A DNA stretch of 64,000 bases from Octopus sinensis (lineage: Eukaryota), in the NCBI RefSeq assembly GCF_006345805.1, contig NC_042998.1, forward strand, positions 123,628,001 to 123,692,000, in the 5' to 3' direction. A model generated the notes under the pieces. It made no database searches, was not told the DNA's origin, and saw nothing but the letters and a program-made list of their open reading frames with translations. A program made the translations under genes and the position numbers. Of the stretch, positions 1 to 64,000 are shown one piece after another; position 1 is the first letter of the stretch; every line of letters begins with the position of its first letter.

Positions 1-571
1 ATTATTATGTGAATAAACACATACACAGATTGAGTTAACGCTACAAAATATGAAAAAAATACATGCATTTAAAAACAAATATATGCACATGGAGCTACAA
101 AGATTTATAGAAAAAAATACCGCGTCATTATTATAACTAATGGCATCACATATTACACTAGTTATGATGAGACAGCAGAGTATATAAAACAGGATAACTT
201 TTATTAATATATTTTCATGTCGATAGAATAATATTCGAAAATATAGAACTGTTCAACTCATAGAATATTCACTCATCCATAGTAATGATTGATATTAGGT
301 AACGTCAAAATTATCATTTATGAAAATATAAGAGTGAGATTTATGTCGTCCGGGAATTATTTGAAAACTATCTTGGGAAAGCCGTAATGCAAAAATTATG
401 TCATTTTTGTAAGAAAAGGTAATAGATTTAGACTTTATATAAGACTTTCTGTTTTGGTAACAACTTATTGTAATTGCGTGTAGGAATGTAAGTTTGTGCA
501 CGTGTGAGAACACGCACGCACGCGCGCGCACACGCACATACACACGCACGCACGCACACACACATCACATG

Positions 572-1631
572 TAGGATTGGTTAGAAGGATTGTTCAGTTT
601 TGTAAGCGAAACAAAGTATTTTATTCAATCAATGATATAATTACCAATTTGTTCTTGTGGGTAGATCAATTAGTTCCTGCTCAAAGAATTTCCTGTTATT
701 GCTTGCTGAAAACTCTTTTAAGTGAATTTTTCTATTCTCTTCAGAGTTGAATATCCGTCCATTCAATGAATTCGGAAAAGACTGGAAAATGTGAGAATCT
801 GAAGGCGTAATATCAGGCTAATAAGGATTCTGTGGAAAAACCTCCAAACCAAGCCCCGGTATCTTAAGATTATTAAGAGCTGGACGCTTCTGGGGGATCA
901 ATGCGTTTACTTTGTCCTGCGGATCACAGTACACATCCGAAGTGATAAACTGTCCGAAGAAACTCATAAATTAGAAGACCCTTCCAATCTAACTAAGTTA
1001 AAAGCATAACCTTCTTCGAATGAAGTTCTGCTTTGGAGGTTATTTCTGCCTTATTACCGTTTGTACGATACATTTTTGTACCGACAGTGAATATTGTCTT
1101 GAAAAAAGGAAAATTTGTTGGGCAAGATTAACCTCATTCAGTTTATCTGGCACCCAAACATCGAGCCTGCTAACATATCTACGTTGAGGCAGCAATTTTC
1201 AAAACTCCAATTGTATTTCGGAGAAATATCTACGATCATATTGGTCGGAATACGAGGATTGGTGTTGCTGTTAATCTCAATTGACTGGCCAGAACGAGGT
1301 GCAGCTTGAACCGAAAAATTGTCCGATCAAAATCTTTAAAAGAGGTTTTTTACAAACAAACATCTTCTCCAAATATCTTCTCCATAACACCATCTCTCCG
1401 CACATAGTTCATATTTTCCTGCAGGTCTCCACTGCTTTCTTGCTCATTTTATTTACTGTAACAAAGCACGTGGTGTCGATATGTTTGTTTTAGTTCTATA
1501 TTTCCAGTTTCGCTACAAATTCCCGTCGAATTACGTTGTAGAACACCCAAGAGATAGACTGAAGTAAGTTATTAGTATGTTTGGAGTTTAAGTGTCGATA
1601 ACAACGTAACCAATTTCTTGGCCACCCGATA
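572..1631 (-). mobile_element. Decayed mariner DNA transposon, copy 1 (internally deleted, both TIR remnants)
   Basis: Minus-strand translation gives mariner motifs LDVWVPDKL (WVPHEL-like, ~1140-1168), KAELHSKKVML (~1005-1035) and GLEVFPQNPY*PDITPSDSHIF (YSPDLAPSD-like, ~785-850). Ends resemble degenerate TIRs (TAGGATTGGTTAGAAGG... and ...AACCAATTTCTTGGCCACCCGATA). Confidence 0.85.
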
Positions 1632-1634
1632 GAT

Positions 1635-1644
1635 GTATATATAT

Positions 1645-1730
<86 letters not shown>

Positions 1731-1758
1731 ATATTATATATTATATATATATATATAT

Positions 1759-1792
<34 letters not shown>
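1635..1792. repeat. (TA)n microsatellite between the two mariner copies
   Basis: Directly visible. Confidence 0.95.
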
Positions 1793-1793
<1 letters not shown>

Positions 1794-2447
1794 GCATAAC
1801 CTTCTTAGAGTGAAGTTCTTCTTTGAGGTTATTTCTGCCTTATTACCGTTTGCACTCCACGTTGTTATTGATGATACAATTTCGTACCGACTGTGAACAT
1901 TGTCTTGAAAAAAGGAAAGTTTTCTTCTCGTTTCTGAAGTGAAATACAGGTAGAAATTCGTTGGGCAAGATTGACCTCATTCAGTTTATCTGGCACCCAA
2001 ACATCGAGCCTGCTAACATATCTACGTTGAGGCAGCAATTTTCAAAACTCCAATTGTATTTCGGAGAAATATCTACGATCATCCTCGTCGAATTACAAGG
2101 ATTGGTGCTGCTGCCAATCTCAATCGACTGGATAGAACAAGGTGCAACTTGAACAGAGAAATTGTCCAATCAAAATTGTTAAAAGGATTTTTTCACAAAC
2201 ATCTTCTCCATAACACCATCTTCTCTGCACATAGCTCATATTTTCCTGCAGGTATCCACCGCTTTCTTGCCCATTTTATTTAATATAACAAAGCACGATG
2301 TATCGATATGTTTGTTTTAGTTCTATATTTCCAGTTTCACTACAAATTTCCGTCGAACTACGTTGAAGAACACCCAAGAGATAGACTAAAGTAAGTTATT
2401 AGAATGTTTGGAGTTTAAGTGTCGATAAAAACGTAACGAATGTTTTG

Positions 2448-2451
<4 letters not shown>
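1793..2451 (-). mobile_element. Decayed mariner, copy 2 (5' half of the transposase plus truncated TIR)
   Basis: Collinear with ~1004-1625 (AGCATAACCTTCTT... to ...TTGGCC); carries the LDVWVP motif; bounded by (TA)n on both sides. Confidence 0.85.
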
Positions 2452-2493
<42 letters not shown>

Positions 2494-2689
2494 CAACTTA
2501 TAAACAAGGGTAAAAGAAAAATTATTTCCATGCCAATATGCTGTTAACAGACTTTAAATCGTCAATTTCCACATATTATACACTCTCTATAAATACACGT
2601 CGTGCTGAAATCGGGAAGCTAGTCAACAGAATTTTTTTAAAGTTCGTTATTTCTATATTGAATAAATTTCGGACTCAATCTCATTCTTG

Positions 2690-5585
2690 ACATCCTAAAT
2701 AAAATAGTCAATAACCACATCGAAATAGACATCTTCTGTAAGCCCACAGATTCAAAACAATACTTATTATTCAACTCCAAACACATAATAATTAATATAA
2801 CCTTATAATCTAGCGAAAAGAATCTGTACTATAGTTTCGGACACCTATACTCGTGAACGAAGACTACTTGAATTCAGATCAATACTAATGAAAAGACATT
2901 ACCCAATATCATTAATAAATGATGGCATTAAACGAGCAAAGGAAATAGACATACGAATATTAAGGGAAGTCAACCGAAATACTACACCAGACTTAAAAAT
3001 GCTCCCATACATCTCCACACACAACCCTAGAAAGAATGAGGCCTTCAGCATCATTATCCAAAATCTAACCATCCTCACAGGAGATAAAACAATGAACAAA
3101 CTTTTAGGCTCACACAAAATTATCAAAAGCAAAATGCAACCGAAATCATTGACAAAAATATTAACCAGCGCAAGACTATATCCATTAACGACGGAACTAA
3201 AAGTGAAAAAAATGTGGTCGACCTAGCTGCGGCACATGCTCCCAGCTTTTGTGGGGTTCGGAGTTCCACTTTAAACAAGGTAAAATATTTAAGATTGAAT
3301 CAAATTTCACCTGTGCCTCGAGAAACCTTATCTATGCCATTACCTGCTTCGGATGCGGTAATCAGCACATTGGCCAAACACGAATATTACTCCGTCGAAG
3401 AACCACTCACAACAAAGAACAAATCCGCCATCCACAATATATCTCCGTCCTCAGTCACTGGTTCTTTCTCTATATGTTTTATTTTCCATTTCTACCCTAC
3501 TTCTCAGTCTGCCACTTCCATCGAGCCCATCCTCGATACCACTTCTCCTCCGCCTCATGTTTTCAACCATCCTCTCTAATTTAAAAATATGAACCCATGA
3601 CGGATTTCTCTTACTTGCCTATTTTATCGTCTTTTTCTACTGCTCCGATTCGCTGTCCACTTCACATCCGTTTCATCCTCCACCTCAACCGCTTTCTCCA
3701 CGACTTTCTTGCTCGCACCAAGCACTTCAAATTCCAATCATCCCTCCATCTTGTCCCACACAACGTCAGTACACCCACCACCTCCCCCACTCCTGATAAT
3801 GCCTACCAATCGCACCCAAACCCCACCACTGACCACTTACTTTTCCCCCCTCCCCTGACACCCCGCACCTATTGCCTCTTCTTTCCCTATTCATCTCAGC
3901 TGACTGTACCTACCATCACACCGTCCCCACCACCATTTTACACCATTTCCACCCCTCTTCCCTCTGCTGTGACTAATCCGTCTCAGCTTCCGCCATCTGC
4001 AGCTGGGCTTTTTCTCTTTAGTAGAAGGTCCAACACTTTGTGCACCGTGTCAGACTACATTCTCCCGTCCTACATACATCAAGCTGTTCAACTCCTACTC
4101 ATCGTCTCCGCAAGCTCTCTAGTAAGCGCTATGGCGGACAAATCACATCAGGGTTATAATCCACCACTGTTATCCAAGCGTCAGTCCTCTCTACTCGCAC
4201 TCGTCATGACCTTACCCAGCTCCCAATTCGCCTTAACCCCCATCCCCTCAACCTACCCCACCAATACATTACTTTTCCCGCTTTCTGTCATCTCAACTCT
4301 TCTGGGATCACGCCCGCATCTTCCCCAACCCGCCTTTCCCTTCTTGCAAACGTGATTGCATCGTAACTGACCGACTAGTCTGTAGCTCTTTCCTCGCGCA
4401 CGGCACTCAACCTTGCAAATTCCCTTGCTCTCGCCTATACTGCTGCTCTTATCACTTCCTCTAACGTCAGCGTCCTCACTGGTACACACAACTGTTTCAT
4501 CTAAGTCACCGACTCCTTACACCTTAAGTAATCCTATTAACCACATATCCTCCTCACTTCGCCACGCTGTGTATTTTGGACAAACTAGTCGATATCAGGC
4601 GGAGCCTTTGCCGAGTGCCTTCGTGACCGCTGACTCAGTAACGACACCACAGTCCCACGCCATTTCTGCTCAACTAGTCTTTCCTGCAACATCTGTACAA
4701 ACCGTCTTCGTCTGAAGCTAGAATTATTTTTTCTTCCCCGACTTCAATCCCTCGCAGTCGAAATCATCACCCCTTTTGATTTAAGCCTTTCCTTCACACA
4801 CACTTACAGACACCACCCACCACTTACGATTCCTCTGTCTCAATTTCTAAGTTCCACACACTAACACTACAATATTGAACTCACTGCCTAACACCACACG
4901 CACACCAACACATTGAAACTGCATATGCATAAAGTTGCATTTATACATTACTTCTTCCTACTCCACACACACTGCCACCAAAAATTCCATTATTTTCCTC
5001 GTGATACCTACCTTTGCAATTAATATATAATAACACACCTACATTTCCCAATTCATACAACTTTTCTCACCTTTATTCCACATAACATCTCTATCAAGTA
5101 TCATACACACACGCCCAAACATACGCAGTAGAAAGGCACACTATAGCTTCATACACAGACATGCACTTTCACAGACACACGTATGTCAGATAGCCTCACA
5201 CAAACACACATAAACCGAAACATGGACACACACATGTATATGAACATGCAGAAACACAAATATACAAACACACATCAGCCTCACACACGCGCACGTGCTC
5301 GCTTTCATACATATAGGCCAGATTCCTAGTTTGCGCCATGCCATCCTCGCCACAAGTCACTTCTCCGAGTTATGCCTCTTGTCAACGACCACCCCCACCG
5401 AACGCTTCGTACTTCTGGTCACTTCAGCATTCGTTGGCTGTTTGAGACACGTTTGTTCTTTCTCTCTCGATTTTGTAGAAGAGCATATGCTGGAAGCCTA
5501 AAAGAATTTTGCTTCTGCTTCCCTGAAGTTAAACTTGATATATTTTATTCGTTTTATTACCTCGCTTTGGCGTTGTTTATAAACA
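2690..5585 (+). mobile_element. 5'-truncated Neptune-like PLE: RT thumb and GIY-YIG remnant, long C/T- and CA-rich 3' region
   Basis: Frameshifted remnants LDIL..IDIFCKPTDSKQYLLFNS, LPYISTHNP and FTCASRNLIYAITCFGCGNQHIG (GIY-YIG with internal CxxC) over ~2690-3440, homologous to the element at 36512-37555. The 3' limit is tentative. Confidence 0.8.
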
Positions 5586-6944
5586 CACACATATATGTGT
5601 GTGTTTGTGAGTATGTATGTGTGTGTGTGTCAGATAGTGAGAAAGACGGAGAGAGATACAGGCAGAGAGAGAAATATAACTGAGCTGTAATATAACAGAC
5701 TACATTTCAAAATATTTCATGGCAAGTTAACGCACCAGGCTTTTAAAAAAAAAATCAGTCAGCTTCATTACATAGTCACACGGCAGATCTCACTCTGCGA
5801 CGAATAGACTGCGCAGGATACTCACCTTTCTGTCAACAGCTAGAGCATTTCTCCATAACAAAATACAATGAATGATTTTCTTACACCTTCAAATATATCT
5901 CAAGCGTATTTCAATTGGTCGCAAGTTTGTATTTATATGCATCACTGTTTATCACCCCTTATTTTAATTACGGCGAGTCGCTTAATAGTGCAACTAATTA
6001 TTCAGCGATGACGGGAACATCATAACAGGAGCTGGTCTTTCATGTCAATTCGTATCGTTTACCTTTTCTGTACCTGTCACTGAATCGGAGATATTATTCC
6101 GAAAAGCATGCGATGTAGCAGTTCAGTTAAGGAAAAAGGACTGGATGCGTTTATACCTTTCTCTCTGTATCGAAAATTTTGTCCTTGACGAAATAAAATA
6201 GTGAATGACTTTCTTACGGGTTCGAATATATCTGAATCATATTTGAACTGATAACAAGTATATATATGATGAACAGATAAACAGATGTACTCATGAATGC
6301 CAATAAAATAATGATTATTGTATAAGGATATCCATATAAATGTATTTATGATTGTCTCTATATTTATATTGACATATATTCATATACATTCATAGACAAA
6401 TTGTTATTTTTGTGTATTGATGAAAGTATGGTTGTCTCTACGTGGCAGTGGATAATATCGCAATGTCATATTTCTAATGTGCACTGAATATAACCTTAGT
6501 TTTGATTAAAACATGTGACATACGCTAGAAAGTTTATCTACTTTGGAAAAGAAGTTCAACTGATGTGAAATATTTTTACCAAACATGCTCATGTTATTAA
6601 ATCAAATTTGTTTGTTGTCACGTTCTTGACATTTTCAATTTATCATCGGCCAAACTGTGGCAGAGCCTAGAGACTTCAATGATACAAAATAAAAACACAG
6701 ATGTAAAAAAGAAGGTTATCATCAGGAGCGTTTAATCTGTTTTTCATCGGTGTAGGTAAAACAATTTTATAAGTAGACCGACTAAATGCAGGAAGGCTGA
6801 CCAAGCCGATTTATAAACAGAGTTTCAAGAGTTAAAAGAATGATGTTGAATAGAAATACATGATAAATCTATCAGCGTTAACGGACAACACCCGGTTAGT
6901 AATGTCACATGTACTTAAGCATGTGCTCCTTTTTAACTTGCATA

Positions 6945-7460
6945 TATAAAGGGTATACCTAAAAACGAATATACAATTTAACAGCTGATAACTTAATAGT
7001 CACTTTCTTTTATATTTAAAACCTTAGAAATAACGAAGGGAGCCAGTCAAAGTTTTGAACACAGGAGTTTTATTCTATAATGCTACTTAAAACTGGAGCT
7101 GTTCAGAATGACTACAAGATACATTGCAGAAGACTGCGGATGCCGAAGAACTCACCAAAGCAAGAGAAAATTTTAACAATGCATTTCCAGTGTTTAAGAA
7201 TATCTCTGTGGCAAGCGAGTCGTGATGTATCATTTTCATAATCATGCGACCATCGCATTTTCGAGCGCTGCAATGGGGAAAATGAAGACGATCCGGGCAG
7301 AAAAGTGGAGTTTTTGAGCGATACTATAGAAGAGGGAGAAGCTACATTTAAATTAAATGGTGCAGCTAACCACCACAATTGCACATATTGGGGACCTGAG
7401 TGTTCGTGTTTTACAGAGGAATATTATGTTAATTTATCAGAAATTACATTATGATACGTC
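6945..7460 (+). mobile_element. Tc1/mariner-superfamily transposase fragment (decayed)
   Basis: Plus-strand NEDDPGRKVEF (~7281-7313) and GEATFKLNGAANHHNCTYW (~7335-7391) match the SDEAxFxLxGxVNxHN..W first catalytic-Asp block of Tc1/mariner transposases. Boundaries are approximate. Confidence 0.65.
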
Positions 7461-7534
7461 TCAAAGTCTAATTCCCAAAGACCTGTCATAATCAACCGAT
7501 ACCTGCTGATATTTCAGTATCTATGTAGCCAGTA

Positions 7535-7753
7535 AGGCGGCGAGCTGGTTGAATCGTTAGCATGCCGGATAAAATGCTTAGCGGAATTTCGTCCGTCTTT
7601 GTGTTTTGCGTTTAAATTCCGCCGTAACCGCCTTTGCTTTCCATTCTATCGAAGTCTATAAGTACCAGTCATGCACTGGGGCCTATGTTACCGACGTGCC
7701 TCACTTCCCTACAAAATATTTCAGTCCATGTGTTTATAGCAGAAAGGATTTTG
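7535..7753 (+). mobile_element. SINE family A (Meta-domain-like central motif) with target-site duplication
   Basis: Head AGGCGGCGAGCTGG; same family as 7951-8075 and 50092-50334. Flanked by TATGTAGCCAGTA (7522-7534) and TATGTTGCCAGTA (7754-7766). Confidence 0.8.
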
Positions 7754-7950
7754 TATGTTGCCAGTACCCACACCCTGTGGACCGCTTAAATAAGGTAAGT
7801 CATGTGAAACGGAGGGAACAAGACAACACAGTCGCTTTCGAGAACACTAATGCACAGTCATTACACCTACTAAAGAAGGCGAATTCGACTTTTATCTCAC
7901 ACAGAGTATACATGTTGAGACATTTACATTCCTAAAATTGCTATACATTC

Positions 7951-8075
7951 TTCCACCCGAAAAGATGAAAGGCAAAGTCAACCTTGGGGGAATTTGAATT
8001 CAGAACATAAAAAGAGACGAAATACCGCTAAGCATTTCGCCAAGCGTGTTAACGCTTCTGCCAGCTCGCCGCCTT
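7951..8075 (-). mobile_element. SINE family A, 5' part, inverted relative to 7535-7753
   Basis: Reverse complement reads AAGGCGGCGAGCTGGCAGAAGCGTT...GAATTCAAATTCCCCCAAGGTTGACTTTGCCTTTCATC. Confidence 0.8.
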
Positions 8076-9789
8076 GTCGCCCACAATATATTATGATCTC
8101 ACATCATACTAATGTAATTGTTTTTGTGAACCGGGTAACATTTCGGTACTAATAGCTTGTTGATCTATATTGAAGTCGTTCTGATTACGAATCAGAGATG
8201 ATGCTAGTTCTATGAAAACAAACATCTCTAAAGAGACTCACACTTCTCAACTCAGAATTAGTTTTTATAATCCTTCTGTAAATACTTAATATTGTCATTT
8301 TTACTGAAAACTACTACTTTCCCGGTGATTTCTATGTTTCAATTTTGTTTTAACCTAAAGATATCACACTATAGAGTTCAGGCAAAAGCCATCTGACCCA
8401 TCATCGAGAATATATTGCAATTTGCGTGTATCTTTAACTAACTGTAATTCCAACGGTTTGTCAAATATTGCTGGTTTATTGTCCAGCAGAAAACTTTGAA
8501 CTGTCCATTATCCACATATGCATGATATGTACCATTTGGGGGCAGATCTGATCACTCTTATAAAGTGAGTTTTATAAATGACATGACAAGGGGCGTCAAG
8601 TAGTTTGTGTTGCTTTAGATGTTCCTGTACGTGTAACAGCAGCAATATTCTTGATACTTGAGCAGTACTGCAATGCAGTTGCCCAAGCTTTCTGAATTGC
8701 CCAATGTCTCAAATATGATATTAAGATCTTTCTCCTATGCAGTCTATTGAAAAACTTTAGCTATACATTACAAGGCAAGGTCACAATACTATTATTCTAT
8801 GATACACGTGCAGAAATAATTTTATATAAAGTGGGTCAAGGATATCTAAAGATTTTAATTATAAACAGAACAGCGCAAGTTTAACAAAAGTCGAATTAGC
8901 AAAGGTTGGCTAATTTCAAGTAACCGCATAAAACAACGGATTGATAGAATAAATAGACCACATATTTTGGATTCTCTGATTTTAACTCTCGCTAAGGTAA
9001 CATTTTATTTTAGAACTGTCGGGCCTGTTAAGAGCTCTGAATAAACGGGATTCATATAGCGTCGGACAAGATACCACACGATATATCTTCTGAGCTTTTG
9101 AGATTTTATTTCCGTACAAAATATACTGTTGACTAAGGCTAATACACTTACCACGGAAGCAGACCGTTCTGCCTATAAATCATCAGAACGAACATATAGG
9201 TTTACGAACAGCATAGATAAGTGAAGCTTTCATCCAGTCGTATATTGACATCGGCCGAAAGAAACTGAAATCAGTACTATTCTCTAATATTTTGAAATTT
9301 CTGTATGATCGGAATATGAGGTTCACACCATTTGTTATTCTCTACTGCCGAAAGTGTGCGTGATGTAAACACTATAAAACAAAATTAACTTCTTACTACA
9401 CGAAAAAAATTATTATTGCCCCAAATAACCTTGAACAGCAAAGTTGAAGACATATTACCGATATATCACGAATAAATAATATGTTCTACTGTCCTATCAC
9501 AGTTTCAGCAAAACCTTACAAGCATCTTCACACAGGAAACAAAAAAATAAACATAACAATTATATTATTCATTATTCTTCTGCACTACTGTTATTACATA
9601 TTATCATATATGATTTGAAAATTTATTTGATTTGATGTTTAAAATAAATTGAGAGTACGTGGAGATATAATATTAGATATTAAAATCAAATCTCCAAGGA
9701 AAATAAATATTATCGCTTAGTTCTCCGAAGAAAACAGCCATTTTAAAAACAACTACAACAGTAAAGTAATGCCCTACATCAATATGCGA

Positions 9790-11057
<1,268 letters not shown>

Positions 11058-13834
11058 TTCTTTTATATATTCTTGCAGTAAGTAATGATATTTTGATATT
11101 GAATATAGGAAATTCACTTTATAGTAAGAAAATCTCTTTATAGAAATTATGCTCAACCAAAGATATTTCACGCCCAAGAAACCGATAACCTTGCCTCATT
11201 TGCTTACATTGTGTACCAGGCTTATAAGCAGAGTTATTTACAGTTTGAATGATAGTATACTTGCAAAGTGATCCATTCTCGAAGTTAATATGTTTATGGA
11301 TAAATTTATGACAACCAAAATCAACTGGAGCAAGTGAGAACACACCTACACCTACATAAAAATAAAACGAAAGTAACCGTTTATATATGTGTGTGTGCTT
11401 CTGTGTGCATGTATTTATGTACGTGAGAATTTAAAGGGCCTTACAGCAGTCTTATACTTATTTGTAAAGTAGAATATGTTTGTTTATTATTAGTCAAATC
11501 TTACGATGTTTGTGTTTCATATTTTGTCCCGTTAGGCAGTGTGGAAAGCGAAAATATATGGATAAGAATTGTTTAGCGTTGCAGTTATAATAGTTTGGAT
11601 TTGGTACAGTTGAATAAGAATGTAATATATGTAGATTTAATCATAACTATTCAAAGATGTAAAGTATTTGTACTATTTACCTGGTCGCTTGCACTGTAAC
11701 GGTATAGAAAATCATAATCAGAAGAAAATATGTTTGCCAAAACTAACCCAAAATGTAGGGTATTATTCGCATAGTTTTAGTTTACGGTAGGTTTCTTGGC
11801 TTACGCTTCAATAATGATGTTTCTTATGTAGCTTTTAACAAAAGTGATGAAGGACGGAAAGATCCAAAATCAGTTAAACATTGGTAGATTCTTTGAAAAA
11901 TAATAGAGTGAAATAAATGGCTATCACTTTGCATTCTCTGCGACCTATTGTTTGCGATATAAAAACGATCACATATTTTTATGCAGTAGCGATCATAGTG
12001 CACGATATACTTCAGCAGCAAAAATCAACGAATGTATTTAAAAAGCGAAATATTTAAAATATTAATTACAATCACATTTCCAAGTTTTTCTTTAAACAGT
12101 GTTGGAGCAGCAAACAGTTTGTCAGATATGAGGTTTTATCTAACTGAACGAGATTAGCTGCAACGAAATAAATCTTCACTTTATTAATTATTATCCCTGT
12201 AAGATCTTAACCTATTTCTCGGCTGCATCAGTTTTATAAATGGATGAGACCTATTCGTTTTCTAATTGATTTCCGGCAAGTTTATGATTTTACACACGTT
12301 GTGCATTTAATTTAAGTGCAATAAACAAATTCCAGCAATATATTCTATATCATGCATTTCTCACAAAAGGCCCACGTTGTAATTAAATGCAATAAGTACC
12401 ATTGTCTTCAAAATATTTCATTAAAATTATAGTTGTAGCCTTAATTTCTAGATATCCATGTCAGACATTCTAGTTTTTGTCCTATAGTTTCTTGATGGAA
12501 CATTTTTCATCCTGTGCTAACCATATTGATATTCTCTCCTCTTCAACTGAGACTACATATAACTATTTACAGATGCTTTTCTATTTCCCTCAGATCATGT
12601 GCAATCAAAACAGATGAAACATGTAGTAATAAGAACGCCATTGAATGGTACAACAACATTTACTTTCCATAGGCTCGTGAATCATATATGTCATTTAACA
12701 TTTCGTATTGGTGGTCATCTGGAATATCATCATTCCATACTTTGATACAATTCTTACATTTTAAACACACACACACCCACACACAAATACATATATATGT
12801 GTGTTCATACTTGCATTTACATATTAAATATAAATTAACGACAATCATCGTCATTGGCTTATAACTTTTAGTTTTTCCTGCTTTAAAGGACTTGTGCCCA
12901 GTGTCATTATGTAAATATTGTCTTCTTCATACATTAGTTAAATAGTAATATGCTTCCAGTTGAGGGTGTCAGTGATTCCAGGCAAAATGACCGTCGAAGA
13001 TGGCAATGTAGAAGTTATTATATATATATATATACAAAAATCGGGCAAACTAGTTGAATATATATTGTGTGTGTGCGTGTGTGTGTATGTGTGTGTACGT
13101 GCGTTTGCGTGTATGTACGTATACAGGTTGAACAGAATAATCTTCATTCTATTCTGGAGACTATTCATAAAACTTATCTCAAAGAGAGAACACGTTTGCA
13201 AATAAGGCTTTAAAATACCCACTGATTTTGGAGGTGCAGCTATTTTTCGCCCTTCACCAAATATAAACCCCATTTTCTAATTCATGGTGGCAACAAAAAA
13301 AAAACAGGAAATTGAAACTGTTCGATATAAGTTCTCCCATCTCTTCTATCTAGACGTGGGTTTATGCTCTGAATTTATTTATTTTCTTTTTGTATAATAG
13401 TTATTATACTCTTGTCTCGTGTCTTGCCAGATTTACACGGACGTTTAAACTAATTAAACAGACACACACACACAAACACACATACACACACATACACACA
13501 CACACGCGCACATACACATACGAAAACAGAGAGAAAGTGATTGTGAATATGTGCTTTGTAAATAGAACGTGATTAAACCTCACCAGTCTTCCAAAGAAGC
13601 CCGAGAGCTGGCTGTCTTCTGTCGACAGGCTATTGCTATTATATCACGTATGGTAACTCGAATTCGTTGAAGGGGAAAATAGACACTGATTTGGAATTAA
13701 TTAGTAAAAGTGCTATAGGAAAAATGCACCGATTTTGAAAGTTTGCATAACAGTGTATTATTCTAGAAAACCAAAGAATATGTAGGGAGGGAACAGATAA
13801 ACAGAAATCAGTCGCCGTGCATTCGTTTCATAAA

Positions 13835-13930
<96 letters not shown>

Positions 13931-13989
13931 CTTTGGTGTGTATATATAAATGGATATAGGTTAAAGATTTATTGACGTGTAATAAAATT

Positions 13990-14200
13990 CCAGATATCAT
14001 CCGAATTTATTTCGGATATATTGACTTTGATATCAAGGAAATATATCCCAATAAATATTGCCATTGATTAATTTCACCGTAAGAGATAAAATTAAGGAAC
14101 TCGAAAAATTCCGTAATTAAAGACATTTTGATCAGTGAAATTTTATGTTGCTCTTATCAATACTTTTTCATTGCGTAGGACGACATTTTTCGAAATGAAA
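13990..14200 (+). mobile_element. Possible short PLE-type RT fragment
   Basis: IDFDIKEIYPN resembles the PLE RT motif FDI..LYPSI; no other clear motif. Confidence 0.3.
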
Positions 14201-14229
14201 TATATATATATATGCATATATGCCTATGC

Positions 14230-16180
14230 CTATATAGTAAATATATCTATCAAATGAATAAATAAACACACACCGAGACAGCAAAAGCAACTCCACAGCA
14301 TCTGAAACATAATTAAGTACCCCAACAATTTATTCCAACAAAAAAAAACCCGCACCATCTACTTCCAACCAATTTACCCAGACAGCAATACCAGTCTCCT
14401 AGCAATCCTAATATAATTAATAAGAATTATAACTCTAATAAATCCTACCAACTAAATTACAGTAAACAATATTTTAGACCAAGTGGAGAGAAACAAAGAC
14501 GCGCGTTAGCACAATACATACAGGAGAAATACAAAGTAACATATTTATCAAAGAAAACTCTCTATGCAACCAAAATTCCTATACTAGCTAAAGGATTAAG
14601 ATTTGCCACAATCCCATGAAGATCTAACCAGAATGAAATTAAAGACAATATTTCGGAATTCTGCAGAGAACTACGACTCACAGAGTACAACAACGAGTAT
14701 GAACCACTAGTTAAAAACAGTAGTAATTATATTTCACCAAAAGCTAAGAATAAAACATTAGATGACTTCTGCGACCATATACAAAATTTCCCAAATACTT
14801 TCCATGAGTGAAAACTTAATAGAAACCTCAACAATCTAGAATCGAAAAAATTTAATTGAACTACAAAGCGACAAACAATTGACAATTAAAGAAGCAGACA
14901 AAGGAAGTGCTGCAGTCCTGATGGATACAGGTTACTACAGAATTCTAGTTTTATCCATGCAAGAAAATGATATCTTCTACGAAAAAATTGTAAACTATAA
15001 ACAAGAAAATCAATGGAAAATCTTCCATCCTTAATACTACTACATGGAAAAGGCCTGATAGAAAAAAAGGCGACTTCACGTTAAGACCCATTATCGCTGG
15101 CCCAGCCTTTGGAACCCACCGCCTAAGCAATTTTCTAGACATCCCACTGAAACCCTTGACGAAATTACATAAAACATTTCATTAGAGATTAAAACACTAA
15201 GGGCAACAAAACGTAACACCACGCCTCATCTCAAAATACTACTGTATACATCAACTTATAATTCTAGAAACAATGAAGCTTACAACATATTGTACAAAAT
15301 TTACCAACGCTCACTAGAAATCCAAAACTAAACTACATTCTGAAAAACATAATTTTATCAAATGCAATATGCAACACAAATCGCAAGAAAAGATTTCTAA
15401 CAAATGCAAAGCTTTACACAACTACGAAACCAGCAGTTAAAAATGTAGGCGGCCAAACTGTGGAAGGCTCGGAATTTCTATTCAAAAAAGGATGGAGGTT
15501 CATAATTAAAACAAACTTCACTTTTGCTTCCGAGAATATAATTTTTGTTAAAGCTTGCTCAGATTGTGGACATAACTACATAGGACAGACACGTATGACA
15601 CTGAGACGGAGAACCACACTACGTAAGGAACAGATCTGGTTCCCGCAAAACAGATTCCTTTGAGTGAACACATAGAGAGATGTGCAGGTAATATCCAACC
15701 AAACTTCACAGTCTTCGCCATCTACTAATGCAAAGAAACAATGTCTAGACAAGAACGTTAAAATAAAGAAAACTTGTTCTTCAAAAACCCCACAACACGT
15801 CTAAAAATGAACGCATAACCAACTTTCATCTCAGCATATATTTTAAGTCATGATCACATACTCATCACTGTACACTTTACTTCTCACTACTTTAGCTTTC
15901 GAGTTTTTTGTGCATATTTATACCATCCGAAAGATGATTAGCTGCCTCTCTTGTCTCCAATATTAGCGATCACCATTTACCTCTCCTTAGCTTCTTCTAC
16001 TTGTTGAATCATTCATTCATAAACTTCTCCACGTACAACATAAACTAAAATCTTAAGGAAATACGAAATTACAATTATTTCAATGTCATGATTAGCGAAA
16101 GCAAAACCGGTCGACAAACATAATATAAAATATACAAAAGAATATATTAAAACTAAGTGTGTGCATTTTCGTTCTCTTCT
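14230..16180 (+). mobile_element. Decayed, internally deleted Neptune-like PLE
   Basis: Remnants ILAKGLRFATIP, FCRELRLTEY, IKEADKGSAAVLMD (PLE DKG motif), LRPIIAGPAFGTHRLSNFLDIPLKP and TNFTFASENIIFVKACSDCGHNYIGQT (GIY-YIG); decayed HHR at 16084-16116. Confidence 0.85.
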
Positions 16181-16312
16181 TATATAAATATATATCACGT
16201 GATCACGTGAACGACCAGACCATCAGATATTGTTTCACATCGCTGGTCACAATGCGTTCGCATTGTTTTAGCCTTCGAATGACGCCAACCCGCTGGCTAA
16301 GCGAGCGGGCCA

Positions 16313-16351
<39 letters not shown>

Positions 16352-16352
<1 letters not shown>

Positions 16353-17221
16353 TTTATTTTAAGCAGCAGAAAATTCAACAAAATCTGTTACTCTGAGTTT
16401 CTCGTTGCCGTTCATCAGACAGTTTTTGCTAGAATGGAACTTATATATTAATTCAATCTATACTCTTACAAACGCTACACCTTTAAAAAGAAATGGACTT
16501 GTTTGATTGGCCCTTTAGAAAAAAAAAACGGTCAATCTTCGAGCGATAAACAAAAAGGTCAAAGATATATGTATATATATATAAAAAACTTATAAAAATT
16601 ATAAAATCCGAGGAGAAAAAAAAACGAGGAAAAAACCTATTGCCGTTAATGAAGACAGTACAAATTAATGCATAGAAATTAAACCTGTTATAAATACTGC
16701 AATACATATTTATATTAAAATCTACATATATATATCAACATACACAAAAGGATGCGCGTAAACGCCATACATACATATACAGACGTATGAATATGAATCT
16801 AAATATACACATAAAAGCATGTGTACATATATTCACGCAAACCGTCTCGCACGCAAGCTAAAATTCATCTATGTAGCAATTCTCATATACTAAGCAAGGA
16901 GGGGGAACGAAAGAAAGGGAAAGAGAGAAAAAGGAACGAAGGAGGGGTGGGGAAAAAACTTGTAACGATGTTATTGGCATCTATAGAGACCAGTATACAT
17001 ACACAAGTTTGAATTGATACATATACATACCGTCGTGTATATGTGTGCTTAAGCACAAGCATACTTTCACTTACACATACACGGATACGCATGCTTACAA
17101 ATACATATGCCTTGCTATACACATACTTATATAAACATTCTAATTTTGACAACATTGCTTTTTTTAAAAAAAAACATTGCTTTTGAAAAATGGGTGCATT
17201 AATAAAAATTTATACGAAAGA
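16352..17221 (-). repeat. Left inverted arm (inverted pLTR)
   Basis: Reverse complement of 18326-19191 apart from a few substitutions and homopolymer/microsatellite slips; mirrored ORFs 16821+/18536- and 16883-/18348+ confirm it. Confidence 0.95.
16379..16428 (-). ncRNA. Hammerhead ribozyme, inverted copy in the left arm
   Basis: Exact reverse complement of 19115-19164. Confidence 0.85.
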
Positions 17222-17283
17222 AATTGAAGATATTCTTCTACCTTCATTGCTGACTAAGTTGCTAAGGATAACTGGTAAGGATA

Positions 17284-18108
17284 ATTTCTTCGGACGAGGC
17301 AGAATTCCATAATGCTGCACCTTATTACGATAGCGCATTAAAGAATAGTGGATTCTCGGAGAAAATCCAGTTCAACCAGCTTAATGCTAATTATAATAAT
17401 GCTGCACGAAGAACTAGGACCAGGAAAGTTTTATGGTTCAACCCGGCTTTCAATTTGGCCGTAAAGACTAATATAGGTAAGGAATTTTTGAGATTAGTCT
17501 CTAAGCATTTTAAGCAGGGCCATAAATTCTACAGAATATTTAATAGAAGAACCCTGAAGGTTAGCTATTCTTGTTGCAGAAATTTCGCCTCTTACATTAG
17601 CCAACATAATAGGAAGCTAATTGAGATTAGACATGGTGCCGAGCCCATTAAGAAATGTAATTTCAAAAACGAAAGCTCCTGTCCGTTAGAAGGGAAATGT
17701 CTAGTGAAAGGAGTAGTTTATAGAGCCAAGGTGCAAGTGGAAGGCTCATCGGAATACAAGACATACACAGGGGCTTCAGAAAATTCATTTAAAACAAGAT
17801 TTTATTCTCATAAGAATTATTTTAAATACCCAGAGAATAGGAAGAAAACCAGCCTAGCAAAATATATCTGGGAACTAAAAGAAAAGAAAGCCCCACCTTT
17901 CAACGTGACATGGAGCATTCTGGACAGGGCGGCACCATACAGGCATGGAGCTTACAAATATAATTTCAAGTGCGAACTTTGCCTATTAGAAAAAATGCAC
18001 ATCTTATTCAAAGACAATAATTCTTTGAATCAAAGAAGTGAGTTAATGAACTTATGTAGGCACGCGGCTAAATTTAAAATGTCGAATATAAATATACCAT
18101 ATGGATAG
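17284..18108 (+). CDS. C-terminal part of a Naiad-like PLE polyprotein (RT thumb end, linker, GIY-YIG endonuclease); 5'-truncated
   Basis: Open frame ISSDEAEFHNAAPYYDSALKNSGF...RKVLWFNPAF..VKTNIGKEFL...KVSYSC..N...CPLEGKC...VVYRAKV...YTG....FKTRFYSH...TSLAKYIWELK...CELCLLEK...LNQRSEL...CRH. These motifs, without CxxC inside GIY-YIG, fit the Naiad clade. The ORF-track TTG start at 17455 is not the true start. Confidence 0.85.
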   Translation: MSSDEAEFHNAAPYYDSALKNSGFSEKIQFNQLNANYNNAARRTRTRKVLWFNPAFNLAVKTNIGKEFLRLVSKHFKQGHKFYRIFNRRTLKVSYSCCRNFASYISQHNRKLIEIRHGAEPIKKCNFKNESSCPLEGKCLVKGVVYRAKVQVEGSSEYKTYTGASENSFKTRFYSHKNYFKYPENRKKTSLAKYIWELKEKKAPPFNVTWSILDRAAPYRHGAYKYNFKCELCLLEKMHILFKDNNSLNQRSELMNLCRHAAKFKMSNINIPYG

Positions 18109-18325
18109 AGTATATAGTTTGTATTTTTGATTTTTGGTTTTGATTTTGACTCTTGAGCGCTACGACGGATTTATAGCAAAGTCTTATGTTTCTACATATA
18201 TATTAGGAAAAACCTACAAACTTTGTTTTCATGTTATTGTATTGCATAGGATTACCTTGATTATTTATATTACCTAGATTATTTATAAATGACCCAAAAT
18301 AAGATGTTATATTTTATTTTATATG

Positions 18326-19191
18326 TCTTTCGTATATATTTTTATTAATGCACCCATTTTTTAAAAGCAATGTTTTTTTTTTAAAAAAAGCAATGTTGTC
18401 AAAATTAGAATGTTTATATAAGTATGTGTATAGCAAGGCATATGTATTTGTAAGCATGCGTATCTGTGTATGTGTAAGTGAAAGTATGCTTGTGCTTAAG
18501 CACACATATACACGACGGTATGTATATGTATCAATTCAAACTTGTGTATGTATACTGGTCTCTATAGATGCCAATAACATCGTTACAAGTTTTTTCCCCA
18601 CCCCTCCTTCGTTCCTTTTTCTCTCTTTCCCTTTCTTTCGTTCCCCCTCCTTGCTTAGTATATGAGAATTGCTACATAGATGAATTTTAGCTTGCGTGCG
18701 AGACGGTTTGCGTGAATATATGTACACATGCTTTTATGTGTATATTTAGATTCATATTCATACGTCTGTATATGTATGGCGTTTACGCGCATCCTTTTGT
18801 GTATGTTGATATATATATGTAGATTTTAATATAAATATGTATTGCAGTATTTATAACAGGTTTAATTTCTATGCATTAATTTGTACTGTCTTCATTAACG
18901 GCAATAGGTTTTTTCCTCGGTTTTTTTTTTTCCTCGGATTTTATAATTTTTATAAGTTTTTATATATATATACATATATTTTTGACCTTTTTGTTTATCG
19001 CTCGAAGATTGACCGTTTTTTTTTCTAAAGGGCCAATCAAACAAGTCCATTTCTTTTTAAAGGTGTAGCGTTTGTAAGAGTATAGATTGAATTAATATAT
19101 AAGTTCCATTCTAGCAAAAACTGTCTGATGAACGGCAACGAGAAACTCAGAGTAACAGATTTTGTTGAATTTTCTGCTGCTTAAAATAAAG
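18326..19191 (+). repeat. Right arm (3' pLTR)
   Basis: Partner of 16352-17221. Confidence 0.95.
19115..19164 (+). ncRNA. Minimal type I hammerhead ribozyme in the PLE pLTR
   Basis: caaaaaCTGT-CTGATGA-aCGgcaaCGa-GAAA-CTCaGAG-TA-ACAGattttg: intact CUGAUGA/GAAA core, GUA cleavage triplet (19152-19154), stem I CTGT/ACAG, stem III with a 1-nt loop. The first stem II pair is an A-A mismatch. Confidence 0.85.
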
Positions 19192-19260
19192 CATATTACT
19201 CTACCACTGGTATTTGAGTACTCTTTTTTCCACCTTGTTTCACATTTATGTGTTTAATCC

Positions 19261-19331
<71 letters not shown>

Positions 19332-19346
19332 TACATACATACATAC

Positions 19347-19378
<32 letters not shown>

Positions 19379-19419
19379 TGTACGCAATATATATAAGTAT
19401 ATGTAAATGCTCGTTTATA

Positions 19420-21500
19420 TTCTGTTGATATGTAGAAAAGCAACTAGATTTATTACTTTTGAAGAATAAAGCAAAGAGAAGGCTTAAACAATGTTAGAAA
19501 TGCATGAAAGCGACAGAAACTTAGTGATTTTGAATTTTCTTGACTATACTTCAGACTTCACATTTTAATCAACAGAGATAAAACAAACAAAATCCAATTC
19601 AGTCAGACAAACTTGGGCTCATTTACAGGATTCAAAATTATGCAGTAACATATTTACAAAAGTAGCCTATAGGGTAGGTGCTGATGATTTTACGGACATA
19701 AAATACTAAGACATAAAACTGCACAAATAATATGAAGAATCCAGAAGCTACAAACATACGAATGTTTGGAAAGAACTGATTGGGTGCTTTACTATACGAG
19801 ATAATGCTGAAAATTTCTGGCTTTGGGTAAAATAATAATATACAGGATTTTATACAACATTTCCCCTCTCAGATTCACACATTTATAGCAGTGATCCTTC
19901 AGGTTTTCTAAGCCCTGTAAGAGATCTCGCAAGTTTGGGTTTCCAATCCGACCTTTCGCGATACCCTAACAGTACTTTCCGCTGAGGAACTTTTCAGGAC
20001 CACACCTCGTACTCATATTGATTTGATGTAACCAATAAAGAAGTAGATTACCACATCGTTTTAAATACAAAACAAGAAATATCTACAAATTTCAGTAAAA
20101 TATACATTGTAACTGGTCTGATAATGTACAAGACACATCGCTTCGGTAATTTATCTATATTCCTTGCTGAAACCTTTCGTGAAAAAATATATATATCAAA
20201 GCTTTATAAGAGACAATTCCAATATGCTTAACCTTTTACTAAAATAGACAAAAATACCTCCGTTGTTTCATTTGATGTATTAAACAAAATTACGCAATTG
20301 AAATTATCAACTACTGTTTCGAATCATTTATTCATGATCTACCAAACTGCATCAATAAGGACTTTATTACTGATGGGTTTCGCTTTACTTCAGAAAATAC
20401 ATATTTCATATTCAATCAAACAACTTGTCGGCAGATAGCAGGCACAGTTGCAGAAAACAAAGTTGTATTGATTTACGCTAATCTACTTTGGGGATATGAT
20501 GAAGTTAAAATCTATGAACAAACCTCACAAGTATTTGCGAATAATTGCAGTATTTACTTGAAAAGGAACTGGATAAGTTTTCTGAAGGATTGAATCACTT
20601 CATGGAGGAAAATTCTTGATCAACTAAACGACTTTTAAAATACGATGAACAATATAAAGCTTCTCATCTAATTTACTAAGGATTACATGAACAACAACCT
20701 CGCTTTCTTCGGTATATAGTGACTAGAATAATTTAAAATTTAGAACCTTGTACATAATCTATATAAAAAAGTTAGCTGCTCACGTGCACATTTACTTCTC
20801 AAAAATATGATTTTACATTTGATATATATGAGACAAAAAACTTTGTACTATAGATTCGAATCTTCCCACAACAAGTTATAGACTACAATAAATATACCAT
20901 TTGATAGTGAAATTCATAGAGTAAGGCAAATCTACAAAGAAATAAGCAAACTAGCAAAAATGAGAGCTCTTATGTCATATGTTTTGACGGCTTATAACCC
21001 AATGGACGCTGGGATTTCGAGACGAATTCATCAAAACTTAACTAGATGAACAAAATATGAAAATAAATATGACAATACAATCTAGGTATTAAAAGTAAGA
21101 GGCAAAGACTTTAAAAAGTACGAAAGTGATCAAAGCAAAATTTACAGGCAAAATCCATGGATCTAAGAGTCAGTAAATGTTGTCAACCAACAGACAGAAT
21201 ATGCTATTTATTTTAAAAACGAGTCACCTTTCATTTCAAGGAAGGATTTGTTTTGTTTCAAAGTTAACGGTAACTTATGGTAACAAGTATGGATTGCATG
21301 AAACATAGCTGCTAAACAACTCTATTCTGTAGAAAAATGCCATTACACTGAAAACAAATTAGAATATTAAAACTCTCGTTTGTCAACTTACGGATACCTG
21401 GGACAAATGTATTTTCTTGTTTTAAAGATTTTGCGTGTCACCAAGGAAATAGCACTGGATAAACAAGGAAAAGTTGTTTATACATAAATATATACCAATA
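19420..21500 (+). mobile_element. Heavily decayed Neptune-like PLE (RT region)
   Basis: Remnants VVSFDV (~20262-20280), QIAGTVAENKVVLIYANLLWGYDE (cf. QISGTAIGTRLAPTFANLAIAYLE in the 37568 element) and KRNWISFLKD (cf. NWKRYLDD). Boundaries are approximate. Confidence 0.6.
19795..20011. mobile_element. Mariner-type MITE nested in the decayed PLE
   Basis: Ends TACGAG..TGCTGAAAATTTC and GAACTTTTCAGGACCACACCTCGTA form imperfect TIRs with TA termini. Confidence 0.7.
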
Positions 21501-22263
21501 TTATAATTATTACGTTTTAGTTTTCTGGCGTTTATGTATCTTGATATGAATATATTACATTCGTTGACAAGGCCTTATTTCATTATTTCTCATTAATGTG
21601 CTTACATTGTCATAACGTAGGTATATTTCGTTTTATATAGTAAGGTATTCAAATATATGGTGGGGAAAACATTCAATGATATCGTATTTTGGTATGAAGT
21701 AACATTTAGTGTACTTTAGTTGGGAAACATATATGACTATTTTATTATACGTAGTATATTGAACTTATACAAAGACGCTTAATGATATTTTAATTTGAAA
21801 TATAGGTTAAACCATTATGGAAAATATCGATAAATATTTTTGATCTACGTTGTAAAATAAATTGATGCCGACGATTTTGAGATCGCCGTTAGGAAGCTGC
21901 GTATGATTCAATCTTGAAGGTGTGGTACTTATACAAGTGCCGCTGAGTGTTGTTGGGTAGCTGCTCTGAAGCACGGCGGTGATGCAGTGCAGCCCTGGTT
22001 CAGATTTACAGCACTGAATAATTTCCCATTTATATTGGACTATCAGCAGGCTTCAGGCTAAGTCCCTTTCAAGTCATGTGTGTAGTTTCGTCGGAATTCT
22101 TTGCTATAGGTGCAGTAGTATTGTAGAGAATTCCGTTGATAGCGGAACGATAAGAAACCAGCAACGACAGAGAGGTTGGCAATACTAAACTGACGCTAAA
22201 CTGAGAAAGCTAAGACAATACATCCTTTTAAACAAAAACAAATGTATCTATCACTCTCTCTCT

Positions 22264-22317
<54 letters not shown>

Positions 22318-22354
22318 CATACATACACTCACACAACATATATATATATATAAT

Positions 22355-22408
<54 letters not shown>

Positions 22409-22435
22409 TATATTTATATACATACATACACTGAC

Positions 22436-22475
<40 letters not shown>

Positions 22476-22732
22476 ATATTCATCTAAAGAGGAAGAAAAT
22501 GGAGACTGGTAAATTAATAATTGTTTATTATTAACAGCAAATACGTCATCTTCATTTACAGCCGTTTTTATCAATACTCAATAAACATTAGATTCTAGCA
22601 GACTCTGCAAAAATGAATTCACAAACACACATATACCATTCAAAGTTACATCTTTTTTCCCCTGACGATATTATGCTCATGTCGCATAAATGTAAATTCA
22701 ATGTTTATTGAGTATTATACATACATATATAT

Positions 22733-22828
<96 letters not shown>

Positions 22829-24969
22829 GCTAAAGCAATAGATGGAGAATGCATTAACCCATGTAATCAGGAAACTTTTTGCAACTGCAGATATAAGTAT
22901 GAAGGGAGAAACCATTATATATTGAGTGTGCAGTGATTTTGCTTATTTTAATCCCTATACTTACCTGATCGAATCAATATAGAATAGTATGCAAGTTTTG
23001 CGAGTGAGGCCCTACATTTATCAGATTCCTATATTTGGATTCCTAATTATGGATTTTTATTTTCAGTAAAGATTATTTTACCTGTAACGTTGCAATTTCT
23101 ACAGTCATTGCTGCATTATTTTATTATCGTACTATCGATAATTACCATTAGATCCACCAAATATATTTGCACTGTTACATAATTATCATTATTCATACAT
23201 TAATTAAATTCTCTATAATCTTTTCGTTGTGTTGATTTATATTTTTGTAACATGAATACATTTCCATTAATACTATTCTAAACGATTCGATCTAAATAAC
23301 ACACCTAGAATAATTGAATTAATTAATAGAATAAAACACCATAAAGAGAAATTAATACACCTGCAATTCTTCTATAAATACTAAGCATTCATGTGTTAAA
23401 TATATTTAGTGATCTATTTCAAAAGAAATCATTTTAATTTGTAAACAATCATTAAAGGATTGACTTGCCCTAAGGCTGCGAATATTTCTGCAAATTGATT
23501 TCGTTTATACACACAAAAATACTTACATAAATTTTCACACATAAATACACATATTTACTCGTCCACAAATATATGCGAACCGTTCAGATACAACAGATTT
23601 ACACCTCACGATCACACAAAACACGTTCATTACAACGTGTTTTCGGCATAGAGCAATTTCCAATAAGCGTACTCGATATTGTGTAATTATTGATTATTTT
23701 TTAAATAATTATTATTGATCATCGGTACAATATATCTTGCTATAAAGGTTGAGATATTTGAGTGTATATTCACAGCAAAAGCGTGTAGGTGATTTGGGCC
23801 AGTGAATTTTCGCTTGGTAATCTGACGACTTTTCAGCTCAATTGACAACAATCACGAAAACATGATACAAGGTATTGCAGGATTAATGCAAAACTTTGAA
23901 TATCTTAAAGATCTTATACGACAGCTCAATGTCAGACATTTTCACACGTAATTATAGTTGATGAAACCAACCAATTTCATGTTTCATATTTATTTTATCG
24001 AATTTGTGTGTATGAAAGAAAAAATCAAATCCGACATGTTTCAACTCAGAATACAGAGACGAACTGTCATTACTGCATTTATTCAATACTCAAAAAAATT
24101 TATATGAGTTCTTTGATTTTATGGAAAACTTGTGTGAAATTGTAATTTGAAGATAATTTTTGATAGAAACATCACCATCAATAAAGTTGGGGAATATACG
24201 AGCTAGCTTCGACAATGACGTTATTTAACTATTTCAAGAAAGATCTATTTCGATGCTATTGATATATTCAATAAGTCCATCGGTAGGGTGTATGAATTTT
24301 CTCATGACTTATGATGATGAAACCCATTCAAATGCAAACTAGATTCCAGATAAGCAATCTTGACAGCAAGGTGATTTCGTTTTCGGAGCTGGTTGCCCAA
24401 CAGTGGAAATATTATACCAACAAATATAATGAAGAAATTGACAAAAACGTAACCGAGATGATGAGTTTTCGCATACATCATCTCTCAGCAAAGTTATGCC
24501 CGGATAGCAACCACTAGTTTATACAAAATATAAAATCTATCTGAACCCACTCTTCTACTTGCATGTTTCTAAATATTCTCCGTTTCAATCGAGTAGCATA
24601 TCTTGTTTTGGTTTTGATACCTGTTCAAATAATTCCAATCACTCCAAACATAACTTTTATCAATTAAGTTGGAATTATACAATAACAACAAAAACAATAA
24701 TCATAGTATTCAATACGCCACATGTATTCAGAAGAGCTGTGAATTGTATTTCTTTTTTCTTTTTTATTTTATTTGATTACATTTTAATTTTTATTTATTC
24801 CTTTTTCTCTCTGTTTCTCCCCATTTTCTCTGTCACATGATTTTGTAAATGAACAATCTGATGTGTTTATTATAACGGCCTAACAATATATACAGTACGT
24901 TTCTCTGCCCTAGGTGTCACGAAGACATTCAGCAAGAAATGGAAAGAGAATTGAAAGAAGATGCTAATG

Positions 24970-24984
24970 AAAATAATAATAATT

Positions 24985-25038
<54 letters not shown>

Positions 25039-25040
25039 TA
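24970..25040. repeat. (AAT)n microsatellite
   Basis: Directly visible. Confidence 0.95.
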
Positions 25041-26008
25041 TTTTTTCATTGTCACTCATATGAGGTATCGATTATCAGGTTGCGAAATTACCAGTGTTTT
25101 TATTGTAACACCATCAATAGATGCATCATTAATCAGGACGTGGAGGGACTCCCCCCGTTTCCTTGCATTATTATTATTATCATCACTGATATCACTGGTA
25201 TTATTGCTTTTAATTATCACTATTTTTCATTGTTATATTAACAGACTCAGAGGTTCCAGAGGCCTATGCAGGGCAGGGGTGGCACCAATTTCCAGCGATG
25301 TTCACATGGATAGCCGCATAGAAAATTATACTATTTGGTCTGGCCTTCTTCTAGAGAGTCCATTGCTCACTTGTAATCTTCTTCGGTGAACAGGCTCTTC
25401 TTCAGTCTTTTATTGATGTTATCAATTACTGCCTTTATTGTTGTAATTGTTGTATCTATGTGTTGTAGGAGCAGTGGTGGCAGGAACGGCAACAATTGTA
25501 GGAGTGGGAGTAGTGGTAGTAGTATTGGTAGGTGAGCCTCAATTTCCAGTGCTATCAGAGTAGAAGTAGTTGTAGTATTAGCGACTGCACCACATTATTT
25601 TAATTTTTATCATTATCACCATCACCAACACTAATGTTGTTATTATCATTATTACTATTTCCATTTATTATTAAATGATCTTATTACATGTTCTTTATTT
25701 TCAACTTTTGGCTTAACCATAAATATGTGGTTGTTGGGGGAAATAGTTGGGGAAAAGTAGGAGCTTGTTGAAAGATCAAATCTACAGGTCTATAAATAAA
25801 TTCGGCAGATGGTGGGGAAGTCAGCTATAGAGATAAAAGTATCGTCACACCCTTTGGGTCAGCAGAGGTCAAATTTGTTTACTACTACCAGTGGCAATGA
25901 GAGGGCTGCACTTGCACTTGAAACGAAAAAACTCAACTTGTTCTATTTCTAATTACTGGTAGAATACATACATACAGTCATACATACATGCATACATGCA
26001 TGCATGCA

Positions 26009-26123
<115 letters not shown>

Positions 26124-26134
26124 ATATAGAATAT

Positions 26135-26712
26135 ACAACACAGCAGAGAGTGATAAGTGCAGAATCTGTGGACAAAACTGTGAAACCGTATGGCATATTA
26201 CCAGCCAATGTACGCCACTAGCCCAGAATGAATATAAGAGACACTACGACAATATAGCCAGGCTTGTCCATTGAACACTCTGCAACAAGTATGGACTTGA
26301 CAGAGCAAAAAATTGCTACGACCATAAACCTGAAGGCATCGTCGAAAATAGAAATGCAAAGATCCTATGGGATTTTATGATCCAGTGCGACCATCAGACA
26401 GAGAATAGGAAGCCGGACATAGTCTTATTTGAGAAAGAAAACAATCTCTGCTGGATCATAGATATAACATGCCCAGCTGACAACTATAAGGAAGAAAGAA
26501 AGGTTGAGGGATATGACAGGTTAGCTTGGGAATTTAAGCAGTTTTGGCCGATGAAACAGGTAGAAGTAGTACCAATAATTGTCGGAAACTTAGCAACAGT
26601 GAGCAAAAATCTCGAGAAGTACGTGGAACAAATAGGTGCTGCAATAAATGTAGAGCACTTGCAGAAAAATGCTTGGAACCGCTCGAATACTCCTGAAGGT
26701 GCTCGAAAAATA
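26135..26712 (+). mobile_element. R4/Dong-like non-LTR retrotransposon 3' fragment (CCHC knuckle plus restriction-like endonuclease)
   Basis: [19 protein letters not shown] (CCHC), [40 protein letters not shown]; stops and frameshifts present. Confidence 0.88.
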
Positions 26713-26724
26713 AGACAGTTATTA

Positions 26725-27155
26725 AAGAGAGGCAAGAAAATACTTGTAGACTAACAGATGTGTTCCCACTGATAAGAATATATCTTTAAAGGAATTCAAG
26801 TAAATATAAGGTCCTGAAAATTTAAATACAAAACATGTGGCATCTTAATGTGAGAACTGTACCTGGTATTGTTGGTACTCTAGGTATGATAAGAAAGGGA
26901 CGTCAGAAACATCTAGATAATATCTAGAACCATGTGTCAGAAAATCCAAAAGGTTGTGCTAACAAGTACTGCCCACATCCTTAGAAAAACCGTACTAGTT
27001 TAAACATATATGTTCTTTTACATGAAGATATTTCGCTACTGCTCCTGCCGTTCCCCCCACAAGCTTTCAGTCATACTGCAAAATCTCTAGCCCACCACTC
27101 GTCCTAGGACAGTGGGTGTGTCCCGGCGAGTGATTGTAACAAACATATAATAATT
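26725..27155 (+). mobile_element. Second, distinct R4/Dong-like 3' end with 3'UTR
   Basis: Remnants VPTDKNISLKEF, MWHLNVRTVPGIVGTLGMI and IQKVVLTSTAHILRK repeat the same endonuclease C-terminus in a different sequence. Confidence 0.75.
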
Positions 27156-29104
27156 GGAAAATCAATGAATGTCTTCCTCAATCAGTGCCTTTGTGATTAT
27201 TCCAGAGCATGTACCAGTGTAATTATCCAACTCAGTAACGTGCCTGGTTAAGAAAACTAAAATAGAATGTCAAATCCTAGGCGGAGAATTAAGTATTAAA
27301 ATACGAAAATAAAGGATTTTTGAAAAGAACTCACACTTAATGAAATACTTACTGGAAATCTAAAGTGAATCTACGCTCCTATCTCTTGAAAGAAAATTAG
27401 CAACTTTAAAACAGTAAATGTTACGCCAGTAATTCATATACAAAAAAAGAAACATTGCCTTGGAATCATTATTAACCATGAGTTTATTTCGGCCTTCGAA
27501 TCTGTATCGCGGATAATGAAACGAAAAGTGCATTTCCGTAAGATGAACCCAAGTCTCGTAAATATTTCAAACCATCCAATCGAAATAAAATCGAAAGAGT
27601 TAATAAAAACGAGAGATGAACAGTTAGAAAGGAATTCTGTATCGATATCAAAAATAAACCACATCAAAACCTTTGCGGTGTTCAGTAAGAATTTGGGGAA
27701 CATTCTTAGTGAAACAATACCAGATAGATATTTAATAATTAGTAAGTGTTAAATGAATATGATGGAGTGATCTTGTAGCCAAAAATCAAATCGCCACTAG
27801 CCAGAAAACACCACTTTTTCCAACGTAATGTACAAGCTTTACATACATTTTTTCAACTAGGTCGTTGCTAAAACAAATTGGAGGTAGATGAAGAAAAAGC
27901 ATTATGAGAGATGGAACTGGAAGTGTGTTGAAAACGACTATGAAATATATTTTACTGATTTCTTTACCTAATAAATACATGCTAATGCATCCAACAGGTG
28001 TACTGGATATGAATAAATTATGAGTGAGGGGAACTAAACAAACAGCCCCGAAGACTATTTGTTTTTCATTAAAAAAAGAAACTCTGTTATCATAACATAA
28101 TGCAGCAGAAAGAGTGAAATCTTTGTTAAATGCACGGAAAACAGGAGAAAATTAATACACCTGCAATTCTTCTATAAATACTAAGTGGAGTATGTTTCTT
28201 CTCGAACATAGATCTTAGAATGATTTGAGTTTATGATGGAACAGAAGAATTCTCTGCTTAGACAATTTAAAGCAGTGACATGCGAAATTCTTCATGCTTT
28301 CAGCATGAAAATGTAGATAAATAGCGATTGACACGCTTACCGAAATGAGGAACAATAAATGCGCACGCAACTGAAATAAACCATATCGAAGAGACACGAT
28401 TATTGGCGTGTATAAATCTTTTCAATACAGGAGAAAAATTCAACATCCAAATTGAATGAAATGAATAAGACAACAGGATATTGTATGAATATAATTCCAT
28501 TATAGTAATACGGTCAGTTTTCGTTCACCCTGATGGCTTTCAAAATCACTGTTTCATGCAACTACAAGTTTCATGAACAATTGTCCAACTGAATTCTACT
28601 TTGCAACATTTCCAGACTTATGATGTAGAGATTGTCTTGTAAATTTAAGAACAATGCAAAATGTAGTCACTTTACTTTTGTGCCTTTCATCTCTCTTGAG
28701 ATGCAATCTGCAAAGAAGAGTAACCTGAGATTAATACATGTGTCTGTACATGTGTGTGTGTCTGTGTGTGTATGTGTATGTGTTTGTGTGCCTGTGTGTG
28801 TATGTGTGTAAATTTCCGTTGATTCATCGAGAAATGATAAAATTACAAACTTCAATGAGAAATTTAGACTTTTCGTTAATACATTAAAACTGAAATTATG
28901 TGAAGCTCACGAGATTATTTTTCTTCAGCATAAACTTGGTCATAAAATTCCTATAATACTTCAAAATATATTGAAATAGCAGATAATTCATTGATATGTG
29001 TGTGTGTGCACGCACGTATGTGCGCGTGTGTATGCGTGCGCATGTGTATGTATGAATGCATACTTATTTGCATATGATATATATATATATATACATATAT
29101 ATAC

Positions 29105-30260
29105 ATTGATAGATGGTTGATTGTTACAGCACGTCAGAGAGTAACCATTGGTTTCGCACATATAAAAGGCTTAACTATGTTGGAGACTGGTCAGACTGAG
29201 ACCCATATAGCTAAGCATTTTATAGGTGTGTAACTAATAGTGACACTCTGAACTACCATAGCAATCAAACTTCCATAAATATATTACTGTTCTCATGTCT
29301 CAGAGTGTGCTCCGTTATCAGATAAATGAATTACGGACTATATGTGTATCTATATATATTTTATATACATTTAGCGGAAACAACAGAATGACACAAGTTC
29401 CGAGAGTTTGGTGCGTTGGCACTAATCAATTTTGTTATAGGTTGAAGGTCTGCATGTTTATATAGCTGATGATAAACAAACATGTTCCGTTTTCTCAATC
29501 AGCTTTTTCAGATATATTTTCTTTGGAGGTATTTTTCCTTGAGTAAGGCAGATGATAATTCTCCATGCTGACATTTGAGTGTGTTGATAAAACTCATTAA
29601 GGCCTTGGAGCGAAGAATAGGTATGTTGGTGCAAACGGGAGAAATAGAACTCAAGATATGAGTGTATATTTTTATTAATATTTAGCAGAATTAACAGAGT
29701 GACTCAAGGTCCGAGAATTAGGTACGTTGGCACGTATCAAACTAGTTACATGTTTATCTTGCTGTTGATAAATATGTTCCATGTTAAGAAATTAAGGTTT
29801 TCTTAAAAATTGTGCCTATATTATGAATATATTATGAAATAATATTATTATTGGGCAGTGTTACCTACACTGCATTATAAATTTTAACAGGTAAACTATC
29901 AGTTTTGCATGCTGCAGTGTAAGGTCAGGATGAAGTCCATTGTCAAATTGGGGTAAGTTAGGTGTAAATAGCCAAACTGTGAAACTCTAACAAATTGGCT
30001 AGACCTTAGCAAACCTTTATAAGCAGAGATAATTTCCAAGTTATTTCTACCAAGTCATTCTTTATCAAAGGACTATCTATAAGGAAGGGTTTCCTATTAT
30101 TGTTTATTCGGTGTATTTGATTTTAAGTGAGTGTAATACTCGAATAAAACGAGGGGAATATTATTCAAATTTGTATTGTATTACGTGTTGGTTTGAGATC
30201 TTCTGATCTACTGTAATCTGAAGTGTTTATTTATTGCTGAATTGTAACACTCAATAGTGT
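29105..30260 (-). mobile_element. Possible decayed PLE 3' region with HHR-like remnant and an internal direct repeat
   Basis: Next to (TA)n; HHR-like motif at 29140-29197 (minus); diverged direct repeat ~29369-29490 vs ~29677-29785. Coding signal is not convincing. Confidence 0.35.
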
Positions 30261-32453
30261 GTCATCATCTGATAAAGTTGAATATATGAGATAATATTCA
30301 AAGACAATAACTGCATTAACAAATAAAACGTACACGCATATCTTCAAAATGGATATAGTTAGCTTTCGTGAAGAAATGAATAAATTGAAACTGGCAACTT
30401 GCACACATTAATATATTTATGTGTGCAAGGAGCAATCATTCCCTAGCGAGTCGAACCATATTTACCTGTTGCTGATGCAATAAACTATGTGATAGGCAAA
30501 TTCCCTTCTACTTATCTTGACGAAAAATGTAGGCACGATATTTTGCTTATATTTACTTTGTACATATTTTCTCATACAACTTTCGCAGCACTTCTTTCAG
30601 AACCTCAATTTCTATGAAAGAGTAAGATATAGCTCACTCTTTCTCATTGTTTCAGTCTCTATGTAGTTCCCTTTTAAATCTTTATACACGTATTCCGCAT
30701 TTTGTCAACATCAAAATTTATAGCGCAGAGATGGTGGGAAGGTTTAAAAAGAATTTTATATTGAATATTTCTCTTATTTTAAATAAGTTAGCTCGGATTG
30801 TACAAACATATGTTCAAAGACTATGTAGCTGTGACCTTCTCATGTAGATTAGAAGATGGTACAGTTTGATTTAAGGGTGGAGTAACTGCTACTTCTAACT
30901 GGACGAGCCACCGCGTAGAGGTGCTTTCGTTGGCTACGTCTATAAAAGCAAAATTTGATATTACTGGCATCTGCACTATATTTATGGTCTTAAAAAGTTT
31001 CATGTAAAACATTTTGCTTTAAGTTAGGTCAGTTTTATATATTATGGTAGTTATTTGAGAAGCTTCAGACAGTGGAAATTGTGTGGCTTCGGGAAATAGT
31101 GGAGTTGTGGCTTTGGGATAAACTATTATTACTCAAATATGAAATTGAAACTTTACAAGACGTTTAAATAACGAGTGTGATATCCTCAACGAAATGTGAT
31201 GAAACAAATTTCTACATGATTTTAATGTTACAGTTTGGTATTTTCCTATTTCTTTATTTTCTTAACTTGCGCTATTATTTCTTTTATATTATTTCATCAT
31301 TTCTCTATCTTACTTACCGTATTCTCCTTAATCTCTTAATAAATAATTATTTCCACATTTACTACTTCTTTTGTCAAATTTTTCAGTTCTATAACACTTC
31401 AACCTGTCTTGCTGATCTTAAAATTTCCGTTTTATTAAGTTTAACCTCATCTCGATTTCTTCTCCATTCGTCTTTATTATACCAGTATTTTATTTCCTGG
31501 TGCTTTACTTCTGCCCCTCCCTATTTCTTAAATTCTAGCTAACTTTTGCCCAGCCCCATAAGATTTTGTTACATTACAAAAATATGTATAAAACATTGAT
31601 TATTCACGCAACTTCAAATATACTGGATCACTGTGGCTATATTTTAATGCTGAGACATGTGATCATCTACACTCTTTTGTTTAATGTTTATCGTCTACAG
31701 TTTCACTCAATTAGATAATTTCAGAGTATTTAGACATAAGAGAGTGATGAAAGAACAAGTCTAGTGTGTGCATTTGAATGTAAAATTAAATGCGGTGTTG
31801 GTAGAGTAATTGTACGTGCCTAAAATGGGAGCGGATTTGAAGCGTAATAAAGTATATTTCATTTAAATTTGCAAGTTCTAAAATCTAAGATAATTGTTTA
31901 AAGTGAAACTTTTATGATTCTTGATTAGAAACTAAACGAAACACTATTGATATGAAGCTGATAATGAATTTAGGGTTTCATTAGTTGGTCATCCTGCTAG
32001 AAACAACAGCTATCTCTGTTTCATATAGCATTCTATATTCTTAAGCAAAGTAAGAAAGGATTAACAATGTGTCGCAATTTATGCTTACAAATACAGGACT
32101 CCAAATCTAATTACCTCTATAGAATGTCTATTTGATTGGGACAAAGGTTTGTGTTAATAAATACAATTTGCAGCAAAATTCCACTAAACTACAATCAGAA
32201 CAATTATTTTCACACACAAAAACAAGCACTTATATCGCATACCATAGCTACAGATATTACACATATTGCTCTGGGGCATATTATAATTAGTCGAAGAACA
32301 GAGACATATGCAAAAGAACACAATAAGCAATAAAGTGTTTCATGAGATTCTCTCAATCAAATTTGGGTAATAAAATATTTGAGTAGATCTAGTTGTAGCA
32401 GCAGGTGCTACAACTATTGTGACGTAGCAACATGAGAGTATGTCTGTGTATAT

Positions 32454-32514
<61 letters not shown>

Positions 32515-32523
<9 letters not shown>

Positions 32524-33112
32524 GTGAATGGAAGGAATGGAGTTGAACGAAGATTGTACAGAATTCCTTTTATTACATTCTACACATGTTTCAAAGGCCA
32601 CAATTTTCCAAATTCTCCACACCCCTTGTTCTCATTAATTCCTCACCTACTAGATTTGACCGCGGCCTGACCTGTAATTATTCCAACGGACCTTTTGTCG
32701 GTCCCCACCAACCCCCCGATTTCAACGTACATTGATAAACAGTTTAACCATGGGCTCTTAAGGAGCGTCCTCGTTCGAATTGCTTTGCTGCGCCTCTGTT
32801 TTGTTTTGTTCTGTCAACGTAATTCCTGCTTTTTCCTGAAGAGAAAGCTGCAATATGGTATCCTTATTTAATCAGAATTTGGAAAATTGTGGCCTTTGAA
32901 ACATGTGTAGAATGTAATAAAAGGAATTCTGTACAATCTTCGTTCAACTCCATTCCTTCCATTCACTAATTATATTAAACTTCAATTATCCGCACCAACG
33001 CACGGTTGCAACACCAAATGGTCTTATCTCCAACCGTGTTTTTTTCTGCTGTGATTTTTGCTACCCAGGTATCGGTTAAACGTTTGAATAATCTGTAACA
33101 AGAAAATTCATC
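32515..33112 (+). mobile_element. Short non-coding PLE-type insertion (inverted partial pLTR, HHR, tail) in (TA)n
   Basis: Perfect ~102-bp inverted repeat 32515-32616 / 32874-32975, ~135-nt tail, (TA)n on both sides, hammerhead core inside. Confidence 0.8.
32821..32928 (+). ncRNA. Type I hammerhead ribozyme with long stem II
   Basis: TTC-CTGAAGA(32836-32842)-stem II GAAAGCTGCAAT/ATTGTGGCCTTT-GAAA(32898-32901)-CatgtG-TA-GAA; distal stem I AATTCCT/AGGAATT. Confidence 0.75.
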
Positions 33113-33374
33113 TATATATATATATATATATATAGTGAGAATTTACAAAAAAAAACAATAGATGAAGAGGGGTGTGTAAACTAAAACATATGTATTAGTT
33201 TTAAACTATTAAACCACAGGTATGCAGAAAAAAAAAGCGGGTTATAATAACCATTGCATGCCTAGAAATAGCTGTGAAACTGCTATAAAGCTACTGGTAT
33301 CTTCGTAAATAATTTTAAATTGTTTACGATATATCTTGCTAAATGTACTTTTACATTCATTCCTCTTTCATATA

Positions 33375-33454
<80 letters not shown>

Positions 33455-33456
<2 letters not shown>

Positions 33457-34090
33457 AGAAACCTAAAAGTGGAACAAGGACTTGACAGACGACAACGAAA
33501 CATCCGGACAGTTAGATGATACAAAAAAGGACAAGAAAAAACAAGGACGGGTCATTCGGATATTCCTATCCTCAGTCACGTTGAAGATCATCGTAGCAGA
33601 TTCGGCCGGTTACACTCGAGACTGCTCCAATCTGGCCGGCCCCAAGAAAATCTAAGCTAAGGGCACTAGATTCCTCGGGTGAAAGCAAGCGAATATATAC
33701 GACAACAACGGAAAAAAACGGAGAAATGGTAATCAATTCCCAATACAAAATACATCACATTAACAACAGTTATCTTTCGACTAAGGACAAATTAAATTCA
33801 GCTGGCGTGTGTGGAAGTGAAGCCTTACAGCAGTGACATAAGAGATGACAGGCATGGGAAGTAATATAGATGTTGCATGGATGGTAGTTGAGCCAAGAAA
33901 GAAAGGTCAGGCTTGGTGAAACACTGAAGGAGAGGAGAGATGTAGGGGCAGTGGGATTGAAGAATTGGGGGACGAGAAAAAGAGGAAAAGAAAGGAAAGA
34001 GACAGAGTGAAGTGAGAAAAAGAAGTGGAAAGAATGAAGAAAGTGTGAAGGGGACTAAAAGAAAGAGTAGGAGAGACGTACAGAATTTAG
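33455..34090 (-). mobile_element. Probable PLE pLTR/3'UTR fragment between microsatellites
   Basis: Bounded by TA-rich repeats; its first ~65 nt recur at ~34162-34230; the minus strand has only degenerate HHR-like words (CTGAGGA..GAAT..GTC; CTGCTGT..GAAA). Confidence 0.5.
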
Positions 34091-34231
34091 ATATATATAT
34101 ATATATATATATATTACATACAGGACACCAAAAGTGTACGTACGCCACTATAAGTATATATAGAAAAGAAAACAAAAAATGGAACAAGAATGTAACAGGC
34201 GGCAACAAAAGATCCGGACAATTAGAAGATA

Positions 34232-34880
34232 TTTTCATGTACGTGGATAGCAGCACCAACTCGTTTGTCTTCAAAGGCACTGTGGAGTGTTCCTTTGCTT
34301 CTTCTTCAGAAGCGAACGTTACTTCCACAGCACCGTATCCACCCCTACTACATAAGTTGTTTTACCCCATATGTACTGTAGCCCTTTTTCAATACTTTCT
34401 TTTGGCATATGTTCTATTATTTTTTGTTTTGAGTGACAGAGTTTTAAAAATTATAGTTTTCCATATTGTCTGTTGCATTATCTCGGTGGGAGGCGTTAGG
34501 TTTATGCTCGTGCCACATCTCTGTAACAAGTTCTCCATGTCCAGGTTTATAGTCTCTTGGTTGATTTCGGTTGCAAAAGCAAAGCCACGTCTTTCATTTC
34601 TTGTAGTTTTCGGTTGTAAATCATTGGTTTGGATGATGGTAGAATTCTAACTACGCGTAGTTTTTTTTTTTTGTATCAACTGGGGTTTTCTTGCCCCCTC
34701 TCTTTCTCCATGATTGAGAGGCGGGAAAGCTTTATCGTACACTTCTGGTAAGTCGGTGTCGTTTTCCATTGAATTCCGTACTAACGTCAGCGGGTTGTTC
34801 ATTGAAGCAAGTTGATCTGGCCATCAGATCTATTGCTTGTAGGTCGCCCCCAATGGGGCAAACCTATTAGTCTCTGAGGA
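34232..34880 (-). mobile_element. Possible LINE (L1/Tx1-like) 5' region and ORF1 remnant
   Basis: Minus-strand MENDTDLPEVYDKAFPPL... and YGAVEVTFASEEEAKEHSTVPLKT (RRM-like EVTF motif). Family assignment is tentative. Confidence 0.4.
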
Positions 34881-34960
34881 AGTTCACCTGCTAAGTGTGG
34901 TTGAAATAAAAGAACAGCAAAGGAAAAAACACAAGAATCACATTCGGTAAATATATATAT

Positions 34961-35160
34961 TTTATCTTTTATTTATTTCAGACATTTGACTGCAGCCATG
35001 GGGGAGCACCACTTTGAAGAGTTTTAGTCGAACAAATCAAGCCCAAGACTATTTTTAAAGCCTGCTTCTTGCCCTATCGGTCTCTTTTTCCGAACCGCTA
35101 CGTTACCGGGACGTAAACATATTAGCACCAGCTGTCAACCGATGGTCAGGGACAAACACA
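34961..35160 (-). mobile_element. SINE family B, 3' part
   Basis: Reverse complement matches ~43005-43180 (GTTTACGTCCC..TAGC.GTTCGG...ATGGC.GCAGTCAAATG). Confidence 0.75.
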
Positions 35161-35392
35161 AAGAAAGCACACACGAGCACGCACGCACGCACACACACAC
35201 CACACACACACACACAAATACACACGCACGCACACATACACACACACTTAAGACTATTTTGGGATTTGAAAATACGCCTGAACTGAAAAACATGTAGTCG
35301 CTTTTAAATAGATTTATTCACATATCAAACTAGTTTCGACAATTTTTTAGCTATCAATGGTACAAATGTATATATATATATATATATATATA

Positions 35393-37555
35393 TTTGTAAA
35401 AAATGAAGTTCGAAAATGCTGCTGTATTATACAATTTTTAATTTTTATATATACATTATAACATGTTTCAGTTCCTGAAATGAACCTTATCAAAAAAAGT
35501 TATATATAAAAAAAGACAGCTCATGCCGTCAAACACAAGAAATTCATTTATAATACACAACTGAGTCAGACATCTTAGAGTTCATGTATAGTTGATATAT
35601 AGTTCATGTATACTTGATATATAGTTTGAAGTATATGTTCAAAGTGTTCGATGCAGTAGCCCACGGTGGCGATACGTAGTCAATACAAAAAACAGATCAA
35701 AGTGGTGGAAAGCGGTCAATACAGAAGATTGATGTTTCCGAAAGAGCGAGGAATTCATTTTTACCTTAAGCAATTGTGATGACCCATGGTGGAAGTTCGC
35801 TGGGTGGTTCTAGTGAGTTTTTGTGAAATGCTCGGTTTTAAAATGCCTGTTAGGTGGTCAATCTAGCGTAGCGTGACGTCATCAATGTTTTGACCAATCG
35901 TTTCGTTAGGTGGCTTTAATCAAGTAGAACGGGACGTCATCATTATTTTGACCAATCGCTGCATTATAACTCCCTCTTGTTTGTTTCCTGTTTTGACCAG
36001 TCGCTTCGTTAGTCAAGTAGAACAGGACGTCATCATTATTTTGACCAATCGCTGCATTATATCTGCCTCTTGTTTGTCTCCTGTTTTGACCAGTCGCTTC
36101 GTTAGTCAAGCAGAGCGGGACGTCATCCAGATTCTGCCCAATCACGACTTATAGCTACATTAGATCTGCCCCCTGTCTGTACTTGTTAGGTGACTATTCA
36201 AGCAGAAAAGGACGTCATCAATATTCTGACTAATGACTGTCCCCTGTTTGTATCCTGCCCATTCTAGCAGAGCTAGACGTCATCAACTTGTTGACCAATC
36301 AGAATCGGGTCTGATTCGTACGTATCGTATGTATCAGGGTCAGATTTGCACGAAAGAATTTTTTTCCCTTTTTTACTAAGGCATATTTCCGTCAGAGTGA
36401 GTGTCTGTTTGAAGCAGCGGCCGTGGTGGAACCCCGCTTCTCTCTTTCGGAGGACTTATCTTTTGTTTTAGTATTCCTGGCCCAGGGTGTTTAAACTTGG
36501 TCTAAATTTTTTTATGAAATATAGTTCTTTGTTTTGGCGTTGTCACTGAATTTATAGAGCGGGTTAGTTGTAAATTTCGGATTTACATTTCCAGCACATC
36601 TATCTATGTGTCCGCTGACCGGTATTTTGCGGTAATCAGGGTTTCTAATTTGTGATTTATGCACCGCCATCCTGTTACGTAAGCTATTTTTTGTATGGCC
36701 TATATACTGCCTATTGCAGCCTGCGCATGTTATGACGTAAATTAAGTTTTCTGATGCGCAGGTGAAGTTTGTTCTAATGGTGAACTGGTGGCCTTGTTCC
36801 AGTATAAATTCTGATCCTTCTTTCAAGATGACACAGATTCCGCAGTTGGGCCTTCCACATTTTCTAACTGCTGGTTTTGTGGTTGATGTTGAGTGCAGTG
36901 TAGCTTGGGTTAAAATCCTTTTCAAGGATTTTGGTTGCCGTTTACTTTTAATGATGGTGTGTGTTTCGAGGATCCGGTTCATCTTTGGGTCTCCCTTAGT
37001 AGGGCTGTGCTTTGTAGTATGGTGTTGAAGGCCTCATTGTTGAGTGGGTTGTGTGTAGAGATGTAGGGAAGGGTTTTTAATTGTTCTTTCTTTTTTGGTT
37101 TTGTTTGTCTCAGGTCTTCTATACTTAATTTAAGTACCCGTTGGATTGCACTGTCTATTAGGGGCTGTGGATAGTTTCTATTTGTGAGTGTGGTTCTAAG
37201 TTCCTGGAGACGTGTGTGTCGGGTGTTTGTGTCTGATATTATGGTGCAAATCCTTCTAGCTAAACAAAAAGGGACATTCATTCTAGTGTGTCGTGGGTGG
37301 CATGAATCAAAGGGTAGGTACTGTTTAGAGTCTGTCGGTTTATAGTAGATATCTGTCTCTATTTTGTTGCCGGTTTTCTTAATGAGGATGTCTAAAAATG
37401 GTAATTCTTTTTCGTTGTGGTCCATCGTGAATTGTATATTGTCATTTATTCCATTTAATAGAATTTTAAATTCCTCAAGTTTCTCTATGCCTTTGTCCCA
37501 GATGATGAAACAGTCATCGAGGTATCTTTTCCAGTTGTTATGGATATAGGTGGCG
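35393..37555 (-). mobile_element. 5'-truncated Neptune-like PLE (RT C-half, GIY-YIG, 3' region) between (TA)n tracts
   Basis: NWKRYLDDCFIIW (catalytic YLDD), FTMDHNEKELPFLD, TDIYYKPTDSKQYLPFDSCHP, KCGRPNCGIC linker, FTCASENLIYVITCAGCNRQYIG, R...H..HIDRC; one frameshift near 36980. Confidence 0.93.
35872..36302. repeat. Array of six GACGTCATC-N8-T(G)xCCAATC modules, including a ~93-bp tandem duplication
   Basis: Modules begin at ~35875, 35933, 36026, 36119, 36211 and 36276. Confidence 0.85.
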
Positions 37556-37567
37556 ATATATATATAT

Positions 37568-40190
37568 CAAGGGTTCAGGAGAGTTAAAAATTACATGTTT
37601 AAACCATCAAAGGTTCGAATATTCACAGAATTTTCAATGCGTTTCGCAAGGATCGATATCAATATCAATGTTGATGTTCAGTGAACATCAGAACAAATGT
37701 ACATTATTAAAAGTTCAGTCATATTGTGTTCTTATAAAATAAGTAGAGAAGAAAAAGAAAAAGGTGGCGAGAAAGAAAAAATGGTTATTTTACACTTTCT
37801 TTCGTGGTGCGTGTAGTTCTTTTCAATTTCAGTCTCAGTGCACTGGTTTCTTCACCTTTCAGGGCTTGTTGAAATACATTGTGTTCAACCTTTTAGTATA
37901 TATATGTTTTTGCGAAAAAGAATTTAATATTTGATTGGTTATGATTTTGTTGACGTCTTATTCTTTTCTCGTGGATACTTTGGTTAAAATATTTTTGTTT
38001 TGGAAAAGTTTAATGTTTTGGTCGGTTGGCTTTCTGGTGATGACCACGGTCAAGGAACAAGTTCTGATTGGTTGTAGATTTTGTGATCTCACTTTATTTT
38101 GATCAAAAATATTTCCCGTTTTCGACAAAATATTTTTGTTTCGGTAACATTCAGCGTTCTTCTTGGTTGACTTCCTTGTAGGGATTCGGTAAATTGTTTT
38201 TGCTTGATGGTCGTCTAACGTTCTGGCTGGTTGGTTCCTTTAAGAAGTCACTGTTTGCTTTTTTCTTTGGGTCTGGTCTGACAAGAGGAAAAATTCATTG
38301 TTTTTGTCATATGTGACGTCAGCAACTAGTCTTTGAAGTGCATGCTGTTATTGTATAATAATTTGGAGTTGGGTTTTCGAATCCCTGGGGGAGGCTGTTA
38401 TTTAAAGCTTTCGAATTATATTTGTTGTATCTGGTCGTTTTTCGCGGAAAAATTGGGTTTTCTCTTTCTAGCGTGTTATTATAGGATATTTAGTTGAGGT
38501 TTCTATTTTTTAATGTGCATCCTTTTCACTATTCAGTTGGAATTAGGTTGAAGTGTTTCCGGTACTTTGATAGAGACGGCAAATTTGGTATTTCGGATTT
38601 ATGAGCTAAGTGTTTGTTTGCGGGAATTTTCCTGGTGGTGGGTTCCCAGATCTGCTGCCTATATACCGTGGGTCTGTCTCTCAAGGTCAAGCTAGCTAGA
38701 CCGATACAGCCCCCACCACACCCACCATTTTACGATGCACGGGTGAAGTGACTTTTTATGATCAATATTTGACTTGACTTGAAACTTCCAAAAGATTGAT
38801 GCAAATACCGCTTTTGGAGCGGTCGCACTTTTTGACTAGTGGGTTTGTATTTTTGGTGGGTAATTTGGCGCTGGTAAGTAAACTTTTTAGGGATTTGTGT
38901 TGTCTTTTACTTTTAACAATTCCATGTTCTTCAAGTGCTTTTTTCCCTCGCAGGTCGTTCAGCAGTATATTCTGATGAATAATGTTGTTTGCTTCCATGT
39001 TCTTTGGATTGTGTGTTGATACGTGAGACAAGGTTTTTAAGTGTGTCATGGTGTTTTCAGCGTTTTTGTATGTTTTATTCCATCTTTGATTAAATTAACA
39101 AGGTACTTTCTTTTTAGAAATATATTTTTAAGTTCTTGGTGTCGTCTATATCGAGTTTCGGGATTTGATGCAATCGTGCAAATTCTTCTTGCCAAATTGA
39201 AAGGTTTATTGATGTTAGTATGCTTTGGGTAGCAGGAAAATAATACTCGATATTGTTTCGAGTCTGTTGGTTCCAAACAGATGACGGCTTCAATGCTAAT
39301 GTCTCTTTTTAAGATTAACGTGTCCAGAAAGGGTAGCTGTTTGTCACTGTATTCCATTGTGAAATGGATTCGGTGGTTAATGTTGTTGATTAAGGTTTTA
39401 AATTCTAAGAGTTGCTCAAGCTTATGTGACCACAGAATGAAACAATCGTTCAGGTAGCATTTCAAGTTGGCAAATAAGTATTTTTGGAAGTTGTCGCCAA
39501 ATTTTAGTCTAGCGTGTTCATATATTTGGACTTCCAAGTATGCTATGGCAAGGTTAGCGAAAGTAGGGGCTAACCTCGTTCCTATCGCAGTCCCCGATAT
39601 TTGTCTGTTGGTGTTCTCGTTGAATTTGAAGAAGTTGTTCTGTAGGATGAATTGTGATCCCTCAATGGTGAATCCTCTTCCAAATCGGTCAGGAATGTCA
39701 TTTGGGAATTTCTTCCGTCAGTATTGTACAGCTTCTGTTCCGTATTCGTGAGGCATCGAGGTGTAGAGGTTTATTACATCGAGTGAGACCAGAAGGGATT
39801 TCTTGCTGGTTTTGCTCCAGAGATGGTGTAAAAATGTCCAGGCCATCGCTTGCGAAATTGGTATATGCAGGAAAGCAGGTTTTAGGAGGACGTCAATAAA
39901 GTTACTGAGTCTGTGTCTCACAGGATGGACCGTCCACAATTGGCCTCATTTTGAAATTTCTCGGATGTGGAATATTTATGACTAAACAAATCAATGTGCT
40001 TCAGACTCCCTTTATGGCTTCCGTTCTTTGGAATTCGGGGAGCCCATAAGGTTACTGGTTTTGTAGTCAAATCTAGTTAAGTTAAACCTCTCCTCAGGTA
40101 AATCTTATTGGAACTGATAGATAAGGGCTTTGCATTTTTTGGATTGACTATAGTTGTCGATTTTTTCGCAGTAGGTATTGTCTTGTCTTA
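37568..40190 (-). mobile_element. Second, more decayed Neptune-like PLE in tandem orientation
   Basis: HRLSNFIDVLLKP, LVSLDVINLYTSMPHEYG, QISGTAIGTRLAPTFANLA, KCYLNDCFILW, FTMEYSDKQLPFLD, PFNLARRICTI, VKKCDRSKSGIC; many frameshifts. Confidence 0.9.
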
Positions 40191-40355
40191 TACGATGGAC
40201 TTCTTTCAGTTTCCGTCTGCCATATTCACTCAGAAAACTTTAGTCGACTCGAGACTATGGTAGAAGGCACTTGCCGATTGTGCTGTGTAGTGGAACTGAA
40301 ACCGGAAACATGTGGTGGGAAGCAAGCTTTCTACCACACAACCCCCACCTGCTCC
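40191..40355 (-). mobile_element. SINE family B, tRNA-like head, abutting the truncated 5' end of the PLE
   Basis: Reverse complement has A-box-like TGTGTGGTAG, B-box-like GGTTTCAGTTCC and GGCAGACGGAAACTGAAAGAAG, shared with ~42700-42820. Confidence 0.75.
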
Positions 40356-40375
40356 GATATATTATTTATTACATC

Positions 40376-40423
<48 letters not shown>

Positions 40424-41156
40424 GAGAGCGTGGGTATAAAGAGGGAGTTCCTTTGGTAGTGCCATTTAGGGATTTGTGGATTACGTCTAGGGACACGGAG
40501 AGAAGCTATTATGTTTTTAAAGAAATAGCCAAAATTCCCTTACCTAAGAAATATAACGTATCTTACAAGAGTTTATCGAAACCATGATGCTGTTTCAAGT
40601 TGCTAGCAACCTCGATTTTTTAACTTTCTTTTTATAGTTATTTCCTTTCTTTTATGTTGAAATATTTTATTTTCACCACTTCAATTTACTTCTCTAACAC
40701 ATTTTTCTCTTTTCTCCGTGCTTTTATTCCTTATTCCTTATTGCTTACGTATCCATTCACAATGCCTTTTGTTATTCTTTCTAGTTTTCACTCTTCTTTA
40801 GTTCTTATTTTGTATATGTTAGAATTCCAGCATCTAAAGATGCGCATAGCTTTAATAATGAACATTATGACTTAACTCGCTTTCTGAAAACCATTCATTG
40901 TCCCATGACCAGTAGTTTGTAGCGACAATGATAGTTTAAGTAGCAACAATAAACTGAAATTCTAACATGGCGAATTCACGTGTTGGTAACTGGTAACTAG
41001 GTTTACCCACCCTTATCTTTCTCTACTGTATGATATTTTATGACATATCCTATACATTACTATGGTTCATACATCATTTTACGTTCTCACTTTCAGGAAA
41101 GATACAAGATCCATATACATCCATAAATATATATACATATATATATATATATATAT

Positions 41157-41234
<78 letters not shown>

Positions 41235-41357
41235 ATAGACCTGTCTGTATTTATCCTTTATATATGTGTCTGCATCTATGTACAATGTATATTTTTCACC
41301 CTTTGCAGCCGTTAATTCTGTGTGAATGTGTGTGTACTTGTGTGTGCGTGTGTGTGC

Positions 41358-41395
<38 letters not shown>

Positions 41396-42095
41396 ATGTG
41401 TGTTGCCAAGTTACGTAAGTTTAATGCTTATCAGTTTATATGCAACATTTACGCATAAAATGTCAACATACTGACAATAAAATACACCACTTTTTCCCAT
41501 TTTTATGCTTAAACTCTTTGTCTTTTACGATGTTTTGCTTATGATTTCTGTTGGAAAGTTCCAAAAATAAGGCTTCCATTCTATTTTGGAGCAATCTTGA
41601 ACTTATGGACATGAAAAGAGATTTCATAATTATGACTTATCATGGTCACTGCCATAAAGAAACGATCATATATACGATGAGATTGTGCAACCACGTTTTT
41701 ATTCAATATAAACGTAGATTTGTTTAATATATCTTGAATAAATTTGCTACTCAAGCGTTGTTTCCTGCTCCGGTCTATACGTAAAAATATGATATCGCGG
41801 TCAAATCCCACACCGCAAATTGGAAAAACTAATCTTAGCAACCTGTCATGACTGGAATACCGATCACTACCATTAGGCTCATTAAGGACTACTCAACAAA
41901 ATCTTCACCAAATGCATGAACATCATTCTGTTTTTTTTTTTTTTGTAGCCATGCATTAGAAATTCATAATGTATAATTGAAGAATGACATGAAGAAATCT
42001 GTACTTAATAATGTTAGAGTGAAATATCCATATTGCTAAAGTAGTGAGATGATTATTTATGTATTGTCATTTCACATTCATTCTATGCTCCTCTC

Positions 42096-42129
<34 letters not shown>

Positions 42130-42248
42130 ACCCGGTGTCACAGGCGTTATTTCAGTTAACTTTGCTGCCTTGAGATTTTGTGAAAAAAAAACAGTTACGT
42201 AGCAAACTAATTAATACGTTTGGCATTTATTTATTACACATAATGTGA

Positions 42249-42302
<54 letters not shown>

Positions 42303-42479
42303 TGTGTATGTGTGTGTACAGACAGGAAATTTATAATAATCGGCTGAAGAAAACTATATTGAAATTTAAAGTATGCACACTCTTCTTTGTGTGTATGTAT
42401 CAGCATACTTCCAGAAAAATCAATATTTTTACAGACACAGGTATACATACATACATACACACATACATACACACATATG

Positions 42480-42527
<48 letters not shown>

Positions 42528-42695
42528 TACATGCGTATATATGTATGTATAATGCCTATATATACAGGATATTTAGTGAGATACAATTTTATGCATAAGT
42601 GTACCTGATGAGACCTAGGCTGCAAAATTATATACAAATATAAACAAATATATACACATTTATATGTATATATATATACACACACACATACACAT

Positions 42696-43180
42696 AGGCG
42701 CAAGTTTGGGTTCAGTCTTACTGCCTGGCACATTGGGCAAGTGTCTACTATTATAGCCTCGGCCTGACCAAATCCTTGTGAGTGGATTTGGTAGAGGGGA
42801 AACTGAAAGGCGCCCGTCGTTTATATATACACACATACACACACACATACACACACACATATATATATATATAGAGAGAGAGAGGGAGAGAGAGTGAGAG
42901 AGATACATATATACATACATATATATATACTTGCATATTAATATATGTCTGTGTGTGTATGCGTGTGTGTGTATATATGTATATATCTATGTGTATCTTT
43001 TTTTATCCCCCCATCAACGCCTGACAACCGGTGTTGGTGTGTTTACGTCCCCATAAATTAGCAGTTCGGCAAAACGTGCCGACAGATTAATTACTCCACT
43101 TAAAATAGAAATAAATCCAAGGAGGTGCTCGCACATGGCCGCAGTCAAATGAATGAAGCGAGTAAGGGAATAAAAGAATA
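42696..43180 (+). mobile_element. SINE family B with internal microsatellite
   Basis: GGGTTCAGTC B-box-like motif, CCTTGTGAGTGGATTTGGTAGA..GAAACTG, internal (CA)/(TA)/(GA), and a 3' part matching 34961-35160. Confidence 0.78.
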
Positions 43181-43937
43181 TTTTCCTTCCGACATAGGCA
43201 CAAAAGCAAAATTACTGAGTTGGCTAGCAACAAATAGTGTTTGAAATCGAACCCCACAATGAATACGTTAAAGTGGAAAATAGTCGAAAATTCCACACCA
43301 TATCTTCACGGATCAACACAATGTAAGCTATAGGTACCTCAAATAACTCGGATCCTTTTCATATTTGAGATCACTAACTCACCGTTCAACTCTAGATCCG
43401 AAATTTTCCGCAGTTATAGGCATGTGCCTAAGTTCCTGTTGAAAATTTGCGAAATACTTTACCCAGCGGATTAAATTATCTTTAGATTTAAAGACATTAC
43501 CTTTTCAGCCTTATAATTTGCAGTCTAAGGGAAGTAACTCTTATTCCCCTTCTGCTTCTCTGATTAACTTTTCGTTTTCGGTTTTCGGTTTTTCGGTTTT
43601 TCGGTTTTTCAGCCTTCCACTTTTTATATATGCTACATTCTCGTCTTTTCTCGCCTTTTCCCTCATTCCATTATTAGTTCGTAATGCCATGTAAGCAGCA
43701 TCTGTTAATTGCGCTGGGACATCAGGCGTGTTATAAAACATAGTTTGGCCTGCTCTCGGCACATGAATCTAATAGTAGCTCATAAAAACAGACGTTGCGT
43801 TTATTAAATAATATTTATCTCTCATCAGATGGAGAACCTTTTATGATGATCTTACCATCCCATCAAGGAACAATACACTATATGTATATATATATATATG
43901 TGTATATATGAATATATATATATATATGTGTATATAT

Positions 43938-43969
<32 letters not shown>

Positions 43970-45325
43970 ATTATGTATGTGTGTGTGTGTATGTGTGTGT
44001 GTGTTTGTGTGTAATATCATATATATTATAACCTGAAAAGTTCATTAAAGGATATTTGGAGTGTTAAGAGCAGCTACACAAACCTAAATATATCCGCTCT
44101 AAATCTGTTGAATCCAATTGTCAGATCGCGAATCCACCGTTGATGAAGAAGTATTCGCTGAAGAACAAACAAATAGAAGCTAGAATGTGTAATTATGCTG
44201 ATAATTTGGAAATGCATCGTGGCTAAGACTACCGAAACGCATACTGATACATGATGATTCAATAAACGAAATAGATTTATTGCGGTAAATTTCTCTCCGA
44301 ATTTTTTACCGATCTCATTAACTTAATATAAAAGTTTGATTGCATTCCAACTTTTTCTGTTAAACATTCAACGATTAGGTAACACCTTTTAACCATTCCT
44401 CACAAGTACAAATTACTGCATAGAAAATATAGGAACTCGATATCATATCACATTTTAGGTATTTAGCAAATGTTATCGTAAGTGACAATACTATAAATAT
44501 AGAAGTGAAAGAACTATCGCTGTGTTGTGAATAAAAGCTCTTGTGGATGAATGCACCATCCGTAGCAATCGCCAAACATCCTTACGTTTCATTATCTACT
44601 TACCGCTCCAACTTCAAATACAGGAAATTAAACTCCTCAGGAATAGACATGGGTGGGGGAAGTAAGATTTGTCCTGATGATTTTCATTTTACAATTAAAA
44701 TTAATAAGTGGTTTGATTAATAGAACATATAGCTATTGTAATCATGTTGTTCCATACCTTGTAAAGCAGAGACGTGTGTAAATTCAACTAATTCGATACA
44801 GAAATACTTCGTTGTAAAAGGTTTCAACTTCAAGAAACTTGCTAAGTCACTTCAGATATTTGGTAAAAAAAAAGATGGTGATCTAATGTTCGATGTTTTG
44901 TATAATGATATAAGGATATCAGTCACATGAGGTCATCCCAATGATGGTTGAACGTGTGCAAGTGTTTATACTTCACTCATGCAGGAGACGAATCTCGTGC
45001 AAATCTTCATGTTAAATAGAAAAAAGGAAGACTTCACAGCCTCACACACCATGACTAGCCACACCATGGATAAATTGTGCAAGGTCCTGAAATATATATA
45101 GTAAGTTTAAATATCTCTATCATCCTAAACTTACATATTACAAATCTCAAACAGGGTAGGAAATTAGGAGGAAATTGTATATACCCACAACAACTCCAAT
45201 TAACCGCAAGTGTATATAGCAATAAACGTAAGCTGGGGAATTTTCAAATTATCATTCAAAAAAGAAATTTTCGAGACGAGGCTGCTACTATACTGAAACC
45301 TTCCTTTTCATATATGTATGTATAT

Positions 45326-45397
<72 letters not shown>

Positions 45398-48121
45398 TAT
45401 ATATATTCGTGCTAAGAAATATTTTTCGAAATTTTCTATCTTCCGTAAAGGCCCACTTTCAAGCTACAAACAAATACCACAAATCCAATCTTCCAATCTT
45501 AGCGCTTCTTTGGCAGATGACGTTATCTCCCACATGAAATGTGATAACAAAAAGCGTACCTTTCTACAGACCCTAAACTAGCAACCTGCCTGCAACTGCT
45601 GATTTCAATGACCGAAAGGCTCAGGTTTTATTTTCTATTGCTTTTGGAAACTTGGATTCTGAAAATTAGTGGGAAGAAGCTTTGTATCCGGTTCTAAAAT
45701 AGGCCTCTGCCGGGTCTGATTTACTGGGCATGAGTGATAGGATGCTAAATTGTCTGTGTCTAACTGGAATTACAACCCCTACCATTGTACATATGCCGGT
45801 AAGTCTTTGTTTAGTGCATATGATTTTCAAATATCAACATACGTATGTATATAAACATGCATATGCATGTGTGTATGCAATATCGGTTACTTGATCTTAG
45901 GTTAGAAATAAGCACACCCAATATGAATAATGGAGCGACTACTTTCTCTACATATCATCGAAGTGAATACTACTAGTTATGACATATAAAATAATCAGAA
46001 TTACGCACGCACACACACACACACACACACAGATACACACACACGCATACACACACAAAAGTACACAAACATACACAAACAACACAAAAGAGTCAAAGAA
46101 CGAAGAATATTGACCTATGATGGAGAGTAACAATAATAGGAAATATAAAAAAAAAAACTTCTCATAGATTTTCTGAATAACCCAACATTAACAATTTGCT
46201 TTTTCACATTTTAAAAACTATTCACGGCTTTCTTTTTGGAATATGGAAAATTCCGAATATGCGTAATGCTGTCAAAATTCATTATCTTTGAACTCCACAT
46301 TCTTTTAGTGACGGCGTTTATAATCCTTCACCTTCAGACAATATAATCTATTATTATTTACAGGAAGTGTCTGGTTTTATAGGACAGGTGCTATATTAAA
46401 TTATGTGTGTGTGTATAAAGCGTAAGTGTGAGTGTTTTTATGTACATGTTTATATTAAATGTATATATCTGCGCGCGCGCGCGCGTGTGTGTGTTACTTA
46501 GTCTGATCACCAATTATGCAGTGTATTAGATTACATATTTGCTGTATGGTTTATGACCTACCAGCGAATGTTTTATATATCTTGTACTTCCGTTCTAGTG
46601 TCTAACAACTGTTGATGCTTATGTATTATGTTAAAGTAATCACTGAAATATCTTGTTTTTTTTTCTTTTTTAGCAATACTATCTATGATAATTACGCTAC
46701 ACTAAAGAATGTGGATATATATAAAATGTGGGTATAAAAATAAGAAACTTTTGGTAAAATATTTTGTGATTGGGAACATAATCCAGATACAAAAATACGC
46801 CCATCGAAAATGAGTATATAAGAATTTTTTTCTTTACAAGTATCATTTTTATAACACATGCATAAAAAATGTTATGTAGGATGTATGTAAATTACAGTTA
46901 CACATTTCATGAGGCAAAATAAACATTCTTTTTACGAGTCCTGGCAAAAAGGAATTACATCTTAGAATATCCCAAACGTACTCCCTTCAGTTAGTCTTGT
47001 ATAAAGACTAGATGATCGACATTAAAAAAAAAAATAATGATTCTATTGATGCTCTGTGCAAAGAAAGATTTGGGTCTATCAATAGGTAATGTGGAAAATG
47101 GCTCGTACTTGCAATTTCTATGAAAGCTGTAATAATGCTGGTAGCTGTAAGTTGTGCATGAATTTATAGTGCATTGGTTAATGTAGCATGTCGTAAATGT
47201 AGAAACCTTATAGCTAGAAGCCTACCGTTGTGTCATGGCCGATAAGGAAATTGCATAATTGTATCTGATTGTAACGGGTACTGTGAGTCTGATTTGCACA
47301 ACGAGTCGGCTAGTAAAGGAAACAGGGCTGGTAAGTGAGCTGCATAGCTGGTGAAAGCTGTTGTATCAGCACCAGTGAGTGAGCTGCATAGTTACCGGTA
47401 AAGTGCCAAACGCGCATTTCGTGGGAAAGAGTAAGAGTAAACTGACTTGTTGATATATATCATTCTACACTTAGAATATTCCATTTTTACATGTATTTCG
47501 AACGGTGATGATATGGAATGTTTCATCGAGAACGTCGATGTTTCGAAACGATGTCAAGAAATATTAACGAAATTGTATTCTGACTGAAAAGAAAGCAATT
47601 TTTGTAGCAACACATTTGCTGACATGATATTTGTTCATCCTTTATGTAACAAAATGTGTCACCTGTATTCGTATACTAAATCGTAAAATCATATATTTGA
47701 TATATTAGGGTCTTTTGTTTTGTTTTGTGATTTTAGATATAATGGATACGTTACAATATATACATATATATGTGATAATTTGCTAAATAGCAGTAGATTC
47801 TTCAATATTTCAGCATAGGTATTTTCTTTCATGGTGCTCTTTAGCTTTATGTTAACGTCCCCTGGGCAGATGCTTCCGACAGCTGCACACAGTTACTCTT
47901 CTCTATTTCAATTTATTAGGTCAGGTCTATTATGCTTACATTTTATTCAGGTTTTCACTGTATGTATGTATATATGTAAGTAATAGAAGGTGCTTCTTGT
48001 GGCTATGCATTGCTTTAACTCTTATTTATAGCAATACTGGTGCTGACTAGCGCCGCCAGTCACTTTAGTGACGTGTATATTTCATCATTTCGGTCGTAAA
48101 ATTGTGAACAAGCAACACTTA

Positions 48122-48602
48122 TCTATATATATAAAACTGATTCCTAACTACTCCCACATTTTGCGGTGCAGTTTAATCAAATTCGGGTATCTTATAGTCG
48201 TGATTCATATCGAGCCCGTTTGGGTATTAGCGCGCATCTACGATGAGTTTACGATTTTAAAAATAATTTAACATCATTTTTTATTCCATTTTAATGCATA
48301 ATTTTTCGTGTGTCGATGGCGGCGGAGTTGGCGTCCACGCTCACATCTGCACCTGTTTGCTTCTCTCCCTTCTTCCCTCCCTCGTGAAGCTGTGGGGAAG
48401 GGAGTGTAAGGAAATCAACGTCGTAAAGCGTTGTCAAGGAGACCAGCGTTTTTTTTAGAACAACGACTTCATGGCTTGAAGACACCAAAACAGAAATGGC
48501 TAAGAAAGCCCGAATTGGCATCTATAAGGGAAGTAACTCTCTAAAAATGCTTATATAGTTATTTCCCTTACAAACCCGAGCAACGCCGGGCGATACTGCT
48601 AG
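48122..48602 (+). mobile_element. Non-autonomous Helitron
   Basis: 5' TC start (A|TCTATATATATAAAA), 3' hairpin CCCG-agcaacgc-CGGG (48575-48590), CTAG end (48599-48602) followed by T; A|T insertion with no TSD. Confidence 0.8.
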
Positions 48603-49088
48603 TTATTTATAATTTTAATTTTGCCCGTTTATGAAATCAACGTGTGTTTTCTATGATAATCTTATAAACTGACAAAGTGAGGTGCATTTAACCCAAGGCG
48701 CTAGATGAGAGTCACGAACGATAATTAATATAAATGCGAAATCGCTGTGATCTGGGTATGTCTAGGCGTTAAGTGAGCTTCCCTCCCTTGTCAGTCATTA
48801 AGATAAGGTGTTTGTTGTCTTGCAATACTGGTGTTGACTAGTGCCTTCAGTCACTTTAGTAACGAAAGTATCTCTGCCTTTCGTTTTTAAAATTGCGAAC
48901 AAGCTACACTTCTTATATATATATAGGGTTGAACAGAAAGAACGCAACTGTGTGGAAAATTTAAACGAAAACACAGCAAACAGAAAAAACAGTAAAATCA
49001 CAACAGACAGAAAACTAGACGAAAACGTAACAAAAAGAAATTCGACAAATACACAATACACGGAAAATTCGCAGTTGATATATATATA

Positions 49089-49492
49089 CAGAGAGAGAGA
49101 GAGAGAGAGCGGAGAGCGAGAGAGAGAGAGGAGGTGAGACGAATAAGAATAAGAAGGAGGAGGAGGAGAAGAAGAAGGAGGAGAAGAAGAAGAGAAGAAG
49201 AAGAAGAGGAGAAGAGGAGGAGGAGAAGAAGAAGGAGGAGAAGAAGAAGGTGGAGGAGGAGGAGGAGAAGAAGAGGAGGAGAAGAAGAAGGAGGAGAAGA
49301 AGAAGGTGGAGGAGGAGGAGAAGAAGAAGAAGAAGAGAAAGAAAAAGAAGAAGGAGAAGAAGAAGAAGAAGAAGAGGGAGAAGGAGAAGAAGAAGAAGAA
49401 AAAGAAGAAGAAGGAGAAGAAGAGGGAGAAGAAGAAGAAGAAGAAGAAGAAGAAGAAGAAGAAGAAGAAGAGAAGAAGAAGAAGAAGAAGAA
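49089..49492. repeat. ~400-bp polypurine tract (GA)n/(GAA)n/(GGA)n
   Basis: Directly visible; source of the poly-E/R/K ORFs. Confidence 0.95.
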
Positions 49493-50091
49493 GCTATAGA
49501 GTGAGGTGTATAATTTTACGTATTCCTCATTTTTCTGCAATTTTACAGTGCGTGTGCGAAACCCTACCAACATTTCTCCATACTATTTTTTTTCATTGCA
49601 TTCATTGCTGCACAAACCTCGCTCGACATTTCCTGTTTCAAGTTTTAGAAAACTACGATTCTATTTCATTTATACTTCTTCCTTTTACCAGTTTTTGCCT
49701 TCTGTCCTAGTTATGGTTTTTTCGCAACACGATGCCAAATTACAGGACGGAATATTCTGATTTCGTAAATTTTATAACTTCTATAAAGGCACTAGTAAAT
49801 GAGCTGTATTTTCTATAGCGTGTAATCTGACCATAACGTTGTTACTAATTCACCTGGTTTGACGTGTGCCATTTGTCATTTGCACGATATAAACTGGCGC
49901 AACAAATTACAAAACCCTTCTTTCTTTTTCTTTTTAGAAACTGATTAAATTTGTAACTGAGGAGTGTTGCAAATTGAAGCAATAATTCTGTGGATTCTAC
50001 ACTAATGTATAACAACAATCTCCTTTAAGTGCATATATAATCATGTGAACAATGAAATAAGTTTCTGTACTGAAAATGTATGGTAGTCATA

Positions 50092-50334
50092 AAATCTTTT
50101 CTGCTCTAGGTACAAGGCCCGACATTTTGAGAGAGTGTGTGGGTGGGTGAGTGGGTGGGTTTGGGGCAATCGATTAGATAGACCCCAGTTCGCAAATTGT
50201 ACTTAATTTATCGACCCTGAAATGATGAAAGGCTAAGTCGACCTCGGCGGAATTTGAACGCAGAACGTAAATACAGACGAAATACCACTAAGCATTTCGC
50301 CCAGCGTGCTAACGTTTCTGCCAGCTCACCTCCT
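50092..50334 (-). mobile_element. Full-length SINE family A with 11-bp TSD
   Basis: TGGTAGTCATA at 50081-50091 and 50335-50345. The minus strand contains GCCGAGGTCGACTTAGCCTTTCATCATTTCAGGGTCGATAAATTAAGTAC (Meta-SINE-like domain). Confidence 0.88.
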
Positions 50335-50779
50335 TGGTAGTCATATAAGTTCATACGAATGTAGTAATAAGATTAAGGAACAGAACAATATATCTGTATC
50401 CAAAACTCAGTATATCACATTGCCCTTTTTTCTCAAATGATAGGAATGGGATAATACTATTATAATAATATAAGCACTATTGCGATGAAATGCCAATAGG
50501 CGATGTAAATAAGTAATACATTTTTCCACTGAGTGCTTCTAGTTAGGAAATTTTATATTGAATAATGAATATAATATAACAGCTAACTGGACAACTATAA
50601 TGGGATAAGAGATAAAACAGGTATAAGGAAAGGAATTTATCACGGGATATAATCGTATGGTCTTGATTTTGTGATTAAAAAGTGTGTATGACAACCAAAT
50701 TGTTCCAAATTCGATCACCTGGAAGGGCTTTGATGCAATGCCTAGATTGATCAATATACATTTTGAATGGTTCCACATG

Positions 50780-51210
50780 AAAATTTTCCGGATCGTTGTA
50801 TGTGCGTCCATATACACGCACCAACACGGTATATTGTCCAATAGCCAAATACACGTACACACACACACAAACACACAGACACAGACACACACACAAACGC
50901 ACCAACCGAAAGCGCACATACACATATGCTTGATGGCCTCTTACACAAACACTCATAAATTGGAAATAGAAACACACACTTACACATATGCTAAACGCAC
51001 ACAGTATATACGCACATGATAGCATTTTATACACCCACATATAAACATCTGATAACCTCATATGCACACACATACATCAGATAGCCTCGCTCGCCTATAC
51101 ACGCCCATACACACGTACACAAATCGAGCGTGCGCTCCCATGCGCATACATACACACATTACATTCATTCAAGTGCTTTCACACACATATATATCAGGCC
51201 ACACCTGTTT
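50780..51210 (+). mobile_element. CA-rich fragment resembling the Neptune-like 3' region at 5100-5330
   Basis: Shared words TCAGATAGCCTC and GCTTTCA.ACA.ATA..(C)AGGCCA. Confidence 0.4.
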
Positions 51211-52164
51211 GTTTGCTTGATACATAGAAAAATATCAGTAGTTTGTTACTCTTATGTTAAGTATATTTTTTAAGTCGATGTAAAACGGCGAATTAGCCGT
51301 ATTCATATCATTACTAAGGCTCGTGTGATCGCCAAACCCTCCAAACTAATCTCCCTGGAAAACATACTTAAAGCAGTAAAAAAAAAATACAGAACGTACA
51401 GGAAAAAGAACATCCATGATTTTGAGAAGACAAGCTAGAAATGGCTCATCAACATAAGTTTGGGGTGGGGAAGGTACTAGATTTGCTGCCATCGAGATCA
51501 ATGCTTAGTATTCTGGCTGCTTCCGACTTGTATCAACGTTCATGACAAGCATGATATAAGCATGGATAGATTGTGATGTATAAATACAAATTTGCAAAAC
51601 ATGCATGAAAATTTTCAGTACATCAAAGATGTACATGAAAGACAATTTTGAAGAAGTCTTTGTGTACCGCAACAATAGGAAATTTAACTTGATGGAAATC
51701 ACGGAATATTCTTAACTGTACAACTTCAACTGCATGTAGTCAAATAATACGTTATCTAAATTTCAATAAACGAGTCAACGAGTCAGCAAATACATAAATT
51801 TGATATATGCGAAGTGACATGTTATAGCGGTATGCATATTGATATAGAATTTATGTATGCAATGTTTAGATTTCGTTTGGGAAGAATTTACCATAAATAG
51901 TCCTGCAAAAGATCAAAATTTAATAACTTTCAGTTGGAAACTTAACGATTAGGTAAGTATCTGTGCATATAAAAGATTTCACCAATTATGTATGTATGCG
52001 TACATAATCGATAAATTTGTATGAATAACGCCTGAATATCGATCAGGTCATATACTTACAAACATACACACGTGCACAGACACACACACAAGCGCGCACA
52101 CACACACACTCATGTATAAAACTATGCTATATATAACTGCATATATATATACACACAAATTCAT

Positions 52165-52459
52165 AGAGAACGCGCATGGATGATTGATTAGAGCGTCGGG
52201 TTCACAATCATGAGGTAGGGAGTTCGATTCTCGGATCGGACTGTATATTGTGTTTTTGAGCAAGACTCTTTATTTCACGTTGCTCCTATTCACTCATCTG
52301 TAGAAATGAGTAGGACAACATTGGTGGCATGGAGAGGGGATATTGGTGTGCATGGGCGACTGCTGGTCTTCCATAAACAACCATGTCCGGCATCGTGCCT
52401 CGGAAGGGAACTTTCTAGGCGAAGACCCATGGTCATTCATGTCCGAAGAGGGTTGTTTT
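52165..52459 (+). mobile_element. SINE family C (tRNA head, CORE-like domain)
   Basis: B-box GAGTTCGATTCTC (52220-52232), then TTGAGCAAGAC...TTCACTCATCTGTAGAAATGAG, resembling the MIR/CORE motif TTCCTCATCTGTAAAATG. Confidence 0.75.
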
Positions 52460-52475
52460 GATATATATATATATA

Positions 52476-52740
52476 TTACGGAGTAGTACTTGCATAGCAA
52501 GTGACCTGATCTGGGATCGTGTGCTGGAACGAACACAATTGCAGTGTGGAAGGTGTTTATAAGCCATTCAAGAAACATACAAATACCGTTAGATTCACTT
52601 CAACATTTAAATTTAATTTGTCAAAATATTTTCGTCGCTTTGAGACCGCGACCTATTCACTGACAAAATTCCGTGCTGCATCATCTGATAAATAGTATCC
52701 ACATGCCAAATACGCGACTTGTCACTTCGAATGTTTATTG
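52476..52740 (-). mobile_element. Short PLE-like pLTR remnant carrying a variant hammerhead
   Basis: Lies between (TA)n and (TATG)n; HHR-like fold at 52617-52667 on the minus strand. Confidence 0.55.
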
Positions 52741-52837
52741 TATGTATGTATGTATGTATGTATGTATGTATGTATGTATGTATGTATGTATGTATGTATG
52801 TATGTATGTATGTATGTATGTATGTATGTATGTATGT

Positions 52838-53391
52838 CAGGTCACTTTCGAGTGCTATTGGTGACATGTAACCCAGTACAACCTGTTGCATGGTCGGGTC
52901 GTCGGCGACTAAACCGTCAACCCCACCAAGCTTGCTTGGTGAGGAGGGTGTTTATTGGACACCCTGCGGGATGAAAAACAAAACTCGTCAAAGGGCGGAG
53001 GAACTCTTGAGTGTCAACGGCCATCCAATAAATGTCTTAAGGCTGTATCATGCGCAAGGACATAGAAATAATCGGACTTAATACCCGATCGCGCGGTTAA
53101 ACCATTGGGAGTGAAGGACTCCTAGCCTTTGTTCGGGCATCCTTCTAGGAGAAGGTAACTCAGGTAACTGGGATAACTCCAATATAAAACCAGCAGCTCA
53201 GTGGTTACCGATGATGTTGACTTGTTCTTCTTTTAGGATTATGGCTGCTGTTGCTTAGTGAGTGGGATTGACTCGGTGCACAGCCTTTCCTCACTTTAAA
53301 AAAATTTCTTTTTGCACAGGCATTGCACGATAACAACATTGATTAAGCTTCAGGCAATGGCCATACTTGATAGCGAGGGGCAGCCACCATC
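52838..53391 (+). mobile_element. Non-coding RTE-like retroelement derivative between (TATG)n tracts
   Basis: GGGCATCCTTCTAGGAGAAGGTAACTC (53135-53161) resembles a motif of RTE-clade 5'UTRs; several hairpins; (TATG)n tail; no RT ORF. Confidence 0.6.
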
Positions 53392-53403
53392 TATGTATGT
53401 ATG

Positions 53404-53435
<32 letters not shown>

Positions 53436-53663
53436 TGTATGTATGTATGCATGTATGTATGTATGTATGCATGTATGCATGTATGCATGTATGCATGTAT
53501 GTGTGCATGTATGCATGTATGTATGTTTATATGTATGTATGTATGTATTTATGTATGTATGCATGCATGTATGTATGTATGTATGCATGCATGTATGTAT
53601 GTATGTTTATATGTATGTATGTATGTATTTATGTATGTATGCATGCATGTATGTATGTATGTT

Positions 53664-53695
<32 letters not shown>

Positions 53696-53752
53696 TGTAT
53701 GTATGTATGTATGTGTGTATGTATGTATTTATGTATGTATGTATGTATGTAC
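53392..53752. repeat. (TATG)n/(CATG)n microsatellite
   Basis: Directly visible; a pure (TATG)n also lies at 52741-52837. Confidence 0.95.
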
Positions 53753-54021
53753 GTATAAAAATCGTTTTTGTATTTGATTTGCAAGATTCTTGAAGTGAAT
53801 TCATGTATTGAAAGATACCTTGTTGCATCATAAGAGGTGTCATTACATCAATAATAATAACTTACGCACCAGATCAATATCATTTCTCTTTTGTTAATCG
53901 GTTGGTAACAAATCTAACCAACTAAATAACCGGTCGTTTGTTTAATGTGCTGGTTAAATAATTAATAAATTATTTGTTAGTCAAATTTCTTTCATTGCTG
54001 TTCGCGACGTTGTTAGTGATT

Positions 54022-54066
<45 letters not shown>

Positions 54067-55083
54067 ATCTCTCTTACTCTCTCTCTCTCTCTTCAGATCT
54101 GTCAACGAATTGTCCTTATGCTTGTGTACACGTATGCTTATGTATTTGGGTATGTAGATGTGTGTTTGCTTGGAACTAGAGGTAAGGGTGAGAGCAAAAC
54201 GAATAATTTGTATGCGTGAGTGTATGTATGTGTGCGTGCGGAAGCACGTCTGTGTGTTTGTATGTGTACATCCGCCTGGCAGCATGTATGTGTGTTTGTG
54301 AGCTTGTAGGTGAGTGTGCACTAGCCACCCGTCATCTCTTCAAGGCTTAGCTCTTTTGTTCAAGGTCAGTTCGGTCTCAGATGTGTTGGAATTTACTCGT
54401 CATCCTGGAAAGATTTATGGGTTCCGTGTGGAGTTCTGTACGTTGGGAGGGGAGAGAGGGGGGATAATATAGTATGTGTGTTTGCGGGCATCCGCATGGG
54501 CGATGCGTGTGTTTGCGGGCATCCGCATGGGTGATGTGTATGTGTGCGTAGGTGGGTGTACGCGAATGTATGGTCTCGTGTACGTGTTCGTATGGTTGAA
54601 ATGGTTCTGTGGTGAACGTGTGTTTACTCATGTGAGCATGCGTATGTGCGTACGTATCTGCGCGTGCGTGCAATGTGGCGGTTTTTTTAATAGGTAAGCG
54701 TCTACGTGTGTTCTTGCGTATGGGGCGTTGTTGTGTGTGTATGTGTTCGTAAGTACGTGCGCGAGCGCTTGTGTGGGCGTTTACCTGTACATGTCTGTGT
54801 GAGTGTGTACCTGTGTATGCATTGTGTGTATGTGTGTAGATATGTATGTTTGGTTGTGTGTTCTTGCTTTCCGTGCGTGCTTGTTTACGTGTGCGTATGT
54901 GTGTGTGAATGCGAGTGTATTGGAATTGTTTATAGCTCTATGTATTTATTTGCATGGACTTCCTTGAAAACCTGTCGTCATTCCACTTCTACCATATCTG
55001 TACCTGTGTATACCTATGTGCGTGCACGTGCACGCGTGAGTAGCTTTGCATGGATGTGTATTGGGATAGAATATATTTACTTG

Positions 55084-55345
55084 AGGTGACGTCGCCTGGC
55101 TTAGTATTCAGGGTGTTGGATTCGATCGCAAGGTTTTGGTTTCGATTCCTGGATCGGATGTGTTCTTAGATCTAATTGTATTCTTGAGAAAAAAATAACT
55201 TAATTTCACATTGCTCCAGTCCACTAAGCTACTAAAAATTAGTAATCTAACGATGAATAGATATCCTGTCCAGGTGGGGGAATTCATATGCCATTGAAAC
55301 CGGCCTTATGTGCCTATGACTCGGGAAGAAACTTCACTACTTTTA
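55084..55345 (+). mobile_element. SINE family C, diverged copy
   Basis: TGGCTTAGT A-box-like, GGTTTCGATTCC B-box, and TTTCACATTGCTCCAGTCCACT shared with the 52165 copy. Confidence 0.65.
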
Positions 55346-55519
55346 TTACATGTATTAATCTGTATAGTATTTGATGCAATTTGATATTGTTCTACTCCTA
55401 CCCTTTACATACCTGCCTATAACACCACATTCAAGCCCTCTCACATACACAGACGCAGCTATGTATGCGTACTGCGTGGCTGTGTTTCCGTAGGAGCTCA
55501 ATGCCAACACGCAGGACAT

Positions 55520-57640
55520 TGTGGTCTTCGCGTTTCAGCATTAAGTTAATGTATTTATTTTTGAGGCTGTTATTAGGAAAGTGCTGCCTGAGAGAGACAA
55601 CACGACGTTCAAAGTTTGTCTACACTGATCACAAACCTCTGCCTCCTTTATCACTTCTTAGGTAGAGGCTGTCGATATCACTATTCATGTGGAGATTTGC
55701 AGCTGAAGTCACTATCTTGCGGGTCTTAACGTCTATGGAATGAAATTCTTCTACGGTCCAGTCGAGTATCCCAAATGTCGGAATCAGCACTGATACTACA
55801 AATGCATTGTGGGATCCGACTGCCATATTTTTCTAAGTCGGCCATAATATTCTCGGTTGACTCTATCTTTTTTCACAGTATCTTCGTATGAAACGTTTAC
55901 ATAAATGCTCAAGTAATTTTAGCATTGTCTGTGTGGGACAGGGGAGAAATCGAGACTATTGGTGCACGGGTTTTGTATCAGGGGCGCTGATTTCCTCTAT
56001 TCAACAATTAAATATGAATATTTCCTTTGACCAAATTCTGCTCCTGTATCAGCTAAAGATGTTATTAATTCCAGCTGTTACGTTTTTCCTTCGTTTTGTT
56101 TTTTGGCATTGTTAACATTTTCCGCTTCAATTTTGGAGTCATCCACAAAGATATTATGGGCTACATTAATATTTGTAGCAGTTGCAGAATCTAGCATTAG
56201 ACATTTGATTTTTGTAGCAGGAATGTAAAAGAATTTAATATCAAAATGAATAGAATTATATACTCGTTTAAACTGGAGACGATCATTCTGCTCTCAGTTC
56301 TAAGTGTAAGAATTGTTGTCCTGGTTATTCTGAGCCTCTCTCTCTCTCTCAATGGCTGTAATTAAGAAAGCAGGCACTTTTGCCAAATGGAGATATTCAG
56401 TAACCAAGAGTGTTCGGTACATCTTCCCTTCTTTCTGTAGTCCTGCTCATCAGTCAATATGTTGTTGATCTCTCAATGATCCTGGAGGAATTGGTTGAGG
56501 CAGCCTGAGTGCAGTTTGTACATAATATTTAGCAAGCAATGGACCTAGAGTTTTCAGCCAACTCGGTTATTTCAGTCTTGGCCACAATAATTGTCTGTGT
56601 TATAGCAAACCAATTTGGTAGGTCAATCTGACTTACCATATTGTTTCAGAATATACATATTTATATTTCCATTAAAGTGTCAGCCTCTTATATCTGTGCC
56701 CAAATATTAGGTCCTTTCCTGGAACCTTCCCATTATACAGTTTACCTACAGGTATGGTGAAAGTTTCCAGGTCAGTTACATATATTTTACTGTTGCTATT
56801 GATAGAATATTCTCTCCTTAATGCTTTTAACCACGATGCATTGCAGTTGAGATCCCTCTTTTTTGCTCCCATCTTTCAAGCAGAATGACTCAAGATCTTG
56901 AGAGGAGTGGGTTTCTTAATGGTAATATTATCATTTCTCATCTCTCTGCATAATGTCTGTGGATTATAAGCAAACTTATGATTTACACAGGCTCGTTCCA
57001 AAATTCGCCTGCGGTAGCGAAGATTTTAGCTCAGCACCCTGGGTTCGTGCTTTAGAATAATTAACCTTCCCCCAAGAGTTTGGTGTGAAGTCACCATAGA
57101 GCTGTTAGAATTTTTTCTTCATCTTTTTAAGAATGGTCTGTTACTTAACGGCAATTTCGAAAAACTAGAAACGTTTTCTACGAACTGTGGTTTCGAGATG
57201 TTTCTAAGTTGAATATATTCCATAGTTGTCTCTCTTGTCTCAACTACATTTGGAGAGACACGAGAATTTAGTGATGGCGGCAGTGGCTTATTTACATTAT
57301 TTCTGATCTGTCTTCTGCTAGGTTTGGGGTATTTCTCAGCATTTTGAGAAGATCGATTTACATCACAAGAGCAAGCTATGTTCTTTTTTAAAAAGATACT
57401 TGTTACCGAAGGTGTTTCGGAACAAAAGTGCTTGAGTTGGGGTGAGATTCGTCCCAGTATTTTTTTAACCGCTTCATATATCCAAAAAGTGGGTCTTCAC
57501 GGACTTTTGCATAGTATTGAACAAGATCTTAGCTAAGAGTCCAAGTTAAATGGGAGTTGTACTTACGTTTCCTCAGCTATCTTACTGGGTTTGTAGTGCT
57601 GTTTTCGTTGATGGTGTTGTTTTGAATTTCAACCATGATC
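55520..57640 (-). mobile_element. Decayed R4/Dong-like LINE (RT region)
   Basis: Minus-strand remnants NASWLK..., GKVPGKDLIFGHRYK, LPNWFAITQTIIVAK...ENSRSIAC.NIMYKL (cf. NYRPIACL), FGILDWT..E...IDVKTRK and LYLRSDKGGRGL. Confidence 0.82.
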
Positions 57641-59265
57641 GTATGAGCGAAATTCCAGTCTGAATAACGCTACGTTGGTAAGTAAAAGGTGTTTATTTAT
57701 AATGGAAGAAATAAAGCAGTTGTTGATTTAGGCTGGAGGAGTTGGCATAAATGTAGAAGAAAGCGTTAAAAAAATGTAAACGGTCCTCTAGGCCTTCACG
57801 TCTGATGTGGACGGGGCCATCTAGTATGTACGTAAGTATGTATGTATGTATGTATGTATGTATGTATGTATGTATGTACGTATGTTTGTATGTATGTTTG
57901 TATGTTTGTTTGTATCTATGTATGTATGTGTGTATGTATGTATGTATCTATGTCTGTATTTATACACGGACATTCAAGTACACATACACACATATTCACA
58001 CACGCGCGTAATAGGTAATTACAAGCGTGGGTTGATCTCAAATTATCATACTAGAGCATATGTATTCCTTAATGTAATGTATATAATGATGTACATAAAA
58101 GGAAAATATGCAACCTCCCTTTTGAAATGTGCTGATATAATCCACAGAAAGTAACTTCCATATATATACTGCATTACTATTATCACAGGTTATATATTGT
58201 GTAGAGATTCCTCATTATAACTGGATTGAATCTAAGTAAATTATATCTGCCTATAAGAACTTTCAAGAACTAATAGTCTATTCATTAAATATTTAATACT
58301 AGACATATTTCCTAAAGCCTGGCAACAGTCATAATGACATAGAAATAAATATAGGCAGCACTTTCTTTTTGTTTTATGTTTAGATTTGAACAAAAACGAT
58401 ACAGGTTATCGACCGCCAATATAACATCAAAGCATGTTCAAGAGTAGGGCTTAAATCTGCAGTTACTTGGTTAAATTTGCGGAAGATGGGAAGTATACCT
58501 TCAAAATCGGAAACAGAATGGTTAGTATTGGATAGAATCACTGAATATTAAAAAAAATTACTCATTATACTTAAAACATCAAAGTCAGGAAGGCAACATA
58601 TATATAGTGATAAATTGAATATTTCGCTATAACTAATGCACACCTGTCTGCACTTTCTTCTGAACTTCATATTGTATGTGTTTAATGATGTATTTGCAAC
58701 ATCGTCATCTGCTCCGATACACAACCACTGTGTACAATACAGTTTGCTAATCTTATTTTATAGTTGTGTGAAACGTAGGTCTATTATACTATATAACGTA
58801 ATTTTCAACGTTTGAAGTCTGAGACTAGTGCAGGATCTGTGTTTGAATATAGTTTAAAATTTATGTCATAAATTTAAACAAACAAACGAAATCAAACGCA
58901 GATAATCTAAAGTTTAAGTCAATGAAATTTTCACTACAATTATTTATCGGAAAGTGCGTTAAAGGCAACAAATATCAACATAAAACACAACAAAGTGAAA
59001 GAACGTGGCTCTAACGACTGGGAACAGCAACAATTATCGCAAGACATTGTAGCATAAAGCAAATCAGTAAATATTTGTACCTGAGGCCATAAGCTATTGT
59101 AAGCACATTAGAAACACTATATTAAATGTAACCACGTCAACCACGTATGAGTATTGTTTTGAAGAGGAAACCAATTTAGACATTTGTTTTATTATTTTCT
59201 CCATTTAACAATCAATGGCGAAATTATTAGAATGTAGCAATTGTTGATTTGCAACAAAACACATG

Positions 59266-59317
<52 letters not shown>

Positions 59318-62300
59318 GTGTGTGTGTAAGTATATGTGCATATATGTATATATACACATATGTGTATGTAAGTAAATGTGCATATATATATATATATATA
59401 TATTGAGGGAGTTCTTAGATATTTTCGACTAGATGCCTTTACACGTTTGTAAGTGTGTATGTATGAACATATAACGGAATAGTGAGAAGAAATGAAATAT
59501 ATTAGTTGAACATTTTGAGAGAATTGAATCTTACCAGATGAAACGAAACAAAAGATGTTATGAAAATACAAATAAAGGAATAACAAATTGAAGTGTCTGT
59601 GATGTAGCAACAATGCCCATTCTTGTGAAAACTATTATAAGTATTTTAATACAGATTTACATCTAGCATTAGAGATAACGTTGTATCACCGACAAAGCTC
59701 AGTTTATATAATCGAAAGCAACTACTTGGAATATATGAACATACTTGTAGATGAAGGGGATATGGCTAAAACTCCCATTTGAAATTTTGAGGGTGTTGCT
59801 TAACATTGTTTTGTTATATTTTAATTATGAGCATTAAAACAATGCGAATGAAACCAGAGCAGCGAACCTGCTATTGTAAGTTAATTTCTGTATAAGGTAT
59901 GAACCGAAAGTAAATTATTAGAAATATGTACGTCTTTTCTAAATATAAGTGTAATTTAGAAGATAAAAGAAAAATTGTTAACACTAAAGTTCCTTATAGT
60001 CATGTTTGGCATGTTTTAGTGAAAGGGAGAAAATTTAGTTGCAGCCGTTTCAAGATATAAAATTTCCTTTTTGATGACACGTAATATCGTATCCCTTGCA
60101 AGGAAAAATGGTTTCATCGACTATTAACTTTACTCGCAATCTTAATGATATTGTTATATTTGGAGGCAAAAGCATGGGTATTTACTATTAGATTATCTAA
60201 GAATTCTTGTCAAACCTGATTTTCATAATTTTATTTAAAGTTCCCTCGTGATATTTTCTAAACGGTATCTCATTAGCAATTTATATTTCGTCAACTGAAC
60301 CCCCAGCATTATTTTTAGGGGATAAGTTTATGAAAAACAAGTCACTCTATATCAGGTTGATATCATCAACTACATAATAGCTTTGAATATTTCAAACTTT
60401 ATGTATTAGTAAATGACAGAAACTGTGAAATTGGAATGTAAACAATATTACAAAATTATATTATTCGTTTTCCAATATCATCAGACATTGCTGTAATATT
60501 TTATAATTTATTACCCAGTAGACAAATCGACACAAAATTAGGCTGCACCAATTATTGTCAGATATCTGTCTAATATATGCATGATCTCTTGAGATATTAA
60601 TGTCAAATGAGATGACACACTGTTTTCGAGGAATTTAATGACTTACACTCATTTCGGACCGTACTATGGAAATTCAACCACACTCGAACGTATAGGGTTG
60701 ACTTACCGTTTCAGAGCTTCCTGTCATTATTGGTTTATATTTGCATAGACACTTTCTCAAAGTGTAGGTAAGAAATATTTCTTTGTTTTATTGAATTGGC
60801 TTTATGTTCCACAGAGAACTTGAATTAATAGCGTTTATTCGGTAGCTCAAATTGTAAAGTACCGAAGTTAATAAATGGTTGAACATTCAGATATAGCAAC
60901 GCAAAAAATGTTGGCAAAATTATTAAGTTGTTCAAATCAACAATTTCTAACTCTTGGCTATTTCAAGAGTAAATAAAGCAAAAAAATCATAACAATAATG
61001 AAATACCTTACTTCTTTTGTGGTATGATAGAATATATGGCAGGCAATATATTTATTATCATTTAAAATGTTGTAATCTAAACAGACATATGCGATTTGGT
61101 ACACGAACGAAACATATTCACCGTTAATAATTATCATTATAGAATAGTATTTGTTACTTTGGCAAAGATTTAAGAACGGTTCTTGGCAGGAAATTCACAT
61201 ATTGATTGAAATAATTGCTATTAATACCGTTGGAAGTAAATGATATATAAATATACGAAATAGCAAAAGAAAAAGGCCAGCCTATAATTTCCAAATATTT
61301 TTTTCCAGCGTGATTTAATGTATTTAGGAAACTAGTTCCAACATTGTGCAAAACATTTGTTAAGAAAAAAAAACATCGACGACTCTCTGATCAATTTAAT
61401 GTATAAATAATATTAGTTGTTTAAGAAAAGAATAAGAAACATAGATATTAATATTGAAAATATTTCAGTTTTTCATGTATGTTTCTATCTGCTTTTCACG
61501 TTATTAAAGATGAAAGAAAAATTTAAGGAATACATATGTACACACACAGACACACACATATATATATGTATGTATATATATACATACATAGAGATATGTC
61601 ATATATATATATATATATAAATATATATATAATGTATGCATGTATATATCGGCATATTCTTATGTATAAACTTATAATCATCGGAATTCACAGTTCTTAA
61701 TTACCTCGGATCATTAAAGTGAAAGTTGCAATATTACACGTATGAGTACAGTTCTTTATACGTTTTCCTTCGTTAATGGCTTATGTAAAGAATGAAGAAG
61801 CAAGAAAATGTGGGTAGGAAGAGGAGATATAATAAAGGCTGGTGCGAATATGGTTCTATTTTATGCTGTTGGGTATCTTACCACATCATTTAATAGAAAT
61901 AAAATTATTATGTTGAATATAGGAAAGAAACAAAAACGATAAAACTGTATGCGTATGATGTCTTTTGCGCAATATAATAAATACAGCTATCCGTAAGCAG
62001 AATGAAATACAGAAATACGCAGAGAAAAGTGAGTAACCGAAGAGATGGAAAAAGACGTATAAAGTTAGAAGCAGAGAAAAAGTAGAAAAGGTGTGAAAGA
62101 GGCTTGAAGATTAAGAAAGAGCAGAAAATGAAAAGTAGAGAAAATCAAACAGAAGCCCATAAATTGATTCACAGACAAAAGAAAACTAAAGATTTGCGAG
62201 GGAAGAAAATAAGTGCCTGTGAAAGAAAGGAAATAAAGAAAGAATCGAAGTAATGCACACACAACACATACAACACACACACAAACACGAACACACACAC

Positions 62301-62574
62301 GTACACACCTGCGAAGAAAATGTTATAGGAAAGCAAAAGTAGATATGTGTGTTGCCGCATGTACGAATGTACCTGTGTCTATGGACACTCGTTTATATGC
62401 ATGTTCATGTGCCTATATCTATGTGTGTATGAGTGTCTGCGTGTGTGGATTTATGTTTTGTATATATAAAATTAGATTCAGATGAATATATAATATATTG
62501 AGATAGATAGAAAAATAGAGATAGAAATATACACATAAATACGAATACGTGCATACATTCATGCATACATATGC

Positions 62575-62742
<168 letters not shown>

Positions 62743-63090
62743 CATACAAAAGTATAATATATGTGCGCAAGTATGTGTGTGAGACAGAGAGAGAAAACAT
62801 GTGAAGTAGGTCTACGTGAATATTTGCAAGTATGAATTAAAATTAAATGTAGTAATAAACAGTAAGGTATATACAAGGAAATCTGAAATTTTTGTCGAAG
62901 TTGGAAATAATATCTCTATCTTGAAATTATATTTTTTTAAAATTATAACTCATTGTCTATGGCTTTGTAAAATTACAATTTCAGTAACAATTAATCAAAA
63001 GTAGTTTTTTTTATGTTGAAATAATTTATAGCGCATATATATATATATTATATATATGTGTGTGTGTGTATGTGTGTGTGTGTGTGTGTG

Positions 63091-63123
<33 letters not shown>

Positions 63124-63243
63124 TGTGTGTGTGTGTGTTTGGAGAAGAGGGAGAGATAAATAAATATGTTATAGATGTGTGGAGTTTACTTATTTTAACA
63201 TTATATTCAAGGTAACAACTTATAAAATTATTAACCATCTCAC

Positions 63244-63734
63244 TAACAAGAATTAAGAGAATACCCTCCATCAAGTATTTGCTATATTCTGAACGCCTTA
63301 CTACCCTAGGCATGGATACATTGAAACTCCGACGTCTGGCGGCTGACTTGGTAGAGACCCATAAAATTATTAACCATCTTACTAGCAATAACTTTGAGCA
63401 CATTTTCAAACTCCACATGTCTAAAACCCATGGACATGTTTACAAAGTCAGAAAACAGCACAGCTCCCATGACTTTCGGAAACATTTTTTCACGCTAAGA
63501 GTTGCTGAAGCATGAAACAAGCAGCCGGCTTCAGTTGTTAGTTGTCGGAGCACTATATCCTTCAAAACTGCCATGCTTCCTGAGATTCGCCAACACTACA
63601 CCTGATTTTCTCCCCTTCATACACACGTGACTCATACACTGTTCACTTCCCAGACATTTGTACATTACTGCATATGTTTTATACGCACTTTTGACAAGTT
63701 GTGGTGCACCTGAGCACCGTATAGAATATTTTCA
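63244..63734 (+). mobile_element. CR1-group LINE 3' end with 3'UTR and (TTA)n tail (63735-63855)
   Basis: TRIKRIPSIKYLLYSERLTTLGMDTLKLRRLAADLVETHKI...THGH..K...RKHFFTLRVAEA*NKQPASVV....SFK matches the CR1 ORF2 C-terminus (YEERL..LG..RR..DL..RGH..FF..RV..WN.LP). Confidence 0.88.
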
Positions 63735-63760
63735 TTATTATTATTATTATTATATTATTA

Positions 63761-63830
<70 letters not shown>

Positions 63831-64000
63831 GTTGTTGTTGTTATTATTATTATTTACGTATATGTTAAAAGTATAACTTGTCATAATTAGTAAATATATT
63901 TATACAGATTGTAGTTGTAACAAAGTATCTTCACAAAATGCCATGAGCTATGGCACGACGATTTTGGAGACGTTAGAGCATTTAGATTTTATGATAATTC

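What the first reader, a model, noticed from the sequence alone, without database searches (positions are those of the whole stretch)
16352..19262. Young Naiad-like retroelement with ~870-bp inverted arms, each carrying a hammerhead ribozyme
Seen: near-identical inverted arms around an uninterrupted GIY-YIG frame, a tail on one side only, (TA)n on both sides, and an intact HHR core near each outer end. Known: PLE pLTRs carry minimal HHRs, and 5'-truncated PLEs often have an inverted 5' pLTR and a 3' tail. Inferred: the low arm divergence and open frame indicate a recently active cephalopod Naiad family. A read-through transcript from either strand would contain one sense HHR and could fold into an ~870-bp dsRNA stem, a potential ADAR/Dicer substrate.
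Basis: partly seen in the sequence, partly recalled or inferred. Interest (0 to 1): 0.75.

Follow-up and report, generated by a model that had tools for sequence, protein, structure and literature searches.

The report
Hydra-type Penelope jumping gene, head-to-head copy
The mirror-image arms and their two hammerhead ribozyme motifs are real, but they are the two cut-short halves of one young insertion of a known kind of jumping gene (Hydra clade of Penelope-like elements, not Naiad), and its many sister copies suggest that both halves were likely copied from one RNA starting at two fixed points.

Summary
Observation confirmed: 870-bp inverted arms (98.4%), one ~70-nt tail, (TA)n flanks, a hammerhead motif in each arm, and an open but ATG-less 278-codon thumb/GIY-YIG frame. 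The Naiad label is wrong. Full-length sisters encode a 711-aa TERT-like RT with a C-terminal GIY-YIG, RWK/DKT, no CCHH, and a hammerhead: Hydra clade (Craig 2021). The same layout is in print for Penelope-13_HM, and this scan noted it and the stubs below on other DNA. The family is young (arms 0.59% apart; thousands of ends genome-wide). Sister copies record the mechanism. All 41 resolved inverted units join one tail-less and one tailed end, and the two arms share a haplotype. About half of all arms stop within ~16 nt at the hammerhead's 5' edge, not at its cut site, and paired arms stop together. Best reading (inferred): both nicked target strands prime, at two sites ~70 nt apart, on one uncleaved RNA, and the cDNAs join head-to-head. 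Here one cDNA jumped to where the other ended, leaving a 59-nt inverted ORF piece. No evidence for dsRNA or ADAR action. New member of a known kind.

The parts
16318..16351 (.). left (TA)n target run
16352..17221 (-). inverted arm: cDNA started at the tail-less ('N') end, covering the last 870 nt of the 3' UTR/pLTR
   Evidence: the same end in 67 of 79 long loci and 1153 exact matches genome-wide
16373..16435 (-). hammerhead in the inverted arm (core C at 16418, predicted cut after 16389; Inr-like A at 16435)
17218..17276 (-). 59-nt inverted ORF piece (PVILSNLVSNEGRRISSIS) that overlaps the start of the direct copy by 8 nt; joined to the arm by a 4-nt exact microhomology
   Evidence: junction crossed by an X1 contig
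17277..17282 (+). 6-nt filler that repeats nearby sequence at the head-to-head joint
17283..18108 (+). 5'-truncated ORF: RT thumb, linker (CxFx5C), C-terminal GIY-YIG with CxxC and CxH; no usable ATG
   Evidence: fold matches I-TevI GIY-YIG Z 9.5, rmsd 2.3, 89 aligned
18109..19191 (+). 3' UTR/pLTR; 18323-19191 is the part mirrored by the left arm
19108..19170 (+). type I hammerhead (core 19125-19131, predicted cut after 19154); its 5' edge (A19108, Inr-like CCATTC) is the family's truncation hot spot and the inferred RNA start
19192..19263 (+). ~70-nt tail = first part of the element's 5' UTR, between the two priming sites; ends at the tailed ('T') end
   Evidence: 3596 exact T ends genome-wide
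19264..19328 (.). right (TA)n target run

Best explanation
This is a young, 5'-truncated, non-coding insertion of a Hydra-clade Penelope-like retrotransposon in a (TA)n run, likely made by two target-primed reverse transcriptions on one uncleaved RNA. Shown: the parts, the family's domain order, the two fixed ends, their one-to-one pairing and the truncation hot spot. Inferred: the GIY-YIG nicks both strands of (TA)n; one 3' end primes at the tail-less site (19191) and the other ~70 nt downstream at the tailed site (19263); both cDNAs run towards the RNA's 5' end and are joined head-to-head by microhomology. RNAs that start at the element's own start site (about 19108) give ~200-bp stubs by run-off; read-through RNAs of tandem copies give long units like this one. 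Here the tail-less cDNA ran 870 nt, re-primed where the other cDNA ended, and added 59 nt before joining.
For: Clade: 711-aa ORF with RWK, DKT, YRDD and C-terminal GIY-YIG in full-length sisters; AF2 model pLDDT 90, best PDB match TERT 3du5 E 5e-9; window's C-terminal domain matches GIY-YIG nucleases in 4 of 4 rows with Z>=5; the published Hydra alignment and hammerhead table match by eye. Two ends: 41 of 41 resolved inverted units have one tail-less and one tailed end (22 and 19 in the two arrangements; 79 unique loci examined, of which 29 scored direct, 5 cut by the fetch, 4 damaged). Same source: arms differ at 40 of 1821 common polymorphic sites against 570 expected for random copies. Run-off: exact 20-mer counts 3386, 2962, 1407, 1183 and 577 going 5' along the element; loss per nt 0.0385 at the hammerhead's 5' edge against 0.0007 in the body. 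No arm end lies at the cut site among 63 ends. Arm fates are linked: 18 of 27 divergent pairs on contig C1 have both arms stopping at or after the edge (7.5 expected), and only 5 of 41 partners of long arms stop there (21.6 expected). In 7 of 8 units with a third antisense piece, that piece straddles the start of the direct copy. Two RT start sites flanking the tail and an uncleaved template were shown in vitro for a Poseidon PLE (PMC11167929).
Against: No RNA 5'-end data; the start site is inferred from DNA ends and an Inr-like motif chosen after the fact. The stem I helix also ends at that base, so structure-caused termination predicts the same edge. Shared haplotype could come from two RNAs of one source locus or from later gene conversion. 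All 5 substitutions between the window's arms lie on the inverted arm, one of them a variant seen in 11 segments. In vitro, PAc showed no difference in start site between strands. Two cDNAs on one RNA need strand displacement, which is not shown. My first idea that the tail-less site is always used failed: 5 of 20 tailed-end loci have no tail-less arm. Clade rests on diagnostic motifs; no RT tree with named references was built.
Confidence: 0.6

Rival explanations
1. Same element and two priming sites, but the two cDNAs come from two RNA molecules of one source locus, and the hot spot is termination caused by the hammerhead helix (cDNA hairpin), not an RNA start.
For: The extended stem I helix ends at the same base as the hot spot; 5 long units have a short arm ending at 3279-3300 of the reference while the partner runs on for kilobases; the shared haplotype needs only one source locus.
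Against: Independent termination predicts about 22 of 41 partners of long arms in the hot spot (5 seen) and 7.5 of 27 double stops (18 seen). The cDNA hairpin is weak (-6.4 kcal/mol). The third pieces straddle the partner's end in 7 of 8 cases.
Confidence: 0.22
2. The inverted arm arises by self-priming: one cDNA or an antisense template folds back and copies itself (proposed in PMC3846280), or the template is a hammerhead-cut and re-ligated circle (proposed in PMC4209133).
For: Near-palindromic joints occur (L036, L046 and many stubs); units longer than one monomer exist (L053, L071, L099); the hammerhead is under purifying selection (0 of 40 polymorphic sites against 142 of 996 in the 3' UTR, P 0.004).
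Against: In 11 of 19 tailed-arm-inverted units neither arm contains the other's sequence, so neither can be a self-copy. In the window, the 59-nt piece is not present in the direct copy. A circle has no 5' end and does not explain the stop at the hammerhead's 5' edge. Circles may still template some long copies.
Confidence: 0.12
3. One reading: a Naiad element whose hairpin acts as a dsRNA substrate for ADAR or Dicer.
For: Naiads share the tandem/inverted layout, tail and (TA)n bias, and occur in octopus. The arms could pair over 870 bp if read through.
Against: The endonuclease is C-terminal and a hammerhead is present, both against Naiad. No A>G excess or hyper-edited segment in the copies. 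No host reading frame of 130 aa or more was recognised in the window (short exons not excluded).
Confidence: 0.03
4. Assembly fold-back artefact.
For: Such structures trouble assemblers; the second junction was not bridged in the rows shown.
Against: Arms differ at 5 substitutions and 5 gaps, ends are asymmetric in the same way as 40 other loci, and a contig of X1 crosses the first junction exactly.
Confidence: 0.03

Closest known systems
Hydra clade of C-terminal EN+ Penelope-like elements (Craig et al. 2021, PMC8557442; read: abstract, sections 5, 11, 12, 15, passages of others, parts of the supplement)
   Same: RWK, DKT, C-terminal GIY-YIG without CCHH, CxxC and CxH around the conserved E and N, canonical-type hammerhead, (TA)n target. 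Penelope-13_HM has a 5'-truncated inverted copy of 966 nt with a hammerhead on each strand. The Hydra-2_aMil hammerhead has the same stem I, core and stem III.
   Different: A different family from Hydra-1_Obim (about half identical over the first 45 residues, counted by eye; other hammerhead). Monomer 3353 bp against <3 kb; 3' UTR about 1.08 kb; tail about 70 nt against 30-40; stem II only 2 bp; second linker Cys is Phe in 56 of 78 sampled copies.
Poseidon PAc of Anolis (Frangieh et al. 2024, PMC11167929; read: parts 1-2 of 4)
   Same: Two RT start sites that flank the tail, both target strands nicked and extended, AT-rich target, hammerhead cleavage not needed.
   Different: Another clade. 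The parts read report no strand difference between the start sites and no one-to-one pairing of ends, linked truncation or run-off stubs.
Adineta vaga Penelope insertions (Arkhipova et al. 2013, PMC3846280; read: 10 passages)
   Same: [quoted passage not shown]
   Different: They propose self-priming for the inversion; 11 of 19 units here cannot be self-copies.
Naiad PLEs (PMC8557442)
   Same: Tandem/inverted layout, tail, (TA)n bias, cephalopod hosts.
   Different: N-terminal endonuclease, CCHH, about 1000 aa, no canonical hammerhead.
L1 twin priming (recalled, no call)
   Same: A second primer anneals next to the first cDNA's end and leaves an inverted piece that abuts the direct copy.
   Different: Here both primings start at fixed sites near one end of the element, and the inverted arm duplicates the 3' end.

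Membership tests
Penelope-like elements | Single ORF with telomerase-like RT and GIY-YIG endonuclease | tested here: met
   711-aa ORF in sisters; best fold match TERT; GIY-YIG fold. Pfam alone gave no hit; 4 of 40 aligned relatives hit GIY-YIG.
Penelope-like elements | pLTR partial tandems, inverted 5' copy, tail | tested here: met
Naiad | GIY-YIG N-terminal to RT | tested here: not met
   EN is residues ~580-690, after YRDD at 344
Naiad | No canonical hammerhead | tested here: not met
   Hammerhead present and nearly invariant in about 141 segments
Naiad | CCHH motif in the endonuclease | tested here: not met
   No Cys pair between the two GIY-YIG strands and no second His in the sequence
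Hydra clade | C-terminal GIY-YIG lacking CCHH, with CxxC and CxH around E and N | tested here: met
   C667xxC670, E673, N686, C695xH697, conserved in 37-39 of 39 relatives
Hydra clade | RWK and DKT motifs | tested here: met
   RWK at 37-39; DKT in 8 of 10 long frames (EKT, DMT in one each). These lie outside the window copy.
Hydra clade | CxCX5C linker | tested here: inconclusive
   Window copy and 56 of 78 sampled copies read CxFX5C; 20 keep the G of the Cys codon (one of them Ser); Cys is invariant in 39 of 39 relatives. The motif is present in the family and altered in this copy.
Hydra clade | Hammerhead in pLTR and insertion into (TA)n | tested here: met
Hydra clade | Placement in an RT phylogeny with named references | not tested
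   The reference proteins were visible only as supplement text and were compared by eye
Active hammerhead ribozyme | Self-cleavage at GUA | not testable with these tools
   Core intact, stem II minimal; genomic copies cross the site uncut

The most novel reading that the evidence does not exclude
This family is an in vivo record of how Penelope-like elements integrate: the two nicked target strands are assigned one each to two start sites ~70 nt apart on a single uncleaved RNA. That one rule gives the one-sided tail, the head-to-head repeats, the thousands of ~200-bp hammerhead stubs (run-off at the RNA start) and the straddling third pieces. The hammerhead is kept under selection although it is not cut in the RNAs that are copied, and a lineage lacking an otherwise invariant linker cysteine still lands in (TA)n.
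Probability: 0.45. Interest if true: 0.55.

Novelty: new member of a known kind. Interest (0 to 1): 0.3.

Why it matters
The locus itself is an ordinary dead copy. The family matters because the formation of PLE tandem/inverted structures and the role of their hammerheads are named as open questions (PMC8557442 section 15). A young family with thousands of ends and several open full-length frames gives counts that a mechanism must explain (one tail per inverted unit, linked truncation, no ends at the cut site) and a direct in vitro prediction. It also explains why such genomes are full of small palindromes with two hammerheads.

Tried and rejected
Rfam at gathering score: 0 hits. Pfam on the window frame and on the full ORF: no family. 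PDB by sequence and by profile: nothing. Foldseek on the EN model: no E<=0.001; the VIA search found the fold. ADAR footprint in copies: none. 'Tail-less site always used first': rejected. Stubs as one amplifying MITE-like family: unlikely, their inner joints mostly differ. Splice acceptor at TAG 19112-19114 as the cause of the hot spot: some ends include the bases before it, not excluded for all. Phe-linker copies as a clean young subfamily: not supported, other variants are shared between the groups. Depth in runs guessed to be RNA was 20-22 times higher over the hammerhead than over the ORF, against about 6-12 times in X9 and X1, but contig depth cannot show level, strand or start, so it is not used. 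X9, X14 and X16 did not show the window's own junction; contigs cannot show absence. SECIS/selenocysteine was a lead from the Naiad label; the long frames are open without in-frame TGA, not pursued. No tRNA gene in the window. Paper searches listed no paper whose read parts state a strict one-to-one pairing of ends or run-off stubs; subscription papers on Penelope structure are not in the library, and the bioRxiv supplement of 10.64898/2026.07.22.740005 (read: part 1 of 5) could not be seen. PMC4209133 (read: parts 1-2 of 4) already notes opposite-strand hammerhead pairs 100-700 bp apart. PMC13282606 (read: 3 passages) names no Hydra family in its main text; its repeat library was not seen and may hold this family.

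Full report
1. What is in the window. The arms are real: 16352-17221 on the minus strand matches 18323-19191 at 98.4%. Both outer ends abut (TA)n, and only the right end carries the extra 19192-19263. Each arm holds CUGAUGA...GAAA with a palindromic 3-bp stem III, a GUA triplet and a long stem I; Rfam does not score it. The frame 17272-18108 is open but has no Met until 37 residues from its end. Between the left arm and the direct copy lie a 59-nt piece of the ORF in reverse, which overlaps the direct copy's first 8 nt, and a 6-nt filler. A contig of run X1 crosses the arm/ORF-piece joint without a difference at depth 42; X1 may be the source sample, and the second joint was not bridged in the rows shown.

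2. The family. The window lies in a 2.72-Gb genome; 139 scored copies are 85-100% identical to the window frame (a lower bound). I fetched 80 loci: 20 chosen for long frames or tandems, 60 next in rank. Mapped on one natural copy (L031), the monomer is 3353 bp, the ORF 711 aa, and the tail is the start of the 5' UTR. Ten of 78 loci hold an open frame of 700 aa or more (enriched by my choice). Recurrent ORF variants are 57 synonymous to 32 non-synonymous, singletons 117 to 297, so source copies were under selection. Median distance to the majority base is 1.1% (109 segments); arm-to-arm distance is 0.43% (median of 31 pairs; 0.59% here; 2 pairs identical). With the rate implied by PMC13282606 (JC 0.09 = 25 My), and if the host is an octopus, this insertion is roughly 0.8 My old. 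The stretch is held by runs under six organism labels.

3. Clade. Naiads are defined by an N-terminal endonuclease and lack canonical hammerheads. Here the order is RT then endonuclease: the AF2 model (pLDDT 90) best matches TERT, and the window's last 159 residues match I-TevI, EndoII and UvrC GIY-YIG domains (Z 9.5, 7.2, 6.5). RWK, DKT, no CCHH, CxxC/CxH, hammerhead and (TA)n are the Hydra definition and are met. The supplement lists an octopus member, Hydra-1_Obim, a different family by eye, and Penelope-13_HM with a 966-nt inverted 5' copy and a hammerhead on each strand. No tree was built.

4. What the copies record. (a) Two fixed ends. Of 79 unique loci (two duplicates dropped), 41 are resolved inverted units: 22 with a tail-less inverted arm and tailed direct end, as here, 19 the reverse, none with two like ends; 26 direct-only copies end tail-less, 3 scored direct end tailed, 5 were cut by the fetch and 4 are damaged. 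In the first 100 tailed ends listed genome-wide no two lie in opposite orientation within 10 kb, nor do the first 100 tail-less ends (read by eye). Tailed ends (3596) outnumber exact tail-less ends (1153), partly through a common variant in the latter pattern; 5 of 20 tailed-end loci have no tail-less arm, so either site can be used alone. (b) One source per unit: 40 of 1821 common polymorphic sites differ between arms, 570 expected (31 pairs). (c) A truncation hot spot. Exact 20-mer counts fall from 2962 to 1407 over 16 nt at the hammerhead's 5' edge, about 50 times the rate per base in the body. Of 63 arm ends in 40 loci picked along contig C1 (10 of them picked because they were short), 34 lie in the first 21 nt from that edge, 13 inside the ribozyme, 3 beyond the cut site and none at it. 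(d) Linked fates: 18 of 27 divergent pairs among the first 100 listed matches have both arms stopping at or after the edge, against 7.5 expected; only 5 of 41 partners of long arms do. (e) In 7 of 8 units with a third antisense piece it straddles the direct copy's start. (f) The hammerhead has 0 of 40 polymorphic sites against 142 of 996 in the 3' UTR.

5. Mechanism. Frangieh et al. showed in vitro that a PLE nicks and extends both target strands, starts at two sites that bound the tail, and does not need hammerhead cleavage. The counts above fit a stricter version (inferred): one site per target strand, one RNA, cDNAs joined head-to-head by microhomology. RNAs that begin at the Inr-like base 19108 give stubs; read-through of tandems gives long units. 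In the window the tail-less cDNA stopped after 870 nt, re-primed by microhomology at the other cDNA's end and added 59 nt. Fold-back self-priming cannot give 11 of 19 tailed-arm units. Two RNAs with structure-caused stops remain possible; a circular template may serve some long copies but does not give the hot spot.

6. The dsRNA idea. A read-through could pair over 870 bp, but nothing shows one. No host frame of 130 aa or more was recognised, singletons show no A>G excess and no segment is hyper-edited, and contigs cannot give strand. On either strand the sense hammerhead is transcribed after its complement.

7. Verdict. Clade call about 0.93; dead truncated copy, shown; one-RNA twin priming about 0.6. 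The layout is in print, and earlier notes of this scan describe it and the stub hot spot on other DNA (read after my own counts). The strict pairing, linked truncation and straddling pieces were not found in the parts of papers read. New member of a known kind; interest 0.3.

Noticed in passing
genome-wide; examples L115, L118, L124, L131-L140, L145, L146: A large share of the family's insertions are 170-240-bp head-to-head stubs whose arms both stop at the hammerhead's 5' edge; about half of all arms end there.
   Followed up: yes
window 17660-17662 (linker codon): The second Cys of the CxCX5C linker, invariant in 39 of 39 relatives, is Phe in 56 of 78 sampled copies (sample ranked by likeness to this copy), which still sit in (TA)n. 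Bears on the idea that the linker targets microsatellites; help in trans is not excluded.
   Followed up: partly
window 16190-16312, minus strand: A very high-copy ~120-nt repeat directly left of the (TA)n run (summed contig depth about 1e6 in X1 and X9) with a head that looks like a tRNA-derived SINE (recalled likeness; ARAGORN finds no tRNA).
   Followed up: no
window 2801-3226 (+), 14840-15663, 36512-37566 (-), 39046-39717 (-), 20022-20593: Older, broken Penelope-like fragments of other clades; 36512-37033 hits Pfam GIY-YIG (E 7e-6) downstream of an RT-thumb-like frame.
   Followed up: partly
window 26275-26754 (+): Fragment that resembles the restriction-like endonuclease end of a non-LTR element (recalled likeness; no Pfam hit).
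   Followed up: no
supplement File S2 of PMC8557442: A YCAKT Inr-like word lies within 27 nt before the hammerhead core in 8 of about 25 Hydra rows (7 of 11 outside Hydra magnipapillata), counted by eye and after the fact; older copies here read TCAGTT six bases before the hot-spot edge (L117, L143).
   Followed up: partly
L127, L130: Short stub-plus-(TA)n units repeated in tandem two or three times (300 bp and 172 bp), resembling a step towards a tandem retrozyme.
   Followed up: no
both element ends, all loci: At both priming sites the element has C where the target has T or A, next to a 2-5-nt match with TA: priming with a short, imperfect match.
   Followed up: partly
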